Origin: an uncultured Candidatus Saccharibacteria bacterium
Lineage (GTDB): Bacteria > Patescibacteriota > Saccharimonadia > Saccharimonadales > CAIOMD01
DNA length: 25,582 nucleotides
Reading direction: 5' to 3'
NCBI GenBank assembly: GCA_964489075.1
Contig: CAZAXJ010000001.1
Span: forward strand, 1 to 25,582
In this document: piece after piece, positions 1 to 25,582 of the stretch
Layout: every line of letters starts with the position of its first letter
Position numbering within the stretch: the first letter of the stretch is position 1
Notes under the pieces: generated by a model
Databases searched by the model: none
Told to the model about the DNA's origin: nothing
The model's input: the letters and a program-made list of their open reading frames with translations, nothing else
Translations under genes and position numbers: made by a program

Positions 1-681
1 AGTAATCAAAAGGATCAACCAAGCAAGGAGTATACTCACAATTCCGGCACTTAATCTCATGGTGGCCTTGCTTTCTTCTTTCCATTTAAGTATAGCGCTT
101 AACTTGATATCGCTCACAGTAAGTGTGATGATACAAACTAAAGCGAAGATTAAAGATATGCCGTAAACTATAAGCCATTCATTTTTCATATCGGTATTGG
201 TTAAGAAAAGTATAGTGGCAACCGAAATGACTGACAGACCGATGTTAGTTATTGAAGCACTGAATGCAACAACACCCAAAACCAAAGAGTTAAACGCTCC
301 GTATTTTTTGATTGCTCTTTTGTGAGCAATATGGGCAATTTTTTTATGAGGCCTGTGACCAATTCCTTTGTCGTACCAAAAATAGTCTTTAATTTCTATT
401 ATTCCACCAATTACTGTGGCAAGTGCAACTGCTAGGGCTGCATATTTTACAGTATTTATAGAAAGCACATTCAAAAATTCCCACCAAAAAATTCCTAAAA
501 CAACGACTGTGCTAACAAAACCAATAAAAAACATCAAAGAATTTTTAAGCAAATGTCCGCTGCCATGCCCACGGCCGAGCGAGCCGGCAAGTAGTGCCAA
601 ATAGATACTAATTAAACTTGGTGTAAGTCCACAAACGACTCCAGCAATAACAAGCGTTATAAATAAAGAATCTGTTGTCAT
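1..681 (-). CDS. CcdA/DsbD-transmembrane-domain-like (cytochrome c biogenesis family) polytopic membrane protein, 3' end runs off the window
   Basis: Not in the ORF track because it has no stop inside the window. Manual translation from ATG at 681: MTTDSLFITLVIAGVVCGLTPSLISIYLALLAG...GIIEIKDYFWYDKG...KWKEESKATMRLSAGIVSILLAWLILLIT, open for 227 codons with about 6 hydrophobic segments. ATGA overlap with the upstream gene at 678-681. IKDYFWY and W..MRL.AG resemble CcdA-like family motifs. Confidence 0.6.
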   Translation of the reverse strand, partial: MTTDSLFITLVIAGVVCGLTPSLISIYLALLAGSLGRGHGSGHLLKNSLMFFIGFVSTVVVLGIFWWEFLNVLSINTVKYAALAVALATVIGGIIEIKDYFWYDKGIGHRPHKKIAHIAHKRAIKKYGAFNSLVLGVVAFSASITNIGLSVISVATILFLTNTDMKNEWLIVYGISLIFALVCIITLTVSDIKLSAILKWKEESKATMRLSAGIVSILLAWLILLIT

Positions 682-932
682 AAACCGATCCTCCATAAAA
701 TAAGCAAATCAGAATTATGAATAACAAATAATGAGGTTGCGAAAAGTACCCCTGATGCTAGGCCTACAACACCGACTATAAGCAAAAATATATAATGCTT
801 TGGAGTTTCATGCTTTGCGAACAGACCGGCTGCCAATATACAACAGACAAGTAACAAACATGCTGCAAAAACAGCCCGAGTGCTAAGCGTATGAATTTGC
901 TGCAAAGTTGTGCTTAGTAAACTTGCTTGCAT
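678..932 (-). CDS. small hypothetical membrane protein (2 predicted TM helices)
   Basis: 84 aa ORF with two hydrophobic stretches, a purine-rich GAGAGG upstream, and its stop overlapping the next start (ATGA). Confidence 0.65.
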   Translation of the reverse strand: MQASLLSTTLQQIHTLSTRAVFAACLLLVCCILAAGLFAKHETPKHYIFLLIVGVVGLASGVLFATSLFVIHNSDLLILWRIGL

Positions 933-1000
933 TAGTTTTCTTTTTGCCCTCTCTTAGTAAAGAATATATCATTGAATAAGCATAAGCGACAATAAATAAG

Positions 1001-2407
1001 ATGTCAGAAGTAACTAATAAACCTTCGTATATGGCAACCGCTCAAGAAGTTGCAACTATCTTTAATGTTCGCATAACTCAAGGCTTGAGTCATGAACAGG
1101 TCAAAAAAAACAAAGAAAGGGTCGATAAGAGAACATCTGTTAATTGTCCAAAACTGCCTTTTATTTTTTGGGCGATAGTATTAGTTGGCTTTAGTACATC
1201 AGTTGCAGTTTTTATTCTAAGCGAAGTAGCAGGTGTTTTGCTATTCGCTGGAGCTGCAACCCTGTTTGCTGTTTTCGGGTTGGCGCAACAAAATTATGTG
1301 AGGCATATTTTAGAAATCATTGCTAAATATCCTAAAGCTACACAAACCGTAAAACGCGATGGTGGGTCAACGTTTCAAGTTTTACCAAGCGAGTTAGTAA
1401 AAGGTGATGTAGTTATTTTGCAAAAAGGAGACTTTGTTGGTGCCGATATGAGACTGATTGAAGTTAATGACTTAGTTGTTGACGAAGAAGAAGTAACAGG
1501 TACTACGAATGCTGTTCAAAAAAATACCTTTGCAAGTACTAAAAAACAAAAACTAAAAGACCAAAAAAATATGGTTTTTGCAGGTAGCTATATTGTAGAG
1601 GGCAAGGGGGTCGCAATAGTTGTTGGGCCAATAATTCAACCTAGCAACTTTGTAAAGGTTCCAAAGCTACGTTTAAAAAAAGAGCAAAAATTCAGAAGAT
1701 TAATAGTACTGATAATTTCTGGGTTCTTGGGTGCATCTTTACTGCTATTTGATATTGGTATTTTTTCGACAGCAGCCTTAACAATATTACTTGTTGCCAG
1801 TACATATTATTATGTTACATATTGGTTAAAGGTTACTTCTTGGGCATCATTGTACGAAAAATTACTTAATATTGGCTTTCAGGCTAACTCTATCTTGGCT
1901 ATACAAAATTTAGCTAAAACAGACATCGTAATATTGAATACATCTAAATTAGAACTGCTAGAAGCAGCAGCTTTTGTTCATTCCTTGCAAGCAGAGCTTT
2001 CAATAGAAGTTAGAGGTATTACGGACACAAAGAAGGAAGTTAATGACTTAGAGCAAGAGTTGAATATTCGACAAAGTGCGTTGTCTGAAAAAGAATTTTT
2101 GAGCTCACGTCGTGATAAAAAATTAAAATCACTAAATGAATATCAATTTTTGCAAGATTTTAACGAAATTGCCATAAATGAAACATTGAGTTTACTTGGG
2201 CAGGCTGGGCATGAGGTTTTACTTATTGATGACAGAAAAATTCCAGAAGTGTCTACCAAATTAAGTAAAAGCTATTTGAACTTAACTTCTACCCCAAGCA
2301 GTGCTGCACTAAAGCAGGCAGCTGGGCTTTACAAGACACCATCATTAAAAAAAGTTGTCCAAACTTTTAACGAAATAGATCAATTTAAGAAGACAACAGG
2401 TTATTGA
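1001..2407 (+). CDS. degenerate, C-terminally truncated cation-transporting P-type ATPase-like protein
   Basis: N-terminal GLSHEQV (Cation_ATPase_N-like), actuator domain LVKGDVVILQKGDFVGADMRLIE and NMVFAGSYIVEGKGVAIVV, 4 TM segments and P-domain remnants. The DKTGT, TGES and PEGL motifs are absent and there are no M5-M10 helices. Confidence 0.75.
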   Translation: MSEVTNKPSYMATAQEVATIFNVRITQGLSHEQVKKNKERVDKRTSVNCPKLPFIFWAIVLVGFSTSVAVFILSEVAGVLLFAGAATLFAVFGLAQQNYVRHILEIIAKYPKATQTVKRDGGSTFQVLPSELVKGDVVILQKGDFVGADMRLIEVNDLVVDEEEVTGTTNAVQKNTFASTKKQKLKDQKNMVFAGSYIVEGKGVAIVVGPIIQPSNFVKVPKLRLKKEQKFRRLIVLIISGFLGASLLLFDIGIFSTAALTILLVASTYYYVTYWLKVTSWASLYEKLLNIGFQANSILAIQNLAKTDIVILNTSKLELLEAAAFVHSLQAELSIEVRGITDTKKEVNDLEQELNIRQSALSEKEFLSSRRDKKLKSLNEYQFLQDFNEIAINETLSLLGQAGHEVLLIDDRKIPEVSTKLSKSYLNLTSTPSSAALKQAAGLYKTPSLKKVVQTFNEIDQFKKTTGY

Positions 2408-2432
2408 CTTTTAAGCTAATTTTTGCTATAAT
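2404..2432 (+). promoter_or_regulatory. sigma70-type promoter
   Basis: TTGACT (2404-2409), 17 nt spacer, TATAAT (2427-2432), with extended -10 TG at 2424-2425. Confidence 0.8.
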
Positions 2433-2468
2433 ATATATGTTGATTGCAACAACAAAAATGTAAAAAAA

Positions 2469-2639
2469 TCGGTAAAAAGTAACCTGTTATTTGGTTGCCA
2501 AAAATACAATAGTACTTATGCCAAAAAAGGTGTACTATCTGTGTAAGGCTACAAAAACCAAAACATAAAAACAGGTTACTTGGCCGAACAAAAAAGCTAC
2601 GAACTTCTTTGCTATTAGTGTAGTAAGGCAAGTTTTGGC
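2469..2639 (+). ncRNA. candidate structured RNA / 5' leader (long rod plus second hairpin)
   Basis: Nested helices found by hand: 2469-73/2583-87; perfect 12 bp AAGTAACCTGTT 2477-88 / AACAGGTTACTT 2570-81; 2490-96/2556-62; 2497-99/2547-49; 2505-08/2542-45; 2509-15/2532-38. A second hairpin spans 2596-2639. No family recognised. Confidence 0.5.
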
Positions 2640-2666
2640 AAAAAAACAAAAACATGGAGGTAACCC

Positions 2667-2747
2667 ATGAGCGACGTAGCATTATCCTACGAACTCATGC
2701 CTACAAGCGACGAGCGACTGCTTAGCATCGATCAACTTCTTGCTTAG
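2667..2747 (+). CDS. 26 aa small ORF MSDVALSYELMPTSDERLLSIDQLLA
   Basis: GGAGGT Shine-Dalgarno at 2656-2661, ATG at 2667, TAG at 2745-2747. It lies between a near-consensus promoter and a terminator. Confidence 0.55.
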   Translation: MSDVALSYELMPTSDERLLSIDQLLA

Positions 2748-2752
2748 GAGGC

Positions 2753-2786
2753 AAAAAAATCCCGAACAATTAAGTTCGGGATTTTT
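2753..2786. terminator. bidirectional intrinsic terminator
   Basis: AAAAATCCCGAAC (2755-67), AATTAA loop, GTTCGGGATTTTT (2774-86). T-tracts on both strands. It sits between the tRNA-Met 3' end and the sORF stop. Confidence 0.85.
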
Positions 2787-2788
2787 CT

Positions 2789-2865
2789 TGGTAGCGGCGA
2801 CTGGAATTGAACCAGTGACCTTAGGCTTATGAGTCCTACGCTCTAACCAACTGAGCTACGCCGCC
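2789..2865 (-). tRNA. tRNA-Met (anticodon CAT), probably elongator
   Basis: GGCGGCG TA GCTC..GAGC, anticodon arm TAGGA-CTCATAA-GCCTA, T-arm ACTGG-TTCAATT-CCAGT, CGCCGCT-A-CCA; 77 nt with encoded CCA. It has no initiator features and lacks the C4:G69/C5:G68 pairs of E. coli-type Ile2. Confidence 0.92.
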
Positions 2866-2957
2866 ACATCGTCATCTTATTGTATAGCTAAACTAAAACC
2901 ACAATACTATAGCAAATTTTTATCTGTTAGGCCATATATTGCTATGATGAATGGCAT

Positions 2958-3854
2958 ATGAGTTTGAGCTTAAATTTACCAAATGCAACTTACGTTGTCG
3001 CTGTTTCTGGCGGAGTAGACTCAGTGGTACTGCTTGAACTTTTAACAAAAACTAATAGTAAATTAGTAGTTGCTCATTTTGATCATGGCATTCGGCATAA
3101 TTCGCATGAAGATGCCGAATTTGTCATGAATTTGGCAGAGAAATATGGATTGCCATTCGAGCTTGAACGTGTAGAACTTGGTAAAGATACAAGTGAAGCA
3201 GAAGCCCGAAAAGCACGGTATGGCTTTTTAAATGGTTTACGCGAAAAATATAAAGCAACAGCAGTTGTTACTGCTCATCATCAAGACGATTTAATTGAGA
3301 CTAGCATGATAAACCTGCTACGAGGAACGGGCAGACATGGCCTAACATCACTAAAAAGTAAACCCGGACTTCTTAGGCCTTTTATAAGTATTCCCAAAAA
3401 AATGCTTATTGATTTTGCGAACGAAAATAGGCTGGAATGGCGTGAAGATGAATCAAACAAAGACACTAAATATTTAAGAAATAAAATAAGACTTGAAGTT
3501 TTACCTAAGATGTCTGATGAGATACGAGCACATTGGTTAAAAATTATCGAAGATATGCAGATAATCAATAAAAAACTAGATGCAGAATTACAAACTATTT
3601 TACGGCGTGGGTTACACAAAGGCCAACCAATATTAAATAGGCAGTGGTTCATTAATCTGCCGCATGCGATTTCAAAAGAAGCTATGCTTTATATTTTGCG
3701 AGATTTAAAAGTGCACGATATCGATAGAAAAACAATTGAGCGTTTGAGCGTGCAAATAAAAACTGTTAAACCTGGCAAAATGCTTCAGGCACATGGCGTT
3801 AAAATCGAATTAACTAAACGTTCTGCTCGTTTTGTGGTAAATAAAGCAAACTAA
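2958..3854 (+). CDS. tilS: tRNA(Ile)-lysidine synthetase (short form)
   Basis: PP-loop VAVSGGVDS, AHFDHGIR, EAEARKARY, TAHHQDD, LLRPF, WREDESN, RNKIRL. Confidence 0.95.
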   Translation: MSLSLNLPNATYVVAVSGGVDSVVLLELLTKTNSKLVVAHFDHGIRHNSHEDAEFVMNLAEKYGLPFELERVELGKDTSEAEARKARYGFLNGLREKYKATAVVTAHHQDDLIETSMINLLRGTGRHGLTSLKSKPGLLRPFISIPKKMLIDFANENRLEWREDESNKDTKYLRNKIRLEVLPKMSDEIRAHWLKIIEDMQIINKKLDAELQTILRRGLHKGQPILNRQWFINLPHAISKEAMLYILRDLKVHDIDRKTIERLSVQIKTVKPGKMLQAHGVKIELTKRSARFVVNKAN

Positions 3855-3895
3855 TCAATAAGATATTTCTTGTAATTCGGGTATAATATCCCCGT

Positions 3896-5761
3896 ATGGA
3901 TAAAAAGTCGAAGAAGAAGGGAAAGCAGTCCTCTAATAAGAAGCTGCTTAAGAATATAGGTTTTATTGTAATTATTGCGCTGTTTGCAGCAGTATTCTTA
4001 TTTAGTTTTCGCCAACCGTCAAAACTTGCTGATAAACCATATAACGATGTTATTAACCGTGCTAATAGCGGCGAAATTTCAAAACTTCAAGTTGATGGAG
4101 ACAAAATTACTGTTACGAAAAAAGGCGATGATAAGCCAACCGAGAAAACTCGTAAAGAACAAAATGCAACTTTGTACGGCCCTGGGGGTTTGACTGATCG
4201 GAATGTAACAGTTGAATTTAAAGCTGCCAGTAGCAGTGGGGCGACATGGACAGCACTTGCTATAAATCTGTTACCAGTAATTATTATCGTTCTTGTTTTA
4301 GTATTTATGCTTCGCTCGGCACAAGGCCAAGGCAATCAAGCACTTGGTTTTGGTAAAAGTAGCGCTAGGCTTTACGGAAATGACAAAGAACCCGTAAAGT
4401 TTAACGATATTGCGGGTAATGGCGAAGCGAAGCAGGATCTTGAAGAAGTCGTAGAATTTCTGAAATTTCCTAAAAAGTTTTTAGGATTAGGCGCGAAAAT
4501 ACCCAAAGGTGTTTTACTCGTTGGGCCCCCAGGAACGGGTAAAACGATGCTTGCAAGAGCAGTAGCGGGCGAAGCAAGCGTGCCTTTCTTTAGTATTTCG
4601 GGTTCAGAATTTGTTGAAATGTTTGTTGGTGTTGGTGCAAGCCGTGTTCGAGATTTATTTTCAAAAGCAAAAAAGAATGCACCTGCAATTATTTTTATCG
4701 ACGAAATTGACGCAGTTGGCAGAAGACGCGGGAGCGGCATGGGTGGTGGCCATGATGAACGTGAACAAACGTTGAATCAAATACTAGTTGAAATGGATGG
4801 TTTTGAGCATGGCGAAAATGTAATTATTATTGCTGCAACAAACAGGATGGATGTCTTAGATCCAGCGCTTCTCCGGCCTGGACGCTTTGACAGAAGGGTT
4901 GGTATAGGCTTGCCTGACAGAAAAGATCGTTTAGCAATTTTAAAGGTTCATTTCGAGAAAAAACCTTTAGATAAAAGTGTTGATCTTGATTCGCTAGCGG
5001 CAAAAACAGCGGGTTCTAGTGGCGCTGACTTGGCAAATATTACCAACGAAGCTGCAATTATTGCGGCACGACGTAATCGAACGACAATTCTTGCAGATGA
5101 TGTTACCGAAGCATTTGAAAAGGTTGCAATTGGCCCAGAACGTAAAAATAAGATTATGAACGATAAAGAAAAAGAACTAACTGCATACCACGAAGCCGGT
5201 CATGCAATTGTAGGGCATGTTTTGCCTGATAGCGATATGGTTCATAAAGTCACAATCATTCCAAGAGGTGGTACAGGTGGCGTGACATGGTTTATCCCTC
5301 CGGAGGATAAGTCATACCACAGTATTATTGAGTACAAAGACGTACTTGCACGTATGCTTGGTGGGCGTATTGCCGAAGAAGTGATTTATGGGACAGACAG
5401 AGTTACGACAGGAGCTGGGAACGACCTACAAAAGGCCGCCGAGCTTGCTCGGGATATGGTTGTTAATCAAGGTATGGGCAAAAAACTTAGAGATCAAGTG
5501 TTTCATGTTGAGGAGGGTATAATGCTAGAACGCGTAATGCATGAACGACAATATTCTGACGAAACAGCAAAAATTATTGATGACGAAGTCGAAGGATTAA
5601 TAACCGAAGCAGCAAAACGAGCAAAGCTTGTTATTAAATCAAATCTTAAACATCTTGAAGAACTTAAAAACGCTTTAATCGAAAAAGAAACAGTTGAAGC
5701 CGAGCAGGTGCTAGAAATTCTTAAAGGTAGCTCAATGCCAAAAGAAGCAGCGCTTTATTAG
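3896..5761 (+). CDS. ftsH: ATP-dependent zinc metalloprotease FtsH
   Basis: 2 TM segments, Walker A GPPGTGKT, Walker [37 protein letters not shown] zinc motif. Confidence 0.98.
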
Positions 5762-5824
5762 TTTTTTGTTCGCAAAGATTAGCTTAAACACCTATAATCA
5801 ATACAAGAGTAGTTGTAAATATAC

Positions 5825-7396
5825 ATGAATCGACTGTTACGCCGTGCAAACAAAAGATTAAGCCTAGGATCAGCCGCCGCAATTTTAGCAAGCGCTAGCT
5901 TTTTGGGTACATTTTTAGGAATTCTTCGCACTAAATTAATCAATGCTAACTTTGTTCCGTTTGAATCAGATGCATATTTTGCAGCCTTTAAAATACCAGA
6001 CCTTGTATTTTTTACTCTAGCATCTGGTGCCTTAGGGGTAGCTTTCTTGCCGATCTTAAGCGAGCGACTTTTAAAGAGCAAACAAAGTGCTTGGGACGTA
6101 GCAAGCTACATTTTAAATGCACTTGCAATAGTTGCGATGGTCATAACAGTTTTGATAATTATTTTTGCAAAACCGTTACTCCACTACATAGTCGCACCAG
6201 GATTTACGCCTGAGCAACTTGAACTTTCTGTTGCAATAATGCGAATTGTTAGTGTCAACATATTTCTGTTTTCAATTTCAACAGTATTAATAACTACTCA
6301 ACAGGCTGTCGGCCGGTTCTTCTTCATGGCTATTGCGCCATTATTTTACAATGGGGCGATTATTGCCAGCATTTACATCTTTGGCGATGAATTCGGGATA
6401 GTCGGCTTAGGCTTAGGAGTTGCCGCCGGTGCAATTTTGCAGCTTCTCATAGTCGCGCTTGGTATGATCGGTATGAATTTTCGCTACAAGCCGACCATTG
6501 ATTTTAAAAACAAATCGTTCCGCGAAGTACTTCGAATTTTACCAGCACGGTCTATTGACCAAGGCGTTGATTATATTAACAGTATTGCCGAGACCCGTTT
6601 TGCTTCTAAATTGAGCATCGGTTCTGTTACTAATTACGAAAATGCTTTGCTTTTGCATAGTGCTCCAATTATGTTGGTTGGTAATGCAATTTCTACCGCT
6701 GCCTTTCCACGATTAACAGATAGGCTTGCTCAGGGCAGGGTAGATTTATTTAAGAAAGAATTTTTACGGGTTCTCTCAACAATGGTTTGGATTTCGTTGC
6801 CGATTGTAATTATTTCTTACTTCACTCGAGGGTATTTAGCGCGTATTATCTTTGCGCGAGATAACCGAGAAATTGCGCTGATTTTTGGCTTTCTAGCCAT
6901 TGCTATATTTTTTAGGATTATATATACAATTGTTTCACGTTATTTTTATGCGCATAAAGATACAAAAACTCCGTTATATGTTTCGTTATTTGTAATTGTG
7001 CTTAACGTAATACTGGCTTACAACCTATCAAAGCCAACAGCATATGGTGTTGTTGGCTTGGCGCTCTCGCAAAGTATTGTTGCTTTAACCGAGGTACTTA
7101 TTTTAGTGGCAGTAATGATAAAACGTGACCGTAAGTTGTTTAATCCTGAGTTTCTGGCAAACTTGGTAAGAATATTTTCGGTCGGTGGTTTTACTGCAAT
7201 TGCAAGCTTTATTCTTATACAGTTCATGCCTTTAAATTCTAGCGACTTAGGTTTTGTATTGGTTGCCAAACTAACCATTTTCTCTGCAATAATATTGAGT
7301 ATTCACGTGCTCATATCCTTTATATTCGATTTGCGCGAAGCAAGGCTTGTTGTGAATCGCCTTAAGAGAATGATTTTAAGGCCAATAAAAATATAA
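5825..7396 (+). CDS. murJ: lipid II flippase MurJ (MviN)
   Basis: About 14 TM segments; GILRTKLI, SDAYFAAFKIPDLVF, LPILSE, AAFPRL, FYAHKDTKTP motifs. Confidence 0.93.
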   Translation: MNRLLRRANKRLSLGSAAAILASASFLGTFLGILRTKLINANFVPFESDAYFAAFKIPDLVFFTLASGALGVAFLPILSERLLKSKQSAWDVASYILNALAIVAMVITVLIIIFAKPLLHYIVAPGFTPEQLELSVAIMRIVSVNIFLFSISTVLITTQQAVGRFFFMAIAPLFYNGAIIASIYIFGDEFGIVGLGLGVAAGAILQLLIVALGMIGMNFRYKPTIDFKNKSFREVLRILPARSIDQGVDYINSIAETRFASKLSIGSVTNYENALLLHSAPIMLVGNAISTAAFPRLTDRLAQGRVDLFKKEFLRVLSTMVWISLPIVIISYFTRGYLARIIFARDNREIALIFGFLAIAIFFRIIYTIVSRYFYAHKDTKTPLYVSLFVIVLNVILAYNLSKPTAYGVVGLALSQSIVALTEVLILVAVMIKRDRKLFNPEFLANLVRIFSVGGFTAIASFILIQFMPLNSSDLGFVLVAKLTIFSAIILSIHVLISFIFDLREARLVVNRLKRMILRPIKI

Positions 7397-7432
7397 GTCT
7401 TTGCTCTAATCAGATACAGAGCTATATAATGT

Positions 7433-9220
7433 ATGACTGAAACTATGGAAACTATTCGAAATTTTTGCATCATTGCACATATTGATCATGGCAAAAGTAC
7501 ATTAGCTGATAGATTAATGGAGCTTACGAATACGGTTGAAAAGCGCAACATGAAGGCGCAACTTTTAGATCGTATGGATTTAGAGCGCGAAAAGGGAATT
7601 ACAATTAAGCTTGCACCAGTTCGAATGCAGTACAAAGACTTCGAGCTTAATTTAATCGACACACCGGGCCACGTTGATTTTAGTTATGAGGTTTCTCGGA
7701 GCCTTGAAGCTTGCGAAGGTGCAATATTGGTTGTTGATGCGAGTCAAGGCATACAAGCACAAACACTTGCAAATGTTTATCTAGCACTTGCAGCCGATTT
7801 AAAAATTATCCCAGTACTTAATAAAATTGATCTGCCCGCAGCTGATGTTGAACGGGTTAGTGCTGAAGTTATCTCGCTACTTGGTTGTAAAAAAGAAGAC
7901 ATACTACATATATCTGCAAAAACTGGTAAAGGAGTAGAAGCAGTACTAAATGAGGTTATTGAAGTCGTTCCAAGCCCAAAAGGTAAATCCGAAGACCCGA
8001 CAAGAGCACTTATTTTTGACAGTTATTATGATGATTATCGTGGAGTAATTTTATATTTGAGAGTAGTGGACGGAACCATTAGCAAATCTGAAGCTATTAG
8101 AATGCTAGGCACAAAAAGTAGTGGAATTGCTTTAGAAGTAGGCAGCTTAAATCCAGACATGTCTCCTACCAATATCCTAAAAAGTGGTGAGATAGGGTAC
8201 ATAGTCACTAACTTAAAAAGCACAAGAGAGGCACGTGTCGGCGACACGATTACACTTGAAAAAAACCAAGCAACTAATGCATTGCCAGGATATAAAGAAG
8301 TAAAACCGTTTGTTTACGCAGGGTTCTTTCCGGATAGCAACGAAAACTATCAATTATTAAAAGACGCAATAGAAAAACTTAGTTTAAGTGATTCAGCCCT
8401 ACAGTTTGCCCCAGAAAATTCTCCAGTACTTGGTTTTGGAGTCCGAGTAGGATTTTTGGGTTTACTGCATATGGATATCGTAAAAGAACGATTAGAGCGA
8501 GAATATGGGCTTGAACTTGTCGTAACAAATCCAAGCACTGACTATCATGTGATACTGACAACCGGAGAAGAACTTGATATAAAAAGTGCAAGTGATTTGC
8601 CTGATCCTGCAAAAATAACAGAAATAAAAGAACCTTGGATAAAAGGCGAGGTAGTTTGCCCAAAGGATTATGTTGGTGCTGTAATTCAGTTAATAGTTGG
8701 TAAACGAGGTGCACATAAAAATTTGAGCTATGTTGATGCGCAGTTGGCGTTGGTAAGTTTTGATGCACCACTCGCTAATTTATTAACGGATTTCTATGAT
8801 CAGCTTAAAAGTATTACAAGTGGCTATGGATCTTTTAATTACGAACTCTACAAGTATAAAACCGAAGATCTTGTTAGATTAGATTTTTATGTTGCGGGCG
8901 AACGCGTTGATGCTTTAAGTATTATGGTTCATAAATCTGAAGCGGACGGACTAGGCAGAAGTACGGTAAAAAAATTAAAAGACGTTATTCCGAGGCAGAA
9001 CTTTCAAGTTGCACTGCAGGCAGCTGTTGGCGGAAGATTTATTGCCAGAGAAGATTTAAGTGCATACAGAAAAGATGTTACAACAGGATTGTATGGCGGA
9101 GACGTTACTCGTAAAAAGAAAGTACTTGCTAAGCAAGCAAAAGGCAAAAAGCGCATGAAGCGTTTCGGTAAGGTAGATATTCCGGCAGAAGCTTTTACAG
9201 TAATGCTCAAAAGAGATTAG
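7433..9220 (+). CDS. lepA: translation elongation factor 4 (LepA)
   Basis: IRNFCIIAHIDHGKST, DTPGH, NKID, GFLGLLHM, and the C-terminal LYGGDVTRKKK. The start could alternatively be Met5 at 7445. Confidence 0.98.
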   Translation: MTETMETIRNFCIIAHIDHGKSTLADRLMELTNTVEKRNMKAQLLDRMDLEREKGITIKLAPVRMQYKDFELNLIDTPGHVDFSYEVSRSLEACEGAILVVDASQGIQAQTLANVYLALAADLKIIPVLNKIDLPAADVERVSAEVISLLGCKKEDILHISAKTGKGVEAVLNEVIEVVPSPKGKSEDPTRALIFDSYYDDYRGVILYLRVVDGTISKSEAIRMLGTKSSGIALEVGSLNPDMSPTNILKSGEIGYIVTNLKSTREARVGDTITLEKNQATNALPGYKEVKPFVYAGFFPDSNENYQLLKDAIEKLSLSDSALQFAPENSPVLGFGVRVGFLGLLHMDIVKERLEREYGLELVVTNPSTDYHVILTTGEELDIKSASDLPDPAKITEIKEPWIKGEVVCPKDYVGAVIQLIVGKRGAHKNLSYVDAQLALVSFDAPLANLLTDFYDQLKSITSGYGSFNYELYKYKTEDLVRLDFYVAGERVDALSIMVHKSEADGLGRSTVKKLKDVIPRQNFQVALQAAVGGRFIAREDLSAYRKDVTTGLYGGDVTRKKKVLAKQAKGKKRMKRFGKVDIPAEAFTVMLKRD

Positions 9221-9221
9221 C

Positions 9222-9893
9222 ATGGAAGATTTAGAAGCTTTGATAAAAAACTATACGCCTTCAGAAGAAGTTGTAGATCAACTTGGTAAGTTGACTTTGA
9301 TTATGACCGTAGGCCCTAGTGGCGCCGGAAAAACAACATTGATGAGGCAAAGCTCAATTCCACTGGTGCTTGGCGACACTACTCGAAATAAACGAGCAGA
9401 AGAAATTAGCGGTATTGACTACAATTTTATTAAAAAAGATAATCAGCTTTTAAACGACATAAAAAATGGTAGATTTGCTCAAATAGCTATGTCGCCAACA
9501 GGCGATATTTACGCAACACGAGCAAGCAGTTACCCAAAAGAGGGGTTGGCTACATTTGCAGTACTCGCAAGCGTAATAGATATTTTTAGAAACTTAGGTT
9601 TTAAAGATACAAAAAGTATATTTGTTGTCCCTCCAAATTTTGATGTATGGCAAAAAAGAGTTAGTTCTCATAACTTGAGCTCTGATCAAAAAAAGAAACG
9701 TTCTAAAGAAGCTTGTTATTCGCTTGAAACATCACTTAACGATGAAGAAATGGTTTTTTTACTGAATGATGATTTATCGGTAGCCGAGGAAGAATTTAAT
9801 AGATTTTCTTATGAAGATGAAGTTCCAGCATCAGACAAAAAGGCACGAAAAATTGCATATCGTCTGCTCGAAATTCTCAGTAATCCGGTATAG
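9222..9893 (+). CDS. guanylate-kinase-like P-loop protein (paralog 1)
   Basis: GPSGAGKT, DTTRNKRAEEISGIDYNF, IFVVPPNF. Confidence 0.75.
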   Translation: MEDLEALIKNYTPSEEVVDQLGKLTLIMTVGPSGAGKTTLMRQSSIPLVLGDTTRNKRAEEISGIDYNFIKKDNQLLNDIKNGRFAQIAMSPTGDIYATRASSYPKEGLATFAVLASVIDIFRNLGFKDTKSIFVVPPNFDVWQKRVSSHNLSSDQKKKRSKEACYSLETSLNDEEMVFLLNDDLSVAEEEFNRFSYEDEVPASDKKARKIAYRLLEILSNPV

Positions 9894-9901
9894 TATATCT
9901 T

Positions 9902-10642
9902 ATGTTTGATCCTGAAGCACCCTTAAAACATCTCAGCGAATTCCAAAGAATTTTGAAAAATTATCGTCCCAGTTTAGAAATTTTAGATCTACTACAAACT
10001 ACACGTTTTATACTTTTGGCTGCACCGACTGCCGCTGGTCGAAACACGATAATTAAAAATCTTATTATGACCGGAAAATACTTTTATGTAGTTTCTGACA
10101 CTACTAGACATCCACGAATAAATAATGGAGTACCAGAAAGAAGTGGGGAAGAGTATTGGTTTAAAAGCGAAGATGAATTTTTACAAGGTTTAAAAAATGG
10201 TGCTTACATCGAAGCTGCCGTAATACATAATCAGCAAGTCTCGGGGATAAGTCTTACCGAAATGCGCCGAGCGGCTAATTCGAGCAAAATTGCAATTACT
10301 GATATTGATATCCATGGTTGCGATACGGTAATGAGCTACAGTGATACTAGTACCCCAGTATTTGTACTTCCGCCAAAATTTGATGAGTGGATGAGACGTT
10401 TGGATGGCCGTGGTGCAATGGATCCGGCAGAAAAAAGGCGGAGACTTATAAGTGCGGCAGAAGAAATCCAGCTTGCACTCGACAGGTCTTACTTTAAATT
10501 TATTATCAACTGGGATTTACGATTAACGGTAGAAGAACTCCACCAGCACATTACGAGTGGGAGTTTTGGTGCAGCTGAACAACAAGCAGCTCACAACCAT
10601 GCTCAGCAGCTTCTTTCCGATCTTGATAATTTTGTTAATTAG
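9902..10642 (+). CDS. guanylate-kinase-like protein (paralog 2, variant Walker A)
   Basis: APTAAGRNT, VSDTTRHPR..ERSGEEYWF, YIEAA, VFVLPPKF. Confidence 0.75.
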   Translation: MFDPEAPLKHLSEFQRILKNYRPSLEILDLLQTTRFILLAAPTAAGRNTIIKNLIMTGKYFYVVSDTTRHPRINNGVPERSGEEYWFKSEDEFLQGLKNGAYIEAAVIHNQQVSGISLTEMRRAANSSKIAITDIDIHGCDTVMSYSDTSTPVFVLPPKFDEWMRRLDGRGAMDPAEKRRRLISAAEEIQLALDRSYFKFIINWDLRLTVEELHQHITSGSFGAAEQQAAHNHAQQLLSDLDNFVN

Positions 10643-10665
10643 CACTCTTGACAGGAGACTGCTAA
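10639..10665. promoter_or_regulatory. CIRCE element 1 (HrcA operator)
   Basis: TTAGCACTC-TTGACAGGA-GACTGCTAA; 1 mismatch to the consensus TTAGCACTC-N9-GAGTGCTAA. Confidence 0.92.
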
Positions 10666-10677
10666 TTTAATTAAAAT
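10648..10677 (+). promoter_or_regulatory. sigma70 promoter of the hrcA-grpE-dnaK-dnaJ operon
   Basis: TTGACA (10648-53) inside the CIRCE spacer, 18 nt spacer, TAAAAT (10672-77). Confidence 0.7.
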
Positions 10678-10685
10678 GGTTGTAG

Positions 10686-10712
10686 TTGGCACTTTGCCAA
10701 TACGAGTGACAA
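10686..10712. promoter_or_regulatory. CIRCE element 2 (degenerate)
   Basis: TTGGCACTT-TGCCAATAC-GAGTGACAA; exact 9 nt spacer, 4 mismatches, ending 2 nt before the hrcA ATG. Confidence 0.7.
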
Positions 10713-10714
10713 TT

Positions 10715-11428
10715 ATGACACCACGACAAGCGCAAATTTTGAACGCCATTGTAGAGCAATATGCCGAAGTTGCAGCACCTGTAGGTTCTGTGTTACTAGG
10801 GCAAATGCTTGGTGTATCTTCCGCAACAATTCGCGCCGAAATGGCTCGGCTAGAAGAAATGGGTTATATCGAACAGCCGCATACTTCTGCTGGGCGTGTC
10901 CCCACTGATAAGGGTTACAGAACATATGTCAATCATGTCACGGAATCAGCTGAAAGCTTACCGGCACTACCTATCGATCGCAGTGCGAGAGCGATTGATG
11001 TACGCGTAAGGGGTGCAGGTGAATCAGCGCAGGCAATAAAATCAGCAGTAGATAGCTTAGTAGAGATTACTCATAACTTAGGTATAGCAACAATTGGCAA
11101 CCAACTGTATATGAGTGGTTTATCAAACTTGTTTGGCCAGCCAGAATTTGTTAGCGGTAATACCGTGCAAGAAGTAGCACAGTTATTAGATAACCTTGAA
11201 CCTTGGTTACGAGAAGCATCGCCAAACGAGGCACTTAGTGTTTATATCGGAGCTGAAAATCCAGTAGGCAAAACAAGCGGATGCACATTAATCGTTAGTA
11301 AATTTAGAAGCCCATACAGCGATCGAAGCTATATTGGTGTAGTTGGCCCACGCAGGCAAAGCTACCGAGAAGTTATGGCACTTGTGCAGTATGCGGGTAA
11401 AAGTTTAGAACAAACCCTACAGATTTAA
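10715..11428 (+). CDS. hrcA: heat-inducible transcription repressor HrcA (short, 237 aa)
   Basis: MTPRQAQILNAIVEQY, PVGS, SSATIRAEMARLEEMGYIEQPHTSAGRVPTDKGYR, IGVVGPRRQSY. Start re-assigned to ATG 10715 because the longer start at 10676 would run through the promoter and CIRCE 2. Confidence 0.95.
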   Translation: MTPRQAQILNAIVEQYAEVAAPVGSVLLGQMLGVSSATIRAEMARLEEMGYIEQPHTSAGRVPTDKGYRTYVNHVTESAESLPALPIDRSARAIDVRVRGAGESAQAIKSAVDSLVEITHNLGIATIGNQLYMSGLSNLFGQPEFVSGNTVQEVAQLLDNLEPWLREASPNEALSVYIGAENPVGKTSGCTLIVSKFRSPYSDRSYIGVVGPRRQSYREVMALVQYAGKSLEQTLQI

Positions 11429-11438
11429 AGGATAGGTA

Positions 11439-11894
11439 ATGACAAAAGCGAAGAAACCAACTAAAGACGCCCAAATTGCAGAACTTACTGTAGATTTACA
11501 GCGCTTACAAGCCGAATTTATCAATTTTAAAAGGCGTAGCGAAGAAGACAGAATCCGTGCAATTAACACTGGTAAAGAACAAGCCGTTAGCGCACTACTG
11601 CCAGTTTTAGACAATATTGATAGAGCAATAAGCCATGAACCGACAGACATTAAAGACCATACTTGGGTTAAAGGTATAAATTCGGTAGCAAGTCAACTTG
11701 AATCACAACTAAAAGCAATTGGTCTTTTAAAAATAGGCAAGCAAGGTGAGTTATTTGACCCGCAAAAACACGATGCGGTTGCAGTAGATGAAACTGACGG
11801 CAAGCAAGAGGTTATCGGAGAAGTTTTGCAGCAAGGATATCAACTTGGGGATCAGATAATTCGCCATGCAATGGTAAAAGTTACAAAGAAGTAG
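11439..11894 (+). CDS. grpE: nucleotide exchange factor GrpE
   Basis: [52 protein letters not shown]; AAGGA SD. Confidence 0.95.
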
Positions 11895-11907
11895 AGGAGT
11901 AATATTT

Positions 11908-13803
11908 ATGGGAAAAATTATTGGAATAGATTTAGGAACAACGAATAGTGCAATGGCTGTAATGGAAGGCGGTAAGCCAGAAATTATTGCTAATGCTGAG
12001 GGCGCGAGAACAACACCAAGCGTTGTTGCGGTTAATAAAACAGGCGAACGATTAGTTGGCCAAGTGGCAAGGCGTCAAGCAGTTACAAATCCTAGCAATA
12101 CTGTTTATGAAATGAAGCGGCTTATTGGTCGTCGCTGGGAAGATAAAGAAGTTCAGCGCGACATTAAGCTAATGGGCTACGAAATTGTTAAAAGTGGTAC
12201 TAGCGTTAAGGTAAAAATGGGCGATAAAAGTTACAGTCCAGAAGAATTAAGTGCAATGGTACTTAGTAAATTAAAAGCAGATGCCGAAGCATTTTTGGGC
12301 CAACCGGTTACAGAGGCAGTTATTACAGTTCCAGCTTACTTTGATGATGCACAGCGTCATGCAACGAAAGATGCTGGTAAAATTGCTGGCTTAGAAGTTA
12401 AGCGAATTATTAATGAACCAACTGCAGCCGCCCTTGCCTACGGTTTAGATAAAGATGGTAAAGACGAAAAAATTGCCGTCTATGACCTAGGTGGTGGCAC
12501 ATTTGATATTTCAATTTTAGAACTTGGCGATGGTGTATTTGAGGTTAAGAGTACAAATGGAGACACTCATTTAGGTGGTGCAGATTTTGACCGTGCAATT
12601 GTTAATCATTTGCTTGAAGAATTTAAAAAAGAACATGGCCAAGACTTAACTGATGATAAAGCTGCTATGCAGCGCTTACGTGATGAAGCTGAGAAAGCTA
12701 AAATCGAATTAAGCACAACTAACGAGGTTGTAATTAACCTACCTTTCTTAACAGCAACAGCAGATGGCCCCGTTCACTTCGAATATAAACTTACTCGTGC
12801 AAAATTAGAAAGTTTGGTTGGTAAGCTTGTCGATCGAACAATTGCTCCTGTCGAAAAAGCTTTAAAAGACGCTGGCTTAAAAAAGACTGATATTAACGCC
12901 GTGGTTCTTGTTGGCGGTATGACACGCATGCCAGCAGTACAAGAAAAGGTAAAGGCCTTTTTTGGTAAAGATCCAATGAAGGGTGTCAATCCGGACGAGG
13001 TTGTGGCAGTCGGTGCAGCGATTCAAGGCGGTGTGCTTGCCGGCGATGTGAAGGACGTACTTTTGCTTGACGTTACTCCATTAAGCCTAGGTATTGAAAC
13101 TATGGGTGGTGTAAGTACAAAGCTTATTGAACGAAACACAACCATCCCAAGCAGTAAAAGCGAAACGTTTAGTACAGCTGCAGATAATCAACCACAAGTT
13201 GAAGTTCATGTATTACAAGGTGAGCGCGAAATGGCTGCTGATAACAAAAGCTTAGGTCGTTTTATCTTAGACGGAATCGCACCAGCGCCGCGTGGAATCC
13301 CCCAAATCGAAGTTACATTTAATATCGATGCAAACGGCATTTTGAATGTAACAGCCAAAGATAAGGGAACAGGTAAAGAACAAAGTATTACCATTCAAAA
13401 CAGCGGCAATTTAAGCAAAGAAGATGTAGAAAAAGCTCAAAAAGAGGCCGAGGCGAATGCCGAAGCAGATAAGAAAAAGCGCGAAGCTATCGATGCGAAA
13501 AATGCATTAGAAAACGCAATTTATCAGGCTGAAAAACTCAAAAGTGATAACGCAGATAAACTAAGCGATGATGATAAAAAAGCTCTAGACGAAGCGATTA
13601 AAGAAGCCCAAGGCAAGGCAGAGACCGACGATAAAGACGAGTTAGAGAAGACGGCGAAAGATTTGACTGATAAAATAATGCCAATCGGCGCCAAGCTTTA
13701 TGAATCTGCTGAAAAGCCAGAAGATGCTAAGAAGGAAGATGGCCCTGTAGAAGGCGAAGTCGTAGACGAAGAAAAAGACTCAGACGATAAAAAAGAAAAA
13801 TAA
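11908..13803 (+). CDS. dnaK: chaperone DnaK (Hsp70)
   Basis: [32 protein letters not shown]; GAGGAG SD. Confidence 0.99.
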
Positions 13804-13820
13804 TTTAAGGAGACGCCTAA

Positions 13821-14918
13821 GTGGCTAAACGGGATTATTACGAAGTATTAGGCGTTGGTAAAAACGCATCGGCGGATGAAATTAAAAAAGCGTTCCGCCG
13901 CTTAGCCGTACAACATCACCCAGATAAAGAAGGTGGCGACGAAGCCAAATTTAAAGAAGTTAATGAAGCTTACGAAGTTTTAAAAGATAGCGAAAAACGT
14001 CAGCGTTATGATCAGTTTGGTCACGCCGGTGTTGGTGGTGCATCGGGTGGAGGAACCGGCGGTAGCCCATTTGAAGGATTTAATTTTAACAGCCAAAATA
14101 TCAACTTTGATTTTGGCGACATGGGCGACATTTTTGGATCATTTTTTGGTGGCGGGGGTAGTCGACAGCAAGCAAGGCGCGGCCGTGATATCGAAACCGT
14201 AATTGATCTAAACTTTGAAGAAGCAGTTTTTGGTGTAGAAAAATCACTGAAGCTTAATCTAGAAGCCGAATGTGAACATTGCAAGGGCAATGGTGCAGAA
14301 CCGGGTTATGAACTTAAAACTTGCTCAACCTGTAAAGGTAGCGGCCAAGTTGTTAAAGTTATGCGAACCATTTTAGGCAACATTCAACAAGCTGCCACCT
14401 GTCACGACTGTAACGGAACAGGTAAAAAGCCAGAAAAGGCTTGCAGTGTTTGTGGTGGCAAAGGTGTTAAAAAGAAAGAACAAACAATTGATTTAAAAAT
14501 CCCCGCCGGTATTGATGATGGCGCAACTATAAGATTGCGCGAATACGGCGAAGCAGTTCAAGGTGGCAGTAAGGGCGATTTGTATGTTCACATTCGTGTT
14601 AAAGCTCATAAAAAATTCACGCGTGAAGGCGACTTAATTTTAAGCCACGAACAGGTTGATATGGTAACCGCAACACTTGGTGGCGAAATAGAAGTTGAAA
14701 CCGTAGACGGTAAAATAACAATGAAGGTACCAGCAGGTACCCAAAGTGGCAGCGACTTTAAGCTGTCAAATCACGGCGTAAAACACCCCAAAGGCGATAG
14801 CCGAGGGGCACACATTGTAACAATCGATGTACAAACTCCAACAAAGTTAAGTAAAAAGCAAAAAGAACTGTTAGAAGAATTTCAAAAACAATCAGGTAAA
14901 AAATCCTTCTTTAACTAA
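13821..14918 (+). CDS. dnaJ: chaperone DnaJ
   Basis: J-domain with HPD, G/F region, four CxxCxGxG repeats; GTG start after AAGGAG. Confidence 0.98.
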
Positions 14919-14936
14919 AGTGTTACAATAGTTGCA

Positions 14937-16337
14937 GTGGGAACTGTTTTAGAAAAAGCAAATAATAAGCAAATAAATTCTATAGACGAGGCGCTGCGTA
15001 TTGCAGCGCTTTGTAATGTATCTGACTATACTTTTTTCGAAGGGAGCCACCAAAAACGTGCCCAAGAACGTGACCATTTTTTATCCGGAAAGAAGTATGT
15101 TCCTGAATATGATTATCCACGATTGTTCGAACTAGATAAGTTGATAAATAATGAAAAACAACTCATAAAATCGTTAGAAATCATTAGCGATAATATTGAA
15201 CTTATTGGTTGGGATAAAGCTGAACTTTATCTTGCGTCAATAATTATGAATTTAAAAAGATCACAGCTTGTTATGGCCGCAGCCGAAATGAATGCAGCCG
15301 AGGTAGGGAGTCCTTGGAGGGATAGTGCACTTAAAAAATTCAAAGAACTTAATAGTGAATTATACGGCGATATTAATAAAAGCTATTTTTTCGGAATTTT
15401 AAATACAGAGTTGGAAATCGTAAAGAATTACAGACCAAAAAATCACAGAGAAACAGAAATCGTTGAATTTTTAAAACACGAACTAAGATTTATAAAAAAG
15501 GGTTACAAAGAGCACGCGATAATTACTGAAAGTGACAAAGACAAGTATTTAAAAAATATTAATGAACTTTATGGATCAATTTTAAATGTTGTTCCTGAAG
15601 GCAAAAAATTTAATGCAATTCAATGCGCAGAGATTATGAACAAAACTTTGGTTTTTGCGGGATTTTCTGAAGATTGGAAGGTGGTAATTGATTCCAAAAA
15701 GTCGTCACCATCAACGCTTGGTTCAAAAAAAAGAATCTATTTACCAAAAGATACACAGCGCACAAGTGACCAAATTAAAGGCCTAATATTGCATGAACAA
15801 GAAGTACACGCCAGAAGATATTTCAATGGGGTTCAGTTTCCAGAACTGTCGCTACTTGCAACAGGTACGGCTGAGTATCTACCAGTAGAAGAAGGCTTGG
15901 GAACCATAATGGCGCTTTTGGCAGCCCCAAACGAAACAAGCCCTTTAGAACGTGCAAGACAACGCTATATACACATCGGTTTAGCATTGGGAGTTGATGG
16001 CTACAAGAGGGACGCTCGTCAAGTATTCGAGATTACATGGAGACTGCACGTGCTCAATACTTGCCATCATAAAGAGATAACTAAAAACGATGAAAGCCAA
16101 TCAAAAAAGGATGTTTATTCGCATATCGAAAATATTTTTAGAGGCACAGATTGCTTTACTCCAGGTATCGTATACACCAAAGCAAAAGTTTATTACGAAG
16201 GTCTTGTAAAAAATTCTAAATATCTAGCGCAAATAAAAGATGACAAGGCTGCGTTTATAAGAATGTTTCTTGGCAAATATAACCATACTGATACTACCGA
16301 AACAAAGAGAATTATGCGTATAATTGGAGCAAGATGA
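14937..16337 (+). CDS. DUF1704 / MATCAP-like (QEGLA-type) zinc metallo-carboxypeptidase
   Basis: HEQEVH (HExxxH) followed by RYFNG, then EEGLG, IFRGT..PG.VYTKAKVYYEG and FLGKY. Confidence 0.8.
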   Translation: MGTVLEKANNKQINSIDEALRIAALCNVSDYTFFEGSHQKRAQERDHFLSGKKYVPEYDYPRLFELDKLINNEKQLIKSLEIISDNIELIGWDKAELYLASIIMNLKRSQLVMAAAEMNAAEVGSPWRDSALKKFKELNSELYGDINKSYFFGILNTELEIVKNYRPKNHRETEIVEFLKHELRFIKKGYKEHAIITESDKDKYLKNINELYGSILNVVPEGKKFNAIQCAEIMNKTLVFAGFSEDWKVVIDSKKSSPSTLGSKKRIYLPKDTQRTSDQIKGLILHEQEVHARRYFNGVQFPELSLLATGTAEYLPVEEGLGTIMALLAAPNETSPLERARQRYIHIGLALGVDGYKRDARQVFEITWRLHVLNTCHHKEITKNDESQSKKDVYSHIENIFRGTDCFTPGIVYTKAKVYYEGLVKNSKYLAQIKDDKAAFIRMFLGKYNHTDTTETKRIMRIIGAR

Positions 16338-16444
16338 AAAATACAAATCAAAATGGTTTTATTACGATGATAGTTATGATTCTGGCGATACTTGTTGTTA
16401 CGATAGTTTTTGTTTTTATGAGGGTTGTTAAGGCGAACCAGTAA
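16334..16444 (+). CDS. 36 aa prepilin-like small membrane peptide MKNTNQNG-FITMIVMILAILVVTIVFVFMRVVKANQ
   Basis: ATGA overlap with the DUF1704 stop, GGAG at 16326-29, TAA at 16442-44. Class III signal-like QNG|F followed by a 21-residue hydrophobic helix. Below the ORF-track length cutoff. Confidence 0.7.
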   Translation: MKNTNQNGFITMIVMILAILVVTIVFVFMRVVKANQ

Positions 16445-16500
16445 TATTGTAAAATAATAATATTTATGTTATAATAATTTGATTTGTTAATAATTTTAAA

Positions 16501-16902
16501 ATGAAGCATATTATTGGTAAGTTTGAAAAAGTAAGTTTCCCTGAATTTGGGATTAATAACGTGGTGGCAAAAATTGATACGGGTGCTTACAGTGGAGCGC
16601 TCCATTGTACAAAAATTAAAGAACTCAAAACGAACAAAGGCATGGTGCTTCAATTTTCGCCGTTCGATCATCCAGAGGTAGAAATTAAAACTAGCCAATA
16701 TGAGGTTGGTGGAGTGCGAAGCTCAAACGGAATTTCTGAACATCGATATTATATAAAAACTACAATCAGAATTGGAACACATCAGTATCCAATCACAATT
16801 ACACTGTCAAACAGAAGTAGTATGCGATACCCCGTGCTTCTAGGTAGAAAGTTTTTAATGCAAAGTAATTTTTTGGTTGACGTGGGTCAGGATAATCGAT
16901 AA
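16501..16902 (+). CDS. RimK-associated retropepsin-like aspartic protease (RimB-like; often labelled ATP-dependent zinc protease)
   Basis: AKIDTGAYSGALH, VRSSNG.SEHRYYI, LSNRSSMRYPVLLGRKFL; lies directly upstream of rimK. Confidence 0.88.
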   Translation: MKHIIGKFEKVSFPEFGINNVVAKIDTGAYSGALHCTKIKELKTNKGMVLQFSPFDHPEVEIKTSQYEVGGVRSSNGISEHRYYIKTTIRIGTHQYPITITLSNRSSMRYPVLLGRKFLMQSNFLVDVGQDNR

Positions 16903-16922
16903 GGTTCGAACAAGGAATACTC

Positions 16923-17825
16923 ATGAAAATAGCTATTCTTTCTAACGGCCCGGGCAACTATTCAACAAAACGACTGGCTGAAGAAGCGACTAGTCGCGGA
17001 CATGAAGTTAGTGTTATTAATTATGCAAAATGCTACATAACTGCAGAAAGTGCAAAACCTCGCGTTCGTTATGAGGGCAAAGATATTTCAAATTTCGATG
17101 CAATTATTCCCAGAATAGCCAACAGCTATACCAAATATGGTTCTTCAATTGTTAGGCAATTTGAAATGATGGGTGTCTATACGACGACTAAATCCATCGC
17201 TCTAGTTCGCTCAAGAGACAAGCTTCGTTCGATGCAAATTATGGCAAGATATGGTGTGGGAATACCAAATACAGTTTTCAGTAGGGAAACTGCGGAGATT
17301 GATGATGTACTAGAGCAAGTCGGCGGAACCCCTGTAATTATAAAAGTAGCTCGCGGAACACATGGTAACGGTGTCGTACTAGCCGAAACAAAAAAAGCGG
17401 CAAAAGCGGTAATGCAAGCATTTTATGTCGAAGGTGTTAATTTTTTGGTTCAAGAGTTTGTAGCTGAAAGTGCTGGTACCGATATTCGTGCTTTCGTTGT
17501 TGGTAATCGCGTTGTAGCAAGTATGCAAAGACAAAGTCTCGATGACGATTTTCGCTCAAACTTACATCAAGGTGGAAAAGGAACGATAGTTAAACTTACC
17601 GATATCGAAAAGAAAACCGCTCTTAAAGCGGCAAAAGCGATGGGTTTGCAAATATGCGGTGTAGATATGATGAGAAGTGATAGGGGTCCACTGGTTTTAG
17701 AAGTTAATGCGAGCCCAGGTTTTAGCATAGAAAAAGTAACTAATCGGAATGTAGCTGCAAAAATAATTGAATATATAGAACAAAATGCAAAACAAAGAAA
17801 CCGCAAAGATCGCGTTGGCGCGTAG
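16923..17825 (+). CDS. rimK: RimK family ATP-grasp alpha-L-glutamate ligase
   Basis: DAIIPRI, SRDKLRSMQ, PVIIKVARGTHGNGVVLAE, LVQEFV, DIRAFVVG, FRSNLHQGG, GVDMM, LEVNASPG; AAGGA SD. Confidence 0.95.
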   Translation: MKIAILSNGPGNYSTKRLAEEATSRGHEVSVINYAKCYITAESAKPRVRYEGKDISNFDAIIPRIANSYTKYGSSIVRQFEMMGVYTTTKSIALVRSRDKLRSMQIMARYGVGIPNTVFSRETAEIDDVLEQVGGTPVIIKVARGTHGNGVVLAETKKAAKAVMQAFYVEGVNFLVQEFVAESAGTDIRAFVVGNRVVASMQRQSLDDDFRSNLHQGGKGTIVKLTDIEKKTALKAAKAMGLQICGVDMMRSDRGPLVLEVNASPGFSIEKVTNRNVAAKIIEYIEQNAKQRNRKDRVGA

Positions 17826-18273
17826 CAAAGAAGGATTAATAGTTCAGCTATCTATAGTTGCTATAATAGTTATTTTTTTAAGTATTGTTGTACTTTGGCT
17901 TTATAGTATTTTGCAAGAAAATCCCAAAACAATAACCGTTGGTAAAGAATCGTTTACTGTTGAAGTTGCGGATACTGAAGCTGAACGCGAAAAAGGATTG
18001 GGGGAACGTGATGGTTTGGGGCAAAATACTGGTATGCTTTTTGATTTTAAAGAAAACAAAAAATGGAAAATTTGGATGCTCAACATGAGATTCCCTATAG
18101 ATATTATTTGGTTGGATGCAAATGGAAAAATTGTACATATAAAAAAGAATGCAACACCAGACAGCTTTCCCAATGTTTTTATTCCTGAAACCCCAGCAAC
18201 TTATGTTGTTGAACTCAATTCTGGCGCAATAGACAAAACAGGAGTTAAATTAGGCGATTCAGTTCGCCTTTAA
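17785..18273 (+). CDS. DUF192 family protein with N-terminal membrane anchor
   Basis: EVADTEAEREKGL, GMLFDF, WMLNMRFPIDIIWLD, YVVELNSG. The start is uncertain (41 nt overlap with rimK). Confidence 0.88.
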   Translation: MQNKETAKIALARSKEGLIVQLSIVAIIVIFLSIVVLWLYSILQENPKTITVGKESFTVEVADTEAEREKGLGERDGLGQNTGMLFDFKENKKWKIWMLNMRFPIDIIWLDANGKIVHIKKNATPDSFPNVFIPETPATYVVELNSGAIDKTGVKLGDSVRL

Positions 18274-18291
18274 AGATGTTATGCTTATCAT

Positions 18292-18789
18292 ATGAATCCG
18301 ACCCTAATTTTACTGATATCCTGCGGAGTCGTTTTTGCTTTTTTACCACTTCTTTTTCGATCTAATGCGGTAGCAATATTTCTCACACTTTGTGCAGGAT
18401 CAATTGTAAGCAAGCTTGTGGCCCAAGATGCCACACAGATTGTAAATTCAATAGTAAACTTTAACGTACCTATGCTTAGTATAGTGCAGATATTTCTTAT
18501 TGTGATTGCTCCGGTTGTTTTACTGCTAGGTTTACGTAAAAGTATTACAACACCGGGGATAATTTGGCAATTAATACCGGCTTTAGCCGCAGCAGTACTT
18601 GCGGTAATGTTTATTTCCGCAAGTTTGCCTTACGAAATACAAAAACAAGTTGAGGAAAGCCAGATGTACGGACTTGTTAAGCCATATTTTGGGTTAGCCG
18701 CAGCAGCTGGTTTATTGGCAAGTGTGCTACATTTATGGGCTCATAAGCCAAAACATCTCGGCAAACACAGTAAAAAACACAAAAAATAA
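18292..18789 (+). CDS. hypothetical membrane protein (4-5 TM) with a His/Lys-rich C-terminal tail
   Basis: 165 aa hydrophobic ORF ending HKPKHLGKHSKKHKK; TGTTATGCT -10 box 6 nt before the ATG. Confidence 0.75.
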   Translation: MNPTLILLISCGVVFAFLPLLFRSNAVAIFLTLCAGSIVSKLVAQDATQIVNSIVNFNVPMLSIVQIFLIVIAPVVLLLGLRKSITTPGIIWQLIPALAAAVLAVMFISASLPYEIQKQVEESQMYGLVKPYFGLAAAAGLLASVLHLWAHKPKHLGKHSKKHKK

Positions 18790-18817
18790 ACATTGTAGCT
18801 TAGTGTGGTGTTTATTT
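18784..18817 (+). terminator. possible terminator-like hairpin between convergent units
   Basis: AAATAAACA (18784-92) / TGTTTATTT (18809-17), extended by GU pairs on the + strand. AT-rich, with no clear U-tail. Confidence 0.3.
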
Positions 18818-18893
18818 GGAGGGTCCAGTGGGGCTCGAACCCACGACACCCTGCTTAAAAGGCAGGTGCTCTAACCGGCTGAGCTATGGACCC
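18817..18893 (-). tRNA. tRNA-Lys (anticodon TTT)
   Basis: GGGTCCA TA GCTC..GAGC, CCTGC-CTTTTAA-GCAGG, GTGGG-TTCGAGC-CCCAC, TGGACCC-T-CCA; 77 nt with encoded CCA. Confidence 0.95.
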
Positions 18894-18917
18894 AAGTAGA
18901 GTTTTATTATTTACCGT

Positions 18918-18993
18918 TATCCGCACTCTAAGGCTAGAGCACAGGTGCCGATTAATAATTTTGTAGTTCCTGCGTCGGTTGAACTATGGACTA
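18918..18993 (-). pseudogene. possible eroded tRNA-like relic upstream of tRNA-Lys
   Basis: Its 5' part TAGTCCATAGTTCAACCG resembles the tRNA-Lys 5' end GGGTCCATAGCTCAGCCG. It has a D-arm-like GTTC/GAAC stem and a 3' hairpin GTGCTCTA/TAGAGTGC, but no anticodon arm. Confidence 0.3.
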
Positions 18994-19015
18994 AAGAATT
19001 AAAAATTCAAATGTT

Positions 19016-19044
19016 ATTTTGCCTGAAAACCGCTTAAAAGTCAA
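19016..19044 (-). promoter_or_regulatory. putative sigma70 promoter for the tRNA-Lys transcript
   Basis: Minus-strand TTGACT (19044-39), 17 nt spacer, CAAAAT (19021-16). Confidence 0.45.
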
Positions 19045-19087
19045 TTGTTACAACATCTTAAAATTAGTGTTAAAATTATAAATTCTG

Positions 19088-20515
19088 ATGCAAAAAACAA
19101 AAATTCGCCGAACGACTCTGATTGTACTTTTTTTAATTTCGCTAATCTGCGGTTTATTTATTTCTAAATTTACAATGCCACTTTCAATATCGTGGTTGAT
19201 TATATGCTTAATATTTTTGCTGTTGCTCGCTAGAAAATCGATTATTTTTATATTTGCAATCATTGTTATTGGCTTACTAATTGGATGGTGGAGGGGTGGA
19301 ATCCTGCAAACACAAATGCAAGCATATAATAAAAACTTTTATGAAAAAGTAGTCGTTACAGGCTTAGCTACAGAAGATGGTGTTTATGGCAATAAAGGCC
19401 AGCTGGAGTTTAGTATTGAAAATGTAGTACTAAATGGCAAACCAGCTCCAGGTAAAATAAAAATTAGTGGCTATACACCAAGCATAAATCGCCATGATTA
19501 TATCGAAGCTACAGGAAAGCTTTACCCAACACTGGGTGGTAAACAAGCTGCAGTTTATTATGCAGATATCGATGTACTTGCAACAGCGAACAGCCCTATA
19601 GAAATATTTCGCAAAAAATTTGTTGTAGGCATGGAAAATGCTCTACCAGAACCTGCCGCAAGCTTCGGCATCGGATTATTAGTTGGGCAGCGTAGCTTAT
19701 TACCAGATGATGTATCTTTGGTGCTAACTATTGCTGGGCTTACTCATATAGTTGCAGTTTCTGGTTATAACTTAACTATAATCATTCGAGCTGTTACGAA
19801 AATTATGAGTAAATTTTCGAGATTCCAAATTTTTATAACGGCCATAACGTTAATTTATATTTTTATTTTAGTTACTGGGTTTTCGCCTTCAATTGTTCGG
19901 GCTGCTTTTGTCGCAGGCATCGGGCTCTTAGCTTGGTATTTTGGGCGTACAATTCGCCCTATTTTATTAATCATATTAGTTGCTGCAATAACTGGTTTTA
20001 TTAATCCGTTATATGTATGGGGGGATATTGGGTGGTACTTGTCGTTTCTAGCTTTTTTTGGCGTTTTGATTTTAGCGCCACTTTGTCTAAAAGTATTTAC
20101 CAAAAAGGACCCAAAAGAAATAGGGCTACTACCCTCAATTGTCGTAGAAAGTTTTGCCGCGCAAATTATGACGCTACCTTTAATTATGTTTATATTTGCA
20201 CGGTTTTCGATTGTTGGCTTTTTGGCAAATATCATTGTCGTGCCAATGGTACCATTTGCAATGCTGTTTTCGTTGTTTGCAGGTTTGGCTGGAATGATTG
20301 TCCCATCAGTTTCTGGATGGATTGCATTACCCGCAAGACTATTGCTTAATTTAATGTTATGGATTGCGGACCTTTTTGCAAATATCCCACATGCAAACTT
20401 AGTAATAAGTATTAGTGCTATTGGCATGGCTTTGATGTATGGTGCTATAGTCGCTTTTATTAGTGGCCTAAGTAGGAAAGCTCAATCTGTTACAATAGTA
20501 GAAAGTAGTAAGTGA
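19088..20515 (+). CDS. comEC: ComEC/Rec2 DNA-uptake channel (OB/DUF4131 plus Competence domain, no metallo-beta-lactamase domain)
   Basis: GLLVGQR, AGLTHIVAVSGYN, TGFSPSIVRAA, INPLYV.GDIGWYLSF, QIMTLPL, LANIIVVP. Confidence 0.92.
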   Translation: MQKTKIRRTTLIVLFLISLICGLFISKFTMPLSISWLIICLIFLLLLARKSIIFIFAIIVIGLLIGWWRGGILQTQMQAYNKNFYEKVVVTGLATEDGVYGNKGQLEFSIENVVLNGKPAPGKIKISGYTPSINRHDYIEATGKLYPTLGGKQAAVYYADIDVLATANSPIEIFRKKFVVGMENALPEPAASFGIGLLVGQRSLLPDDVSLVLTIAGLTHIVAVSGYNLTIIIRAVTKIMSKFSRFQIFITAITLIYIFILVTGFSPSIVRAAFVAGIGLLAWYFGRTIRPILLIILVAAITGFINPLYVWGDIGWYLSFLAFFGVLILAPLCLKVFTKKDPKEIGLLPSIVVESFAAQIMTLPLIMFIFARFSIVGFLANIIVVPMVPFAMLFSLFAGLAGMIVPSVSGWIALPARLLLNLMLWIADLFANIPHANLVISISAIGMALMYGAIVAFISGLSRKAQSVTIVESSK

Positions 20516-20533
20516 TAGTAAAGAAGGATTTTT

Positions 20534-21259
20534 ATGTCTGGACACTCTAAGTGGGCGACAATTAAAAGAGCAAAAGGTGCCAATGATGCAAAAAGAGGCG
20601 CACTTTTCACACGGTTAGGTAACCAAATAGCAGTTGCAGCACGTGCTGGGGCTGACCCTACTATGAACCCTAGCTTAGCTATGGTTATTGACAAAGCAAA
20701 AGCTGCAAATATGCCTATGAGTAATATTGACAGGGCAATAGCGCGTGTAGCTGACAAAAATGCAGCCGCGCTTACTGAAATTACCTACGAGGGATATGGT
20801 CCTGGTGGCGTTGGAATATTAGTTGAGTGTGCTACAGATAATTTAAATCGTACATATCCAGAAGTTCGCCACGCGTTTACCAAACATGGTGGTAATATTG
20901 CCGAACCAGGTGCAGTCGCATTTCAATTTAGCAGAAAAGGTTCAATCAGAGTAAAGGGCAGCGGCGATGACCTAATGCTCGCAGCCCTTGACGCCGGAGC
21001 GGAAGACGTGCAAGAAGCTGGCGAAGAGTCTGTAATCTACACAAATCCCAAAGAGCTGGCAAAAGTCAGAGATGCGTTAAAGTCAGGAGGAGTAGAAGTT
21101 CTTGAAGCTGAGCTTACCTATGTTCCAAATAACACGATTGAAATAACTGACGGCTCAACAGCGGGTAAAATTGATAGGTTAATGGATGCGCTAGATGAGC
21201 TTCAGGATGTAACCTCAACTCATACTAATTTTGATATTGCCGATGGCGTAGAGGTTTAG
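20534..21259 (+). CDS. yebC: YebC/PmpR family protein
   Basis: MSGHSKWATIKRAKG, YEGYGPGGVG, TDNLNRT, FSRKG; AAGGA SD. Confidence 0.97.
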   Translation: MSGHSKWATIKRAKGANDAKRGALFTRLGNQIAVAARAGADPTMNPSLAMVIDKAKAANMPMSNIDRAIARVADKNAAALTEITYEGYGPGGVGILVECATDNLNRTYPEVRHAFTKHGGNIAEPGAVAFQFSRKGSIRVKGSGDDLMLAALDAGAEDVQEAGEESVIYTNPKELAKVRDALKSGGVEVLEAELTYVPNNTIEITDGSTAGKIDRLMDALDELQDVTSTHTNFDIADGVEV

Positions 21260-21260
21260 G

Positions 21261-21746
21261 GTGCGTGTTCTTGGTATTGATCCGGGGACGGGAATAGTCG
21301 GTTTTGGAGTTATTGAGTCTGATGGGCGTAAGCATCGACTTATTGATGCCGGTGTTATTAGAACGCCAGCTAATCAAAACTTAGAGTTTAGACTTAAAAC
21401 AATTCATGACAGCGTTGCTGAAGTCATTACTACCAATAAACCAGAGATTATGGTTGTTGAAAAATTATTTTTCGCAAAAAATGTAACGACTGCTATTTCA
21501 GTTAGCCATGCGCGTGGGGTAATAATGCTTGCAGGTGTCGAGGCTGGGCTGAATATATCTGAATTTACTCCGCTACAAATAAAACAAGCTTTAACGGGTT
21601 ACGGTAGAGCCGAAAAAACTCAAATTCAAGAAATGGTAAAGGTTTTACTTGGTTTAAGCACGCCGCTAAAACAAGATGATTGCGCCGATGCATTGGCCGC
21701 AGCACTAACCTACGCAACAACACCTTTGCTATACTCTAAACAATGA
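21261..21746 (+). CDS. ruvC: Holliday junction resolvase RuvC
   Basis: VLGIDPG, VVEKLFFAKN, HARGV, TGYGRAEK, DDCADALAAA. Confidence 0.97.
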   Translation: MRVLGIDPGTGIVGFGVIESDGRKHRLIDAGVIRTPANQNLEFRLKTIHDSVAEVITTNKPEIMVVEKLFFAKNVTTAISVSHARGVIMLAGVEAGLNISEFTPLQIKQALTGYGRAEKTQIQEMVKVLLGLSTPLKQDDCADALAAALTYATTPLLYSKQ

Positions 21747-22324
21747 TTGCATCACTTACAGGTACAACAGCCGAGTTTATTGATGACCAAATTGTTTTAG
21801 ATGTAAACGGTGTTGGCTATGGAATTTTTGTTACATACGAAGACATGAGTTTGTTGAGTATTGGTAAGCAAGCGAAAATTTATATCTACGAAAACATAAA
21901 AGAACAAAACTATGATTTATTTGGTTTTTTAAAAATAGAGACAAAACGATTGTTCGAGTTGCTTTTAAGTGTTAATGGGGTTGGCCCTAAAATGGCCTTG
22001 TCGCTTTTAAGTGTTGGTAGCGTAGACGGTGTCCGTTTAGCTATTGCAGAAGGAAACGTTAAGTATTTACAAGCCGCAAATGGTGTCGGGAAAAAAGTTG
22101 CAGAACGGGTAGTCGTAGATCTAAAGGATAAAGTCGGGCTTGAAACAAATGAAAATGCTACATCGTTTTTAAGCATACCGTCAGTTAATGGTGATGATGC
22201 ACATGCAGCTCTACTATCACTTGGCTATAATACACAGCAGGCAAGTGAACTCCTTAAAGAAATAGATAGCAAATTACCTACAGAAGAACGAATTAATGCG
22301 GCCTTGCGAGGAGTGAAAAAATGA
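21743..22324 (+). CDS. ruvA: Holliday junction branch migration protein RuvA
   Basis: [51 protein letters not shown]. Confidence 0.96.
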
Positions 22325-23349
22325 TTGAAAGACTTGTTGACCCCACGCATGAGGAAATTGGCGATGATCAGCAAATTGAAATAACACTTAGACCGAAAGA
22401 CTTTGTTAGTTATATAGGGCAAGATCGATTAAAAAAGAATCTAGAACTCGCAATTGCAGCTGCAAAAAAACGTGGTGAGCCGATTGATCATGTACTTTTA
22501 TATGGCCCCCCGGGCCTAGGTAAGACTACTATGGCTAGCGTTATTGCGAACGAAATGGGCGCACAAATCAGAATTACAAGTGGCCCAGCTATTGAGCGAG
22601 CGGGTGATCTAGCTAGCTTACTTACCAACTTGCAAGATGGCGACATTTTATTTATAGACGAAATCCATAGACTTAATCGTAATGTTGAGGAAGTTTTATA
22701 CAGTGCAATGGAAGATTTTAAATTAGACATTATGTTAGGGAAAGGTCCGAGTGCTAGAAGCTTAAGGTTAGATTTACCAAAATTTACAATTATAGGTGCA
22801 ACAACACGGACAGGCTCTTTGGCTGCACCATTGCGAGACAGGTTTGGGCATATTCATCGACTAGAGTTTTATAACCAAGATCAAATCGCAAAAATAATTA
22901 ATCGTTCAGCTAAGATTCTTGATATAAAAACTAAAGATGAAGCGACAAAACTTATTGCTGAGCGAGCAAGATTGACGCCAAGAATAGCTAACCGTTTATT
23001 AAAACGAGTAAGAGATTACGCTGATGTAAATGGCGATGGGATAATTGACACAAAAACTGCAAACGATGCACTTGTTTTACTTGAGATTGATAATCTTGGA
23101 CTTGATCCGGCCGACAGAATGATTTTAAACACGATTATTGATAATCATGGTGGCGGACCAGTCGGTGTTGAAACCCTAGCAGCATTAACTTCAGAAGAAA
23201 AAAGTACTATCGAAGATTTTTATGAACCTTATTTATTACAAATTGGTCTGCTCGAGCGTACACCAAGAGGGAGAAAAGTTACTTCAAAAGCATACAAACA
23301 TTTAGGGAAAAAAAGAGAAAAAGCTGCCGATCAACCTACCCTGCTATAA
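22321..23349 (+). CDS. ruvB: Holliday junction branch migration helicase RuvB
   Basis: [67 protein letters not shown]. Confidence 0.98.
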
Positions 23350-23358
23350 TGCAGATAT

Positions 23359-23946
23359 ATGGCAAAGCACGGTACAATTAGGGAACACAGCTATTTAAAA
23401 ACTATCGAGTCAATTGAACACGATGAGCGTTTTCTGTGTGTGGTTCATCAACATCCAATGGGAATCATCGGACTTTATATTCTTTCTTTAGCCGGTTTGG
23501 CGATAGCATTGATTTTAACAGCATTACTCCTACCTAGTTATTTTGGCACCACTGCCACAACATATTCTATTTTTTCAGTTATAGCAGTTTCTGTTTGTAT
23601 TTTCGTTTTCGTCGTCATGGCAGCGGCCACAGTTGTTTATCGCCAAAGCCACTTAACAGTTACGGATAAAAACGTGATACAAGTTTTACAGAAAGGTTTA
23701 TTTGCTCGAACGGTTTCACAGATATCATTATCAAATATTGAAGATGTAACAAGTGAGCAAAGAGGGTTAATAGCCAATATTTTTAACTATGGGCAAGTTA
23801 AAATAGAAACCGCAGGCGAGCAAGCTAACTTTGCATTTAGTTATTGTCCGTCTCCACACAGAGTTTCGAAAATAATTTTAGAAGCAAAGAACGACTTCTT
23901 AAGCAGAACAGGGCAAACAGGTTCGGTAAGAAACCGAATGAGCTGA
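23359..23946 (+). CDS. membrane-flanked bacterial PH domain (bPH_2/YdbS-like) protein
   Basis: 2 TM segments, then LTVTDKNVI..QKGLFARTVSQISLSNIEDVTSEQRGL..IFNYGQVKIETAG. Confidence 0.85.
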   Translation: MAKHGTIREHSYLKTIESIEHDERFLCVVHQHPMGIIGLYILSLAGLAIALILTALLLPSYFGTTATTYSIFSVIAVSVCIFVFVVMAAATVVYRQSHLTVTDKNVIQVLQKGLFARTVSQISLSNIEDVTSEQRGLIANIFNYGQVKIETAGEQANFAFSYCPSPHRVSKIILEAKNDFLSRTGQTGSVRNRMS

Positions 23947-23954
23947 TAAATTAA

Positions 23955-24248
23955 TTATTGCTCAAACGGATTAGTTCGTCCGTTATCAAAAAGAGATTCA
24001 ATACTTATATTTCGATCTTCAAGTGATTGGATAACATCTACGGCAGATTGATCGAGTTTAGTAAGGCGAAGACTGCTAATTTTTTCATCAATTTGCGAGT
24101 CGGTTGGCTCTACACTTGCAAGTTGATAAATTCTTAAAACCATAAATCCAAAAACAAGCATGATAGCTATGAAAGCCAATAACTTTACATGTTGAATCAC
24201 AAATTGCTTAGCGGGTTCGATTTTTTTAGGTATGTCTGATACGTTCAT
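23955..24248 (-). CDS. small type IV pilus operon protein (PilP-like position)
   Basis: Single TM segment, C-terminal GRTNPF motif; last gene of the pilM-N-O cluster, with 4 nt overlap. Confidence 0.55.
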   Translation of the reverse strand: MNVSDIPKKIEPAKQFVIQHVKLLAFIAIMLVFGFMVLRIYQLASVEPTDSQIDEKISSLRLTKLDQSAVDVIQSLEDRNISIESLFDNGRTNPFEQ

Positions 24249-24883
24249 GGTTTTACAAATATCCTTAGTGAAACGCTAAAATTTAATCCACCATTTTTTA
24301 CATCTGGCTGTACTGAAACTTGGGTAATTTGCATGTTTCTTCTATTGTTCTGAACTTTATTTAAGAAATTTAACATCTGGTTATAACTAATGGTCTGTCC
24401 TCGACTGGGCTCAAGCGTAAGATTAATATCAATACCTTGCACCCCCTGTATGCCATCCACCGGTTTAGCTTGTGTAACGGATGATTTTGCGGCTGAAGGA
24501 GTGGTTGCGGTATTCGTGGTACCAGCAGCCGGCTTAGCAGCTTTTACACCAAGGGTAGATGCAGGAAAACTTATGCTTACGATATCAATTCCAGTTTCAT
24601 CACCAATTTTGTAAAGTTCTTCTACAGCTCGAGCTTGATCTTTATCTTTTGGCAAAACTTTTGCAATTGTATTGCCAAGCTCTTCATATTTTACAAGGTT
24701 CTTCTTAGCCTGAATGTATAATTCCTCTTGTTTTTCGACGACTCGGTTATCAAGTTTTGCACTTAAAAGTTTATCTGAACTTTTCTTAAGAAGAGTGCTT
24801 CCAAAATAAACAGTTGCTCCTATAGCCAAAATACTAAATCCTAAAAATCCAAGCATTACATAGTAGAACTTTTTAGTTGTCAT
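24245..24883 (-). CDS. pilO: type IV pilus alignment protein PilO-like
   Basis: N-terminal TM, coiled coil, LPKDKD motif, YNQMLNFLNKVQNNRRNMQITQVSV (ferredoxin-like core); follows pilN. Confidence 0.7.
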   Translation of the reverse strand: MTTKKFYYVMLGFLGFSILAIGATVYFGSTLLKKSSDKLLSAKLDNRVVEKQEELYIQAKKNLVKYEELGNTIAKVLPKDKDQARAVEELYKIGDETGIDIVSISFPASTLGVKAAKPAAGTTNTATTPSAAKSSVTQAKPVDGIQGVQGIDINLTLEPSRGQTISYNQMLNFLNKVQNNRRNMQITQVSVQPDVKNGGLNFSVSLRIFVKP

Positions 24884-25512
24884 CTTTCAGCCTCAGTTTG
24901 TTTAACTGTGTTCAAAAATAAGAAAGGAGAATTTGATTTGAACAGAACTTTAACATTTGCTTGACATGGATATTTACTAGAAGTTTCTGACGTTGTTCCT
25001 GATGTTGCTCCAGTTTTTTGGATACACGAAATTCCTATTAAATCAGCTTTATCAAACAATTCATTTTTTGGGTCAGAAACGTTAATATATGCTTGATTTG
25101 CTGCTTCGCGCGTGGTTGCGGCAATTGTTAGATCAAGGGCGGTATCGTTATTAGTAAGAGTAAGACCTGTAAGAATAGCACCTTCAGGAATAGTGGAGCC
25201 TACTTTTTCGAATAGACCAGAAAACAGAACTTGCTTACCCAATATTTGAACTACTGTCTTAAAGTTGCTCGAAAGTGTTTCTAGTTTTTTCTGTGTTTGT
25301 TCAAGGTTTTGGTCTTTGATCCTTGCTTTTGAGATTTCTGCAGTTTTTTGGTAATTGTTTTCTGCTTTTGCAATATATATTTGGCCGAAAACCGTTACTG
25401 CTCCCAAGGCAATAATTACAATAATTAGCGCTATGATTGCTTGTAATAATTTACGGTTCTTTCTTCCGTAGGCAATTTCTTCTTTTACTGTGTCGGGCAA
25501 TAAGTTTATCAC
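24880..25512 (-). CDS. pilN: type IV pilus alignment protein PilN
   Basis: N-terminal INLLP PilM-binding motif, TM, coiled coil, IPEGAILTGL. Confidence 0.82.
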   Translation of the reverse strand: MINLLPDTVKEEIAYGRKNRKLLQAIIALIIVIIALGAVTVFGQIYIAKAENNYQKTAEISKARIKDQNLEQTQKKLETLSSNFKTVVQILGKQVLFSGLFEKVGSTIPEGAILTGLTLTNNDTALDLTIAATTREAANQAYINVSDPKNELFDKADLIGISCIQKTGATSGTTSETSSKYPCQANVKVLFKSNSPFLFLNTVKQTEAER

Positions 25513-25582
25513 TTCCAGACACCTTTCGGATTGATCAGAGCTAAGCCTGCTGCTGTTACGTACATTGATTTTTCAAGTTCGT
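25509..25582 (-). CDS. pilM: 3' end of type IV pilus protein PilM (partial)
   Basis: Manual translation ELEKSMYVTAAGLALINPKGVWK*; the A.GLAL motif is typical of the PilM C-terminus. GTGA overlap with the pilN start. Confidence 0.75.
   Translation of the reverse strand, partial: ELEKSMYVTAAGLALINPKGVWK

Follow-up and report, generated by a model that had tools for sequence, protein, structure and literature searches.

Positions 2404 to 2786 of the window, the 25,582-nucleotide stretch of DNA analysed here, very probably constitute a monocistronic gene encoding an acidic protein of 26 residues, whose mode of action we infer below. Purifying selection maintains the reading frame in over half of the order's genomes. 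Judging from sequence comparison, the peptide belongs to a previously unnamed family that appears to be confined, as far as sampled, to Saccharimonadales (Candidatus Saccharibacteria). The first-pass annotation had proposed either a small-protein gene with a regulatory leader or a dual-function sRNA. A highly expressed small-protein gene is strongly supported, on comparative grounds, by the order-wide conservation of the peptide, the purifying selection, the consensus promoter, the Shine-Dalgarno sequence and the terminator. The first reading is nonetheless corrected in its emphasis, as the conserved feature is the small ORF and not the eye-catching folded leader.

The elements of the unit reported at first reading were all found again, each displaced by at most one base. 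The unit opens on the forward strand with a sigma-70-type promoter (2404-2432), which is as close to consensus as had been claimed. It consists of a -35 TTGACT (2404-2409), a 17-nt spacer and an extended -10, TGcTATAAT, with the TG at 2424-2425 and TATAAT at 2427-2432. The promoter scores 11/12 plus the TG and is the top-scoring site within the first 6 kb; the 677-kb genome contains 27 sites with a score of 11/12 or more, this one included. The preceding ORF (1001-2407) has a stop codon that overlaps this -35. The predicted transcript start, placed from the position of the -10, falls at a short inverted repeat on the same strand (2438-2451, UGUUG-AUUG-CAACA), which could be a stem-loop at the 5' end of the transcript or, alternatively, a palindromic site in the DNA.

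The remaining features of the forward strand follow in close order. A genus-specific structured insert in the 5' UTR, here called the rod, occupies 2469-2587 and is followed by a second hairpin (2596-2639), which is part of a 52-nt insertion. Positions 2640-2661 hold an A-rich tract, AAAAAAACAAAAACA, and the Shine-Dalgarno sequence; this stretch is unpaired in the local fold, in keeping with the A-rich linker described earlier. The Shine-Dalgarno GGAGGT lies at 2656-2661 and is separated by five bases from the ATG at 2667, where the 26-aa small ORF (2667-2747) that is conserved order-wide begins. An intrinsic terminator (2751-2786) is made of an A-run, a 13-bp stem and a T-run. Its 13-nt arms (2755-2767 and 2774-2786) are 100% complementary and yield -18 kcal/mol. 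The terminator borders the 3' end of an elongator tRNA-Met (CAU) gene on the minus strand (2789-2865), the convergent neighbour of the small ORF, and can thus work in both directions, as had been supposed. In this genome the predicted transcript measures ~350 nt, most of it folded and non-coding, and carries its tiny ORF towards the 3' end.

Much of this arrangement recurs in relatives. A TTGACA-16/17-TATAAT site precedes the homologous small ORF at essentially all of the 70 loci examined. The usual leader is about 40-60 nt long and comprises a short 5' hairpin, an A-rich or CA-rich tract equivalent to the one described above, and a GGAG/GGA-type Shine-Dalgarno sequence ahead of ATG, GTG or TTG starts. 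Of 62 distinct loci, 50 have a +1 hairpin of 4 bp or more, built from 35 different stem sequences; the mean MFE is -2.07 kcal/mol vs -0.62 kcal/mol in shuffles. RNAalifold gave a poor or empty consensus for the +1 hairpin (41 sequences) and for the rod (two sequences) because the MAFFT alignments are not structure-aware; both were instead assessed by folding each sequence against shuffles. Terminator hairpins lie 3' of the small ORF in the four relatives that were read.

The peptide itself carries the strongest signal of conservation. With tblastn and profile searches it was found in 21 of the 22 genomes of the taxonomic family to which the source genome belongs, always as one copy per genome; in the only genome of the same genus that gave no match, the contig stops within the upstream gene. 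A profile built from four sequences retrieved it from 171 of 401 genomes of the order, and one built from 53 sequences from 223 of 401, which represent 150 of 255 genera. Outside Saccharimonadales, 378 genomes of the same phylum gave no match. The missing matches within the order (about 44% of the genomes sampled) could reflect loss, divergence past a 26-position profile, or assembly gaps. The family ranges from 24 to 34 aa and shares the core motif L-A/S-Y-E-L-x-P-T-T/S-D-x-x-I-L-x-I-D-x-x-L. Across the 53 sequences Glu9 and Asp22 are invariant, Pro12 and Thr13 are nearly so, and the C-terminus is variable.

The pattern of substitution is that of a protein-coding gene. The dN/dS of the small ORF is about 0.19, as expected of a peptide under purifying selection. 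Pairwise differences at the three codon positions are 0.33, 0.20 and 0.50, the third being the most variable. Among 16 sequences from the taxonomic family of the source genome only the frame of the small ORF stays open in all 16, and each of the remaining five frames is interrupted by stops in 14-16 of them. The locus thus combines amino-acid conservation, an excess of synonymous change, an open frame and appropriate Shine-Dalgarno spacing, as a conserved protein-coding small ORF does. The first-pass annotation had noticed that the list of open reading frames offered nothing but a shadow ORF here. No homologue of this 88-aa frame on the minus strand was found, even within the same genus, and it is the small ORF that is conserved. 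As this conservation extends to hundreds of genomes, the unit is far beyond what chance would produce.

The peptide resembles nothing that has been named. Neither the peptide nor the family profiles matched anything in Pfam, NCBIfam or the PDB sequences; the best PDB hit, to the tail of ribosome-recycling factor (E = 2.1), was treated as chance. Look-alikes in the ESM Atlas were limited to unnamed clusters with chance-level scores. When 1.84 billion protein representatives were searched exhaustively with HMMER, 86 clusters were returned, all of them small ORFs except for mis-called extensions and an unrelated-looking repeat protein (P0039), and in none of the 86 is the peptide a domain within a larger characterised protein. 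No homologue in the public collections carries a name, and a search of the literature found no study of small proteins in Saccharibacteria. The 26-aa peptide is acidic, with a pI of about 4.0 and a net charge of about -4.5. It lacks cysteine, and any hydrophobic stretch in it is too short to form a transmembrane helix. Given a 34-aa homologue and the family alignment, AlphaFold2 predicts only an amphipathic helix, at the C-terminus. The pLDDT reaches at least 90 at 15 residues, nearly all of them within this helix, and the N-terminus is modelled at lower confidence; such a model is weak evidence for so short a peptide.

The folded leader has a different history. The 119 nt rod and its perfect 12 bp helix stand as first described, with an outer stem (2469-2473/2583-2587) closing over the helix (2477-2488/2570-2581). 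Its MFE is -40.7 kcal/mol (z = -7.0 vs dinucleotide shuffles). The second hairpin was also recovered as reported (-18 kcal/mol, z = -4.2). The rod was found in two genomes of one genus only, the source genome and G002, which is the sole other genome of the genus with the locus assembled; it is absent from the other genera. The G002 rod is about 74% identical and folds more weakly, marginally better than its shuffles (z = -2.3). In G002 the alignment has a gap in place of the second hairpin, which is present in the source genome only. A few other lineages have structured inserts at the same position of the leader, which show no homology to the rod or to each other past the first 20 nt. Since these inserts are unrelated, they provide no evidence for a conserved riboswitch or dual-function sRNA. 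The comparison of sequences suggests that both the rod and the second hairpin arose by recent, lineage-specific insertion into an A-rich leader and lie outside the conserved unit. They may modulate mRNA stability or translation in this genome.

Other searches with the leader agree with this picture. Rfam 15 gave no family match for 2404-2786 at gathering or permissive thresholds (E up to 10), which bears out the earlier remark that no riboswitch, 6S, SRP or tmRNA signature is recognisable. The sub-threshold matches were driven by the terminator, the best reaching 25 bits vs a threshold of 55, and the long leaders of other lineages likewise matched nothing in Rfam. Pattern scans of metagenomes returned no match to the rod and eight to the 5' hairpin, all unrelated. 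An origin of the rod as a MITE or other repeat was rejected, the rod being single-copy in its own genome and flanked by no convincing target duplication. The public runs that contain the sequence are all of DNA; the four that were aligned carry it unchanged at 2-3x depth and thus offer no variants for covariation. The listed RNA runs had about 4-6% of words in common, assumed to be conserved tRNA.

It could be argued that the RNA itself is the main functional product, as a dual-function or structured regulatory sRNA in which the rod and hairpins are functional and the ORF is secondary. The fold is very stable, both for the transcript as a whole (2439-2786, z = -7.8) and for the rod, G002 has kept the architecture of the rod despite a changed apical hairpin and second helix, and structured inserts occur in the same leader elsewhere. 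However, the apical pairs of the G002 rod are in a different register, the folded elements are restricted to one genus and one genome, and the inserts of other lineages share no ancestry that can be traced past their start. It is the amino-acid sequence that is conserved across the order, and no conserved non-coding structure or pairing region was found besides the ORF. We consider a primarily RNA function quite improbable, and a regulatory leader or dual-function sRNA was not upheld as a conserved property of the locus.

The surroundings of the gene bear on the other explanations. Beyond the neighbours that are fixed in the taxonomic family of the source genome, only a CAU tRNA gene and a gene for a small RRM RNA-binding protein recur across taxonomic families. 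The source genome has three CAU tRNAs, and the one at 2789-2865 looks like neither an initiator nor an Ile2 tRNA. At the 16 other loci of this taxonomic family the CAU tRNA follows the small ORF at a distance of 87-319 nt and is encoded on the same strand; the tRNA-Met of the source genome is inverted by comparison. A CAU tRNA is also found within 1 kb of the small ORF at 24 of 40 further loci. The RRM gene is divergent and upstream at 23 of 53 loci outside this taxonomic family, and in the source genome is on another contig (C26, about 2609-2854). No modifying enzyme or dedicated exporter recurs among the flanking ORFs, which were clustered at 30 loci and of which ten were scanned against Pfam.

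This last result weighs on the proposal that the peptide is exported, whether for signalling, as the precursor of a bacteriocin or RiPP, or as an effector against the epibiont's host bacterium. A small and presumably abundant peptide limited to an order of obligate epibionts would suit such a role, as would a very strong promoter for a bulk product, and dedicated ABC transporters can export leaderless peptides. The peptide nevertheless has no signal peptide, no double-glycine (GG) leader and no cysteine, its core is invariant and its C-terminus variable, and genes for modification or export do not accompany it. It is also strongly acidic, unlike known leaderless bacteriocins. Export is therefore highly improbable.

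Still less can be said for a regulatory leader peptide or uORF, whose translation would attenuate a downstream gene such as the tRNA-Met or tilS-ftsH. The short ORF, the strong promoter, the hairpins close by and the persistent linkage to a CAU tRNA gene are what such a system might display. The anatomy of the locus largely refutes it: a strong terminator immediately follows the stop codon, no downstream gene lies in the transcript, and the tRNA is convergent here. In the relatives read, the tRNA has what appears by eye to be its own TGcTATAGT-type -10, and in other taxonomic families it is found on either strand at 85-1700 nt. There is no run of regulatory codons, and the whole core is conserved as protein. 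Because the leaders differ between genera, there is no conserved alternative pairing either. Attenuation is accordingly extremely improbable. A type I toxin or small membrane peptide was rejected on the acidity of the peptide and the lack of a hydrophobic stretch of transmembrane length. 6S RNA, a tmRNA tag, double-glycine and lasso/PqqA-type leaders, and clamp-binding and degron motifs were considered and dropped: the spacing or residues that define them are missing, or the part concerned, the C-terminus, is not conserved.

For the small-protein gene, the most likely function is that of an abundant cytoplasmic protein-binding peptide. The architecture of the unit suggests that the peptide would be among the more abundantly produced products of the cell. 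It would remain in the cytoplasm and dock onto a conserved partner protein through two putative surfaces. The first would be the extended hydrophobic and aromatic N-terminal motif L-x-Y-E-L-x-P. The second would be the C-terminal amphipathic helix, starting from a T-S/T-D-E capping box and bearing the invariant Asp. Gene order points weakly to a sole candidate partner, the small RRM protein; RRM genes occur in 374 of 401 genomes of the order, and being near-universal their co-occurrence with the peptide is uninformative. A fuller version makes the peptide an abundant order-specific regulator acting on a core RNA-handling component (the RRM protein leading, with the ribosome or RNA polymerase as alternatives), and the rod a newly acquired riboregulatory domain that controls its output. 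This version is rather unlikely as a whole; if it holds, these ultra-small epibiotic bacteria would possess a small acidic modulator of a new class.

At 0.6-1.3 Mb, the genomes of Saccharibacteria contain little DNA to spare. Here a tiny gene is kept across much of the order behind one of the strongest promoter designs of the genome, a combination that usually denotes a product needed in bulk. Standard annotation overlooks the gene because 26 codons are under the usual minimum of gene callers. Being unannotated, it does not figure in studies of these epibionts, be they functional, proteomic or comparative. Annotating and testing it could expose an unrecognised part of the core physiology of Saccharibacteria.

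Two groups of known systems invite comparison. The dual-function sRNAs RNAIII/hld of S. aureus, SgrS/SgrT of E. coli and SR1/SR1P of B. subtilis encode a peptide. In this genome the transcript resembles them in being mostly folded and non-coding, with its tiny ORF proximal to the 3' end. The base-pairing regions of those RNAs are conserved, whereas the non-coding part of the 2404-2786 unit is not kept beyond the genus and contains no identifiable target-pairing region. The other group comprises stand-alone bacterial small proteins of at most 50 aa that act by binding a larger protein, such as Sda, MciZ and SR1P of B. subtilis and AtpTheta of cyanobacteria. Like these, the gene is monocistronic with its own promoter, Shine-Dalgarno sequence and terminator. 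Its product is far under the thresholds of gene callers, is of a size that precludes an enzymatic domain, and is predicted to form a short extended segment plus one amphipathic helix. It differs from them in sharing no sequence similarity and in belonging to a family found in Saccharimonadales only. It is also unusual among them in having a near-perfect consensus promoter at essentially every locus.

The small ORF (sORF) at 2667-2747 on the forward strand encodes 26 residues and lies within a compact unit (2404-2786) whose signals are as the first-pass annotation had read them. The near-consensus promoter (TTGACT at 2404-2409, a 17-nt spacer and TGcTATAAT with the -10 at 2427-2432) scores 11/12 plus the TG. 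It is the top site in a promoter scan of the first 6 kb and one of 27 in the 677-kb genome that score 11/12 or more. The Shine-Dalgarno sequence (SD; GGAGGT, 2656-2661) is five bases 5' of the ATG at 2667. The terminator, recovered by an inverted-repeat scan, has 13-nt perfect arms (2755-2767 and 2774-2786) with an A-run on one side and a T-run on the other, could serve both strands, and adjoins the tRNA-Met gene that converges on the sORF (2789-2865, minus strand) at its 3' CCA. The RNA from 2439 to 2786 is predicted to fold much more stably than its shuffles (z = -7.8). The rod, a folded insert of the 5' UTR (2469-2587) with a perfect 12-bp helix (2477-2488 with 2570-2581), and hairpin 2 on its 3' side (2596-2639) have z scores of -7.0 and -4.2, respectively. 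In an Rfam scan the unit matches no family at any threshold.

When the 383-nt unit was compared with 60 relatives by BLAST, the matches fell mainly in the SD and ORF part, and the leader was matched in a single genome of the same genus. A tBLASTn-type search recovered 26-residue orthologues of the peptide, each with its own promoter, SD and terminator. A 4-sequence profile places the sORF in single copy in 21 of the 22 genomes from the window's family, and in 171 of the 401 genomes of the order Saccharimonadales. With a 53-sequence profile, matches were found in 223 of the 401 (182 of 323 high-quality genomes; 150 of 255 genera); these tallies take in one unpublished genome, G349. No match to the sORF profile turned up in the 378 genomes sampled elsewhere in the phylum. 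The sole family genome without a match, G001 of the same genus, lacks one because its contig ends inside the upstream gene, leaving the locus unassembled. A 2.7-kb contig filed under a Chitinophagaceae MAG (JAIBAV010000054.1, locus L047) carries the sORF at 73% identity and is most likely mis-binned Saccharibacteria sequence.

The reading as a small-protein gene is borne out by a conserved peptide, a low dN/dS and a single open frame. Sixteen distinct family sequences, each 78 nt and ungapped, have mean pairwise differences of 0.33, 0.20 and 0.50 at codon positions 1, 2 and 3 and a dN/dS of 0.19. All 16 keep the sORF frame open, and each of the other five frames is interrupted by stops in 14-16 of them. 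No counterpart of the 88-codon shadow ORF on the minus strand was found even within the genus. Across 53 sequences from many families the core is L-A/S-Y-E-L/F-x-P-T-T/S-D/N-x-x-I/L-L-x-I/V-D-x-x-L, with Glu9 and Asp22 invariant and Pro12 and Thr13 nearly so; peptide lengths are 24-34 aa and both termini are variable. These comparisons show a conserved small ORF under purifying selection, with maximal predicted expression signals. That the ORF serves as an attenuator is disfavoured. With a pI of about 4.0 and a net charge of about -4.5, the peptide is acidic, and it contains neither cysteine nor a membrane-spanning stretch. The reading as an exported peptide is likewise disfavoured. For a 34-aa homologue modelled by AlphaFold2 together with the family alignment, a C-terminal helix that starts just past P-T-T-D is predicted with confidence, the N-terminal part being less certain.

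The first-pass annotation had also proposed a regulatory leader or a dual-function sRNA. As a conserved property, neither is supported by the comparison: the rod is restricted to the window's genome (leader of 228 nt) and to G002, another genome of its genus (leader of 179 nt), G002 has a 52-nt gap opposite hairpin 2, and leaders across loci are usually 40-60 nt long. The A/U-rich repeats next to hairpin 2 are missing from G002 as well, so a conserved switch built on mutually exclusive pairings around the RBS is not supported. The rod occurs only once in the window's genome and is about 74% identical between the two genomes. The two rods share a layout of outer stem, long second helix, identical GGUUGCC.../...GGC...AACC core and apical hairpin, and the sequence changes fall in the second helix and the apical hairpin. 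Pairing in the apical hairpin is shifted in register between them, and the fold of the G002 rod only just exceeds its shuffles in stability (z = -2.3). Because the comparison consists of two sequences, structural constraint on the rod is only suggested. On these alignments the long leader lies outside the conserved unit, and a primary RNA function, to which the stable fold in the window might point, is disfavoured. Inserts of 70-300 nt are found at the same leader position in several unrelated lineages (L031, L032, L036, L068, L074, L084, L089 and L097). These structured inserts follow the 5' hairpin and precede the A-rich RBS tract, and appear independently acquired. The inserts compared (L031, L032, L035 and L036) have no homology to the rod or to each other past the first 20 nt, and no Rfam family match.

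The unit architecture was compared at 70 loci. The promoter TTGACA-16/17-TATAAT is present at essentially all of them and is often a perfect 12/12. Immediately 3' of the predicted start is a short inverted repeat, the sequence of which varies by lineage while self-complementarity is kept (for example UUGUCAUGACAA, GUUGAUGCAUCAAC, UUAAAGCUUUAA and AUUGCU-N7-AGCAA). By hairpin analysis, 50 of 62 distinct sequences have a hairpin of at least 4 bp at +1, with 35 different stems. The mean MFE is -2.07 kcal/mol versus -0.62 kcal/mol in shuffles, with a Wilcoxon p of 2e-8 that is overstated because the sequences are related. The repeat is followed by an unstructured A/CA-rich tract and then the SD. 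This arrangement suggests a design for high, stable expression, to which the strong promoter, the 5' stem-loop, the A-rich translation-friendly leader, the strong SD and the tight terminator would each contribute. The +1 repeat (2438-2451 on the forward strand of the window; L012-L105) is often a perfect palindrome through its centre, as in GTCATGAC, GATGCATC, TCGCGA and AAGCTT. A palindromic centre is not required by an RNA hairpin and could point to a DNA-level role or a template-switching origin; the repeat could be a DNA operator instead of an RNA hairpin.

The gene order within the family is a half-length P-type-ATPase-like gene, the sORF, tRNA-Met, tilS and ftsH. The upstream ORF of the window (1001-2407, 468 aa) matches the actuator (E1-E2_ATPase) part of P-type ATPases only and scores far under the thresholds of the full-length families; shorter homologues (326-392 aa) lie 5' of the sORF at 15 other family loci. 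The tRNA is on the sORF strand at the 16 other family loci, including that of G002, and is inverted in the window's genome only; through this inversion the sORF terminator becomes one shared by two convergent genes. The tRNA-Met region (2789-2940) has an apparent TGcTATAGT-type -10 element of its own, read by eye. The genome has three CAU tRNAs; we take the neighbour to be of the elongator Met type, and not initiator-like or Ile2-like, as judged by visual comparison with E. coli and B. subtilis sequences.

The flanking protein genes vary beyond the family. Of 40 further loci, 24 have a CAU tRNA no more than 1 kb away, in one orientation or the other. A small RRM_1 gene, 210-500 nt upstream of the sORF and transcribed divergently from it, is present at about 40% of the non-family loci (19 of the 40 further loci and 4 of the 13 first loci: L030, L031, L033, L041, L067, L070-L072, L076, L077, L079, L081, L084-L087, L093, L095-L097, L099, L102 and L104). 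Four of the encoded proteins were scanned and are 84-101 aa long. Of the order's 401 genomes, 374 have RRM genes (a tally that takes in five unpublished genomes, G276, G317, G347, G349 and G358) versus 2 of 14 control genomes, a prevalence unusual for bacteria. Because they are almost universal in the order, their presence or absence is uninformative for a link to the sORF. In the window's genome the RRM gene is on another contig (C26), away from the sORF.

Taken together, the locus is very probably a genuine gene for a small protein, with a leader insert that is not conserved, and we infer transcription and translation from its signals and conservation. A specific mode of action can be proposed only tentatively: the product would be an abundant, acidic cytoplasmic peptide that binds a conserved partner. 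The contacts would be made by an extended L-x-Y-E-L-x-P segment together with an amphipathic helix, which bears the invariant Asp. As for the partner, gene order points weakly to the RRM protein.

Public runs with the window sequence are low-depth DNA metagenomes (a bioreactor and unlabelled 2025 runs); the organism was not found in any RNA run. The DNA runs are identical to the window apart from one A fewer at 2640, in the A-run before the SD, in contigs of three of the four runs examined; the cause is either a homopolymer that varies in length or a difference between assemblies.

Searches of Pfam, NCBIfam and PDB with the single sequence and profiles gave nothing significant for the peptide, and a full-text literature search yielded no paper on Saccharibacteria small proteins. 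Public protein collections hold some orthologues, all nameless, and the window's own product is absent from them. When 1.84 billion protein representatives were scanned exhaustively with HMMER, 86 clusters matched at an E of 0.001 or better; a few longer ones aside, their ORFs span 26-68 aa and carry the motif at the C-terminal end. In the longer matches P0006, P0007, P0012 and P0013 the stop codon is read as Gln and the call continues into non-coding DNA, in some cases even to the tRNA gene. This pattern suggests artefacts of an alternative genetic code applied to Saccharibacteria MAGs. An unrelated-looking metagenomic protein of 391 aa (P0039) has seven tandem repeats containing D-D-S-Y-E-W-I/A-P-T-N-D, which resemble the sORF core Y-E-L-x-P-T-S/T-D with an E of 2.7e-5 summed over the repeats. 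This likeness may be due to chance or to a common short binding motif.

Follow-up and report, generated by a model that had tools for sequence, protein, structure and literature searches.

A conserved microprotein mRNA of Saccharimonadales in which the ribosome-binding site and a post-stop sequence are predicted to compete for one segment of the reading frame

The analyzed window, 25,582 nt of an uncultured Candidatus Saccharibacteria bacterium, contains a region that conservation across Saccharimonadales marks as a stand-alone monocistronic mRNA of ~345 nt, predicted to encode a conserved microprotein. Codons 10 to 13 of its short open reading frame (sORF), with the core CCU, are predicted to pair either with the Shine-Dalgarno (SD) sequence in the nascent RNA or with an AGG behind the stop codon. 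The two pairings are mutually exclusive since both use the same CCU. A three-way competition for this core is the most likely gate on translation across the family, a reading from folding prediction and genome comparison to which we give about as much credence as doubt. Once ~35 nt of the sORF is transcribed, the core would pair back onto the SD, and in this genome also onto the AUG, damping cotranscriptional initiation. The post-stop AGG, GUAGG in most relatives, would take the core as soon as it is transcribed and free the SD. Translation would then be damped during transcription and again after 3' trimming, and it would be biased toward, or licensed in, complete transcripts with an intact 3' end; the block could also re-form where ribosomes melt the 3' helix. 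No ligand is implied. If this switch between the ORF and the 3' untranslated region is real, translation is licensed by sequence downstream of a stop codon. The two folds and the order of their appearance are predicted; sequence, conservation, codon fixation, and covariation are observed.

This family-level switch is better supported than the leader switch proposed in the initial annotation of this DNA. The idea of mutually exclusive pairings around the ribosome-binding site (RBS) holds, with the difference that the partner is the ORF segment 2694-2702 and its rival the post-stop sequence 2749-53, not the leader. The features of the unit are as follows.

2404..2432, forward strand: sigma-70-type promoter, TTGACT-17-TATAAT with a TG extension, 11/12 consensus
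2439..2450, forward strand: 5' mini-hairpin, identical in G002 (a syntenic genome of the same genus) and a homologue of the 5' palindrome that occurs across the order
2469..2587, forward strand: long rod, -39.9 kcal/mol, z -6.2, a genus-level insertion
2596..2639, forward strand: hairpin 3, -16.5 kcal/mol, specific to this genome; most of TTTTGGCAA, the segment of pairing (iii) described below, lies in its 3' arm
2653..2669, forward strand: predicted hairpin (i) over the SD (GGAGG, 2656-60) and AUG, which excludes the SD:ORF helix
2667..2747, forward strand: sORF of 26 codons for an acidic protein with a C-terminal helix, conserved and single-copy in Saccharimonadales
2694..2702, forward strand: ORF-internal anti-start/anti-SD segment, core CCU at 2700-02, whose predicted partners in the nascent RNA are 2666-71 and 2658-60
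2749..2753, forward strand: post-stop AGGCA, predicted to capture UGCCU (2698-2702) in the complete RNA; GUAGG in relatives
2755..2786, forward strand: strong stem-loop with an A tract before and a U tract after it, recognized by fold and sequence and absent from a simple terminator scan
2789..2865, reverse strand: tRNA-Met(CAU), convergent with the sORF here and co-directional in most family members

The source genome (G000) comprises 677 kb at 96% completeness, and the window is its contig C1; named records with the same gene are Candidatus Saccharibacteria. The sORF unit is flanked by a half-length P-type-ATPase-like gene (1001-2407) on one side and by tRNA-Met, tilS, and ftsH on the other. 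The ATPase-like ORF, on the forward strand, has an E1-E2 actuator as its sole domain match and stands upstream of the sORF in 22/23 family loci. The putative transcription start site is at ~2439, and the leader is 228 nt long. The stem-loop at 2755-86 is probably an intrinsic terminator, acting bidirectionally. The whole unit of promoter, leader, ORF, and terminator-like hairpin folds much better than shuffled sequences (z -8.2), and an equally strong promoter is found upstream of the gene in 119 homologous loci. A search of the region against Rfam returns no match at the gathering score and nothing credible up to an E value of 10, only tRNAs.

The tRNA-Met together with its promoter (2789-2935) is inverted compared to G002 and most family members and faces the sORF terminator. 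Its orientation varies across the order, and a tRNA-Met(CAU) follows the gene within 500 nt in 66/131 loci. An antisense ORF of 88 codons (2416-2682, reverse strand) runs across the leader, where G002 has an open stretch of 66 codons; no promoter was found for it, and it probably reflects the A-rich composition of the plus strand. Further along the window, two tandem guanylate-kinase-family genes and then hrcA occupy 9222-10642 on the forward strand. On contig C3 of the same genome, rpoC (14747-18278) is split into two reading frames of 479 and 764 amino acids, with its end on another contig, which is a frameshift or an assembly error.

A peptide profile search detects the gene in 22/23 family genomes and in 217/401 genomes of the order (including the unpublished G349, which enters no other result), nearly always in one copy. 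Its retention in more than half of the searched Saccharimonadales genomes despite strong genome reduction points to a core function. The gene was not found in ~285 other Patescibacteria searched, nor the peptide in seven near-complete genomes of family f64, where loss or divergence is possible. The locus is missing from G001, of the same genus as the source genome, in which the contig of the upstream ATPase gene ends at this place (an assembly gap), so that this absence carries no information. A contig labeled Chitinophagaceae carries the locus as well (L061); it groups with genus g12 at full support and is probably mis-binned.

The protein-coding nature of the sORF follows from its synonymous variation, including the use of both serine codon boxes (TCN and AGY) for Ser7. 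Homologues are 24 to 37 amino acids long, and 113/131 are net acidic, with a median net charge of -4. A membrane segment, scored as a 19-residue hydropathy of at least 1.6, is present in 0/131 members (best, 0.97; median, 0.31). In the AlphaFold model (pLDDT 84), the N-terminal half is extended and a helix follows at the C terminus. The peptide family of 89 sequences has no match in Pfam, NCBIfam, or PDB sequences, Foldseek is likewise empty, and matches in the ESM Atlas are unnamed clusters only. A search of 1.84 billion proteins yields 193 matches, nearly all of them short stand-alone proteins, and a metagenome scan with the genus peptide finds only two distant loci. Domain libraries have overlooked this gene of 24 to 37 amino acids with its near-consensus promoter, and no description of it was found in a literature search that left out most subscription papers. 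The transcriptome preprint on TM7x reports no validated small RNAs in that organism (10.1101/2022.03.25.485537).

Our leading but tentative guess is that the peptide serves a larger housekeeping protein as a soluble acidic ligand. For a resemblance to the omega subunit of RNA polymerase, there is no PF01192 match and no sequence match to solved omega chains; the predicted complex of the peptide with beta-prime residues 385-1270 scores 0.00, which speaks neither for nor against it. PF01192 itself does not exceed its cutoff in 151 genomes of the order and 151 Patescibacteria genomes of the phylum, with 14/14 controls positive; omega in these Patescibacteria is either lost or too divergent. At 22 loci of other families, e.g., L179, a gene for an RRM-type RNA-binding protein, assigned as such from its sequence, diverges from the sORF promoter. 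At L080, L091, L141, L153, L155, L156, L160, L172, and L174, an SD and a gene beginning with MLIQD come immediately after the sORF, which suggests an operon rather than a stand-alone transcript in several families.

Within the family, the codons of the pairing segment are nearly fixed. The Pro12 codon is CCT in 22/22 members, compared to 10/91 outside the family and 27 to 29% in the genome and flanking genes, and codon 11 ends in CT in 19/22 family genomes. TAGG after the stop occurs in 21/23 family members versus 15/108 elsewhere. The duplex of the core with the 3' element has a median energy of -9.2 kcal/mol in the family and -3.5 kcal/mol outside; for the core with the SD, the medians are -7.7 and -3.4 kcal/mol. 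The 3' helix is kept with other letters in genus g1 (UGCCU:AGGCA) and, in shifted form, in G011 (CUCCU:AGGAG). When RNAs are cut at the stop codon, the core pairs upstream of the AUG in 22/22 family members, with probabilities of 0.62 to 1.0. The family median of the SD opening energy is 5.8 kcal/mol in nascent RNAs, compared to 3.05 kcal/mol after synonymous recoding and 2.95 kcal/mol at full length, and nascent RNAs lie above their own recoded mean in 20/22 genomes. Forty loci of other families show no excess of SD occlusion over recoded ORFs (1.9 versus 2.45).

Pair 6 of the SD:ORF helix changes on both sides. It is U-A in eight genomes, with a Thr codon, and A-U in seven, with a Ser codon; the exceptions are one U-U and four C-A (Fisher p 0.0014 for the double-sided change, uncorrected for kinship). 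Codon 11 encodes Met in G000 and Leu in G002, which places both outside the Thr/Ser comparison. A tree of the neighboring ATPase, built without G006, gives the Ser/A state at least two origins, one in genus g12 and one in G004 beside G009. SD:ORF helices of 8 to 9 bp are found in G004, G005, G006, G007, and G012. In the full-length ensemble, from which pseudoknots are excluded by the model, roughly half of the family still has the core on the SD. Most relatives carry GUAGG in the loop of a short post-stop hairpin, so that the released state would be a pseudoknot, which ViennaRNA is unable to score. RNAalifold on the MAFFT alignment of the family returns no consensus structure, with the SD and 3' motifs out of register.

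By the same modeling, the family switch appears blunted in the genome under study. In RNA prefixes ending at 2705-2747, positions 2666-71 pair with 2694-99 and AGG (2658-60) pairs with CCU (2700-02), with probabilities of 0.62 to 0.71. On the appearance of 2749-53, the SD:ORF pairing falls to 0.14, the core shifts to the new partner (0.78), and hairpin (i) takes the SD (0.77). Because the hairpin takes the SD in the released state, opening the SD costs about the same in both states (3.5 versus 3.4 kcal/mol). With the SD occluded to about the same degree in either state, this genome resembles a weakened version of the family design, and it is the outlier in the recoding test (z -2.2).

Hairpin (i) was described in the initial annotation as a fold of the SD and start codon, and it is built as stated there, of CATGG/CCATG at 2653-2669 plus G2659-C2664 closing a GUAA (GNRA) loop. 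It does fold (-5.0 kcal/mol; probability of 0.73 to 0.76 in the full RNA), but it is confined to this genome: its local energy is -6.1 kcal/mol here, 20 of 21 relatives reach -1.2 kcal/mol at best, and the counterpart in G002 has +1.7 kcal/mol and a probability of 0.0. Before the post-stop sequence exists, its probability is 0.12 to 0.25. On these models, the hairpin is one arm of a real exclusive pair whose other arm is the ORF and not the rod, and it would act as a modest static damper in this genome. The hairpin shows no thermometer behavior, with predicted probabilities of 0.78 at 10°C, 0.73 at 37°C, and 0.68 at 55°C and a nearly flat course from 10 to 65°C. An RNA thermometer is rejected, as hairpin (i) shows no predicted melting over the physiological range.

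Leaders of the gene are mostly short and A-rich (median, 55 nt); wherever a promoter could be scored in family members of other genera, they measure ~45 to 60 nt. Across the order, they reach at least 100 nt in 17/119 loci, with component hairpins that are unrelated between lineages. The long leader of this genome is, as modeled, a statically folded genus-specific insertion of rod and hairpin 3 with no partner exchange with the RBS. Two genomes only, G000 and G002, carry the rod. The rod of G002 shows the same architecture (z -2.4) and an invariant GGUUGCC/GGCUAC core; this core, GGUUGCC/GGCUACAAAAACC, is shared by both genomes, and the flanks differ. Beyond G002, two short matches (22 to 26 nt) are all that 400 genomes of the order contain, and the rod pattern has 0 matches in metagenome and viral contigs and none in phage records. 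A miniature inverted-repeat element is ruled out, as the rod is not multicopy (one copy in its own genome). Contigs from two other studies match 2484-2563 with three differences in 80 positions (weak, depth of 2.5 to 3). The A run at 2640-2646 is one A shorter in contigs from two other studies, which is strain variation or a homopolymer error and leaves the analysis unaffected.

Structured, mutually unrelated leader inserts of 100 to 315 nt are found at L079, L111, L147, and L177, at L108 and L109, at L089, at L095 and L149, and at L153. They occupy the same leader position in several families, some are conserved within a family, and those of L111, L147, and L177 have a three-way junction in common. 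Sixteen long-leader loci searched against Rfam give tRNAs only, with no insert matched. At the very start of the transcript (the first 20 nt), 75/119 loci contain a perfect palindrome of 6 to 12 nt, compared to 27% in shuffles. Its four central bases vary by lineage (TGCA, CATG, TCGA, GATC, CTAG, CGCG, and AGCT) and are always self-complementary. As a simple hairpin loop does not need a self-complementary center, RNA dimerization or a palindrome at the DNA level may be indicated.

The initial annotation had further proposed that a rod strand, 2574-81, alternatively covers the SD by pairing with 2658-65 (ii) and that 2633-41 pairs with 2495-2503 (iii), with a recurrence at 2519-26 (iii-b), so that alternative leader folds gate translation. 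All strings and coordinates of these pairings are correct: (ii) consists of seven Watson-Crick pairs and one G-U, (iii) consists of nine Watson-Crick pairs, and TGCCAAAA does occur a second time at 2519-26. The rod holds 2495-2503, 2519-26, and 2574-81, and (ii) arises from a near-palindrome, GGTNACC, present in both the rod arm and the SD region. Forcing (ii), (iii), or (iii-b) raises the minimum free energy from -107.2 kcal/mol to -93.4, -90.7, or -86.2 kcal/mol, at costs of 13.8, 16.5, and 21.0 kcal/mol. Their ensemble probabilities at 37°C are 1e-9, 2e-10, and 4e-13, respectively; they stay below 1e-3 at 75°C and at or below 1.3e-8 in every transcription prefix, and the rod pairs that (ii) and (iii) would displace have a probability of 0.97. 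Dinucleotide shuffles produce a helix of at least 8 bp with at most one G-U between the leader and the RBS window in 8.7% of cases, a 9-bp Watson-Crick helix between rod and hairpin 3 in 5.6%, and any such 9-bp helix in the leader in 18%. G002 has neither hairpin 3 nor TTTTGGCA, and its outer rod arm is changed. Folding thus yields one dominant leader fold, and comparison finds the alternative pairings absent in G002 and leaders of ~45 to 60 nt in family members of other genera with scorable promoters; a single dominant fold and unconserved alternatives are two of the outcomes that the initial annotation named as refuting its idea. Gating through (ii) or (iii) fails on energy, chance (6 to 18% of shuffles), and conservation. 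The proposed leader switch is mostly chance complementarity and, as written, a false riboswitch candidate.

The strongest competitor of the gating model is a static structure in which pairing of the core with the post-stop sequence, together with a local GAG:CUC hairpin, stabilizes the mRNA or slows the ribosome; it is possible, though we consider it clearly less likely. A similarly restrained probability applies to the remainder of that account, which treats the SD pairing as a by-product and the leader hairpins as stabilizing elements or neutral expansions. Pairs 0 to 2 of the core:3' helix are kept in 23/23 members and pairs 3 and 4 in 20 to 21/23, and Glu9 is GAG in 21/22 members against a background of 23 to 30%, which SD pairing leaves unexplained. 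The unrelated large leader hairpins in 17/119 loci are what tolerated insertions would look like. The 3' element is moreover SD-like, so that sequences selected to pair with it partly pair with the SD by default, and the GAG:CUC hairpin could account for the extra CU. At pair 6, four genomes mismatch, A is common in these spacers, and kin are not independent. A static structure, however, leaves unexplained the covariation between SD spacer and codon 11 (U-A in eight genomes, A-U in seven, at least two origins), the 8- to 9-bp SD:ORF helices in five genomes, and the excess of SD occlusion over recoded ORFs. Somewhat above the static structure in our estimate, and still tentative, stands a completeness switch free of ligand and processing, in which the ORF blocks the SD until an SD-like decoy appears behind the stop, often in a pseudoknot loop. 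Two further parts of this proposal call for the same reserve, namely, that the switch turns the design of type I toxin mRNAs around and belongs to a hitherto undescribed microprotein gene of the whole order, and that large RNA domains, unrelated to one another, entered the leader on several occasions.

The remaining explanations have less in their favor. It is unlikely that the genus-specific rod regulates the sORF as a ligand- or protein-binding module, through something other than the pairings of the initial annotation. Its architecture and core are kept between G000 and G002 while the flanks differ, the weak contig matches to 2484-2563 extend to two other studies, and long-leader homologues have a higher median RBS opening cost (9.6 versus 6.5 kcal/mol, uncorrected for GC content or kinship), but there is no Rfam match, no predicted link between rod and RBS, and no third carrier genome, and the inserts of other lineages show no sequence relationship. 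Very improbable is the model of the initial annotation, with (ii) or (iii) gating the SD as a riboswitch platform or thermometer. In its favor are the complementarities themselves and the possibility, in principle, that binding of a protein would cover the energetic penalty; against it stand a cost of +13.8 to +21 kcal/mol, negligible probabilities in all prefixes, no temperature transition, a chance rate of 6 to 18%, and partners absent in G002. We rate as equally improbable a type I toxin-antitoxin system with a toxic peptide kept in check by the folding of its mRNA. The peptide length of ~26 to 30 amino acids and the anti-SD placed within the ORF, at an invariant Ser/Thr-Pro pair of codons, recall aapA3 (PMC6733600), and SD sequestration by the ORF is predicted in 22/22 nascent family RNAs, with covariation. 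The hydrophobic toxin of that class is missing, with no membrane segment in any of 131 members and most of them net acidic, and membership is rejected on this ground together with the antisense scan and the predicted role of the 3' end. No minus-strand promoter for a cis-antisense RNA was found in the window, and a consensus scan of the family gives weak, unconserved matches in 2/22. The gene is also single-copy and chromosomal, lies beside tRNA-Met in half of the loci (66/131), and has a 3' end predicted to free the SD, not to block it.

Two other classes were considered and rejected. A riboswitch is contradicted by the absence of a known-class aptamer and by the cost of the alternative aptamer-RBS fold (+13.8 to +21 kcal/mol). 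A tmRNA, with a tag ORF ending in LLA, or a permuted or second one, has neither an RF00023 match nor a tRNA-like domain in the window, and the ORF has its own SD and AUG; the tmRNA of this genome lies on contig C24.

Translational riboswitches and RNA thermometers have a structured 5' leader and a hairpin over the SD and AUG. The unit described here shares both features, and it differs in having no Rfam aptamer, no isoenergetic alternative fold, no physiological melting, and a leader that is unconserved beyond the genus. The dual-function small RNAs RNAIII, SR1, and SgrS are stand-alone structured transcripts with a short ORF, a strong promoter, and a terminator, as is this unit; here, the conserved part is the ORF and not the noncoding part. 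In timP/TimR, no processing is needed: the sequestered SD is liberated by a long-range interaction that includes a pseudoknot, and all elements named in the abstract involve the 5' untranslated region, with a toxin under small RNA control as the product (PMC13000454). The two systems are alike in activation by refolding alone, which is predicted here, and differ in that the blocker of the present unit lies in the ORF and the releaser past the stop codon.

The closest counterpart is aapA3/IsoA3 from Helicobacter pylori, whose ORF of ~30 codons contains an anti-SD at a conserved Ser codon, 27 nt downstream of the start. Hairpins that sequester the SD and exclude one another act there during transcription, and a 3' element decides the final fold. 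In its full-length form, the RNA is kept inert by a 3' anti-SD, and trimming of the 3' end activates it; the product is a membrane toxin, and an antisense RNA is present (PMC6733600). The unit of Saccharimonadales likewise combines a short ORF containing an anti-SD with exclusive SD-sequestering folds and a 3' element setting the final fold. In contrast to aapA3, this element is SD-like and would, by prediction, set the real SD free; the peptide is acidic and nonmembrane, and an antisense promoter was not found. The predicted exclusive pairing resembles the aSD2 hairpin of AapA3, with its logic inverted.

What the first reader, a model, noticed from the sequence alone, without database searches (positions are those of the whole stretch)
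14937..17825. Candidate protein-glutamylation module: one writer (RimK) with two different erasers (RimB-like endopeptidase and DUF1704/MATCAP-like carboxypeptidase)
Seen: DUF1704 metallopeptidase (HExxxH...EEGL), a small ORF, a retropepsin (DTGA) and rimK are co-oriented and adjacent. Established: RimK adds C-terminal glutamates to ribosomal protein S6 and can make poly-alpha-glutamate; Pseudomonas RimB is a retropepsin-like protease acting on polyglutamate; eukaryotic DUF1704-family MATCAP/TMCP enzymes trim C-terminal residues from acidic tubulin tails. Inference: a reversible C-terminal tail-editing system, analogous to the tubulin code, in a reduced-genome bacterium. The DUF1704 enzyme may trim or unmask substrates. 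As a CPR epibiont, the organism could also target host proteins or use stored glutamate.
Basis: partly seen in the sequence, partly recalled or inferred. Interest (0 to 1): 0.7.

Follow-up and report, generated by a model that had tools for sequence, protein, structure and literature searches.

The report
RimK glutamate ligase with two peptidases
A tiny-genome Saccharibacteria bacterium keeps the enzyme that adds glutamate tails to ribosomal protein S6 next to two different tail-cutting enzymes, one of them a bacterial cousin of the human tubulin-trimming enzyme MATCAP; the pairing recurs across the phylum, even as fused genes, but no activity has been tested.

Summary
On the + strand lie a 466-aa DUF1704/MATCAP-family zinc peptidase (14937-16337), a 36-aa membrane ORF (16334-16444), a RimB-like retropepsin (16501-16902) and RimK (16923-17825).

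The DUF1704 protein folds confidently (pLDDT 92). Its best structural match is human MATCAP (Z 19.5), and HExxxH plus EEG are invariant in its family.

The genome (677 kb, 96% complete) has exactly one ligase of this type, one retropepsin and one DUF1704, all in this window. Its S6 ends in ...DDKEE, and no protein encodes five or more consecutive glutamates.

DUF1704-rimB-rimK adjacency holds in 12 of 21 DUF1704-bearing relatives and 19 of 24 Saccharibacteria loci. That could be inherited synteny.

Independent support comes from 57 DUF1704 loci in other Patescibacteria. There, 19 are fused to an RloC-type ATP-grasp ligase and 24 more have a ligase within 300 bp, often with a retropepsin domain.

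Best reading (about 0.55): an exo-acting carboxypeptidase that complements the endo-acting RimB on glutamate tails or oligoglutamate made by RimK. Activity, substrate and co-transcription are untested.

This is a new variant of the known RimK-RimB kind. This scan has already noted the same theme on other genomes.

The parts
14937..16337 (+). DUF1704/MATCAP-family gluzincin, 466 aa. Predicted cytoplasmic zinc carboxypeptidase of the divergent 'long' subfamily (clade A).
   Evidence: PF08014 63.5 bits. HExxxH (286-291) and EEG (318-320) are invariant in alignment A1. AF2 model pLDDT 91.9. Best structural match is MATCAP 7z6s/7z5g, Z 19.5 over 270 residues, followed by DUF885 and M32 carboxypeptidases. 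It is the only DUF1704 in the genome.
16334..16444 (+). 36-aa ORF with one hydrophobic helix, overlapping the DUF1704 stop codon (ATGA). Probably a real small membrane protein, but not a conserved member of the module.
   Evidence: Read. tblastn found it again only in L022 (65% identity), where it lies between dnaJ and DUF1704. In the other loci the DUF1704-rimB gap is 30-290 bp, too short for such an ORF.
16447..16475 (+). Promoter-like site TTGTAA-17-TATAAT with an extended TG, 26 nt upstream of rimB.
   Evidence: Best match in 11500-19200 (10 of 12). This is a consensus match only; the total number of sites in the region is not above shuffles.
16501..16902 (+). RimB-like retropepsin-type aspartic endopeptidase, 133 aa, catalytic D26-T-G-A. 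No N-terminal hydrophobic or signal-like segment by inspection.
   Evidence: PF05618 70.6 bits. Best NCBIfam model is RimB (87 bits, below the cut-off of 200), ahead of RloA1-3 at 33-43 bits. A homologue lies just upstream of rimK in 48 of 61 relatives.
16923..17825 (+). RimK, an alpha-L-glutamate ligase of ribosomal protein S6, 300 aa.
   Evidence: PF18030 plus PF08443. NF007764 331.2 bits against a cut-off of 331, and TIGR00768 250 bits. It is the only ATP-grasp ligase of the RimK/RloC type in the genome.

Best explanation
The window encodes the minimal form of a ligase-plus-two-hydrolases module.

RimK adds alpha-linked glutamates to a C-terminal ...EE. The most likely substrate is ribosomal protein S6 of this genome, which ends ...DDKEE. 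RimK may also make free poly-alpha-glutamate.

The RimB-like retropepsin is the endo-acting cutter. In Pseudomonas it needs five or six contiguous glutamates.

The DUF1704 protein is a cytoplasmic, MATCAP-fold zinc carboxypeptidase that acts from the C-terminal end. It would trim the short glutamate stubs that RimB cannot cut, digest the oligoglutamate that RimB releases back to free glutamate, or both.

Shown here: gene identities, fold, an intact metal site, the S6 terminus, and conserved linkage and fusions.

Inferred: the carboxypeptidase activity, its preference for glutamate, S6 as the target, and the division of labour with RimB.
For: Fold and active site
- PF08014 match, invariant HExxxH and EEG, and MATCAP as the top structural match at Z 19.5. 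The next matches are DUF885 and M32 carboxypeptidases.
- MATCAP/TMCP1/2 shorten polyglutamate chains, and mutation of the HExxxH glutamate kills them (PMC10499314).

Linkage in Saccharimonadia
- 12 of 21 DUF1704-bearing relatives have it in the rimK cluster.
- 19 of 24 loci have rimB and rimK downstream; where rimB follows directly, the gap is 30-290 bp.

Independent linkage elsewhere in the phylum
- Of 57 DUF1704 loci, 19 are ATP-grasp::DUF1704 fusions and 24 have an ATP-grasp gene within 300 bp.
- 16 also carry a retropepsin domain. dnaJ is nearby in none.

This genome
- Exactly one such ligase, one retropepsin and one DUF1704.
- S6 is one of only 5 of about 793 crude ORFs that end in EE, and no protein encodes E5 or longer. 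RimB's only foreseeable substrate is therefore RimK's product.

Other
- RimB needs at least 5-6 Glu (PMC11957791), which leaves a role for an exopeptidase.
- In the related Rlo-type systems the neighbouring 7TM protein ends in EE in 13 of 26 cases, against 14 of 510 background ORFs.
Against: - No biochemical or expression data exist. No RNA run was listed.
- The strongest promoter-like site separates DUF1704 from rimB. The DUF1704 gene starts 18 nt after dnaJ, so it may be transcribed with dnaK-dnaJ rather than with rimBK.
- All Saccharimonadia DUF1704 genes form one clade. Adjacency within that class is therefore one inherited arrangement, not many independent events.
- 40 of 61 relatives have no DUF1704, although nearly all have rimK. 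At least four genomes have a DUF1704 far from rimK or have no rimK (G045, G004, G036, G010).
- 14 of 49 RimK-bearing relatives have an S6 that does not end in Glu.
- The protein fails the NCBIfam QEGLA equivalog cut-off (53 vs 338). Sequence alone does not reach MATCAP in the PDB.
Confidence: 0.55

Rival explanations
1. The same module works on something other than S6. RimK here mainly makes free poly-alpha-glutamate, or tags another protein, as the related Rlo-type systems may do. The DUF1704 enzyme and RimB would then process or recycle that product, for example as a glutamate store or osmolyte buffer.
For: - Pseudomonas RimK makes free poly-alpha-glutamate when stimulated by RimB (PMC11957791).
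- 14 of 49 RimK-bearing relatives have an S6 that does not end in Glu.
- Elsewhere in the phylum DUF1704 partners with RloC-type ligases whose substrate is unknown and is not S6.
- Four other ORFs of this genome also end in EE.
Against: - RimK reaches the S6-ligase equivalog cut-off, though only just.
- S6 here has the canonical EE end.
- S6 ends in Glu in 35 of 49 RimK-bearing relatives, against 3 of 9 that lack RimK or have it broken.
Confidence: 0.2
2. The adjacency is inherited synteny without shared function. The DUF1704 peptidase belongs to the dnaK-dnaJ heat-shock unit as a general C-terminal trimming or quality-control peptidase.
For: - There are 18 nt between the dnaJ stop and the DUF1704 start, and no + strand terminator.
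- A promoter-like site lies between DUF1704 and rimB.
- dnaJ lies upstream in 21 of 26 Saccharimonadia loci.
- The Saccharimonadia DUF1704 genes are one clade.
Against: - The dnaJ-DUF1704 distance varies from 60 bp to more than 3 kb, with unrelated genes inserted. Where rimB follows DUF1704 directly, the gap stays at 30-290 bp.
- dnaJ is near DUF1704 in 0 of 57 loci outside the order, whereas an ATP-grasp ligase is fused or within 300 bp in 43 of 57.
Confidence: 0.12
3. Unmasking: the carboxypeptidase removes a non-glutamate C-terminal residue to expose the ...E or ...EE end that RimK needs. It would then act before the writer rather than as an eraser.
For: - MATCAP itself removes a terminal Tyr to expose Glu (PMC10499314).
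- Some relatives have S6 ends such as ...EEK...DEA...EEA and ...TEN.
Against: - In this genome S6 already ends in EE.
- Genomes with DUF1704 do not more often have a non-Glu S6 end: 4 of 18 against 10 of 31 without it.
Confidence: 0.06

Closest known systems
RimK-RimB (RimABK) module of Pseudomonas fluorescens (PMC4741518, PMC7343187, PMC11957791)
   Same: - rimB lies immediately upstream of rimK.
- RimK has the pre-ATP-grasp and ATP-grasp domains.
- RimB is a cytoplasmic retropepsin with DTG.
- S6 has a C-terminal Glu.
   Different: - There is no RimA (EAL) gene here.
- A third enzyme, a MATCAP-fold zinc carboxypeptidase, sits directly upstream. It is not part of the described Pseudomonas system.
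- The RimB-like protein scores below NCBI's RimB equivalog cut-off.
Eukaryotic MATCAP / TMCP1 and TMCP2 (KIAA0895L, KIAA0895; PDB 7z5g, 7z6s; PMC10499314)
   Same: - Same fold (Z 19.5, 270 aligned residues, 20% identity).
- HExxxH plus a downstream Glu metal site.
- The eukaryotic enzymes remove C-terminal residues from acidic tails and shorten polyglutamate made by ATP-grasp (TTLL) ligases.
   Different: - The bacterial protein has no tubulin substrate.
- It has a roughly 200-residue helical N-terminal region and belongs to a divergent clade.
- Its activity has not been tested.
RloABC operon of Pseudomonas aeruginosa (PMC12239564) and its Patescibacteria relatives
   Same: An ATP-grasp ligase is paired with a retropepsin. 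In other Patescibacteria this type of system (7TM-transglutaminase plus an RloC-type ligase, often carrying a retropepsin domain) has DUF1704 fused or adjacent.
   Different: - This genome has no 7TM-transglutaminase and no RloC-type ligase.
- The partner ligase here is a bona fide RimK.
- The retropepsin has no signal peptide.
TIGR02421 'QEGLA motif' proteins of Vibrionaceae
   Same: They belong to the same Pfam family. In Photobacterium damselae the QEGLA gene carries the locus tag next to that of a GshB-annotated ATP-grasp gene. Both genes, and rimK, are strongly induced at low salt (PMC10308900).
   Different: The window protein scores 53 bits against a cut-off of 338, so it is not an equivalog. 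The adjacency in Photobacterium was inferred from locus tags only.

Membership tests
[quoted passage not shown] | Pre-ATP-grasp N-domain plus RimK-type ATP-grasp domain | tested here: met
   PF18030 125.9 bits and PF08443 194.4 bits, both full length.
[quoted passage not shown] | Score at or above the NCBIfam equivalog cut-off | tested here: met
   NF007764 scores 331.2 against a cut-off of 331, which is borderline. TIGR00768 scores 250 against 143.
[quoted passage not shown] | A substrate S6 with a C-terminal Glu-Glu is present in the genome | tested here: met
   S6 at G000:C17:7288-7668 ends ...QEDDKEE.
[quoted passage not shown] | ATP-dependent addition of Glu to S6 | not testable with these tools
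   Needs an enzyme assay or mass spectrometry.
RimB (retropepsin-like polyglutamate endopeptidase) | PF05618 retropepsin-like domain with the catalytic D-T/S-G | tested here: met
   PF05618 70.6 bits over residues 4-130. D26-T-G-A was read.
RimB (retropepsin-like polyglutamate endopeptidase) | Encoded next to rimK and lacking a signal peptide (unlike RloA) | tested here: met
   20 nt upstream of rimK. The N-terminus MKHIIGKFEKVSFPEF has no hydrophobic leader by inspection. The same arrangement is seen in 48 of 61 relatives.
RimB (retropepsin-like polyglutamate endopeptidase) | Score at or above the NCBIfam RimB equivalog cut-off | tested here: not met
   NF052261 scores 87 bits against a cut-off of 200. 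It is still the best of the four retropepsin models. The protein is therefore filed as RimB-like, not as an equivalog.
MATCAP / DUF1704 (PF08014) gluzincin carboxypeptidases | Pfam gathering threshold | tested here: met
   63.5 bits against 27, in two stretches covering profile positions 113-235 and about 258-326.
MATCAP / DUF1704 (PF08014) gluzincin carboxypeptidases | HExxxH plus a downstream Glu as the third metal ligand | tested here: met
   H286, E287, H291, E318 and E319 are invariant in 27 homologues. That E318 or E319 is the metal ligand is inferred from its spacing, which resembles that of TMCP2 E329/E364.
MATCAP / DUF1704 (PF08014) gluzincin carboxypeptidases | MATCAP fold | tested here: met
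   VIA-align gives Z 19.5, rmsd 3.6 Å and 270 aligned residues to 7z6s/7z5g, well above the next matches. Foldseek found nothing.
MATCAP / DUF1704 (PF08014) gluzincin carboxypeptidases | Carboxypeptidase activity on acidic C-terminal tails | not testable with these tools
   Needs an enzyme assay.
TIGR02421 QEGLA-motif protein (NCBIfam hypothetical equivalog) | Score at or above the cut-off | tested here: not met
   53.4 bits against 338.65. The tree places the window protein in a separate deep clade from the canonical form.
RloABC-type system | A 7TM-transglutaminase (RloB) and an RloC-type ATP-grasp in the genome | tested here: not met
   There is no PF14402 match, and the only PF14397-like match is RimK itself, in a 96% complete genome.

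The most novel reading that the evidence does not exclude
MATCAP-type carboxypeptidases arose in bacteria as the dedicated hydrolase partners of ATP-grasp C-terminal amino-acid ligases, sometimes within a single polypeptide. The eukaryotic tubulin-tail writer/eraser pair (TTL/TTLL ligases with MATCAP/TMCP) would then descend from such a pre-assembled bacterial ligase-peptidase module. On this reading the Saccharibacteria RimK-RimB-DUF1704 set is a living minimal 'glutamylation code' acting on the ribosome.
Probability: 0.3. Interest if true: 0.8.

Novelty: new variant of a known kind. Interest (0 to 1): 0.55.

Why it matters
RimK-RimB is the only described bacterial system that writes and erases a C-terminal polyglutamate tail on a protein. 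A third, exo-acting component of the MATCAP family would complete the parallel with the tubulin code: an ATP-grasp writer, an endo-type eraser and a carboxypeptidase-type eraser.

It would also give the large, uncharacterised bacterial DUF1704 family a testable function, and it would suggest where the eukaryotic tubulin carboxypeptidases came from.

This genome has only one ligase, one retropepsin and one DUF1704, so it offers the simplest three-enzyme set for in vitro reconstitution. No paper in the searchable library mentions DUF1704 or MATCAP together with RimK. I could not read Iyer et al. 2009 (Mol Biosyst), which surveyed ATP-grasp-peptidase contexts and may already note the association.

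Tried and rejected
- Foldseek against the PDB and AlphaFold/Swiss-Prot gave only noise (TM about 0.1), although the model is confident. VIA-align without Foldseek found MATCAP.
- Sequence and profile searches of the PDB did not reach MATCAP.
- Iyer et al. 2009 could not be fetched by DOI or by a guessed PMC id.
- Two distant DUF1704 representatives, chosen in the hope of reaching other phyla, were again Saccharibacteria loci. I did not obtain proteobacterial QEGLA loci as DNA; that link rests on locus tags in one paper.
- No RNA-seq run was listed for this DNA, so co-transcription could not be tested and read laying was not used.
- The 'unmasking' idea and the 'small ORF is part of the module' idea were both rejected on comparative grounds.
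In my sample this held for only half (13 of 26).
- My own two-round ATP-grasp HMM absorbed the C-terminal retropepsin domain of some fusion proteins. Domain calls were therefore spot-checked with Pfam.
Full report
**What is there**

The region lies in a co-oriented, tightly packed run of genes on the + strand:
- dnaK, 11908-13803
- dnaJ, 13821-14918
- a 466-aa ORF, 14937-16337
- a 36-aa ORF, 16334-16444, whose ATG overlaps the preceding stop
- a 133-aa ORF, 16501-16902
- a 300-aa ORF, 16923-17825
- a DUF192 gene, 17785-18273
- a membrane protein, then comEC

Pfam and NCBIfam identify the three enzymes. The 466-aa protein matches PF08014 (MATCAP, formerly DUF1704) at 63.5 bits. The 133-aa protein matches PF05618 at 70.6 bits; its best NCBIfam model is RimB, at 87 bits against a cut-off of 200. 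The 300-aa protein is RimK: Rimk_N plus the RimK domain, with NF007764 at 331.2 bits against a cut-off of 331.

The genome is 677 kb, in 106 contigs and 96% complete. All close relatives of the DUF1704 gene are Saccharibacteria. The DNA is held by bioreactor metagenome runs.

**The DUF1704 protein**

Forty-two homologues (besides the window's own protein) were found in the 5.8-billion-protein collection, and 887 cluster representatives at E up to 0.001. In an alignment of 27 of them, H286, E287, H291 (HExxxH) and E318, E319, G320 are invariant, together with many Arg, Lys and Tyr residues.

AlphaFold2 gives a confident model, with pLDDT 91.9 and pTM 0.89. Foldseek failed on it. An exhaustive VIA-align search put human MATCAP (7z6s, 7z5g) first at Z 19.5 with 270 aligned residues. 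DUF885 proteins followed at Z 12-14 and M32 carboxypeptidases at Z 9-10. All of these are gluzincin-type folds; M32 and MATCAP are carboxypeptidases.

The protein has no N-terminal hydrophobic segment, so it is predicted to be cytoplasmic. It does not meet the NCBIfam QEGLA equivalog cut-off.

In a tree of 85 Patescibacteria DUF1704 domains it falls in a deep 'long-form' clade (support 98/86). That clade holds all Saccharimonadia sequences plus 12 from other classes. It is separate from the canonical clade that matches Pfam strongly.

**Is the adjacency meaningful?**

Among 61 genomes of the same order:
- RimK is found in 57.
- A RimB-like gene sits just upstream of rimK in 48.
- DUF1704 is found in 21.

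Of those 21 DUF1704-bearing genomes:
- 12 have it in the rimK cluster.
- 2 have it within 6 kb.
- 3 have it on another, mostly short, contig.
- 4 have it far away or have no rimK.

In 24 Saccharibacteria loci fetched through the DUF1704 protein, rimB and rimK follow within 4 kb in 19. Two more end at a contig edge. In the loci where rimB directly follows DUF1704, the gap is 30-290 bp. The dnaJ-DUF1704 gap, by contrast, ranges from about 60 bp to more than 3 kb with unrelated genes inserted.

The locus is also variable. Extra ATP-grasp ligases, RimB::ATP-grasp fusions and second DUF1704 paralogues are inserted in several genomes. Because the Saccharimonadia DUF1704 genes form one clade, this adjacency is one inherited arrangement. 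Taken alone, it could be plain synteny.

**Independent evidence from the rest of the phylum**

In an even sample of 301 Patescibacteria genomes, 59 have a DUF1704 match. I fetched the best locus of the 57 outside the window's own family, G000 and G007. ORFs were labelled with HMMs built in two rounds and spot-checked with Pfam.

The results:
- 19 are single polypeptides of about 790-840 aa, fusing an RloC-type ATP-grasp (PF14397) to DUF1704.
- 24 have a separate ATP-grasp gene within 300 bp.
- 5 have one farther away in the flank.
- 9 have none, and 3 of those lie on short contigs.
- 37 of the 57 loci carry a 7TM-transglutaminase gene (PF14402, RloB-type).
- 16 carry a retropepsin domain, mostly fused to the C-terminus of the ligase. 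In L037 the order is ligase::retropepsin, then DUF1704, then a second ligase.
- dnaJ is nearby in none of the 57, against 21 of 26 Saccharimonadia loci.

So the conserved partner of DUF1704 is an ATP-grasp peptide ligase, often together with a retropepsin, and not the chaperone genes. The trio of ligase, retropepsin and DUF1704 has been assembled around two different ligase families.

**Fit to a glutamate-tail function**

- S6 of this genome ends ...QEDDKEE, the kind of end that E. coli RimK extends (established knowledge).
- In a crude gene call of 793 ORFs, only 5 end in EE, and none encodes five or more consecutive Glu. A RimB-type enzyme needs 5-6 contiguous Glu (PMC11957791). It would therefore have only RimK's products to cut.
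- The genome holds exactly one RimK/RloC-type ligase, one retropepsin and one DUF1704, and no 7TM-transglutaminase.
- Across relatives, S6 ends in Glu in 35 of 49 RimK-bearing genomes, against 3 of 9 that lack RimK or have it broken. This is suggestive only, because the genomes are related and the numbers are small.
- In the Rlo-type systems, the adjacent 7TM protein ends in EE in 13 of 26 cases, against 14 of 510 background ORFs.
- Eukaryotic MATCAP/TMCP1/2 remove C-terminal residues from acidic tails and shorten polyglutamate chains (PMC10499314).

**Mechanism proposed**

RimK writes and RimB cuts long tails endolytically. The DUF1704 carboxypeptidase trims from the end, removing the short stubs that RimB cannot recognise, recycling released oligoglutamate to glutamate, or both. 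The enzymatic steps are inferred, not shown.

**Caveats**

- The best promoter-like site of the region (TTGTAA-17-TATAAT with TG, 16447-16475) lies between the small ORF and rimB. DUF1704 may therefore be transcribed with dnaK-dnaJ, and rimBK separately.
- No RNA data could be found.
- Two thirds of the relatives do without DUF1704.
- The small ORF recurs only in L022, and at a different position.
- The 'unmasking' variant is not supported: a non-Glu S6 end occurs in 4 of 18 genomes with DUF1704 and in 10 of 31 without it.
- Nothing supports action on host proteins.

**Comparison and novelty**

The closest known system is Pseudomonas RimABK, followed by RloABC (PMC12239564). The window differs by lacking RimA and by carrying a MATCAP-fold carboxypeptidase.

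In Photobacterium, a QEGLA gene and a neighbouring GshB-annotated ATP-grasp gene are co-induced with rimK at low salt (PMC10308900).

No paper in the searchable library links DUF1704 or MATCAP with RimK. Iyer et al. 2009 could not be read.

This scan has already noted the same theme on many other genomes. My results agree with those notes and add three things:
- the phylum-wide counts;
- the two-clade tree;
- the finding that this genome holds the minimal one-ligase, two-peptidase set.

Verdict: a real, ordinary-looking but uncharacterised variant of a known kind, with a clear and testable hypothesis.

Noticed in passing
window 16334-16444: A 36-aa ORF (MKNTNQNGF... followed by one hydrophobic helix) overlaps the DUF1704 stop codon by ATGA. 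Its only homologue in the fetched loci is in L022 (3061-3162, 65% identity), where it lies between dnaJ and DUF1704. Another note of this scan reads it as a 'micro-pilin'.
   Followed up: partly
window 17785-18273: A DUF192 (PF02643) gene with an N-terminal membrane anchor. Its listed ORF overlaps the last 41 nt of rimK. A DUF192 gene follows rimK in 11 of 26 Saccharimonadia loci. Its function is unknown.
   Followed up: partly
L028 3958-4746 and L029 5044-5814: GGDEF (diguanylate cyclase) genes lie between dnaJ and the DUF1704-rimB-rimK cluster in two distant Saccharibacteria loci. This recalls the c-di-GMP control of Pseudomonas RimK through RimA.
   Followed up: no
L004 1597-2928, L006 4800-6146, L011 5935-7269, L016 9434-10801: RimB-like retropepsin fused to a second, divergent RimK-like ATP-grasp (443-455 aa), directly upstream of a normal rimK. 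It resembles the published RimBK hybrid, but here it is present in addition to RimK.
   Followed up: partly
L030-L036, L098-L118 (7TM-transglutaminase genes next to ATP-grasp::DUF1704 fusions): The 7TM-transglutaminase proteins carry PKD domains, and 13 of 26 complete ones end in Glu-Glu. Those of family f84 end in KSA, KSS or HRA instead.
   Followed up: partly
G010:C3:187623-188178 and L065: In one relative, rimK is split over two frames, no rimB was found, DUF1704 lies 38 kb away and S6 ends ...EEK. This may be a decaying module.
   Followed up: no
L019 7986-9403: The DUF1704 gene is split into two overlapping ORFs of 111 and 361 aa, which suggests a frameshift or an assembly error.
   Followed up: no
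L034 6104-7942: A 612-aa protein with an N-formylglutamate amidohydrolase-like domain (PF05013) follows DUF1704 in a 7TM-TG / ATP-grasp / DUF1704 / ATP-grasp operon. It may be a further hydrolase of such systems.
   Followed up: no
model m50eb19737f8e: Method note: Foldseek (PDB and AlphaFold/Swiss-Prot) missed MATCAP entirely for a model with pLDDT 92. Exhaustive VIA-align found it at Z 19.5.
   Followed up: yes
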